Part shown: positions 1-34,016 of the stretch, one piece after another
How the letters are laid out: each line of letters starts with the position of its first letter
Numbering within the stretch: the stretch's first letter is position 1
Sequence record: DRR723986_4745
DNA length: 34,016 nucleotides
Direction: 5' to 3' (one strand)
Translations under genes and position numbers: made by a program
The notes under the pieces: model-generated
The model's input: the letters and a program-made list of their open reading frames with translations, nothing else
Databases searched by the model: none
Told to the model about the DNA's origin: nothing

Positions 1-34
1 ATCCCGGCCAAGCGCAGCGCGAGCCGGGATGACG
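1..34. repeat. REP/RIME-like palindromic element, truncated by the window edge
   Basis: ATCCCGGC-caagcgcagcgcga-GCCGGGAT inverted repeat followed by GACG, downstream of a minus-strand gene. It resembles the GTCATCCCGG...CCGGGATGAC short repeats of alphaproteobacteria. Confidence 0.55.
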
Positions 35-82
35 AGCCGAGGGGCTCCGTTCAAAAGAATCCGCCGCTCAGTTGCGCTGACG

Positions 83-262
83 TCATACTTCGAGATTGCT
101 GGCAGCTTCGGCAACAAGCGAGCGCGCACGACCGGCATTGGCGATCTCATGCGCCAGCAGCAAGGCGAGCTTGGCGAGGTAAAGCTCCCGTTGAGCGGAT
201 CCGATGGCATCCAGCTGTTCGGCCAAGGCCTCGTAAACGGTTTCCAGATCGGCGGGTGTCAT
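83..262 (-). CDS. Small DUF2783-like protein (59 aa, not in the ORF track)
   Basis: Manual translation: MTPADLETVYEALAEQLDAIGSAQRELYLAKLALLLAHEIANAGRARSLVAEAASNLEV*. Its ATG overlaps the monooxygenase stop (ATGA). The 'YEALAE..D...LAKLALLLA' pattern is typical of small partners of these monooxygenases. Confidence 0.8.
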   Translation of the reverse strand: MTPADLETVYEALAEQLDAIGSAQRELYLAKLALLLAHEIANAGRARSLVAEAASNLEV

Positions 263-1866
263 GCTTTTCCTCCAGCTACTGCAAGCTCGAGAGCTTGGCG
301 GGTTGCCTCTGTTGAAGCGGTTTGCCAGCGCGCTGCAATGTGCATGTCGGGCCGGACAAGATAGGCACTGCCGGCGGAAGCCGCGAGCACTTCAGCTGCT
401 TCCGAGCCCGGCTGCAGCACGACCCGGGTAAAATCCAGGTCGGCGAGACGATCCGCCACCTCTTTACTGAACGCGATCAGCGAGAACCCGTCACCGAGCA
501 CGTCGGACAGGAACCCGTCACCAACGCGCGCGTTCGGCAAGACAGCGCCGGGTTTTGGCCCACGTTCGAAGTTTTCGTCGTCCGGGTTAACAACCGGACT
601 GTCGGCATAAGTATAGGGTGTCATCTGGCGCGGGTTCGCGAGCTCTCCCGCAAAGGAGTGGCTGAGCGAAAGATTGAGAGCTGCGTCGCGCATCAATTGC
701 CAACCTGCCGTCGGCGGTGTCATGAAACGGGCAGACTTGGAGGCGTTCCGAAACACATCCAGCGTCGCCCCACGCCGCTCGGGCGTGTAGCTGTCGAGGA
801 GATCAGGACCGGCCTTGCCGTTCAGTACCCAGGCGAGTTTCCAGGCAATGTTATGGGCGTCGGCAAGACCGTTGTTGAGGCCACGTACTCCAAAGATCGG
901 CACGATGTGCGCGCTGTCGCCGATGAAAAACACCCGGCCGTCGCGATAGTCATCCAGCGCCAGGGTGTTGGCCGAATAGATGCTCCACCATTCCAGGTCC
1001 CAGTTCCCGTCATAACCGATTTCCGTCAGAACGGCGGCCACTGAGGCACGCACGGTGTCCTCGCGGATGGCTTCGGCTTCGTGCTCGCCATCGCGAAGCT
1101 GATAGTCGATGCGCCAGATATTGTCGGGCTGCTTGTGAACAAGGATCGTTCCGCCCCGGCGACAATCCGGATCGAACAGGGCGCGTCGGATCGTCGGGTA
1201 ATCATGCTCCATCTGGACGTCGGCAATCACGTAGCGGCCTTCAAAATTCTCGCCCTTGAGCCGCAGACCGCGCAAGCTCCGGACCGTGCTGCGAGCACCA
1301 TCCGCCGCCAGCAACCAGTCACAGGTCATCTGGTAGGTGCCAAGCGGATCCTCGATTGTCAGTCGCACACCTTGTTCAAGATCGTCCAGACCGCAGACCC
1401 GGCTTTGCCATCTCGTTTCGATCAGCGGCTCCCGCTGGATCGCATCCCACAGGTACTGCTCGATATATTGCTGTTCGAGGTTGTACATTGGCCGGTATTT
1501 CTCGCGCGGACTGTCCGGCATTTCAAATTCGAGGATCTGCCTACCGCGATAGAAGCTGCGGCCGGTGGTCCAGCCGAGCGATTTTTCCAGGAAGGGCTCC
1601 ACTGCGCCAAGCCGGTCGAGAATGTGGTAGCTCTGCCGGGCGATACAGATCGCGCGGCTGCCGTCGTTGAAGGTGGACTTCGCATCCAACAGGACGCAAG
1701 CAATCCCTTCGCGGGCAAGTGCCAGCGCGGCAGTCATTCCGACCGGCCCTGCTCCGGCAATGGCAACACGCGCAGGCCGGGTCAGATGCGCACGGTCTAT
1801 CGGCGCTTCGAAATGCGGATAGGTGAAATAGAGCGAGTCCGTTTCGGCACGTCCGGCTGGCCTCAT
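259..1866 (-). CDS. FAD-dependent monooxygenase (MhpA/PheA-like aromatic hydroxylase family)
   Basis: GAGPVG dinucleotide motif, ADGARS (DG) motif, GDSAH...PIFGVRGLNNG (GD) motif, C-terminal LVRPD. Confidence 0.9.
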   Translation of the reverse strand: MRPAGRAETDSLYFTYPHFEAPIDRAHLTRPARVAIAGAGPVGMTAALALAREGIACVLLDAKSTFNDGSRAICIARQSYHILDRLGAVEPFLEKSLGWTTGRSFYRGRQILEFEMPDSPREKYRPMYNLEQQYIEQYLWDAIQREPLIETRWQSRVCGLDDLEQGVRLTIEDPLGTYQMTCDWLLAADGARSTVRSLRGLRLKGENFEGRYVIADVQMEHDYPTIRRALFDPDCRRGGTILVHKQPDNIWRIDYQLRDGEHEAEAIREDTVRASVAAVLTEIGYDGNWDLEWWSIYSANTLALDDYRDGRVFFIGDSAHIVPIFGVRGLNNGLADAHNIAWKLAWVLNGKAGPDLLDSYTPERRGATLDVFRNASKSARFMTPPTAGWQLMRDAALNLSLSHSFAGELANPRQMTPYTYADSPVVNPDDENFERGPKPGAVLPNARVGDGFLSDVLGDGFSLIAFSKEVADRLADLDFTRVVLQPGSEAAEVLAASAGSAYLVRPDMHIAARWQTASTEATRQALELAVAGGKA

Positions 1867-1957
1867 TTGAGGATCCTCCCTGATTGTTGGCAGAAGATTA
1901 GGAGCCTTGCCGTCTCGCGTCTGTCCCCTTTCGGGGAGGACATGCTATCAGCATTTC

Positions 1958-2668
1958 ATGAGCACTCCGGACGGACACACCACAGCCTGTCACATCGAAG
2001 CCTGCCTTGCGGATCTGGGCACGGATCGGTTTGCCCAGACCTTTGTCTCGTTTGTCGAAACGCTCGGTGTCGACCAGATCATGGTTTTTGCAATCGAGAA
2101 CACGCAGGCTCGCTGTCTGCTGTCGTGGCACTTCAGCCGCTCCGTCATGGCCGGAAAACTTGCCGAGACCTATCTCGACGGCTGGTTTCTCAAGGATCCA
2201 CTGTTGCCCGACCTGGTGGCGTCACCGCCTCAGTCCGTGACCTTGAGCCGGCTGGACGAGATCGAGGGCCGGATGAGCGCAGACTACCGGAAGCTTTTTT
2301 TCGAAAATCCCGGCATGCTGGCAAAGACGACATTGCTTGCGGTCGGTGAAAAACTGCGCCTTTTCGTCAGCCTCTATCAAAGCGATCCTGCCGCTCCCCT
2401 GTGTGATCCGGATCTTGCACGCCTTGCAGGCCGTCTGGCTCTGCTCCATTTCGAAAAGGCATCGGACACGGATCTGCCACCGCCTTTGGCGGCGCTCAGC
2501 GAGCGGGAGCGTTCGGTGTGTCTGGGCATCCTGTCCGGACGCAAGGCGGAGGCGATCGCGGCGGATCTCGACGTTGCTCCTTCGACAGTTATCACATACC
2601 GCAAACGCGCTTACGCAAAGCTTGGCATTACCTCCAGAGCCGGCCTCTTCGCAATCTGCGGGAAGTAG
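1958..2668 (+). CDS. LuxR-family transcriptional regulator (sensor domain plus C-terminal HTH, no receiver domain)
   Basis: LSERERSVC...IAADLDVAPSTVITYRKRAYAKLGI HTH. Divergent from the monooxygenase. Start moved to ATG 1958 (uncertain). Confidence 0.85.
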   Translation: MSTPDGHTTACHIEACLADLGTDRFAQTFVSFVETLGVDQIMVFAIENTQARCLLSWHFSRSVMAGKLAETYLDGWFLKDPLLPDLVASPPQSVTLSRLDEIEGRMSADYRKLFFENPGMLAKTTLLAVGEKLRLFVSLYQSDPAAPLCDPDLARLAGRLALLHFEKASDTDLPPPLAALSERERSVCLGILSGRKAEAIAADLDVAPSTVITYRKRAYAKLGITSRAGLFAICGK

Positions 2669-2710
2669 CTGCAACTTACCAGGGCGAACCGCGCCAGAAA
2701 CCTGCAACTC

Positions 2711-2739
2711 GTTGACAGGCACCAAAGGCGCTCCTAATG
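2711..2739 (+). promoter_or_regulatory. Putative sigma70 promoter
   Basis: GTTGAC-N17-CTAATG, close to the alphaproteobacterial CTTGAC-N17-CTATAT consensus. Confidence 0.45.
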
Positions 2740-2747
2740 ATGCTCTC

Positions 2748-2880
2748 ATGTGCGAAGAAGATACTCATATCGTGTCTCGGCTCGCTTGCATCCCAATAGG
2801 CGGGATGCAGGCTGATTGTGTACGCTGAGTTTCAAGCGTTTCGCGCACCTGCACCCCCGCCGGATCGGGCGGGGCTTTGC
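2748..2880 (+). promoter_or_regulatory. Putative attenuator: 26-aa uORF (2748-2828) plus alternative hairpins
   Basis: uORF MCEEDTHIVSRLACIPIGGMQADCVR*. Stem 2784-2794/2802-2812, alternative pairing 2799-2811/2848-2861, and hairpin 2855-2861/2868-2874 followed by CTTT. Confidence 0.45.
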
Positions 2881-2925
2881 CTGTTGCGGTGCGCGCCGTC
2901 CATCGGCACTCTGATGGAGAAATAA

Positions 2926-3651
2926 ATGGCACAAAACATCTATGACGAACCGGCCTTTTTTGAAGGTTACAGCCAGCTGCCCAGGTCGCAGTTCGGCCTT
3001 GACGGGGCTCCCGAATGGCCTGCTATCCGGGCACTGTTGCCCGAAGCAAATGGGCTGCACGTTGCAGATCTCGGCTGCGGTTTCGGCTGGTTTGCCCGCT
3101 GGGTCCGGAGCGCTGGTGCTGCGCATGTACTCGGTTTCGACCTGTCTGAAAACATGCTTGCCCGTGCGCGGGACGAAACCGAAGACGATGCGATCGTTTA
3201 CCGGACTGCTGACCTGGAAACCCTGAACCTGCCTCAGGCAGCCCTCGACCTGGTCTACAGCTCGCTCGCCTTTCACTATATCGAGGACTTCAACCGGCTG
3301 GCCGGAGAGATCTTCAGATCACTCAAGGCAGGAGGCAGTTTTGTCTTCAGCATCGAACACCCGATCTTCATGGCACCAGTAGAACCTGGATGGATCGAAC
3401 TGAACGGCCGGAAGTCTTGGCCGGTCAACCAGTATCTTCGCGAAGGAGCGCGGGAAACCAGTTGGCTGGCCGATGGCGTCGTCAAATACCACCGTACCAT
3501 CGGCACCACGCTCAACACGCTGATCGCGGCAGGTTTCACGGTTGATCATGTACTTGAATGGTTCCCCGGCGAAGAGCAGATCGAAGCCATGCCATCGTTG
3601 GCGGAAGAGATGGAGCGCCCGATGATCCTGATCGTCAAGGCACGCGTTTGA
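2926..3651 (+). CDS. Class I SAM-dependent methyltransferase
   Basis: VADLGCGFGW motif I, GFDLSENML, LVYSSLAFHY. SD GGAGA upstream. Confidence 0.9.
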   Translation: MAQNIYDEPAFFEGYSQLPRSQFGLDGAPEWPAIRALLPEANGLHVADLGCGFGWFARWVRSAGAAHVLGFDLSENMLARARDETEDDAIVYRTADLETLNLPQAALDLVYSSLAFHYIEDFNRLAGEIFRSLKAGGSFVFSIEHPIFMAPVEPGWIELNGRKSWPVNQYLREGARETSWLADGVVKYHRTIGTTLNTLIAAGFTVDHVLEWFPGEEQIEAMPSLAEEMERPMILIVKARV

Positions 3652-3655
3652 GTCC

Positions 3656-3693
3656 GGAGCGCGGGCGGTTCAAGAACGGCCGCCCGCGCTTCC
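3656..3693. terminator. GC-rich hairpin between convergent genes
   Basis: AGCGCGGGCGG ... CCGCCCGCGCT inverted repeat overlapping the 3' end of the XRE gene. Confidence 0.5.
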
Positions 3694-4488
3694 AGCGCTC
3701 AAGGCGCTCATCTGCCTTGCCGTTTCCTCGTCTGCGGGAAAGAAGGCCTCGATGGCGATTTCGGACAAGGTGACATCCACGGCCGTGCCGAACACCGTCG
3801 TGGTGCTCAGAAAGCTCAAGGTTCCGTTGGGGCCTTGCAGATAAAGCGGAACGGCGATGCGTCCCTTCTGTGACGGTACCTCGGTCCGTGATTTGCGCGA
3901 CCGGTCTGGAGCCATCTCGGTGAGTTCCTCCCTGAGCGCGGCAAGCTTCGGGTCGGCGGACTGATCTACCTCATGTGCGAGGCGTGCAAGAATATGGGCG
4001 TGCCATTCACCGAGATTGAGGATGCGCGGGGCCAGACCATCAGGGTGCAGGCTGAGACGAAGCACATTTACCGGTGCTTCCAGCAGGTGCGGCGCGACGC
4101 CATCCAGCAGGGCAAAGATCGCCTGATTGGCGGCTTGCAGCTCCCAATACCGGTTCACGGCAAGGGCAGGGTGGGGCAGATGTCCGTCGAGGATCTGCCG
4201 TACAACAGCGGTTGCCGCGGCAAGTTCAGGCTCATCCAGCCCGTGCTGCGGATATTGCGGGGCATGGCCTGCCGCAACAAGAATGGCATTGCGTTCACGC
4301 AAGGGGACATCCAGCTGTTCGGCAAGATGCATCACCATGTCCCGGCTCGGACGAGACCGTCCTGATTCCAGAAAACTCAGGTGGCGCTGAGAGATATCCG
4401 CTTCACTGGCCAGTGCAAGCTGGCTCATTCGCCGGTGTTGTCGCCACTGGCGCAGCAGGTCACCTGCCGTTTCCGTTGTTCGTTTCAT
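3670..4488 (-). CDS. XRE-family HTH regulator with MmyB-like ligand-binding domain
   Basis: LLRQWRQHRRMSQLALASEADISQRHLSFLESGRSRPSR HTH. PALAVNRYW, NVLRLSLHP and IEAFFPAD match the MmyB-type C-terminal domain. Start at 4488 is inferred. Confidence 0.9.
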   Translation of the reverse strand: MKRTTETAGDLLRQWRQHRRMSQLALASEADISQRHLSFLESGRSRPSRDMVMHLAEQLDVPLRERNAILVAAGHAPQYPQHGLDEPELAAATAVVRQILDGHLPHPALAVNRYWELQAANQAIFALLDGVAPHLLEAPVNVLRLSLHPDGLAPRILNLGEWHAHILARLAHEVDQSADPKLAALREELTEMAPDRSRKSRTEVPSQKGRIAVPLYLQGPNGTLSFLSTTTVFGTAVDVTLSEIAIEAFFPADEETARQMSALSAGSAGGRS

Positions 4489-4520
4489 GAGCATTACCCT
4501 GCCGGCGCAGTTTCTGAGAT

Positions 4521-4543
4521 TCAATTACCTGCGAAGTAATCGA
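4521..4543. promoter_or_regulatory. Palindromic operator, probably for the XRE/MmyB regulator
   Basis: TCAATTAC-ctgcgaa-GTAATCGA (core ATTAC-N7-GTAAT) in the divergent intergenic region. Confidence 0.55.
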
Positions 4544-4617
4544 CTTCAGAACATCGATTGGCAATCCTCTTGTCATCGCACTTGCAGTGTGCGGGTGGAT
4601 TTCACGAGTGGAGACAG

Positions 4618-5031
4618 ATGATGACCAAATCGAATTCAGGTGTTCCGTTACAGGTGGTTCTAAGGTTTGACGCGCTCACCTGTGCGGTGATGGGTGTCCT
4701 GCTGGTCGGTGCATCCAGATGGATCGCTGGATTGACGGCACTTCCAGGCGAGCTCCTGTTCTGGGCAGGTCTGGCCTTGTTTCCAGTAGCGGTTTTCATG
4801 GGAGTATTCGCGTTTGCCGGTCAGGTGCCTGTCTGGGCTTCAAGCCTGGTAGTTGCCGGCAATCTTCTATGGGTGCTGGCTAGTTTGCTGCTGCCGTTGA
4901 TAGGCCTGTTTGCGCCCAACGTGCTGGGCTGGGCGTTCTTGTTGGCGCAGGCCGTCGTCGTGCTCTGCTTCACCTGGCTGGAGTGGAAAGCCGCAAGGCT
5001 TCAGCCCGCCATTGCGCAACCGCTTGCTTGA
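4618..5031 (+). CDS. Hypothetical integral membrane protein (~4 TM)
   Basis: Four hydrophobic segments. SD GGAG before ATGATG at 4618. Divergent from the MmyB-like regulator. Confidence 0.75.
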   Translation: MMTKSNSGVPLQVVLRFDALTCAVMGVLLVGASRWIAGLTALPGELLFWAGLALFPVAVFMGVFAFAGQVPVWASSLVVAGNLLWVLASLLLPLIGLFAPNVLGWAFLLAQAVVVLCFTWLEWKAARLQPAIAQPLA

Positions 5032-5043
5032 AGAGGCCGGACC

Positions 5044-5364
5044 ATGACCTGTTACGCCATCGGCCATCTGCGCGAAATCGAAATGGGGCCCGACATCGTG
5101 ACCTATCTGGAAGGGATCGACGCAACGCTGGCACCCTTTGACGGCCGCTTCATCATCCATGGTGGCGAAAAACATCAGCTGGAAGGCGCGTTCCAGGGAG
5201 ACCTCATCGTGATTGCCTTTCCTGACCAGGTACGGGCCGAGGCCTGGTATGTATCGCCGGCCTACCGGACGATCCTGCCGCTACGCCTGAACAAGGCGGT
5301 GGGCGAGGTGTTCCTGATCGAAGGCGTCGACGCGGATCACAAGGCAACGGATGTGCTTTCGTGA
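5044..5364 (+). CDS. DUF1330 family protein
   Basis: Y...IDATLAPFDGRFIIHGG...LEG...VIAFPD...AEAWY.SPAY pattern. SD GAGG upstream. Confidence 0.85.
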   Translation: MTCYAIGHLREIEMGPDIVTYLEGIDATLAPFDGRFIIHGGEKHQLEGAFQGDLIVIAFPDQVRAEAWYVSPAYRTILPLRLNKAVGEVFLIEGVDADHKATDVLS

Positions 5365-5393
5365 TCTTCCGACGAAGTCGCAGCACGAAACGG

Positions 5394-5425
5394 AAAGGCC
5401 GGTCCCGATGAGGAACCGGCCTTTT
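5394..5425. terminator. Bidirectional rho-independent terminator
   Basis: AAAGGCCGGT ... ACCGGCCTTTT between convergent genes. Confidence 0.75.
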
Positions 5426-5448
5426 GACTTGTTGTCCTTGCCTGCGTC

Positions 5449-6249
5449 CTAGAAGCTGATGGCAACTCCCATCAATGGGCCGTGTGTGACCGTGTCATAG
5501 CTGAAGGCGGATCGGCCGGACTTGCCGTTGTCATAGTCGACGCCGGTTGCCTTGTATTGCAGATGCAGCGCAACACGATCATTGAAGTGATAGCCGACAC
5601 CGCCTTGCAGACCCCAGGTGAAGTCCGACACCAGGCCAAAACCACCGACGTTACCGCTGCCGAACAGCGACCATTTGGGTGCCACGAAAACCTGCCCGCG
5701 AACGCCGATCACCGGATCGATCCATTGTTCGGTGATTGTTCGGGTAAAGGTGTCGGCCGGCGTGTTGGCACTGACCTTCAGCTGGTTGTACCACCAGCGG
5801 CCCCCGGCATAGGCTTCGGCCCAGTTCCGGTCCTGATGCCAGAAGCGGTAGCCGAAGAAGGCTTCGGTCACCAATTGCTTGACGCCAGCATCGATACTGC
5901 CGCCAACACGCGGAAAACTGCGGCCTTTGCCAAGGTCCATGTAGGCCACGTCCAGCGTCGCGCCGAAACGATTGTCGTAAAGCGCTTCGAAATGACCCAT
6001 CGCCCCGAATTGAAGGTTCTCGAAAATGGTTCCGGGGGAAACGTCGAGCGACGTATTGGGCAATCGGCCGATACGGCTGTTTCCCTGAATGGTCGGGGCA
6101 AGCAGGTAAGGCGCGACGACGAATTTCCACGTTCGGTCGACACGCACATCCGGTGTTTCAACCGGAGCAGGCGCCTGGGCCAGATCGGCAGCCTGTGCGC
6201 CCCCGGTCAGCAGGCTGGCCAAAATCAGAAGAAATGCACTTCTTTTCAT
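5449..6249 (-). CDS. Predicted outer-membrane beta-barrel protein
   Basis: Signal peptide MKRSAFLLILASLLTGGAQA, alternating amphipathic strands, WIDPVIGVR, C-terminal Phe (GVAISF). Start at ATG 6249. Confidence 0.75.
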   Translation of the reverse strand: MKRSAFLLILASLLTGGAQAADLAQAPAPVETPDVRVDRTWKFVVAPYLLAPTIQGNSRIGRLPNTSLDVSPGTIFENLQFGAMGHFEALYDNRFGATLDVAYMDLGKGRSFPRVGGSIDAGVKQLVTEAFFGYRFWHQDRNWAEAYAGGRWWYNQLKVSANTPADTFTRTITEQWIDPVIGVRGQVFVAPKWSLFGSGNVGGFGLVSDFTWGLQGGVGYHFNDRVALHLQYKATGVDYDNGKSGRSAFSYDTVTHGPLMGVAISF

Positions 6250-6272
6250 ATCACCCCACCCCTGTTGGCTCC

Positions 6273-7064
6273 CTATTTCGGGAAGAGAAAGGTTACTGCT
6301 GCCCGTGCGCCGAAGCCCTCCGGGCCGTTGTCGGAACTTGCCGCATAATATCGAACACCTGCCTGAAAGCTGATGGGTTGCTTGCCGATGGTCACAAGTT
6401 TGGCAACCATGGCGTTGATCGGCACGGACCATTCGTCCGACGTCCAGTCATAGGTACTTTCCGAGTTCAGCGTGAAGGTCCAGGCGTCGTCGGTTGTGTA
6501 GGACAGGAACGGCTGCAGGAAGGTCGAATTGACGTCGTTACGGTTGTCATCGCCCGCGTAGGACCAGACGTGATTGACGAGCCCGCCATAGGTCCACGGG
6601 CCGGACTGGCGTAGCACGACGCCCGTCGGACCAGCACCCCATTTGCGGGTGCTCAACAGGTCGTCGGTACCTGTCGGAAGCAGCAACACCGGGCCAAGGC
6701 CCCAGATGATCCCGCCGGACGTTGGCTCCTTTGGCGAAAAGAAGAAGCTCTGCGTCGTGTCGCTGAGACCGAACTGCGTGCCTGAATTTCCGGCAATGTC
6801 ATCCTGCCAGACCACAGGCAGGATCGTTCGAGAGATCAGGTTCCAGTCCTCGTTGAGCGAGAACGGCACCACGGGCTGTATGTTGAGCGTGACCTTGTTG
6901 CCGTCGGCAGGACCAAATCCGTGATCGTAGTTCCATTGAAACGGGACGCTGATGAGCGACGCCACGGGGTTGGAGAGCTTCTTTGCGAGATCGGAATCCT
7001 GAGCGCCCGCCGGTGTCATCTGGAAGAAAAGCGCCAGAGCGCACAAGGTAACCAGCTGTTTCAT
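6273..7064 (-). CDS. Predicted outer-membrane beta-barrel transporter-like protein
   Basis: Signal peptide, LAKKLSNPVASLISVPFQ, LNIQPVVPF, WGAGPTGV, QPFLSY, aromatic C-terminus TFLFPK. Confidence 0.8.
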   Translation of the reverse strand: MKQLVTLCALALFFQMTPAGAQDSDLAKKLSNPVASLISVPFQWNYDHGFGPADGNKVTLNIQPVVPFSLNEDWNLISRTILPVVWQDDIAGNSGTQFGLSDTTQSFFFSPKEPTSGGIIWGLGPVLLLPTGTDDLLSTRKWGAGPTGVVLRQSGPWTYGGLVNHVWSYAGDDNRNDVNSTFLQPFLSYTTDDAWTFTLNSESTYDWTSDEWSVPINAMVAKLVTIGKQPISFQAGVRYYAASSDNGPEGFGARAAVTFLFPK

Positions 7065-7198
7065 GGTCTCATTCCTTCCATGCTCAAGAGGACTGCCCTT
7101 GCAGGGGCCTGATCATCCATGAAACCCAGAAGCTCCTTCCGGGTTTTGTGGATGTACTTCTGGAAATGGCAATCAGGAGTATAGCATGCCTTTTCGTC

Positions 7199-9154
7199 TT
7201 ATTGCTGTGAAAGCTGTTGCCTGTAGGATTGCAATGTCGGGTCAGAAGGATTGGCAACCAGAGCCTTTTGCAGACTGAGCTGCGCTCCCGCCATGTCACC
7301 GACCGCCATCTTGATGCGCACCTGCATCACCCAGGCATTGATCATTTGCGGATCCAGCAGGGTGACTTCCTCAAAGGCTGCTATGGCTGCAGGGATATTG
7401 CGAAGAACGAGCGCGGTTCCACCAAGTACCAGCTGGGTCTCCGGAAAATCCGCCTTGTTCGCGAGTGATTGCTGCCATTCGGTTGTGGCTCTGGAGGCAG
7501 CCTCGGCCATTTGGTTCGGCATATGGGCAATGGGGGCGCCGATCATGAGACGGGCCGCGGCAATCCGGACGGCTTTGACCGGATCACTCAAGGAAGGAAT
7601 GATCCGTGGAAGCCGCTGGGTTGGCGGAACTGGCTGCTGTAATGCCAGCGCTCCGGCGCGGACGATTGGCTCCGGATCTGCCAAGAGGTCGGTGACGGCC
7701 TCGGCGATCTCCGGTGTCGCAACAGGCAACAGCAGGTCCAGCGCGCTCGCCCGCACGACCCCGGGGTAACTCGCTTGATGGGCGACCGCCAGAAGGTCCG
7801 CGGCGTTCACGCCCGGGTTCTGCCGTGCCGCCGAAAAGATCTCTGCAAAATGTGGCCCACGGTGACGACTGTCCGGAAACCGCTTTTCAAGTTCTCCGGT
7901 GGCCCAGGCGGCGGACTTGTCGGTGTGGCAGTCGTTGCAGGCATTCGGCGTGCCGAGCTTTTCCGAAAGATCCGGCCGTGGAACGCGGAAGGAATGATCT
8001 CTTCGCCCGTCGATACCCATATAGACGCGCTCGATCATGTGGCAGGATTTGCACTCGGCGCCCGGCGTCTCCGGTTGATGGAAATGATGGGAAGGGTCGT
8101 CATAGAGCTTGCCCGTCAGCGACGGAAACGCCTCGTTGCCTGCGGGACTGTGGCATTGTGTGCAAACGGCGTTGCCTTCCGCGCGCAATTCTCCGCTGTG
8201 TGGCTCGTGGCAATTGCTGCAGCTCACGCCCTTGGCATACATCTTTGACTGCAGAAATGAGCCGTAGACATAGACCTCGTCAAGGATCTGCCCATCGGCG
8301 TGATAAAGGCCTTCGCGTAGTGGCGATAGCCGGTACGCATCATGGAACGGTGTGCCAGGCAACGGATTGCCGTCCTCAAAGGCTTCGCGGCGCGAATGAC
8401 AACCTGCGCATTGCTGGATTTCCGCTTCCGGCTGGCCTTTTGCAAACACCGGCAGAACACCGGTTGGTCCGGTTCCGGGGAAGGGGCTTTTGCCGTAAGT
8501 TTCCGGGTCTTTCGCCCAGGCAAGATGGGCTGCGCCCGGTCCGTGACAGGCTTCGCATCCGACGCCGATTTCCGCCTGCCGGCTGGAATAGGTCCTGGTG
8601 CCGGGGTCGTAATTCTTTTCAAAGCCGGTGGCGTGGCACTCGGCGCAGCGGGCATTCCAGTTCTTGTAAGGTCCGGTCCAGTGCAGCCCGTCTTCAGGCG
8701 GTGGAGCATCGTCTCCGTAAAGGTGGTACCAGCGCTTGTTCTGCTGATCCCAGACCACGTCGAAAGACTGAACCCGTCCCGGTTCCGTTTCGACAAGATA
8801 CTGTTGCAGCGGAGCAATTCCGTCGACGCCGATCACCTTGAATGTTTGCGTCTTACCCGGAACGTCGCTCGTCTCGATGAAATAGTCGCCGTCGCGTGCG
8901 AAGAAGCGGCTGGTGCGCCCCTTGTGCGTGAACTGCGAATTGTCGAAGTCCGCGTCGACCGTATCCGGTCCGGGCTCCATCCATGCCTTGGAATGGTGCG
9001 AAGCGCGCCAGGCGCCGGCTTCCGCCTCATGGCAACCGGTACATGTTGCTGTGCCGGCATAGTCCGGAACAGCGGCAGAAAGGTTTTCGGCTGCATTGGC
9101 ACTCTGGAACCAGAGCACGGCAAGGAGCGCGACGAGCAAACGGGTGAACAACAT
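7199..9154 (-). CDS. Exported octaheme cytochrome c with C-terminal HEAT/TPR repeats
   Basis: Signal peptide and eight CxxCH motifs (CTGCH, CAECH, CEACH, CAGCH, CSNCH, CTQCH, CKSCH, CNDCH). HEAT-like 'LADPEPIVRA' and 'LSDPVKAVRIAAA', then a TPR-like tail. Confidence 0.9.
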   Translation of the reverse strand: MLFTRLLVALLAVLWFQSANAAENLSAAVPDYAGTATCTGCHEAEAGAWRASHHSKAWMEPGPDTVDADFDNSQFTHKGRTSRFFARDGDYFIETSDVPGKTQTFKVIGVDGIAPLQQYLVETEPGRVQSFDVVWDQQNKRWYHLYGDDAPPPEDGLHWTGPYKNWNARCAECHATGFEKNYDPGTRTYSSRQAEIGVGCEACHGPGAAHLAWAKDPETYGKSPFPGTGPTGVLPVFAKGQPEAEIQQCAGCHSRREAFEDGNPLPGTPFHDAYRLSPLREGLYHADGQILDEVYVYGSFLQSKMYAKGVSCSNCHEPHSGELRAEGNAVCTQCHSPAGNEAFPSLTGKLYDDPSHHFHQPETPGAECKSCHMIERVYMGIDGRRDHSFRVPRPDLSEKLGTPNACNDCHTDKSAAWATGELEKRFPDSRHRGPHFAEIFSAARQNPGVNAADLLAVAHQASYPGVVRASALDLLLPVATPEIAEAVTDLLADPEPIVRAGALALQQPVPPTQRLPRIIPSLSDPVKAVRIAAARLMIGAPIAHMPNQMAEAASRATTEWQQSLANKADFPETQLVLGGTALVLRNIPAAIAAFEEVTLLDPQMINAWVMQVRIKMAVGDMAGAQLSLQKALVANPSDPTLQSYRQQLSQQ

Positions 9155-9300
9155 TCTGTGCGCTCAAACCTTTCCGTCAAAGCCGCTGGGTAAAACGAGA
9201 CGTCTGATGCTGCCGGCACTGCCTGGTGCTTGTGCAGGCTCCATGCGGAGAAGCTGCTGCCTACCGGCTGCTTCTCCGCACGGCTTCGTCTCGCCGATGC

Positions 9301-9669
9301 CTAGTCGAGGTCTGAACAGGGAACGACGTGTTTCTGGCCGGCAGCATCCGTTACCTGGCAACCATTGTCGCTGTTCGAACTGGCGATTGCAGATCCGACC
9401 AGCGCACCGGTTGCTGCGCCAACGGCCGCTCCGGCCAGGTAGCCGCCAGTCGGGCCGTAATAGGGGCGGCCGTAGTAGCCATGGCTGCTGTTGTTTTCCA
9501 CCACCACGTTGTGGCCACCATGATATCCGCCATGATACCCGCCGTGATATCCCCCGTGATAACCGCCATGGTATCCGCCGCGGACAACGTCATGGGACAT
9601 TGCGATCCCGCTGCTGCCGAGGAGCAGGGCAGCGCCAACACCAAGAAGTCTGATCGTGCGAAGCCTCAT
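9301..9669 (-). CDS. Small exported Gly/Tyr/His-rich protein with glycine zipper
   Basis: Signal peptide MRLRTIRLLGVGAALLLGSSGIAMS, (GGYH)x5, GAAVGAATGALVG, two C-terminal Cys. ATGA overlap with the upstream gene. Confidence 0.7.
   Translation of the reverse strand: MRLRTIRLLGVGAALLLGSSGIAMSHDVVRGGYHGGYHGGYHGGYHGGYHGGHNVVVENNSSHGYYGRPYYGPTGGYLAGAAVGAATGALVGSAIASSNSDNGCQVTDAAGQKHVVPCSDLD
9520..9579. repeat. Five imperfect 12-bp tandem repeats encoding (GGYH)5
   Basis: atgatatccgcc / atgatacccgcc / gtgatatccccc / gtgataaccgcc / atggtatccgcc. Confidence 0.85.
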
Positions 9670-10019
9670 TCCTTTTCCTCCAGTTCCAGCGTTTCCTTGA
9701 CGTCTTCCCAATAGGCGAGCCGCTCTTCACAGTTGATGCTTTCCAGATCGCGAGCAGAGCCAAAACCGACGGAGGCCGCATAGTCATAGGCGGCATCTTC
9801 ACCGTGGTCGTAAAGGACGTGCACAAACAGGTGGCGGGCCTGGTCACGGAACGCCTTTTTCTGGTCGTCCGGCGTGCAGGCGTAGGCATTGCCGACATCC
9901 AGTCCGAGTGTCCGCATGCGCTCTTCCATGCGTTTTTGAATCTTTTGGGGGTCGTGCGCCAGCGCCGGGCCGGCAAATGCCAATCCTGTCATGAGGGCGA
10001 GGCAAAAAATTCTTTTCAT
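9666..10019 (-). CDS. Hypothetical exported protein
   Basis: Signal peptide ending ALA-H, two Cys, SD AAGGA, co-oriented within the cluster. Confidence 0.7.
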   Translation of the reverse strand: MKRIFCLALMTGLAFAGPALAHDPQKIQKRMEERMRTLGLDVGNAYACTPDDQKKAFRDQARHLFVHVLYDHGEDAAYDYAASVGFGSARDLESINCEERLAYWEDVKETLELEEKE

Positions 10020-10125
10020 GATCTATCCTTGCAGCTTGCATCGCCCCGGTCTGGCCATTCAGGCATTTGTCCCGAAAGCGGTGCAATCCAGTTGCTGTTC
10101 AATTCATGTGTCTTTTCCGGCAAAT

Positions 10126-11121
10126 CTATTCCGGAAAGATCTGCTTCCAATCGTCTTTCATGCTGATGATATGCCAACCTTCCTTCGGGGCGTCGTCCAG
10201 CCCCTTGTTCAGCGACCCGAAATGGGTATCACGATCATAAGCATATTCTCTATCTGCATCATCATGATGGACAAACATGCCGAGGCGCTTGCCGGAGCCT
10301 GCGGTCGTGTACTGCAGCATCTGATAATCGCCGTCGGAGTTGCCGAAGGCTGCCAACGGACGCTTGCCGATGTGGGTGAGGATGCCGACAGGTTTACCAG
10401 CCTTGTCGTCGACAAAGGCAATCTTGGGTGTCCGCATCAAGGTGGGAACGCCGTCGACAACCTTGTATTCAGTGACAATCGATGAGCCGACCACCTGTTC
10501 GGTTGGTATCCCGTAAACGCTCTCCGTCCAGGGGCGCATGAATTCGATGCCGCCACCGGAAACGATGAAGGTCTTGAAGTCGTTTGCGCGCAGATAGGCG
10601 AGAAGTTCCAGCATCGGCTGATAGACAAGCTCGGTGTAGGGCTTGTCGAATTTCGGGTGCCTGGCAGTTGCGATCCAGTCGGTGACCGTCTTTTCGAACT
10701 CGGCAGTGCTCATGCTGGCATGAGTGACAGCGAGGATCTCCATCAATCCCTTTTCACCGGCCTTGCCGAGGGCTTCCATGTCGTTTTCGAGAACGGCCTG
10801 GTAAGGCTGGGTCGTCTTCCATTCCGGGTGGTCCGGCGCCAATGCCTTCACCCGGTCAAATGCGAAGGCAAGCTGGGTGTACATGGGATGCTCGACCCAC
10901 AAGGTGCCATCATTGTCGAAGGTTGCGATCCGCTCTCCCGGTGCCACGAAATCCGCGCCACCTTCGCTCGTTACGGCTTCGACGAATTCGACGATCGCCT
11001 GCTTGTTCGCGCCATCGTTCCACGATGGCAGCGGGTCGGTTTGTGCAAGGGCACCCGATATCCAGACGCTTGCTCCCAACAGGCCGGAGACCATTGCGCC
11101 GAAGAGGAATTTGACCTTCAT
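10126..11121 (-). CDS. Exported HAD-superfamily hydrolase (nonspecific acid phosphatase-like)
   Basis: Signal peptide. Motif I TFDNDGTLW, motif II IVSGG, motifs III/IV GKP...AFGNSDGD. Confidence 0.9.
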   Translation of the reverse strand: MKVKFLFGAMVSGLLGASVWISGALAQTDPLPSWNDGANKQAIVEFVEAVTSEGGADFVAPGERIATFDNDGTLWVEHPMYTQLAFAFDRVKALAPDHPEWKTTQPYQAVLENDMEALGKAGEKGLMEILAVTHASMSTAEFEKTVTDWIATARHPKFDKPYTELVYQPMLELLAYLRANDFKTFIVSGGGIEFMRPWTESVYGIPTEQVVGSSIVTEYKVVDGVPTLMRTPKIAFVDDKAGKPVGILTHIGKRPLAAFGNSDGDYQMLQYTTAGSGKRLGMFVHHDDADREYAYDRDTHFGSLNKGLDDAPKEGWHIISMKDDWKQIFPE

Positions 11122-11204
11122 AGCTGCACCCTTCCAAATTCGTATTGTTCAACGCGATGTCCGCCCCGGACGTCGCCGGGGCGGACACTCATTTACTTCG
11201 AAGA

Positions 11205-12851
11205 TCAGTTGCCCGTTGGCAGGCCGATCGAGAAGCCGTCCTTGGCAAGAGCCTCCTGAACATATTTGAACCGCTGATACTGGCTGAGCGTGATCGGACC
11301 TGTATAGGTTTCCGACTGCAGCTTGCGTGGCGGATATTTGACGTAGGACTTCATGAGTTCCGTCACCTCGTTGTTGATCACCGGCAAATACCAGGTGCGT
11401 TCGGTGAAGTTGTTCATGAACATGTCATAGCGCTCCTGCGGATCGTCCAGCAGGTTGAACACCTGCGGAACAGTAGCAACATAGCTGTCGGGACCCTTCC
11501 AGCCAAGGTTGCTGTCGACTGCCAAGCCGCCGGTGGTTGCGCCATCGTCGCCGCGCAGGTTGAAAACGGCCTTGTAGTTGCCGACACGCGCTGCCCCTGG
11601 GGAAAGCTCGTTCTCGGTGAAATAGAACCACGCTTTGCGGCCAGAGTCTCCGGAACCTTCCCATACAGGTGTCATGTCGTAGCTGTCGAACATGATCGGC
11701 TGGCCTTCGCGGTCTTCGGTCGGCAGCGTAATGCCGGCGGCAGAAGCGAAAGTGGCCATCAGGTCGAGACCGCCGACAACAGCGGCACTTTTCGTGTCCG
11801 GTTTGACGTGACCGGGCCAGCGGACGATTGCCGGAACGCGGTTGCCGCCTTCACGCACGGTGCCTTTGGTGCCGCGGAACGGCGTATAACCGGCGTCCGG
11901 ATAAACGTCCTGCCAGGCGCCGTTGTCCGTGGTCCAGAAGACAATCGTATTGTCGGAGAGACCGAGCTCGTCGAGTTTATTGACCAGATTGCCGATGCGG
12001 CTGTCCAGTTCGACGACGGAGTCTGCATATTTGGTCTTGGAGATCGATTTTCCTTCAAATTCCGGCGCCGGCATGTTCGGCTGGTGCACCTTCATGAAGT
12101 TGACGTTGATGAAGAACGGCGTGTCCGGTTTCTTGGCGGCTTCTTCCAGAAACTCGAGCCCCGCCTTTTCGACGTAGCCATCGAAATAGGGAATACCGAC
12201 CACACCCTTGTCCGGCGTATCGACGTATTGGCCGTTGATCTTGAAGTCCTCTGTCGGCTTTTCACCTGCCTTGCCGGAAAGCGACCCCTTTGTGACCTTC
12301 GCGAACATTTCGCGCAGGTCCTTCGGCATATCCGGGAACCAGGTCGGATCGGCATAGGTGTAGGCGTTGAGGTGGTAAAGACCGACGTATTTCATCACGT
12401 CATAGCCCTGGGCATTTGGCAGCGCGTAGTCCGCTTCACCAAGGTGCCATTTGCCGGTGAAATAGGTGTCGTAGCCACCGGTTTTCAGAACCGACGCCAA
12501 TGTCCACTCGGCAGCGGGAAGGCCGCCACCCTGGCCCTGGAAGGCCACCGTTGTCATGCCGGACCGGTTGGGAATACGGCCTGTCTGCATGGCGGCACGT
12601 CCCGGCGTGCAGCTGGGTTGGGCGTAGAAATGCGTGAACATCATGCCGTCGTCAGCCAGCTTGTCGATGTTCGGCGTCGGCATGCCGCGGGCTTCACCGC
12701 CCAGATACGGGCCAGTGTCGCCGTAGCCGGTGTCGTCCGACACAATGAAGAGGATGTTGGGCTTCTTTGCGTCTAGCGCGAAGGCGACACCTGACAGCGC
12801 TGTGCAGGCCATGCCTGCGACCGCCAGTCCGGTTACTATTCTGGTCAACAT
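11205..12851 (-). CDS. Exported Cys-type arylsulfatase
   Basis: Signal peptide, KPNILFIVSDD, formylglycine motif SCTPGRAAMQTGR (CxPxR), GKWHLG, TTDNG, KGTVREGG. Confidence 0.95.
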   Translation of the reverse strand: MLTRIVTGLAVAGMACTALSGVAFALDAKKPNILFIVSDDTGYGDTGPYLGGEARGMPTPNIDKLADDGMMFTHFYAQPSCTPGRAAMQTGRIPNRSGMTTVAFQGQGGGLPAAEWTLASVLKTGGYDTYFTGKWHLGEADYALPNAQGYDVMKYVGLYHLNAYTYADPTWFPDMPKDLREMFAKVTKGSLSGKAGEKPTEDFKINGQYVDTPDKGVVGIPYFDGYVEKAGLEFLEEAAKKPDTPFFINVNFMKVHQPNMPAPEFEGKSISKTKYADSVVELDSRIGNLVNKLDELGLSDNTIVFWTTDNGAWQDVYPDAGYTPFRGTKGTVREGGNRVPAIVRWPGHVKPDTKSAAVVGGLDLMATFASAAGITLPTEDREGQPIMFDSYDMTPVWEGSGDSGRKAWFYFTENELSPGAARVGNYKAVFNLRGDDGATTGGLAVDSNLGWKGPDSYVATVPQVFNLLDDPQERYDMFMNNFTERTWYLPVINNEVTELMKSYVKYPPRKLQSETYTGPITLSQYQRFKYVQEALAKDGFSIGLPTGN

Positions 12852-12853
12852 AC

Positions 12854-13132
12854 CTAATGGCTCCTTTTTGGACCATTCGTGGAGTAGGCCGATGACGGCC
12901 CGTCGATAGGTGCGCTTCCGGTCAGGAAGCTTGAAATTTCCCGTTCAAGTTCTTCAATCACGGAGCGATAGTCGGCAGCCTTTGCTTCATCGTTCCGCCA
13001 GCGTTCGAGGGCGCAACATGCGGTTGCGTAGTCCTCGCACAGTGACAAGAAGGCAGGATGAGTGTTGCAGAGGCGGCGGACAGCGAGTTCGTCCACATTG
13101 AAACGACGCATGATGAGAGCTGCTGTCGGCAT
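12854..13132 (-). CDS. Small hypothetical protein heading the sulfatase operon
   Basis: Helical protein with 'AFLSLCEDY...ALERW...YRSVIEELEREI'. Its stop lies 2 nt before the sulfatase ATG. Confidence 0.65.
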   Translation of the reverse strand: MPTAALIMRRFNVDELAVRRLCNTHPAFLSLCEDYATACCALERWRNDEAKAADYRSVIEELEREISSFLTGSAPIDGPSSAYSTNGPKRSH

Positions 13133-13206
13133 GACGACAATGCCCCGTTGTCGATGGCTCCAGGAAAATTCCTCCAGGATTACGTACGGGATTCAAGCCG
13201 GTTACA

Positions 13207-13229
13207 AGGTATGAACAGGTACGAACAGG
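13207..13229. promoter_or_regulatory. 10-bp tandem direct repeat, candidate winged-helix operator
   Basis: AGGTATGAAC AGGTACGAAC AGG in the divergent promoter region. CTCCAGGA also occurs twice (13158, 13172). Confidence 0.4.
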
Positions 13230-13348
13230 AGTCTTATGCAATCTGTTGTTCGTCTTTTTGCGTTAAGTCACTTGTTAAAGATGACAAAGCTCATGGCATT
13301 GGACTATCGTTCGGTTAAAGTTATTTTCCGGCCCTTTCAGGGGGAAAG

Positions 13349-15151
13349 ATGCGGACTGGCAGGCAACAAATAGTTGCAGCGGGAGATGTGGAGGAGTTCG
13401 ATTGCCCGGCCCGCGTTCGGGAGGAACTATCCCGTGTCCTGCAAAGCGATCATTTTCACGCAACCCCCAAGCGCCGTGCCATGTTGACGTTCCTGATCGA
13501 GGAAGCGTTGGCCGGGCGCGCGGACACCTTGAAGGGCTACGCTATCGGATTGGCTGTCTTCGGACGTGACGAGAGCTTCGATCCGCAGTCAGATCCGATC
13601 GTGCGTCTGGAGGCTCGCCGTCTGCGCCATGATCTGGACAGCTACTATATTGCCGAAGGTGCGCGAAATCCGATCCGGATTTCCATTCCCAAGGGCCAGT
13701 ACGCACCGAAGTTTCACGACAATCTGGCTAGTGTAACTGCACGGGACGGCTCGACCACCGGCAACGGCGAGACGGCGGCTTCTGATGTGCCGGAAGAGAC
13801 CAAAGCGCCACCAAGACCTCCACGAACCTCGCCCAGGCTGCCTTGGCTGGTTGCCGGAGGAGCAGTCCTGTTGGCACTCCTGGCTCTTGGAGCGCTTGTC
13901 GTGATGCACTTCGTGCCGGTACAGCAGGAGCGTCTCGAGGCTTCGAAACCGTCCGTGATGGTTCTTCCATTCAGCGTGACGTCGACGGATCCAGAACAAC
14001 AGATACTGGCGGCGGGTATTGCCGAGCAGATCATGACTGCCCTGAGCCGGTTTCCGGACTTCCGTATTTTCTGGCCCCCCGTCGGAACCAAGACAGCCGA
14101 AACCTTTGACCCGGTTGAAATCGGCCGGCGAGAAAACGTCTCATTCCTGATTACCGGGTCTGTCGGATCGGAAGACGGGCTCATCCGTGTCAGTGCGAAA
14201 CTGGTGCACAGCTCCAGCAAGCGGGTGCTCTGGTCGGGCAGCTACGATCGCATTCGCAGCCGAACAACCCTGCTGGAAATCGAAAAAAGCATCGCTTCGG
14301 AAATCGCGACCATTGCCGGTCAGCCCTACGGTGTTATCAAGTCGGAACTTGCCGGTAGCCTGCCTGTCGGAAGTGAACCGAGCAACGACAGTTTCGAATG
14401 TGTGCTGCGTGGCTACGTCTATCGCAGGAACTTTTCAAGGCAACTGCACGCGACAGTCCAGGAGTGCCTGAACAGCGCAGTCAAACGTGACCCGGGTTAT
14501 GTCGAAGCCTGGGCCATGCTGGGCTGGCTCTATCTGGATTCTGCACGCTTCGGTTTGGTCGCAGTTGGAAAAAAGGAACTTGCCTTCGACAGCGCCCTGA
14601 ACGCCGCGTCACATGCCCTCAGTCTCGATGGCGACAACATTCTCGCACTCAAGGCACTTTCCTCGATCAATCATTACATGGGAAATATCGAGGAAGGGGA
14701 AAGGCTCGCCAAGAAGGCGCTCGACCTCAATCCCAACGATCCGGACACGCTGGCCCAACTGGGCTGGCGACTGGCCGTGGTGGGCAAGTTCGAGGAAGGC
14801 ATTCCCTATCTGGAAAAGGCGATCGAGCGTACTCGGAACGCGCCTGGATGGTATTTTCACCTGATTGCCATAAACCACATGCTGAACGGCCGCTACGCCG
14901 AGATGCTGACAGCGGCGAAGAAGGGTGTTCTGGACGGATCAGGGGTGAGCTGGTGCCTCGTTGCTGTTGCCCAATCGAAACTTGGCAACAAGGCGGCAGC
15001 TCGTGCTGCGTTGGAAAAGATGGCGGACGTTTCTCCCGGCCTGGGCCGTGACCCAGGTACTTTCCTGCGCTCCCATCAGGCGAGCGAGCAGATTGTCAGT
15101 TCCCTGATGGCAGGACTGAGAGAAGCAGGCTGGACCGCCGCTGGCGGATAG
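13349..15151 (+). CDS. Membrane-anchored TolB-N/TPR protein with N-terminal wHTH-like domain (often labelled 'adenylate cyclase', but no cyclase domain is visible)
   Basis: N-terminal 'LKGYAIGLAVFGRDESFDPQSDPIVRLEARRLR...YY...ISIPKGQYAP', one TM segment (WLVAGG...VVMHF), 'PSVMVLPF' TolB-like domain, TPRs (ALDLNPND). Confidence 0.8.
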   Translation: MRTGRQQIVAAGDVEEFDCPARVREELSRVLQSDHFHATPKRRAMLTFLIEEALAGRADTLKGYAIGLAVFGRDESFDPQSDPIVRLEARRLRHDLDSYYIAEGARNPIRISIPKGQYAPKFHDNLASVTARDGSTTGNGETAASDVPEETKAPPRPPRTSPRLPWLVAGGAVLLALLALGALVVMHFVPVQQERLEASKPSVMVLPFSVTSTDPEQQILAAGIAEQIMTALSRFPDFRIFWPPVGTKTAETFDPVEIGRRENVSFLITGSVGSEDGLIRVSAKLVHSSSKRVLWSGSYDRIRSRTTLLEIEKSIASEIATIAGQPYGVIKSELAGSLPVGSEPSNDSFECVLRGYVYRRNFSRQLHATVQECLNSAVKRDPGYVEAWAMLGWLYLDSARFGLVAVGKKELAFDSALNAASHALSLDGDNILALKALSSINHYMGNIEEGERLAKKALDLNPNDPDTLAQLGWRLAVVGKFEEGIPYLEKAIERTRNAPGWYFHLIAINHMLNGRYAEMLTAAKKGVLDGSGVSWCLVAVAQSKLGNKAAARAALEKMADVSPGLGRDPGTFLRSHQASEQIVSSLMAGLREAGWTAAGG

Positions 15152-15280
15152 TGAGGTCCGGCAATTTTTTTTCATCAGTAAAGCTCGTCGGCTGGCGAAG
15201 CAGCTCGGAAGCTTTCCGGGACGGTTGTGCTGTTTGCGGCAGCCGTTCCGGAAAGCGTGTTCTGAACTAGTCGCGGGCGG

Positions 15281-15508
15281 TTAGCAGCCCGGTGTCATCG
15301 AAGTGCCTTCGGACATTTCGCCTGCGCAAGCGTCCGGGTCGCCATCCGGGCCCTGGTCTACTGAACTCAGGCCGCCGATCGGAGGCGCCGCGCTACCGTT
15401 CTCCAGGCCGTCGCCGGACTGGTTGCTGGATTGGCAGCCGCCCAGGGCCAGAAGCGAAATCAGAAAGGCAGCAGAGAAAAATCTTACAATCATATTGGTC
15501 ACTCGCAT
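15281..15508 (-). CDS. Small putative lipoprotein
   Basis: Hydrophobic signal ending in lipobox-like LGGC, then a low-complexity mature part with two more Cys. Confidence 0.6.
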   Translation of the reverse strand: MRVTNMIVRFFSAAFLISLLALGGCQSSNQSGDGLENGSAAPPIGGLSSVDQGPDGDPDACAGEMSEGTSMTPGC

Positions 15509-15675
15509 GCGCCGCAGATGGCGGGAGTTGGAAGGCGGGGCGCAAGTACGTGCTTTTCGCGTAATGAACTTCTTGCGCTCGTATTGATTGTCACGATTTT
15601 TTGTTTTGCTGCAATAGCCCCATCGGTACAGGCGCCCGATTTATCTGGCGGTTTGCGTTCTAAGGGGGGCTTTTG

Positions 15676-16365
15676 TCAGTCACCGGCCACGAAGTAATGA
15701 AGCGTGCCGTCAGGACCGATGCCGACGCGATAAAACGTCCAGGCTCCGAAATCCTGCATTTCAGCAAAGTCGCCTGCGGTAACGATCCGGAACAACTCCA
15801 CTTTCTGATCGGGTGTCAGATCGTGAAGGGGGTAACGGGCAAAATACGGCCAGAGATACATTTCCTGGGGTGTGCCTGCATCCACATGCAAAAACCCTGC
15901 ATCCATGATGTCGGCGAGAATGGCCAGGATCTCGAAGCCTTCTCCGTCACCGGAGATCTCCTTCAGAAAGTCTATCGGGTCGTCGATTTGCCCGAACGAG
16001 ACCGTAGGAGGCAGTTCGTTGCTCTCGAACACCATGCGCAGCCGTTCCATGTTGCCCGAAAGCGCTGCTTCCTTCAGCTGGGCCTGCATGCGCTGCACAG
16101 GCTTTGGCAGATAGGACGTGCTGTAGAGCACCTGAGGCAACTCGGCGCTGGCCGGCGCAGGTGCTTTGGAACCTTCTGCGGCTGCCGGCTCCCCGGCTTC
16201 GGGCGCGGCGAGGTCTTCCGCCGGAATTGAGGGTGCATTTTCAGGCTCGGACGGCGCAACCGGAATTGTTTCCACCTGGACAGTCTTGGCGAAACCCGGG
16301 GCTGCGAGCGCTGTGCCCGCCAGAAGAGCGGCGGCAATAACCGCAGCCTGATAAATCCGACTCAT
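15676..16365 (-). CDS. Conserved exported hypothetical protein
   Basis: Signal peptide from MSRIYQAAVIAA, Pro/Ala/Glu linker, then 'YLWPYFA...FYRVGIGPDG..HYFVAGD' domain. Confidence 0.8.
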   Translation of the reverse strand: MSRIYQAAVIAAALLAGTALAAPGFAKTVQVETIPVAPSEPENAPSIPAEDLAAPEAGEPAAAEGSKAPAPASAELPQVLYSTSYLPKPVQRMQAQLKEAALSGNMERLRMVFESNELPPTVSFGQIDDPIDFLKEISGDGEGFEILAILADIMDAGFLHVDAGTPQEMYLWPYFARYPLHDLTPDQKVELFRIVTAGDFAEMQDFGAWTFYRVGIGPDGTLHYFVAGD

Positions 16366-16576
16366 GAAAGTTCCTCGTTTATCCGCAACTGCCGGTCCCC
16401 GTCGTATAACACTGGCACAAGCAGGCATCGCCCCGCGCCTTTCCTTAAACAATTCATGCGAGGCTGAAAACATCGGGACTGGAATTTCCTCTTGTCTTGT
16501 CACGACGCCGCGGGGCCGCTATCGAGAGGTCCGTTCGCTTTAAAAGTAATATCAAGGGTCTAGAAAAGGACCGGCC

Positions 16577-17230
16577 GTGTCGTTTTTCGAATATGCACTG
16601 ATCGGGTTTTTTGTTGGCATTATCACAACAGCCCCGGTTGGTCCTGTAAACATCATGGCCATTCAACACGCTGTGCATGGCGGGTTTCGACAGGGTGTCT
16701 TCGTGGGGCTGGGGGCTGTCGTTGCCGACACCATCTTTGCGGCTGCTGCGATTTTCGGCATCTCCGCGGTCACCAATTTCATCGAAGGCCAGTTCGACCT
16801 CATCGAGATCGTCGGCGGAGCTCTGCTGATCATTTTCGGCATCAAGATCTGGAACACCCATCCGCATCTGACCCGGAACGGCAATCCGAGAGAACATGGA
16901 TTTTTGGCCGATGCCACCGCAGCCTTTTTCATGGCGATCACCAATCCGGGTGCAGTGCTTGCCTTCGTGGCGATATTTGGTGGTCTCGGAGATTATCGCC
17001 CCCAGACGGGGGATCATTTCGGCGCATTGGTGATGGTTGCCGGTGTCACGGCAGGGGCGACCACCTGGTGGGTGCTCGTCTCGGCATCCGTTTCACACTT
17101 CAAGTCGCGTATCGACGATCTCTGGCTGGATCGTGCCAACCATATTGCCGGATTTCTGCTGGTCGTGTTCGGCGCGCTGATTTATCTCAAGCTGGCGCTC
17201 GAAGCGGCAGGCGTTGGGCTGATCACGTAG
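16577..17230 (+). CDS. LysE/RhtB family translocator
   Basis: APVGPVN, G..VGLGAVVAD, ITNP, six hydrophobic segments. Confidence 0.9.
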   Translation: MSFFEYALIGFFVGIITTAPVGPVNIMAIQHAVHGGFRQGVFVGLGAVVADTIFAAAAIFGISAVTNFIEGQFDLIEIVGGALLIIFGIKIWNTHPHLTRNGNPREHGFLADATAAFFMAITNPGAVLAFVAIFGGLGDYRPQTGDHFGALVMVAGVTAGATTWWVLVSASVSHFKSRIDDLWLDRANHIAGFLLVVFGALIYLKLALEAAGVGLIT

Positions 17231-17259
17231 CACGGGCCAAGCGTAAATACACCTGAATC

Positions 17260-17284
17260 AAAAAGGCCGGGCGACCGGCCTCTT
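17260..17284. terminator. Rho-independent terminator between convergent genes
   Basis: AAAAAGGCCGG-gcga-CCGGCCTCTT. Confidence 0.7.
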
Positions 17285-17310
17285 CAGAATGCGTGTCGTG
17301 AGCGTGCGTT

Positions 17311-17583
17311 TTACTGAAGTACGCGGTTCACGGTGTAGTCGCCCTGCAGGATGCGGTCCGGCAGGCCTTCAGCCAATTTGGCCACGGCATCTTCACCATA
17401 GGCAGCAACCAGATCCGCAAGTGCAGTGAACATCGCCGCGTGAGCGACGGCGTCCGCATCTACACCATTGGCGATGGCTTCGGCCCAGGCGTCGGAAATG
17501 AAGCCGAGTGCAGCACGTCTGATGTCTTCGTCTTCAGCAAATTCGGCTTCCATTGCCGCGTCGGCGTAATCGTCGTTTATCAT
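17311..17583 (-). CDS. Conserved small acidic alphaproteobacterial protein
   Basis: 'AW.EA...GVD.DAVAHAAMFTALADLV..YGEDAVA.LAEGLP.RI..G.Y' pattern. Confidence 0.8.
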   Translation of the reverse strand: MINDDYADAAMEAEFAEDEDIRRAALGFISDAWAEAIANGVDADAVAHAAMFTALADLVAAYGEDAVAKLAEGLPDRILQGDYTVNRVLQ

Positions 17584-17693
17584 TCGCTTCCTTACCGGTC
17601 CTTCCCGAACGCAAGAGGGACAACTCCCGCGTGTTCCTGCCCCGAATCTTGAGTAATGATCCTAGCACGGCGAACCGCGCTGATAAGTAACCG

Positions 17694-17752
17694 TGAACGC
17701 AAACTTAACGGCCACCCACAAATTTGATTCAAAAGGTTAACCAACTCGTAAC
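17694..17752. promoter_or_regulatory. Two near-consensus CtrA boxes
   Basis: TGAA-N7-TTAAC (17694-17709) and TTAA-N7-GTAAC (17737-17752), each one mismatch from TTAA-N7-TTAAC, in an AT-rich promoter region. Confidence 0.45.
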
Positions 17753-17774
17753 GATTTGAAGATTTCTGCGAAAA

Positions 17775-18185
17775 TTACCGACCATAGCGACTGGTGACGT
17801 CGCTGATGATGACCTCGCCTTCGCTCAAGTACTGTCCCATTGCGAGACGGGCAGCCTCTGTGCACTCTCGGTAAGCAACTGAGAAACCACGATAACCCTG
17901 GTTAAATCGCTCAATGAACCTTCGGCGGCGATTCTCGTCCAGCGTTTCAGCGTCCAGGAAATCTTCCATGCGGTCACGCCAGCTCGGGTTATCGCTTTCC
18001 TTGCACAGCGGTCGCAGGAAATGCAGCGCTCCGAATATCTCCGACAGACGCATGAGTTGCTGTTCGTAAGGGGGTGCGTCGATCGCGGTTTCCTGCGCCG
18101 ATACAACCTGCACCGGGCACATGGCCGCAAGGGCCAGAACAACAGCAGTCCGGGACAGGAAAACTTGCGTGCGGCGTCTGATCAT
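17775..18185 (-). CDS. TIGR02301-like exported protein
   Basis: PYEQQLMRLSEIFGALHFLRPLC...WRDRM...FNQGYRGF...Y..CT. Signal peptide follows the inferred ATG 18185. Confidence 0.8.
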   Translation of the reverse strand: MIRRRTQVFLSRTAVVLALAAMCPVQVVSAQETAIDAPPYEQQLMRLSEIFGALHFLRPLCKESDNPSWRDRMEDFLDAETLDENRRRRFIERFNQGYRGFSVAYRECTEAARLAMGQYLSEGEVIISDVTSRYGR

Positions 18186-18245
18186 GGGCGGATCATGCTG
18201 AACCCGGCGCCGCACCGCAAGCACTATGGCAAGTTGATCCAAAGA

Positions 18246-18692
18246 TTAGAGGTCTGGATGCTTGGCTGAAGGGATAGCCAGGTGCCGCCGAATGCGGTCC
18301 GGCGTACCGGGTGTGGTCAGCAGCCCGTCGAGATCTTCCAGGCCGACCCAGTCGAGCGCCGCGGCATCATCGGCGGCAACCGCAGTTCCCGATACATAAG
18401 GCCCACAAAAGACGGTCAGGATGAAGTGAGTGACGACACGGCCGTCATCATCTCTCTGGATGGAATCGAAGGTCTCGACAGGCTCGCCGATTGCGGCAGT
18501 GACACCGGTTTCCTCCAGCAGTTCCCGCGCGGCCGCTTCCTGAAGGGTCTCCCCAAGCTCGATCACTCCACCAGGCAAACTCCAGTGATCCTTGAAAGGA
18601 GGCTTGCCGCGCTTCACCAGCAGGGCACGGCCATCACGATGGCACAGGACACTGACACTGGCGCGTGGCGCTTCCGGATAAAACCTGGACAT
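18246..18692 (-). CDS. NUDIX hydrolase
   Basis: Nudix box GGVIELGETLQEAAARELLEETGV. Start at MSRFYPE. Confidence 0.92.
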   Translation of the reverse strand: MSRFYPEAPRASVSVLCHRDGRALLVKRGKPPFKDHWSLPGGVIELGETLQEAAARELLEETGVTAAIGEPVETFDSIQRDDDGRVVTHFILTVFCGPYVSGTAVAADDAAALDWVGLEDLDGLLTTPGTPDRIRRHLAIPSAKHPDL

Positions 18693-18751
18693 GGAACCTC
18701 GGCGGACGGAAAGACGGCTGATTCTGCCCGGGCACAATAAGCCCCAAGGCG

Positions 18752-19264
18752 TTATGCGAACAGAGCGTCGATTTCTGCCTGTGCGCCTTCGCCTTCGTGC
18801 TGCGTCGCTTCGGGTTCCACATGGCCGTGGATGACGGCGCCGGCAACGGCTATCAGCGGCTTGATTTCGTTCGTGGCCCGGTCGGCAATGTCAGTCGCAA
18901 TCATTGCGGGATCCGGTGTCTCGCGCAGCTGGTCCTGAATCTTGCCCACGAGCCTGTTTATGCCCGCAACCTGTTTTTCCAGGTGTTCGCGCAAGAAGTT
19001 CGGGGCGGCATGATAGGCCATGATGGCCAGGTTCTTGTCCTTGAAACTCGAGTTCTCGAAATGGCCCTCATAGTCGAGCGGCTCCCACTCCAGAACATCT
19101 TCGGCGCAATCCGGCATATCCGGAAGCATTTCCAGAAGCATCATGACTTCATTGAAATGATTGAGATAATCGGTCGCCAAACCGGTTTGGGGATTAATGT
19201 TTGCCTGTTCCAGCCTTTCGGCTGCCAGCTCCCCGGCGCCCAAAACTGGATGCAAACATTCCAT
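18752..19264 (-). CDS. Conserved hypothetical helical protein with C-terminal QAEIDALF peptide
   Basis: 'NINPQTGLATDYLNHFNE..MLLEML' core and C-terminus AQAEIDALFA. Start is inferred. Confidence 0.75.
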   Translation of the reverse strand: MECLHPVLGAGELAAERLEQANINPQTGLATDYLNHFNEVMMLLEMLPDMPDCAEDVLEWEPLDYEGHFENSSFKDKNLAIMAYHAAPNFLREHLEKQVAGINRLVGKIQDQLRETPDPAMIATDIADRATNEIKPLIAVAGAVIHGHVEPEATQHEGEGAQAEIDALFA

Positions 19265-19378
19265 ACCGGTCCCCCTGTTATTGACTTGGGGCCTACGGTA
19301 CTTCTTTTTTATTTCCAATTGCCTAACTTGGCGGAACCCTGTTTACCCCGCTTCAGGGGCCCCAACCGGAGAAAAACG

Positions 19379-20137
19379 ATGTGCGGCCGCCTGGCTCTGA
19401 CGACACCACCGGACGCTGTGCGCAGCTTCTTCGACTATGTCGATCAGCCCAATTTTCCGCCGCGATACAACATTGCGCCAACCCAGCCGCTGGCCATCGT
19501 GCGGCAGACGCTCGACGGCACACGCCGCTTTCATCTTGTGCGTTGGGGCTTGATGCCGCCCTGGGTCAAGGACCCGGCAAGCTTCACGCTTCTGATCAAT
19601 GCCCGGGCGGAAACAGCGTCGCAAAAACCGTCGTTCCGCAATGCCATGCGTCATCACAGGTGCCTCGTGCCGGCGTCCGGCTTTTACGAGTGGCGTCGCA
19701 CGCCGGAAGGCAAGCAGCCTTTCTGGATCCGTCCGGCGAAGGGCGACGTCATGGGCTTTGCCGGCCTTTGGGAAACCTGGTCGGATCCCGATGGCGGTGA
19801 CATCGACACAGGCGCAATCCTGACGATCCAGTCCAACCGGATGATGTCTGCGATCCATCACCGGATGCCGGTGATCCTGAAACGGGAAGATTTCGGAACG
19901 TGGCTGGATGTTGCCAACGTCGACAGGCGTGAAGCCGAAAAGCTGCTGCAGCCGGTAGAAGACGATTTTCTGGTCGCGACGCCGGTTTCCAACCGGGTGA
20001 ACAAGGTGGTCAATGACGATGCTGATGTGCAGCGCGAGATATCGCCGGAGGAAATGTCGGTGCCCTTGAAAAAGGTTGCCAAGCCGTCAGCTGCGGAGAA
20101 ATCGCAGGAGGACAAGAACCAGCTCGATCTGTTCTGA
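19379..20137 (+). CDS. SOS response-associated peptidase (SRAP/YedK/HMCES family) abasic-site crosslinking protein
   Basis: True start MCGR at 19379 (catalytic Cys2), RYNIAPTQ, INARAET, GFYEW, HHRMPVIL, C-terminal QLDLF. Confidence 0.93.
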   Translation: MCGRLALTTPPDAVRSFFDYVDQPNFPPRYNIAPTQPLAIVRQTLDGTRRFHLVRWGLMPPWVKDPASFTLLINARAETASQKPSFRNAMRHHRCLVPASGFYEWRRTPEGKQPFWIRPAKGDVMGFAGLWETWSDPDGGDIDTGAILTIQSNRMMSAIHHRMPVILKREDFGTWLDVANVDRREAEKLLQPVEDDFLVATPVSNRVNKVVNDDADVQREISPEEMSVPLKKVAKPSAAEKSQEDKNQLDLF

Positions 20138-20215
20138 ACCGTCGCAGGCATCAGAATTGCCGTGCAAAAGTCGGCTCATGGCTGTAGGGCAGGGGCTCAG
20201 CCGCAAGGATGGATC

Positions 20216-21091
20216 ATGAGCAACGACGACACGCCTGAATTTGAGCTAGACGAGGCCTTGGAAGAGGACGCATCGGAGAACGAAGCGTTGGCCGAAGCCT
20301 ATAATCGAGGTCTCGCCCTGCAGAAATCGGGCGATCTGGCAGGTGCCGCGCAGGCCTATCGCGAAGCCCTTGCGCTGGATCCGGACGACCCGGGCGGCGT
20401 CAGCATTCGTCTGGCGGCAATCGGCGCGGAAGCCGCCCCTCAGAAAATGCCGGATGCCTATGTCGCGACCCTATTCGATCAGCACGCAGATGTGTTCGAC
20501 GACATTCTGGTCGATGAGCTTGGTTACTGCGTGCCTCTGCTGGTTCGCGATCTCGTCCAGAAGCTCGAGATTGGCCCATTCGATCGATTGCTCGACCTCG
20601 GCTGCGGCACGGGCCTTACAGGTATGGCTCTTGCCGATTGCACGAGCCACCGGACCGGCGTCGATCTCTCCGAGCGGATCGTTGAACTTGCCTATGACCG
20701 GGAAGTCTATGACGACCTTTATGTGGGCGAGGCCGTCGCATTCCTTGAGGAGTTCGAGGAAGACGATGGCTCTCGTCCCGGCTGGGACATGATCGCGGCA
20801 ACCGACGTGTTTCCCTATCTGGGGGCGGTTGAACCATTTCTTGCCGGTGCAGTTGACCGTCTGAAACCGCGCGGTTACCTGGCTTTCTCCACCGAGACCC
20901 TGTCTGAAGAAGCACTTGAAGGGCGTCCCTATATGGTCGGGCCGAAAAGCCGGTTTGCGCAAGGGGAAGGCTATATTCGCTCATCTCTGGATGCGGCGGG
21001 CTTCGACATTCTCGCGATGGACCCCATCACCGTTCGTCTCGAGGACGGAGACCCTGTCCCCGGGCACCTTGTGATTGCGCGGCTGCGCTAG
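20216..21091 (+). CDS. TPR-containing SAM-dependent methyltransferase
   Basis: N-terminal TPR (AYREALALDPDD), LFDQHA..FD..LV..LGY, LDLGCGTG, GVDLS. Confidence 0.88.
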   Translation: MSNDDTPEFELDEALEEDASENEALAEAYNRGLALQKSGDLAGAAQAYREALALDPDDPGGVSIRLAAIGAEAAPQKMPDAYVATLFDQHADVFDDILVDELGYCVPLLVRDLVQKLEIGPFDRLLDLGCGTGLTGMALADCTSHRTGVDLSERIVELAYDREVYDDLYVGEAVAFLEEFEEDDGSRPGWDMIAATDVFPYLGAVEPFLAGAVDRLKPRGYLAFSTETLSEEALEGRPYMVGPKSRFAQGEGYIRSSLDAAGFDILAMDPITVRLEDGDPVPGHLVIARLR

Positions 21092-21198
21092 AGCCCATGC
21101 GCTGAAGAGCATCTCTTCGGTTCGATATTCAACGGGAAGGCCAAGGATCATCTGCCGTTCCATCATGGCCGATGGCACGGCAGACTATTGCCTTTCCG

Positions 21199-21630
21199 TC
21201 AGTCAGCCCTTTGCATGCGCAGATAGGGTTCACCGTCGGACGTTCGCTTGACGGCGACACCGTCACCGTTGATCAAAACGACCACCCGGCTGCGAAAAGC
21301 AGAAAAACTGTCGAAGGTGACCACATCCACGGGCGTGTCGAACTTGATGGTCACCCGGTATTGGCCAGCCGGACCAACCCGTGTCAGCGACAGCACCTCT
21401 CCTTCGAAAGGCTGCTTCATGTAGGTGCCCGAGACGCGGTTGCCGACGGCAAACTGCATCTGGTTTGGTCTGGCGGCTGTCGCGGATACGGTGTTCCAGT
21501 CCTTGAAGCCGTATTGGGCAGACAGGAGTTCGAGCGCCTGGCTGTGGGAGATATCCTGCCCCTTGGCAGCTAGCGCGGCGCGCAGGCGCTTGGCCTGTGC
21601 TTTGAGATTGGCAACGCTGGGCAGCGTCAT
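21199..21630 (-). CDS. Glyoxalase-superfamily (Glyoxalase_8-like) protein
   Basis: N-terminal 'KAQAKRLRAAL...ISHSQALELLSAQYGFKDWNT' and C-terminal 'VSGTY..QPF.G...FDTPVDVVTFDSFSAFRSRV'. Confidence 0.8.
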   Translation of the reverse strand: MTLPSVANLKAQAKRLRAALAAKGQDISHSQALELLSAQYGFKDWNTVSATAARPNQMQFAVGNRVSGTYMKQPFEGEVLSLTRVGPAGQYRVTIKFDTPVDVVTFDSFSAFRSRVVVLINGDGVAVKRTSDGEPYLRMQRAD

Positions 21631-21813
21631 GGGATTACCTTTCCAAGAAAGGCAGGCGGTAAGGTGTTCGCCAATTGGCGGCGACCCGTCATGGGGCCCG
21701 CGTTGCCATCAGCCTGCACTGTCTCGTGAAGGTCGATCAAAGCTGCAAGATGTCTTGCGCAAGGGAATTCACCATGGCCGAAGCCTGCGGGCGGCCGGTT
21801 CCCTCAAACCGGC
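21631..21813 (-). ncRNA. Candidate structured 5' leader / cis-regulatory RNA
   Basis: ~180 nt between promoter and ATG with several hairpins, including a cUUCGg tetraloop and an SD-sequestering stem. Confidence 0.45.
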
Positions 21814-21817
21814 GCAA

Positions 21818-21846
21818 GGCATACGCCCCGGCTCCAGATCTGTCAA
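21818..21846 (-). promoter_or_regulatory. sigma70-type promoter
   Basis: Minus strand TTGACA-N17-TATGCC. Confidence 0.6.
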
Positions 21847-21852
21847 CGCGGC

Positions 21853-21877
21853 AAAAAGAAAGCCGCTGGCGCGGCTT
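21853..21877 (-). terminator. Rho-independent terminator downstream of the dnaA-like gene
   Basis: Minus strand AAGCCGC-gcca-GCGGCTT followed by TCTTTTT. Confidence 0.75.
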
Positions 21878-22048
21878 CAAGGAGAGGGAGGTTAAGATGA
21901 AACACCCGGCGGCTCTTACCGCCTGAGTTCGACCGCGCCCCGTCGGGCGCAGAAGGGTGATTGCCCTGAATTGGGGGCAGGGCAATCGCGGAGACGGGCA
22001 AGCCCGCCGCCGCAGGTTTTCCGAGGGAGGGGTGTCCCCGGAAACAGA
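21853..22048 (-). ncRNA. Candidate 3'UTR-derived multi-hairpin sRNA
   Basis: Five to six consecutive hairpins and two CCUCCCUC anti-SD-like motifs, ending in the terminator. Confidence 0.35.
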
Positions 22049-23512
22049 TCAGGCGTGGACCAGCCGCTTCAGGAGTTCGACTTCCTGTGCAAGGGCCTTG
22101 TCCTTGGACACCATGTCCTCGATCTTGCGGACCGCATGCAGCACGGTGGTGTGATCACGGTTGCCGAACCGCCGGCCGATTTCCGGCAGTGAGCGTCCGG
22201 TCATCACCTTGGCGATATACATCGCTATCTGGCGCGGACGGACCAATGTGCGGGCCCGGCACGACGACAGGAGATCCGCCTTGGTAACGCTGAAATGCTT
22301 GCACACCACCTGCTGGATCTCTTCCACCTTGATGGAGCGCGGCTCGCCGATCCGCACCAGGTCGTGCAGGGTCTTTTCCGCCAGGTCCATCGTCACCGGC
22401 TGTTTCGTCAGCTGGTTGTGAGCGAACAGGCGATTGAGAGCGCCTTCCAGATCGCGGGCCGAAGCGATCACGTAGCGGGCAATGTAGTCGGCTACATCTT
22501 CGGGAACGGAGAAGCCCGGATGTGTGCGACGCGCCGCGGTGATCCGCTTCTTCAGGATATCGTGGCGCAGCGCATAATCGGTTGACTGGATGCCGACAAC
22601 TTCACCTTTCTGGATCCGGTAGCGCAATGCATCGCCAAGCGTATCGAGGTCTTCAGGCGAGCGGTCGGCTGCCATGATGATCTGGGTCGGCGACTCCATG
22701 AGCAGTTCCAGCGTCTTGCTGAACTCGTCTGCGGCCTGCTTGCCATGCAGGAACTGGAGATCGTCAACCAGGAGCAGGTCGATGGAGCGCATTGCCTGGC
22801 GCAGCACCGGGAAGGCCGGCGTTCTGAGAGCAGGCACCAGGTGGTACATGAAGAATTCAGCCGACAGATAGGCAACCTGCCGTCCCGTCTTGCGAGCTTC
22901 GGCCGCCGCTGCCTGCAGCAGGTGGGTCTTGCCGATGCCGGTGGACGAATGGATATAGAGCAGGTCCAGGGTGCCCTGGTGGCCGGCAGCCATCTGGCGC
23001 ACGGCGGCACAGGCAAGGCTGTTCGAAGCGCCTTCGGCAAAGGTGTCGAAGGTCAGCTTAGGATTGAGAGACGCACCGTTCAGGAAATCCGCCGCCGCAT
23101 CCTCGTTGCTGTCCGCAAGGCACGGAATGACCGACATGCCATGGGACGCGCCGAATTGAGGCGTGCTGCAGAAGGGGCCGGGACGGCCGCTGATCCGCCG
23201 GGCGGAGATCGCCTTGGGGGCAAGGCCGACATTGAGTTGACGAGGACGCAGAGCACCGCGAACGGTCAGCTCGATACGGTTGATATCGTCCTGCTCACGT
23301 TTCCAGAGCCCGACGAGCTGCTTCTCGTAGTTGTTCTGGATCCAGTTTTTCAGGAAGCGGGTGGGCACCGACAGGCGGACTGCATCGCCCGTGGTTTCTT
23401 CGTGGTTTACTCTGCCGAACCAGTTGGAAAATACATCGTCACCGAGCTCGTTTCTCAGTTCCTTTTTCACACGATCCCATTGATCCGAACCAGCTAAGTT
23501 CTGAACCTGCAT
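22049..23512 (-). CDS. dnaA: DnaA-family replication initiator, divergent (probable paralog)
   Basis: Domain I (W..VK..L...F.NWF...PTRFLKNWI), Walker A STGIGKT, Walker B LLLVDDLQF, sensor II RDLEGAL, domain IV RPRQIAMY...SLPEIGRRFGNRDHTTVLHAVRKI. SD GGAGG before ATG 23512. Confidence 0.9.
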   Translation of the reverse strand: MQVQNLAGSDQWDRVKKELRNELGDDVFSNWFGRVNHEETTGDAVRLSVPTRFLKNWIQNNYEKQLVGLWKREQDDINRIELTVRGALRPRQLNVGLAPKAISARRISGRPGPFCSTPQFGASHGMSVIPCLADSNEDAAADFLNGASLNPKLTFDTFAEGASNSLACAAVRQMAAGHQGTLDLLYIHSSTGIGKTHLLQAAAAEARKTGRQVAYLSAEFFMYHLVPALRTPAFPVLRQAMRSIDLLLVDDLQFLHGKQAADEFSKTLELLMESPTQIIMAADRSPEDLDTLGDALRYRIQKGEVVGIQSTDYALRHDILKKRITAARRTHPGFSVPEDVADYIARYVIASARDLEGALNRLFAHNQLTKQPVTMDLAEKTLHDLVRIGEPRSIKVEEIQQVVCKHFSVTKADLLSSCRARTLVRPRQIAMYIAKVMTGRSLPEIGRRFGNRDHTTVLHAVRKIEDMVSKDKALAQEVELLKRLVHA

Positions 23513-24457
23513 TGTGGCCTCCATTGGAGGGACCGTTTGGAACCGCTCCCCCCCGTGCACTGTCTATGAGCAACGACGTTCCGCCTCGCTGCCCGTTTCT
23601 TTCGTTAGGTCTTTTGCCCATTTTGGGTCTCCAGACCGGATGGCTTATTAGCGCCTATGAAACACCATTAACCTTTTGCTTACCATATTTACAAATAGCT
23701 TATTTTTATGAGGTCATAGACGTTTCATATTGTAATTTTTGTAGATGACGGGCGCTGCGCATGTAAATTTTACATAGCGAATCTTGCGTTTCGTCATCGT
23801 CAGGACATGCCGCAAGTCCCGACCCAGTTGTTCTCCTGTCGCTGTTTCCGCTCTGCCTGTGAGCTTGAAGACGATTTTAGGAAAAATTTAACTTTTCAGG
23901 ATTTTTTCTGCGAGTTTTCAAAAGGACGCTGTCAAATTAAGAAGTTTAGCCAAGGAAAAAGCCGGCTTAAATCGAAAGGTCATGTTGTTTATGACAGGGG
24001 TGCGTACGCGCCGGTTCACCCGTCACATGGTCACTGAATCGGCTAACGTTCCACCTAACCGGTCTAGCAGGTCCGTATGGTGGTGGAAGCTGGGGAAAAT
24101 GGGGCGCCTGAAAACAGGCTTTATGACCGGCAAAACCAGAACCCGGGCCTGGTTGCCGTTCCCGTAAACTGCTGACAGATCAGGATCCTGGCTGTATCAA
24201 TGCATACATTGATGGGGCATCGTATTTGGCAGATCGAAGGAACCTTATCCCCAGCACCGAGGAAACTTCGGCAACCTGCCAGTTTTGACAATTGATCCCT
24301 TGACGCTGTTGAGGGCGGAGCATGCCTTCCCGGCACTAGGTGCTTTTACATAGCTGAGACCTGGCGCTTTCCAAGTAGAGATCAGTAAATCACGAAGTTC
24401 GGTTACGCCGACGTGGCGAAACCGGCTTGGGGTGCGCCGGCTCCGCAGCTTGTCAGC
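23513..24457. promoter_or_regulatory. Long AT-rich non-coding region upstream of the dnaA-like gene
   Basis: Visibly AT-rich at ~23640-23990. Palindromes ATGTAAA-T-TTTACAT (23761-23775) and ATCAATG-cata-CATTGAT (24196-24213). CtrA-like TTAG-N7-TTAAC (23877-23892). Two opposed TTWTCCCCAGC (24089-24099 on -, 24245-24255 on +). Confidence 0.55.
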
Positions 24458-25738
24458 TCAAGTTGTCGTCTTGAAAACATTCGCAACAGTCGAGAACAGA
24501 TTGTTTCTGTTCGTGTGCACATCTATCGGAAACTTTGGGCCGGTGTTCGCCCAGATGGGCGCGTCGTTGGGCAGGCCGGGACCCCGTTGCACCGAAACGA
24601 GGCCAAAGCCGTCGTTGTCCCAGTATCCGTTCGGGAAACCGGGCGCAGGCGGACCGCCCCACCAGGTGTAAATGTTGGGGGCTTCAGGCTGGTTCCACAG
24701 TTCATCGCAATATTCGAAGTAGTAAAGCCCGATACAAAGCGGATGAGCAAAGGCCTGAGGCAGCATTTTCTGCGCAACTTGCGCCGCCTTGCTGCAGGTC
24801 TGATCGTCGGCATAAATGGTTCCTGGGTTGTTCGGGTCCCGGTGACTGGTTGCCGGCATGCCCCACTCGGTGAAGAGAACGGGTTTCAACGCCTTTGGCG
24901 GCAGGTTGCCGTAGTCCTTGAAGATGCTTTCAAAGGTCTCGGTCTGGTAGGTGTTGACGCCCCAGAAGTTGATGCTCGGGCAGTTCTCCATGTAGGAGGA
25001 CGCCTTCAGGGGAATGTTCGGGTCGTCGTGGGTTGCCATGCCGGCCAGCTTGCCAGGAGCTTCTTCCTTGACGATGGCAGCCATTTTCTCCACCTGACCC
25101 CACCAGAAAGCGGCCCAGTCCGGATTGTTGTAGCAAACGTCGGCGCCGTCCTGTTCGTTCTGAATGGTGAACCCCATCACCGCCGGATGATCTGCTACGG
25201 ATCTGACGGTCTCCCGCAGGACATTCGTCCAGTAGTCGATCTCTACCTGAGAGGCCTGGTCGTATTGGGTCTTCCAGAACATCGTGGCAGGCAGGGGGAC
25301 GCCGACCAGGACGGACCGGCGCATCTTTGCTTCTGGCGGAGCAGACTTGTCCCAGGCCAGGTCCAGAAAATTCTTATGCGTGAAATAGTGGCCGTTGTCC
25401 CAGGGGGTAGGGAAGGTTCCGTTGCCTTCCAGCTGCCGCGACAGCATGCAGTAGACCCGCAGCGCATTGTTGTGGAGGTTCCTGAAATTGGGGAAGTCGC
25501 GGGACAGCAGGGGTGACCAGCTGGAAATGAAAGTGGAGCCTGCTTCGAAGTCGTCCCAATACCAGTCACCCAGGGCGGGGGCATAGGAGTTGGAACCGTT
25601 GATCGGGGCCGGGGAATAGCAGACCCCTTTCAATTTGACCTTCACGGTCGTGGGCTGTTGCCCGTCTTCGGTGAGTTCGCAGTAAAGATTTGCGGTTCCA
25701 TTGCTGTCGACGGAACATGTCCATTTGGTTGTCGTCAT
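24458..25738 (-). CDS. Clan GH-A (GH2/GH5/GH158-like) TIM-barrel glycoside hydrolase
   Basis: KGVCYSP, NALRVY, DHPAVMGFTIQNE (acid/base NE), GVNTY, KPVLFTEWG (nucleophile E), YFEYCDE. No signal peptide. Confidence 0.8.
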   Translation of the reverse strand: MTTTKWTCSVDSNGTANLYCELTEDGQQPTTVKVKLKGVCYSPAPINGSNSYAPALGDWYWDDFEAGSTFISSWSPLLSRDFPNFRNLHNNALRVYCMLSRQLEGNGTFPTPWDNGHYFTHKNFLDLAWDKSAPPEAKMRRSVLVGVPLPATMFWKTQYDQASQVEIDYWTNVLRETVRSVADHPAVMGFTIQNEQDGADVCYNNPDWAAFWWGQVEKMAAIVKEEAPGKLAGMATHDDPNIPLKASSYMENCPSINFWGVNTYQTETFESIFKDYGNLPPKALKPVLFTEWGMPATSHRDPNNPGTIYADDQTCSKAAQVAQKMLPQAFAHPLCIGLYYFEYCDELWNQPEAPNIYTWWGGPPAPGFPNGYWDNDGFGLVSVQRGPGLPNDAPIWANTGPKFPIDVHTNRNNLFSTVANVFKTTT

Positions 25739-26040
25739 GGTGGGTCGCCTGAAATAAAGGGTTTTTGCGGAAGTCTTGCGCTCAGAAATGAGATACTTTT
25801 TCGTGCAATCTCACAATAATGCAACCAAAGAGTGCTGAATAAAGCTTTAAGAATACATCCCTCATTGAAGCGGATTTGGAATGCAGGCCACGCTGGCAAA
25901 GCCGCTTTGACAAGAGAGGTTCGGACAGCAAAAAATGCCGGCGCTTTTGGCACCGGCACTGCTTGTTTGTCGATATCTGCCGATGACCGGCTTTCAAACG
26001 TGCGGACGTAATGTCTGCCTTCAAGAGCAGGCGAAGCGCC

Positions 26041-27453
26041 CTAGAGAACACGGCCCGGGTTCAACAGTCCCTTGGGGTCGAATGCGTCCTTGATCCGCTT
26101 CATGAGATCCAGCTCAATCCCCTGCTTGACGTCCTTCAGGAGATCGCGCTTGAGGCGGCCGATGCCATGCTCTGCGGAGATGCTGCCGCCGAACTCGCCG
26201 ACGATGCCATGAACAATGGTGTTCATCTCATCCCATTTCGCCAGGTAGTCTTCCTTGTCGGCGCCCACCGGCTGGCTGACATTGAAGTGGATGTTGCCGT
26301 CGCCGATATGACCGAACGGAACAGGCCGGCATCCGGGTACGAAGTCCTCTACCGCGGCCATGGCCTTGTCCAGGAAGTCCGGGATCGAGGCAACCGGCAC
26401 GGAAACGTCATGCTTGATCGAGCCTCCCTCGGGCTTCTGCACTTCCGACATGCCGTGGCGGATGTGCCAGAAATCCTGAACCTGGGTCAGGTTCTGGGCA
26501 AAGGCGGCGTCTTCCACTAGGCCTTCTTCAAATGCTTCGCCGAGAATGCTCTCCATCAGGTCCCGCACCGGAAAGGCTTCAGAACCACTGGACAGCTCCA
26601 TCAGCACGTACCAGGCATGTTCGCCCTCGAGCGGGTCTCGTGCGCCTTCCAGGTGGCGCAGGCAGAATTCGACGCCAACGCGCGGCATGATTTCAAAGCC
26701 GGTCAGAACCGGCCCGGCCTGTGCCTTGGCAAGGGTGAACAGCTTGAGGGCGGCGTGCGGATCCGGCAGGCCGACAAAAGCGGCCTCCAGCTTCTTGGGC
26801 CTGGGGAAAAGTTTCAGCGCTGCGGCTGTAATGATGCCCAGAGTACCTTCACCACCGATAAATAATTGTTTCAAATCATAACCGGTATTGTCCTTCCGCA
26901 GGGTTCTGAGACCGTTCCAGATCTCCCCTGTCGGCAGCACCACCTCGAGGCCCAGAACCAGATCGCGCGTGTTGCCATAGGCCAGAACGGCGGTGCCGCC
27001 CGCGTTCGTGGAAATGTTGCCGCCGATCTGGCAGGAGCCCTGAGCCCCGAGCGCAAGCGGGAACAACCTGTCGACGTTTTCAGCTTCATTCTGAAGCGTC
27101 TCCAGCACCACACCGGCCTCGGCCGTAATGGTGAAGCCGGCCGGATCTACCGCACGAACCTTGTTGAGGCGTGACAGCGAAAGGACGATTTCATCCCCGG
27201 TTTCCTGCGGAATCTGGCCACCGACAAGGCCGGTGTTGCCGCCTTGCGGCACGACCTTGAGATCGTTCTGATACGCATAGGTCATGACGGCGCTCACCTC
27301 TTCGGTGCTGCCCGGGCGCAGCACCATGGGAGTGACGCCCTGATACAGGTCGCGCCATTCGGTGAGGTAGGGAGCCTGGTCGTCCGGACTTGTCAGAACG
27401 TTGGCTGCGCCGATCATCTCGGCGAAGCGGTCGGCATGGGCAGTACGCTCCAT
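26041..27453 (-). CDS. FAD-binding oxidoreductase (D-2-hydroxyacid dehydrogenase/GlcD-like)
   Basis: VVPQGGNTGLVGG, IGGNISTNAGG, LRKDNTGYDL, HDVSVP, GHIGDGNIH, SISAEHGIG, DPKGLLNPG. Confidence 0.93.
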   Translation of the reverse strand: MERTAHADRFAEMIGAANVLTSPDDQAPYLTEWRDLYQGVTPMVLRPGSTEEVSAVMTYAYQNDLKVVPQGGNTGLVGGQIPQETGDEIVLSLSRLNKVRAVDPAGFTITAEAGVVLETLQNEAENVDRLFPLALGAQGSCQIGGNISTNAGGTAVLAYGNTRDLVLGLEVVLPTGEIWNGLRTLRKDNTGYDLKQLFIGGEGTLGIITAAALKLFPRPKKLEAAFVGLPDPHAALKLFTLAKAQAGPVLTGFEIMPRVGVEFCLRHLEGARDPLEGEHAWYVLMELSSGSEAFPVRDLMESILGEAFEEGLVEDAAFAQNLTQVQDFWHIRHGMSEVQKPEGGSIKHDVSVPVASIPDFLDKAMAAVEDFVPGCRPVPFGHIGDGNIHFNVSQPVGADKEDYLAKWDEMNTIVHGIVGEFGGSISAEHGIGRLKRDLLKDVKQGIELDLMKRIKDAFDPKGLLNPGRVL

Positions 27454-27622
27454 GAGCGGGGTCCTCGTGAAGTTTGACAGTAAAATTCGGGCGCCAACAT
27501 AGTGTCTGAAAGCGCTGGCGTCGACGGTTCATTCCGTCACCGTGTCTCTTGAAGGAACAAACCCCTTGTGCCATAGGAAGCCAGCCCGCTGGGGTGGTAT
27601 TGGAATTCTTTCGGAGACGACG

Positions 27623-28441
27623 ATGGCGGAAACGCGCGGACTGATGAATGGCAAACGCGGCCTGATCATGGGTGTGGCGAACAACAAGTCAATTGCCTGG
27701 GGCATTGCCAAAGCACTGGCCGACGCGGGAGCTGAACTGGCTCTGACCTACCAGGGTGATGCGTTGAAGAAGCGCGTGGAGCCACTGGCAGACCAGTTGA
27801 ACGCGATTGTTGTCGGCCATTGCGACGTGACCGATGGCGCCTCCATCGATGCGGTCTTCAAGACGCTGGAAGACAAATGGGGCAAGATCGATTTTCTCGT
27901 CCATGCCGTTGCCTTCTCCGACAAATCCGAATTGACCGGCCGTTTCGTCGATACGTCTTCCGATAACTTCGCCCGCACCATGGACATTTCCTGCTACTCG
28001 CTGACGGCTGTCACCCAGCGCGCCGAGAAGCTGATGCCCGACGGCGGCTCCATTCTGACGCTGACCTATTACGGCGCCGAGAAGGTTATGCCGCATTATA
28101 ATGTCATGGGCGTTGCCAAGGCCGCGCTGGAAACCAGCGTGAAGTACCTGGCGATGGACCTTGGCCCGCAGAACATTCGCGTCAACGCGATTTCCGCCGG
28201 ACCGATCAAGACGCTGGCTGCCTCCGGTATCGGCGACTTCCGCTACATTCTGAAGTGGAACGAATACAACTCTCCTCTGCGCCGCACGGTGACGATCGAG
28301 GAAGTCGGCGACAGCGCGTTGTTCCTGGTGTCAGACCTCGGCCGTGGTGTTACCGGCGAGATCCAGCACGTTGACTGCGGCTACAACATTGTCGGCATGA
28401 AGGCGGTGGACGCCCCGGACATTTCCGTCGTCAAGGATTGA
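27623..28441 (+). CDS. fabI: Enoyl-ACP reductase FabI
   Basis: GKRGLIMGVANNKSIAWGIA, catalytic YNVMGVAK, VNAISAGPIKTLAASGI. SD GGAG before ATG 27623. Confidence 0.97.
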   Translation: MAETRGLMNGKRGLIMGVANNKSIAWGIAKALADAGAELALTYQGDALKKRVEPLADQLNAIVVGHCDVTDGASIDAVFKTLEDKWGKIDFLVHAVAFSDKSELTGRFVDTSSDNFARTMDISCYSLTAVTQRAEKLMPDGGSILTLTYYGAEKVMPHYNVMGVAKAALETSVKYLAMDLGPQNIRVNAISAGPIKTLAASGIGDFRYILKWNEYNSPLRRTVTIEEVGDSALFLVSDLGRGVTGEIQHVDCGYNIVGMKAVDAPDISVVKD

Positions 28442-28449
28442 CCGTTTCG

Positions 28450-28477
28450 AATGGCCGGTTTCGCACCGGCCATTTTC
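28450..28477 (+). terminator. Hairpin/terminator after fabI
   Basis: AATGGCCGGT-ttcgc-ACCGGCCATT followed by TTC. Confidence 0.65.
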
Positions 28478-28528
28478 ATATTGTCCGGCCCCGCCCGCCA
28501 GGGGTGATCCCGCATTCCGGAAACTGAA

Positions 28529-29173
28529 ATGACATCTGTACTGAGTGCCCCGAAATCCGACCTGCTGCCCAGGCTGCACGATCCGGAGTTCCTGATCTTT
28601 GTCCGCCATGGCCAGACGGACTGGAACTTCGAAGGGCGCATGCAGGGGCAAAGGGACATTCCGCTGAACGACACGGGGCGCGGCCAGGCCAGCGGCAATG
28701 GCAAGCGTCTCAAAGCGTTTCTGGAGCAGGAGATGATCGATCCCGCCGGTCTGGATTTCGTATCCTCACCGCTCCATCGCACGCGCTCGACAATGGAGTT
28801 GCTGCGCCAGTCCATGAACCTTCCGGTGGAGGCCTACCGCCTTGAAGACCAGCTCAAGGAGATCACCTTCGGCGACTGGGAAGGCTTCACGCTGGAAGAA
28901 CTGGCAGAGGAAGAGCAGGATCTGATCCTGCAGCGCCGCGCCGACAAGTGGGGCTTCGTTCCCCCCAAGGGCGAAAGCTACAAGATGTTGGCCGAGCGCA
29001 TCGGGCGCTGGCTGGTGACTGTTGATCGGCCTTCAGTCGTCGTGTCGCATGGCGGTGTCTTCCGGGTTCTGCGCGGCTTGCTGGAAGGGCTGGACACGGT
29101 TTCCGTTCCCAAGCTGGATGTGCCGCAGGACAAGGTCTTTGTCTGGCGTAAGGGCGCTTTCGAGATCGTTTGA
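28529..29173 (+). CDS. Histidine phosphatase (phosphoglycerate mutase) family protein
   Basis: RHGQTDWN, SSPLHR, EITFGDWEG, GES, VSHGG. Confidence 0.92.
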   Translation: MTSVLSAPKSDLLPRLHDPEFLIFVRHGQTDWNFEGRMQGQRDIPLNDTGRGQASGNGKRLKAFLEQEMIDPAGLDFVSSPLHRTRSTMELLRQSMNLPVEAYRLEDQLKEITFGDWEGFTLEELAEEEQDLILQRRADKWGFVPPKGESYKMLAERIGRWLVTVDRPSVVVSHGGVFRVLRGLLEGLDTVSVPKLDVPQDKVFVWRKGAFEIV

Positions 29174-29325
29174 CTGCCCCCTTATCGGCGTTCGATTGTA
29201 GCTTGCGACAAGCTGTTGCAGATCAGCATGCGGGAAAGTTCCGTCTGCGGGAATCGCCAATCAATCCATAGAATAAGCCGGAACCAATCCGCCATATCAA
29301 AGACCTGCGGCATTCCTCAATTGGC

Positions 29326-29979
29326 TCAGTAGATACCCTGGGCATACAGGGAAATCTTCGCTTTTGCGACAACGCTATTGGCAGCTTGTCCCATGAGGGT
29401 GGCGTAATTCCTGAGCGTCGCACGGTCGGCCTTCTGCTTGTTGGTGCAGACAAAGGTCATCACGCTTCCCCATTCCCGTTCCGGCTCGTAGCCGAACTTG
29501 CTCAGGCCATAAAGCTCACGCCCTGTCACGATGAAGAAGCCGCGTCCGTAATCGTAAATTTCACCCGGATTGCGGATCTTGGTAACGAGGCAGAATTTCT
29601 TGTGGGTGTGAATCGCCCCCAGGATCCAGCAGTCGTTGATGCACACCGACCAGCGGGCAAGCTTCTGGACATTGATCGGAAGACCGGGGGTCAGGTTGAA
29701 ATGCGTCGGGTCTTCCAGGTTGAAGCGCCGATAAAGCTGTTGGGTCTGCGCCAGTCTCCCGACATACATCTCGCCACCGGAACGGGCGACCTTGTCGTAG
29801 ACGGCCCACGCGGTGTGTCTTGATATGTGTGACAGGCTGATCTTGCTGTTTGCATCGCCAGGTGATTCAAATTGGGTCCGGTTGGTGTCCCAGGGGTTCT
29901 GCCTCAGTTCGTTCAGCTCATAGTGATTGTAGGAAAGTGTCAGTAGATCCTGATCGAAAGCGGTTCTTGAATACGTCAT
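29326..29979 (-). CDS. Orphan hypothetical protein, possibly a toxin/NADase-like fold
   Basis: 217-aa ORF from MTYSRTAF with SD GAGG. Motif WSVCINDCWILGAIH...F.L...VTGRELYGL..FGY. Confidence 0.65.
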   Translation of the reverse strand: MTYSRTAFDQDLLTLSYNHYELNELRQNPWDTNRTQFESPGDANSKISLSHISRHTAWAVYDKVARSGGEMYVGRLAQTQQLYRRFNLEDPTHFNLTPGLPINVQKLARWSVCINDCWILGAIHTHKKFCLVTKIRNPGEIYDYGRGFFIVTGRELYGLSKFGYEPEREWGSVMTFVCTNKQKADRATLRNYATLMGQAANSVVAKAKISLYAQGIY

Positions 29980-30192
29980 TTCGGTTTCCTCTGGTACAAC
30001 GTGCCATGAGCGTTTGCTGTTCGAAATGTACGCATGTGAAGGCCGCTTTACGTGTGACCTTGGGCACTGCAAAGGAACCCCCGACCATCCGTGCCTCGGG
30101 CTTGTTCAGTGACGGTGATCGGGCGAAGCAGCTGCGGCGTAGATGTTTACAGCGATTGCAAGGGAACCTGGAGACAATCCGGGTCAGGTGCC

Positions 30193-31377
30193 GTGTCCGC
30201 CAATGAATTTTATAGCGAACTGCCAAGCTTTTCAGATTTCAGCACGGTCGGGGATCTGGCCGATTACCGGCCGGTGCCGGACGACTGGTACGTTCTTGCT
30301 GCCGACATAGTTCGCTCCAGCGATGCGGTCGCACAGGGCCGGTACAAGGAAGTCAACATGGTTGGCGCCGCGGTGATCGCCGCGGTGTTGAACCGGATCG
30401 GCAGCGACCGTGTACCGTTTGTCTTCGGTGGAGACGGCGCGATGCTGGTCGTGTCCGAACACGATGTCGTGGCAGCCAGCGACGCGCTGGCCGGTGTTGT
30501 CGGTCTGGCACGCCAGGTCATGGAGCTGGAGCTGCGCGCCGCTGCGATTCCGGTCGCTCATCTGCGGGATCTTGGGGGCGACGTCCGCGTGCGCAAGTAC
30601 CAGCTCAGCCCGGGCAATCACCTGGCCATGATCCTGGGGGATGGCCTGGCCGTCGCGGACAATATTCTGAAAGATCCGGAAAAAGCGCAGCCGTTTGAGA
30701 TCTCTCTCCCCGATGCCGCGTTACCACCGCTCGACGGGCTTTCCTGCAGATGGGAACCGCTTCCTTCACGAAATGGACACATCGTTTCCCTGATCGTCAA
30801 GCCGACCGGACGTATTCCAATGCAGGATGTCCTGCGGGGGCTGGCCGATAAACTCGGCTATGATCCCTCGAGGGATGACAGCCGGATGAGACTTGCGGAC
30901 AAGACGCGTCTTCGTTTTCGCTTTCCACCAACCGGCACGCGTCATGAGGTGCGCCTGGGCTCACCGGGAAAAGACTTTCGCGGATGGGCAAAGGCGTTGC
31001 TGGAGGCGATGGTCTTCGTCGTCAGCTATCACACGGGCTGGCGCATCGGCCCTTTTGACCCGAAACGATACTTTCCCGAACTTGGCCTCAACACTGACCA
31101 TCGCAAGGTCGGCGACAGCCTTCAGCTCGTGCTGGATCTGACACCGGAGCAGTTTGCAGGGGTCGAAGACTATCTGAAAGCTGGTTATGCCGCCGGGGAT
31201 CTGGTGTTCGGGCTGCATGTGTCCACGTCCGCTCTGATGACCTGCTTTGTCGAGGATATCGGCAAAAGCCGGCATATCCATTTCGTCGACGGGGCTGACG
31301 GCGGGTTTTCTCTGGCAGCTGCCGAATTCAAGAAACGGCAGGCGAACATGGTTCCGAAGGCGGTTGGTCAGGCCTGA
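30193..31377 (+). CDS. DUF3095-like protein (nucleotide cyclase-like motifs)
   Basis: VPDDWYVLAADIVRS, YKEVNMVGAA, FVFGGDG, GLSCRW, HFVDGADGG. GTG start at 30193 is inferred. Confidence 0.85.
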   Translation: MSANEFYSELPSFSDFSTVGDLADYRPVPDDWYVLAADIVRSSDAVAQGRYKEVNMVGAAVIAAVLNRIGSDRVPFVFGGDGAMLVVSEHDVVAASDALAGVVGLARQVMELELRAAAIPVAHLRDLGGDVRVRKYQLSPGNHLAMILGDGLAVADNILKDPEKAQPFEISLPDAALPPLDGLSCRWEPLPSRNGHIVSLIVKPTGRIPMQDVLRGLADKLGYDPSRDDSRMRLADKTRLRFRFPPTGTRHEVRLGSPGKDFRGWAKALLEAMVFVVSYHTGWRIGPFDPKRYFPELGLNTDHRKVGDSLQLVLDLTPEQFAGVEDYLKAGYAAGDLVFGLHVSTSALMTCFVEDIGKSRHIHFVDGADGGFSLAAAEFKKRQANMVPKAVGQA

Positions 31378-33641
31378 CTGCGCAGCGGGCCGTGCCGTTC
31401 CAGGGCGGGCATCGGGTGTGCAAAATTCTGTTTCAGGATCATCATCGCAAGGTCGCTGTCGGGAACGGCCTTTGATATGAGGAACCCCTGGATAACGTCG
31501 CATCCGTGGCGTTTCAGCCAGTCACGCTCGCCTTCGGTTTCCACACCTTCGGCAAGGACACTGATGTCGAGGCTCTTGGCAAGATTGATCAACGCACTGG
31601 TGAATTTCTGCAGGGCGGGGTCGGCATCGACGCCGGAAATGAAGCTCCTGTCGATCTTGACCCGGTCAACCTTCAGATCGCGCAGGCTCGAAATGCTTGA
31701 ATGGCCGGTTCCAAAGTCGTCCAGTTCGATGAAGAACCCCAGTTCCGACAGGCGGGCGATATTCTGCTTGATGGGGGTGGCCGTGATTTCGTCGATCATC
31801 ACCGCTTCCAGGATTTCCAGGCTGACATCTGCAGGCTGAAGTCCCAGGTCAAGCACCTGCCTGTGGAGCGCATCCACCGCCTTGGCGCTTGTCAGCAGAC
31901 TGGCGGTCACGTTCAGGCCCAGATGTATGGCTGGCCTCGTCTTGCCGCTCAGGCTGGCGGCAAACTTCAGCGCCCGGCTGCGCACGGCCTCCTCGATCTC
32001 CTCCAGATACCCGACTTCCATTGCGGCGGGTAGGAAAGCGCCTGGATACCGGATCTCGTCTTCATCAATCCACCGGGCGAGGGCTTCTGCGCCGACAACA
32101 TCGCCCGTGTGAATATTCACCTGCGGTTGGAACCAGGCAACGATATTGCCGTTCTTGAGCGCATTCTGCAGCTCTTTGGCAATCTCGTCACTTTCCTCGA
32201 AGGCAGCGCGCATTGCAGGGGTGAAGCGATCGAACTTGCGCGGCCCCTTTTGCTTGGCCGCTCTCAGGGCCAGAGCCGCATCGGTCAGCAAATGATCGAA
32301 GACCTGCTCGCCCGGACTGCTGATGAAGATGCCCGCATTCGCCTCGATGGCCGACCTGTTGTTGCCGATGATCCGGTCGGTCGCAATTTCCTGGAGAAGT
32401 GTGAAAGCCAGTTGCTCGAACTGCGCCGCCTTCTTGAGGCGCGGACGCAGAAACAGGAACTCCGTTCCACCTGTCCGGCACAGGAAGTCTTCCGGTTCCG
32501 CGTGCTGGGTCAGCTGTTCGGCCACCTGGCGCAGAAGTGAATCGCCGTTGTGGTCCCCGAACCGGTCGTTCACCTTCTTGAACTGGCGCAGGTCTATCAG
32601 GATTGCACCCGTGCGCGTTCTCGGCTCTGCCGGTGGCAGGTTGCGTATCGTATTCAAAAGGGCGCGGCGGTTCGGCAGTCCGGTCAGGGGGTCGTGAAAT
32701 CCGAGATCTTCGAATTCCTGCTGCGTCCTGTCGGCAAGTGCGCGCGACAGGGCGATGGCTATTGCAAAGGCCGCAACAATGACCAGTCCACCGACAAGTC
32801 CGGCAAGTGTAACCGCAAACAGTGTCTCGGATCGCTGCCTCTGCAGGTCCATCAGGAGATAATCGACGGTGGACTGCCAAAGGTCGAAAGCGGCACTGAC
32901 CAGGGCCGGCTGCATCTCCACCACGGGCTGGGCGATGACATCCGCCCCCTTTGAGGCTGTGATAGTAGAAGAGAGCAGTTTCGAGCCTGCGGTCTGGAAG
33001 GCGACGTTCGTTGTCCGGAAGGCTCTCGCCTGTTTTTGCAGGAGATCGGCTTGCTCACCTGTCAGGTCGTTAAAGTAATCAACCGTGTCCCGCGATGCCC
33101 CGTCGGCAGCAATCTTGTACTGGCCTCCCTGCACCGGGATCAGCATCTTGTCCCAGACATTGATCTCGCCCCGGCTGGAAATGCTTTTCGCATTGCTTGC
33201 CATGATCGCGGATTCGATCACGACGGTCGGCATGGTGTCGGTGATCAGATGCGGAAGTTTTGCGGTCTCGAAAGATGAAGTCGAACTCAGCCTGGTGACC
33301 TGGGAGATCATCGAGGCGAGGATACGGGCCTGCCGAAGCGCGAGCGGAATGTTGCCTTCGTTCAGGAAGGTGTCGAGCGGCTGAACGAGGTCGGCGGAAA
33401 GCTCATCTCCCCCGAGTGTTTCCAAGCGTTCGCGCAGTTGGACCGGCGTCTCCCTGATCTTGCCGGTGAGCGCTTTCTCCTGCATCAGCGGCCCGAGTGC
33501 CTCGATCAGGTGCAGCCCGGCCAGGCTGTGGTCGATCGAGTTGACCTTCTCGAATTTATTATGAAACCAGAGTGAGGCAAAGAGCAGGCTGGGTGCCAGC
33601 AGAAATACGATCAGTCCAGTCAGCCAGCCCCTGATCCGCAA
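31368..33641 (-). CDS. Membrane-anchored GGDEF-EAL protein with degenerate GGDEF (GGTEF), likely c-di-GMP phosphodiesterase
   Basis: Two TM segments around a periplasmic domain. HDPLTGLPNRR, FKKVNDRFG, RTGGTEF. EAL domain FQPQ, EALAR, DDFGTGHS, KIDRSF, EGVET, QGF. Confidence 0.92.
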   Translation of the reverse strand: MRIRGWLTGLIVFLLAPSLLFASLWFHNKFEKVNSIDHSLAGLHLIEALGPLMQEKALTGKIRETPVQLRERLETLGGDELSADLVQPLDTFLNEGNIPLALRQARILASMISQVTRLSSTSSFETAKLPHLITDTMPTVVIESAIMASNAKSISSRGEINVWDKMLIPVQGGQYKIAADGASRDTVDYFNDLTGEQADLLQKQARAFRTTNVAFQTAGSKLLSSTITASKGADVIAQPVVEMQPALVSAAFDLWQSTVDYLLMDLQRQRSETLFAVTLAGLVGGLVIVAAFAIAIALSRALADRTQQEFEDLGFHDPLTGLPNRRALLNTIRNLPPAEPRTRTGAILIDLRQFKKVNDRFGDHNGDSLLRQVAEQLTQHAEPEDFLCRTGGTEFLFLRPRLKKAAQFEQLAFTLLQEIATDRIIGNNRSAIEANAGIFISSPGEQVFDHLLTDAALALRAAKQKGPRKFDRFTPAMRAAFEESDEIAKELQNALKNGNIVAWFQPQVNIHTGDVVGAEALARWIDEDEIRYPGAFLPAAMEVGYLEEIEEAVRSRALKFAASLSGKTRPAIHLGLNVTASLLTSAKAVDALHRQVLDLGLQPADVSLEILEAVMIDEITATPIKQNIARLSELGFFIELDDFGTGHSSISSLRDLKVDRVKIDRSFISGVDADPALQKFTSALINLAKSLDISVLAEGVETEGERDWLKRHGCDVIQGFLISKAVPDSDLAMMILKQNFAHPMPALERHGPLRSQA

Positions 33642-34016
33642 CGTTTTGCCTCTTGGTGTTTATTAGATCCCAACGTGTAATAACGGTAGAGGTTTAAGGA
33701 TTAGCAAACCAAGGGTCGAATTTTTGCGAACGGTTCGCGCGATTTCCTAGGTCGTTAATTCAAGACATCGTGAAACACGTACCAAGGACGCCAGCTTCCA
33801 TGCGATATCTACTTGCCTTTAATTTTGACAAGAGTGGTGGACGAATGGACTTGCCAAAAATACCTGTATTCCCGGTTGCGGGCTTGAGCTTGCGGGCGCG
33901 ATGGCGTATCGCTCGGCGCCTGACAGTTCAATTGCAAGCCTCGGTCACCGTTCATGTCGCATAACAGTTTTGGTCATCTTTTCCGGGTCACCACCTGGGG
34001 CGAAAGCCACGGTCCC

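Follow-up and report, generated by a model that had tools for sequence, protein, structure and literature searches.

Nearly all bacteria have a single dnaA. How, then, should one read a full-length gene of this family that lies away from rpsT, dnaN, and recF, and whose AAA+ core has been extensively replaced? The gene in question (22049-23512, minus strand), labeled DnaA2 here, belongs to a 34,016-nucleotide stretch of sequence record DRR723986_4745, which was analyzed over its full length and is called the window below; its features are collected in Table 1.

That the gene encodes a complete DnaA with all four domains had been proposed in a first-pass annotation, and family searches agree: the Pfam domains DnaA_N, Bac_DnaA, and Bac_DnaA_C all exceed their cut-offs, and TIGR00362 (NCBIfam) scores 415.1 bits against a cut-off of 343.9. 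Identity with the canonical DnaA of genome G001 is 59%, and Bac_DnaA scores 139.8 bits in DnaA2 versus 205.5 bits in that canonical copy. The reading frame is open 5' of the ATG at 23512 as far as a GTG at 23560; it is the ATG that is preceded by a GGAGG and aligns with the MQVQ start of canonical DnaA proteins. Assignment to Hda was tried and rejected, the TIGR03420 score being 95.3 bits against a cut-off of 194.8 and the protein being full length with domains I and IV.

Table 1. Features of the DnaA2 locus (positions in the window)
Feature	Position	Strand	Remarks
Glyoxalase_8 gene	21199..21630	-	Constant downstream neighbor; Pfam E 2.9e-57; positional context
Terminator-like hairpin and T run	21849..21878	-	170 nt 3' of the stop codon
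DnaA2 CDS	22049..23512	-	487 aa; ORF and translation, Pfam, TIGR00362
Domain IV (Bac_DnaA_C)	22121..22327	-	Residues 396-464; R399 and recognition helix from H434 as in canonical DnaA
AAA+ core (Bac_DnaA)	22598..23068	-	Residues 149-305; most remodeled part; Pfam
Box VII and AID-2, D294-A-L-R-Y-R299-I-Q-K-G-E304	22601..22633	-	Alignment, E. coli numbering
Walker A SSTGIGKT	22925..22948	-	Residues 189-196; kept
Domain I (DnaA_N)	23300..23485	-	Residues 10-71; W6 and F46 equivalents kept; Pfam
Shine-Dalgarno-like GGAGG	23518..23522	-	5 nt 5' of the ATG; conserved in 39 clade-A upstream regions
AT-rich block in long leader, -120 to -235 from the ATG	23632..23747	-	Most columns at least 90% identical, n = 39
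CtrA-box-like TTAAATTTTTCCTAA (TTAA-N7-CTAA)	23877..23891	-	Conserved promoter-proximal block

The genome nearest to the window, G001 (51% of 31-mers shared), served as a stand-in for the window's own assembly. Its copy of DnaA2 shares 99.6% identity with the window protein, and it also carries a canonical dnaA that has rpsT upstream and dnaN-recF downstream. The gene is a genuine second DnaA, as the first-pass annotation had suspected, and the rpsT-linked partner that it advised looking for is present in G001. The annotation had also reported rpsT, dnaN, and recF to be missing from the window, where tblastn with the G001 proteins indeed found nothing. We infer from G001 that the exact genome of the window carries a canonical copy as well.

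DnaA2 is a Roseibium-specific gene. Two full-length TIGR00362 matches occur in 65 of 72 Roseibium species and, in a separate survey, in 33 of 37 Roseibium genomes; among the matches listed, the second scores 398-438 bits and the first 496-512. A single match is found in 59 of 60 genomes from nine other genera of the family, with two fragments in the remaining one (G091), and all 24 genomes from other families have one DnaA match. In an even sample of the class (n = 401), exactly one full-length match was found in 392 genomes, none at threshold in 7, and two in 2, namely G001 and G498; this tally counts the unpublished G188 and G363, with one match each, and the conclusion is independent of both. 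DnaA2 is missing from six Roseibium species, each at least 92% complete, which fall into two clades. The canonical copy is present in every genome at least 90% complete, and only G030 (61% complete) is without a canonical match.

The location of DnaA2 is constant. Clades A and B of the paralog share the same locus, between a FAD-oxidase gene and a Glyoxalase_8 gene, and the latter stands 3' of DnaA2 in 41 of 41 clade-A loci. The glyoxalase-like neighbor described earlier is this Glyoxalase_8 gene; for the glycoside hydrolase described as the other neighbor, which lies upstream, the one match is to GH72 and below threshold (17.2 bits versus a cut-off of 25.9, E 0.0034), so that label is unconfirmed. 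Glyoxalase_8 is still in place where DnaA2 is missing: four Roseibium genomes without the paralog have the FAD-oxidase gene, about 250-300 bp, and then Glyoxalase_8. In an outgroup genus Glyoxalase_8 is absent from the locus, and 74 bp separate the FAD-oxidase from the methyltransferase in outgroup G086. Comparison of the canonical and DnaA2 flanks with blastn-short, upstream and downstream, returned chance words of 7-14 nt alone.

Trees, made as quick searches with SH-aLRT support, place all 47 DnaA2 paralogs in one clade (SH-aLRT 100; stem length 0.91), which is nested in the clade formed by Roseibium and its two nearest genera (SH-aLRT 100). Within it the DnaA2 tree mirrors that of canonical DnaA, with groups X and Y and G033 basal in Y, and this mirroring implies a single duplication in the ancestor of the genus. 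DnaA2 arose in the Roseibium ancestor from a duplicated chromosomal dnaA, was inserted between the genes for a FAD-linked oxidase and a TPR-methyltransferase, and has been inherited vertically since then; later it was lost twice at clade level.

Purifying selection has kept the gene. Median dN/dS is 0.083 for DnaA2 and 0.043 for the canonical gene (69 usable of 231 pairs), and the frame is intact in all DnaA2 sequences extracted. Out of 311 columns that are invariant in canonical proteins, 85 are changed in DnaA2. Of these, 49 lie in the AAA+ core (40% of its 123 invariant columns, with 26 fixed to a new residue) and 17 in domain IV (of 82). Over the whole protein, 49 of the 85 changed columns have settled on a new residue (domain I, 7; IIIa, 26; IIIb, 4; IV, 12). 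The description of the AAA+ motifs as eroded was right to the extent that they have been replaced; it understated the matter, as many residues are newly fixed and the gene is under purifying selection. These data bear directly on whether DnaA2 could be a functionless duplicate drifting toward loss. Evolution about twice as fast as that of the canonical gene, replacement of conserved AAA+ motifs, and disappearance from two clades would all fit such a course, but intact frames, the dN/dS value, the newly fixed columns, the catalytic and DNA-reading residues kept in the paralogs examined, and a conserved upstream region do not. A functionless duplicate is already contradicted by the selection data, and we regard it as barely credible.

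Which residues were kept and which were released was surveyed in 44 clade-A and 6 clade-B paralogs and in 45 canonical DnaA proteins of Stappiaceae, with E. coli numbering. The four unusual motif strings singled out in the first-pass annotation are all found on alignment to the canonical G001 copy, where DnaA2 has TLDLL for TFNPL, AADEFSK for VQQEFCH, DALRYR for DRVRSR, and KGEVV for GGLVV. They are not common property of the canonical orthologs, since all 45 keep N166, P167, H252, R281, S284, G288, and L290. Walker A (GIGKT), Walker B (DD), and sensor II (R353) do persist in the window protein, as had been claimed, and so does sensor I (D283). Every DnaA2 examined keeps K178, E204, V211, D235/D236, K243, D269, and R334; the Walker A lysine is present in 51 of 51 paralogs and T179 in 49 of 51, with serine in one clade-B sequence and in G033. 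The change of FNPL to LxxL lies near the nucleotide pocket and makes ATP binding less than certain.

The W6 and F46 equivalents are found in all 44 clade-A and all 6 clade-B paralogs. The DNA-reading residues R399, R432, D433, H434, T435, T436, V437, and A440 do not vary among 44 clade-A and 3 clade-B sequences and match the canonical ones, with R399, D433, H434, and T435 kept in all 6 clade-B paralogs; roles in DnaA-box recognition are assigned to R399 and the helix from H434 in the relevant portion of PMC5742627. It may be observed that V211 (in the single-stranded DNA-binding H motif), K243, F46 (a helicase contact), and R285 (46 of 50) are conserved, and that several of these mainly serve initiation and would not be needed by a pure transcription factor.

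The docking side is different. Box VII had been reported as altered; in the window protein its first arginine, R281, is lost (A295), and the arginine finger, R285, is kept as R299. At the R281 position, clade A has G, T, R, K, A, or S (still R in 8 of 44 proteins) and clade B has G, R, I, or K, versus R in 45 of 45 canonical proteins. Forty of 44 clade-A paralogs and all 6 of clade B have R285; the four exceptions, L040, L042, L048, and L065, carry Y or V instead and have lost R283 as well, in a protein that is otherwise intact. AID-1 R227 is R in the window protein, K in 32 of 44 clade-A paralogs (K or R throughout that clade), and A or S in clade B; AID-2 L290 is E304 in the window protein and E in 36 of 44 clade-A paralogs. 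All 45 canonical proteins have R and L at these two positions, which lie at the domain III-III interface according to the sections of PMC5742627 that treat AID-1 (R227) and AID-2 (L290). There, R281 of E. coli is described as required for DnaB loading and not for unwinding, stabilizing the oligomer for helicase loading, and the R281A, R285A, R227A, and L290A proteins as keeping DNA and ATP binding with destabilized domain III-III oligomers (PMC5742627). The natural changes in DnaA2 fall at the same residues as these mutations; the mutants, however, are laboratory point changes in a sole initiator, whereas the changes in DnaA2 are fixed in a second gene, together with dozens more, and with wild-type DnaA alongside. 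Set against canonical DnaA of E. coli and Caulobacter, then, DnaA2 is alike in its four domains, Walker A/B, sensors I/II, V211, and R399 with the box-reading helix, and different in its position outside the rpsT-dnaA-dnaN-recF context, in the loss of R281, in Glu at L290, in the replacement of FNPL and QxEFxH, and in being dispensable in two clades.

What might such a protein do? An early burst of change centered on the AAA+ core would have taken DnaA2 out of the role of stand-alone initiator. It would still read DnaA boxes, because its DNA-contact residues are those of DnaA, and, given its retained Walker A/B and sensor I/II residues (the change of T179 to S excepted), would still bind ATP. 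The face that docks onto the neighboring protomer in a head-to-tail filament would have been freed from constraint at box VII R281, AID-1 R227, S284, G288, and, in clade A, AID-2 L290, which became Glu. A protein that read boxes, bound ATP, and had its docking face freed would therefore most likely be a DnaA-box-bound regulator, and we hold with about even confidence that DnaA2 is a DnaA-box-binding and ATP-binding regulator that no longer initiates alone. One tentative form of this regulator is a non-propagating subunit, which would use domain I and an intact ATP face to enter DnaA assemblies at oriC and other box clusters, where it would limit filament growth and helicase loading. Action as a transcription factor or as a competitor at DnaA boxes is more doubtful. 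A transcription factor and a dominant-negative modulator of initiation were two of the three roles put forward in the first-pass annotation, and both stay hypothetical. A complex of domains III-IV of canonical DnaA with domains III-IV of DnaA2, modeled without ligands, scored 0.16 against a mark of 0.34 and weighs neither for nor against these readings. Counting against any such assignment, the function is deduced wholly from residues mapped onto work in E. coli.

The same residues can be read differently, with DnaA2 as a true initiator, specific to a condition or cell type, that by itself or in mixed filaments fires the hemE-linked oriC when canonical DnaA runs short. All four domains are there, and so are Walker A/B, sensors I/II, V211, K243, W6, F46, and, in 46 of 50 paralogs, R285. 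Such a role sits poorly with an R281 position that is free to vary, with replaced AID-1 and AID-2, with change in 40% of the invariant AAA+-core columns, and with the disappearance of the arginine finger in four species; it also sits poorly with the six Roseibium species, in two clades, that do without DnaA2 and with the canonical copy found in every genome at least 90% complete. On balance we think a true initiator improbable, even though two further points speak in its favor.

The first of these is that DnaA2 has its own leader and promoter, which are conserved and unlike those of the canonical gene. Thirty-six of 39 clade-A loci carry, 361-387 nt upstream, a TTAA-N7-(T/C)TAA motif whose spacer varies, and its TTAA-N7-CTAA form in the window resembles a CtrA box. 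A sigma-70 promoter scan of 21100-24500 found none, and no Rfam family matched the window at gathering thresholds. The second is that DnaA2 is among the contigs of RNA libraries: CDS and leader are covered by contigs of three such libraries from different studies, with contig ends at 23668-23841, and the AT-rich leader block lies within a 245-nt contig of run X11 (23597-23841). These contigs may include DNA carry-over, run X5 having a 72-kb contig over the region, and the gaps in RNA cover at about 23850-24180 support no inference. Depth of the X11 contig at 19685-23565 is 740, versus 31-50 for its neighbors, with one figure per contig, so that genes cannot be ranked by it. Terminator-like sites are no more numerous than chance in the scanned region, and it is the position of the one behind the stop codon that is suggestive. 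Transcription of DnaA2 appears to start about 350 nt upstream of the gene, behind the conserved CtrA-box-like site, and this hints at cell-cycle or CtrA-type control.

Joined to the regulator proposed above, such control would suggest one further form, which we put forward rather speculatively: a full-length DnaA "cap" that ends the filament at the hemE-linked origin under CtrA-type control. DnaA2 on its boxes would take the arginine finger of a neighboring DnaA into its own intact ATP site, and the filament would end there because its own docking face is degenerate. If true, the cap would control the timing of replication onset or the cell type in which it occurs, and DnaA2 would be a natural separation-of-function DnaA kept genus-long.

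The first-pass annotation had also considered that DnaA2 might serve a secondary origin. Such an origin could lie on the chromosome beside the gene or on a second replicon. A dedicated second replicator would be expected to be of DnaA type and to stand apart from the dnaA-dnaN context, the intergenic region 5' of DnaA2 is long and AT-rich, and DnaA-like replicases drive plasmids in Rhodobacterales (PMC9025767). Skew and single-contig genomes speak against it. Two matches occur in at least 10 Roseibium genomes that are single contigs (G007, G009, G013, G033, G037, G118, G124, G133, G136, and G138), so a second replicon is not needed. GC skew along G001, in 300-kb steps, switches near hemE (2.5-2.8 Mb) and at 5.6-5.8 Mb, DnaA2 at 1.22 Mb on that chromosome is mid-replichore, and cumulative skew is nearly monotonic over the window. 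ParA/ParB, RepABC, and integrase were not found among the ORFs scanned. One near-consensus DnaA box lies upstream, which does not exceed chance: the site, at 24245-24253, has one mismatch, only two-mismatch sites lie closer to the gene, and no DnaA-box cluster was found near DnaA2, the window total of 2 being below the shuffled mean of 3.3. We consider a second origin very unlikely. The Rhodobacterales replicases are themselves DnaA relatives of marine alphaproteobacteria that act away from the chromosomal origin, and they belong to plasmid replication modules; DnaA2 is set apart from them by location, being chromosomal, mid-replichore, and present in single-replicon genomes as well, with no ParAB or RepABC among the ORFs scanned.

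Other relatives offer partial parallels. Multiple DnaA paralogs are known from Chlamydiae, where Waddlia DnaA1 and DnaA3 are treated as bifunctional initiator/transcription factors in the portion of PMC4989314 that concerns them. The likeness is that a genome holds more than one DnaA-family protein; the difference is that these belong to an unrelated phylum and an independent duplication, and DnaA2 nests inside the Roseibium DnaA clade. For the proposed role of DnaA2, regulating initiation without performing it, Hda offers a functional analogy. Hda (HdaA) is a DnaA-derived AAA+ regulator of initiation that is without domains I and IV.

We found no published description of the Roseibium DnaA2. 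Its existence has a practical side, in that annotation pipelines and dnaA-based rotation of assemblies may choose the wrong gene; the complete assembly G031 begins at DnaA2. For the biology of the genus, the finding is that a whole group of marine bacteria, common and host-associated, has retained a second dnaA from the origin of Roseibium onward. In it the DNA-binding and ATP-binding parts are frozen, and the residues that studies in E. coli link to a stable filament, to helicase loading, and to assembly specific to ATP-DnaA have been released or replaced, which makes it a natural experiment on which of the activities of DnaA are separable. Cultured Roseibium strains exist, so the question is directly testable, and DnaA2 is a candidate for a level of control over replication or the DnaA regulon that has yet to be described in alphaproteobacteria.

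DnaA2, the DnaA-type gene in the window, is a genuine, genus-specific DnaA paralog that is vertically inherited and selectively maintained. Its frame opens with the ATG at 23512, preceded by GGAGG and alignable to the MQVQ start of its relatives, and a terminator-like hairpin lies 3' of the stop codon. The protein is matched by DnaA_N, Bac_DnaA and Bac_DnaA_C (Pfam) and scores 415 bits against the NCBIfam DnaA equivalog (cut-off 343.9); the NCBIfam Hda profile falls far under the Hda cut-off, and unlike Hda, a truncated DnaA relative, DnaA2 is full length. Alignment to the canonical copy, with residues numbered after E. coli DnaA (NC_000913), recovers every motif string cited in the first-pass annotation; the erosion of box VII described there holds for R281, which is Ala, but does not extend to the arginine finger R285, which is still in place. 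AID-2 residue L290 is Glu.

The surroundings are also largely as first described: rpsT, dnaN and recF were not found anywhere across the window, and the downstream gene encodes a Glyoxalase_8 protein. The upstream neighbor called a glycoside hydrolase has no Pfam match beyond a GH72 one below threshold; this 426-aa ORF, between an FAD oxidase gene and DnaA2, is restricted to the window, the nearest genome (G001) and 3 of 41 related loci, which make up the aggregatum group, and looks like a recent insertion. Elsewhere, in otherwise ordinary surroundings, the window encodes a multi-haem cytochrome c.

Coordinates of features (window positions unless a locus or genome is named) and, for each DnaA2 domain, the share of conserved columns altered in clade A
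Feature	Coordinates	Strand	Description	Columns changed
DnaA2 CDS	22049-23512	minus	open frame, 487 codons	
Domain I				12/61
Domain II (linker)	~23078-23242		paralog residues ~91-145	1/4
AAA+ core (IIIa)			26 fixed to new residue	49/123
Lid (IIIb)				8/50
Domain IV				17/82
DnaA2 leader	23597-23841	minus		
Upstream ORF	24458-25738	minus	426 aa	
Multi-haem cytochrome c	7199-9154	minus	651 aa; several CXXCH-type domains; MtrC/MtrF-like match	
Canonical block of G001 (L131)	G001:C1:2063000-2081000		dnaA-dnaN-recF	
Paralog of G031 (L100)	G031:C1:34-1449			
Third DnaA of G031 (L132, also L099)	L132:8965-10386		G031:C1, ~4.91 Mb; 473 aa	

The suspected second, rpsT-linked dnaA does exist in the nearest genome. 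G001 (51% shared 31-mers) carries two copies on its 6.15-Mb chromosome: a canonical one, with FNPL, QQEFCH, RVRSRL and GGLVV motifs, in the order rpsT, 1.2 kb, dnaA, dnaN, recF, and one that matches the window protein at 99.6% identity. Full-length identity between the two copies is 59%, and no similarity was detected between the flanks of DnaA2 and those of the canonical copy. The relatives belong to Roseibium (formerly Labrenzia; family Stappiaceae). A full-length paralog-type match is present in 33 of 37 Roseibium genomes in a first sample, and at least two matches at E <= 1e-60 in 65 of 72 in a second; the seven one-match genomes are G030 (61% complete), which has the paralog alone, G020, G026, G106, G135, G028 and G029. 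Single matches are the rule in nine other Stappiaceae genera (59/60 genomes; G091 has two fragments) and in other families of the order (24/24). An even sample across the class has two matches in 2 of 401 genomes, G001 and G498, a tally that takes in the unpublished G188 and G363, with one match each, on which no result depends. G498, the sole genome besides G001 in that sample with two full-length matches (E <= 1e-80), is in 240 contigs with 4% contamination.

A full-text literature search found no account of the Roseibium paralog; supplementary files, which were outside the search, might list such genes. Passages of a paper on Labrenzia/Roseibium genomes do not mention it (PMC6699656). Excerpts of other papers describe DnaA paralogues in Chlamydiae (PMC4989314) and DnaA-like plasmid replicases in Rhodobacterales (PMC9025767).

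Descent within the genus is indicated by both trees and loci. In a 94-row DnaA tree, with ten rows excluded (L006, a duplicate, and nine loci that are distant, L075-L083), all 47 paralogs fall in a single clade (SH-aLRT 100) whose stem measures 0.91 changes per site. It is nested within Roseibium plus the two nearest genera (support 100), and there groups with Roseibium canonical sequences (support 94), a conservative placement because long-branch attraction would draw the clade outwards. In a paired tree of 52 rows, the paralogs branch in the same pattern as the canonical copies, with a group of G006, G027, G024 and G025, joined on the paralog side only by G139 and G111, whose canonical copies are absent from that tree, and a second group with G033 as basal member. 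Paralogs of both sub-clades, A and B, adjoin the same FAD-linked oxidase gene, and all 41 clade-A loci read HisPhos, FabI, FAD oxidase, DnaA2, Glyoxalase_8, a variable segment, TPR-methyltransferase, SRAP, hypothetical, NUDIX. In an outgroup genus (G086), 74 bp separate the FAD oxidase from the methyltransferase; of the six Roseibium genomes that lack the paralog, four were covered (G026, G135, G028 and G029, with G020 and G106 left out), and in all of these 250-300 bp separate the FAD oxidase from Glyoxalase_8. Our reading is one insertion in the ancestor of the genus, followed by vertical descent and two clade-level deletions.

In 22 genomes that carry both copies, 69 of 231 pairs were usable (0.05 < dS < 1.5 for each gene); over these, the median dN/dS is 0.083 for the paralog versus 0.043 for the canonical gene, with paralog dN about 2.2-fold higher; that DnaA2 is simply a drifting duplicate is extremely improbable. 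RNA-library contigs from three studies (X1, X3, X11) span the CDS and end at 23778, 23668 and 23841, which is consistent with, without proving, a transcription start about 350 nt upstream; another RNA run, X5, gives a 72-kb contig, a DNA-like behavior. Among 39 clade-A upstream regions (three loci with short flanks excluded), blocks at -120 to -235 and -360 to -410 are at least 90% conserved, and 36 contain TTAA-N7-(T/C)TAA with variable spacer, which we take to resemble a CtrA box. The leader is conserved above the synonymous sites of the CDS, forms its own 245-nt contig at high depth in X11 and has no Rfam match; it could represent either a small RNA or a structured 5' UTR.

In G001, GC skew taken every 300 kb has positive values between 2.8 and 5.5 Mb and negative ones from 5.8 Mb past 0 up to 2.2 Mb, with a value near zero at 2.5 Mb; the 200 nt of lowest GC in 20 kb around hemE lie directly upstream of hemE, with a one-mismatch DnaA box. 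The skew switch and this site therefore place the origin near hemE, as in other alphaproteobacteria. Across five genomes of constant order, canonical dnaA lies at a distance of 0.35-0.57 Mb from hemE, and the paralog at 1.1-1.7 Mb. DnaA2 could in principle initiate at a second origin, a very unlikely role: the gene sits mid-replichore in G001, skew across the window is nearly monotonic, and the window ORFs scanned include no partition or replication module, only ordinary chromosomal genes. The canonical block of G001, 0.57 Mb off the skew-defined origin on the negative-GC-skew strand (-0.030), seems to be read against the direction of replication (head-on), and the paralog is oriented likewise. 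The complete chromosome record of G031 begins at the paralog, with canonical dnaA at 1.13 Mb and the hemE-linked origin at 1.67 Mb; in Roseibium, an assembly rotated to begin at "dnaA" may start at the wrong gene. A third full-length DnaA in G031 shares 45% identity with the window protein, stands apart from Stappiaceae on a long branch and has canonical N166, P167, H252, R281, R285 and L290. An adenylosuccinate-synthetase-like gene directly precedes it, with DnaJ-domain and Ro60/TROVE genes nearby, a setting that makes foreign or mobile DNA the probable source.

Passages of a review (PMC5742627) and of a further paper (PMC3287180) assign DnaA-box reading to R399 together with the helix that starts at residue 434, domain I self-interaction to W6, contact with DnaB to F46, and oligomer stability on the origin to R281, which is required for DnaB loading and not for unwinding. 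All 51 paralogs surveyed (44 clade A, 6 clade B and G033) keep W6, F46, K178, E204, V211, D235/D236, K243, D269, R334, R399, D433, H434 and T435. At T179, one clade-B sequence and G033 have S and the other 49 are unchanged; R432, T436, V437 and A440 are also unchanged in a set of 47 paralogs (44 clade A, 3 clade B). The paralog therefore retains its means of reading DNA as well as the ATP site and domain I. Of 311 columns conserved to 93% or more among 45 canonical DnaA sequences of Stappiaceae, 85 are altered in most of clade A. P167, R227, H252, R281, S284, G288 and R398 (to Cys) are freed or substituted in both clades, L290 is Glu in clade A only, and four clade-A species (L040, L042, L048, L065) have a protein that is intact apart from the loss of R283 and of the arginine finger, R285; the face docking onto the next protomer is thus no longer constrained. 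The linker has a mean pairwise identity of 0.69 among paralogs versus 0.57 among canonical copies, and only 17% identity between the two; it could be a new interaction site.

Judged from sequence, DnaA2 is most plausibly a regulator that binds DnaA boxes and ATP and has given up the role of stand-alone initiator; that it still initiates conditionally is unlikely. Such a regulator might act as a non-propagating subunit within DnaA assemblies, or else as a transcription factor or competitor; the perfect conservation of V211, K243 and F46 counts against a pure transcription-factor role.
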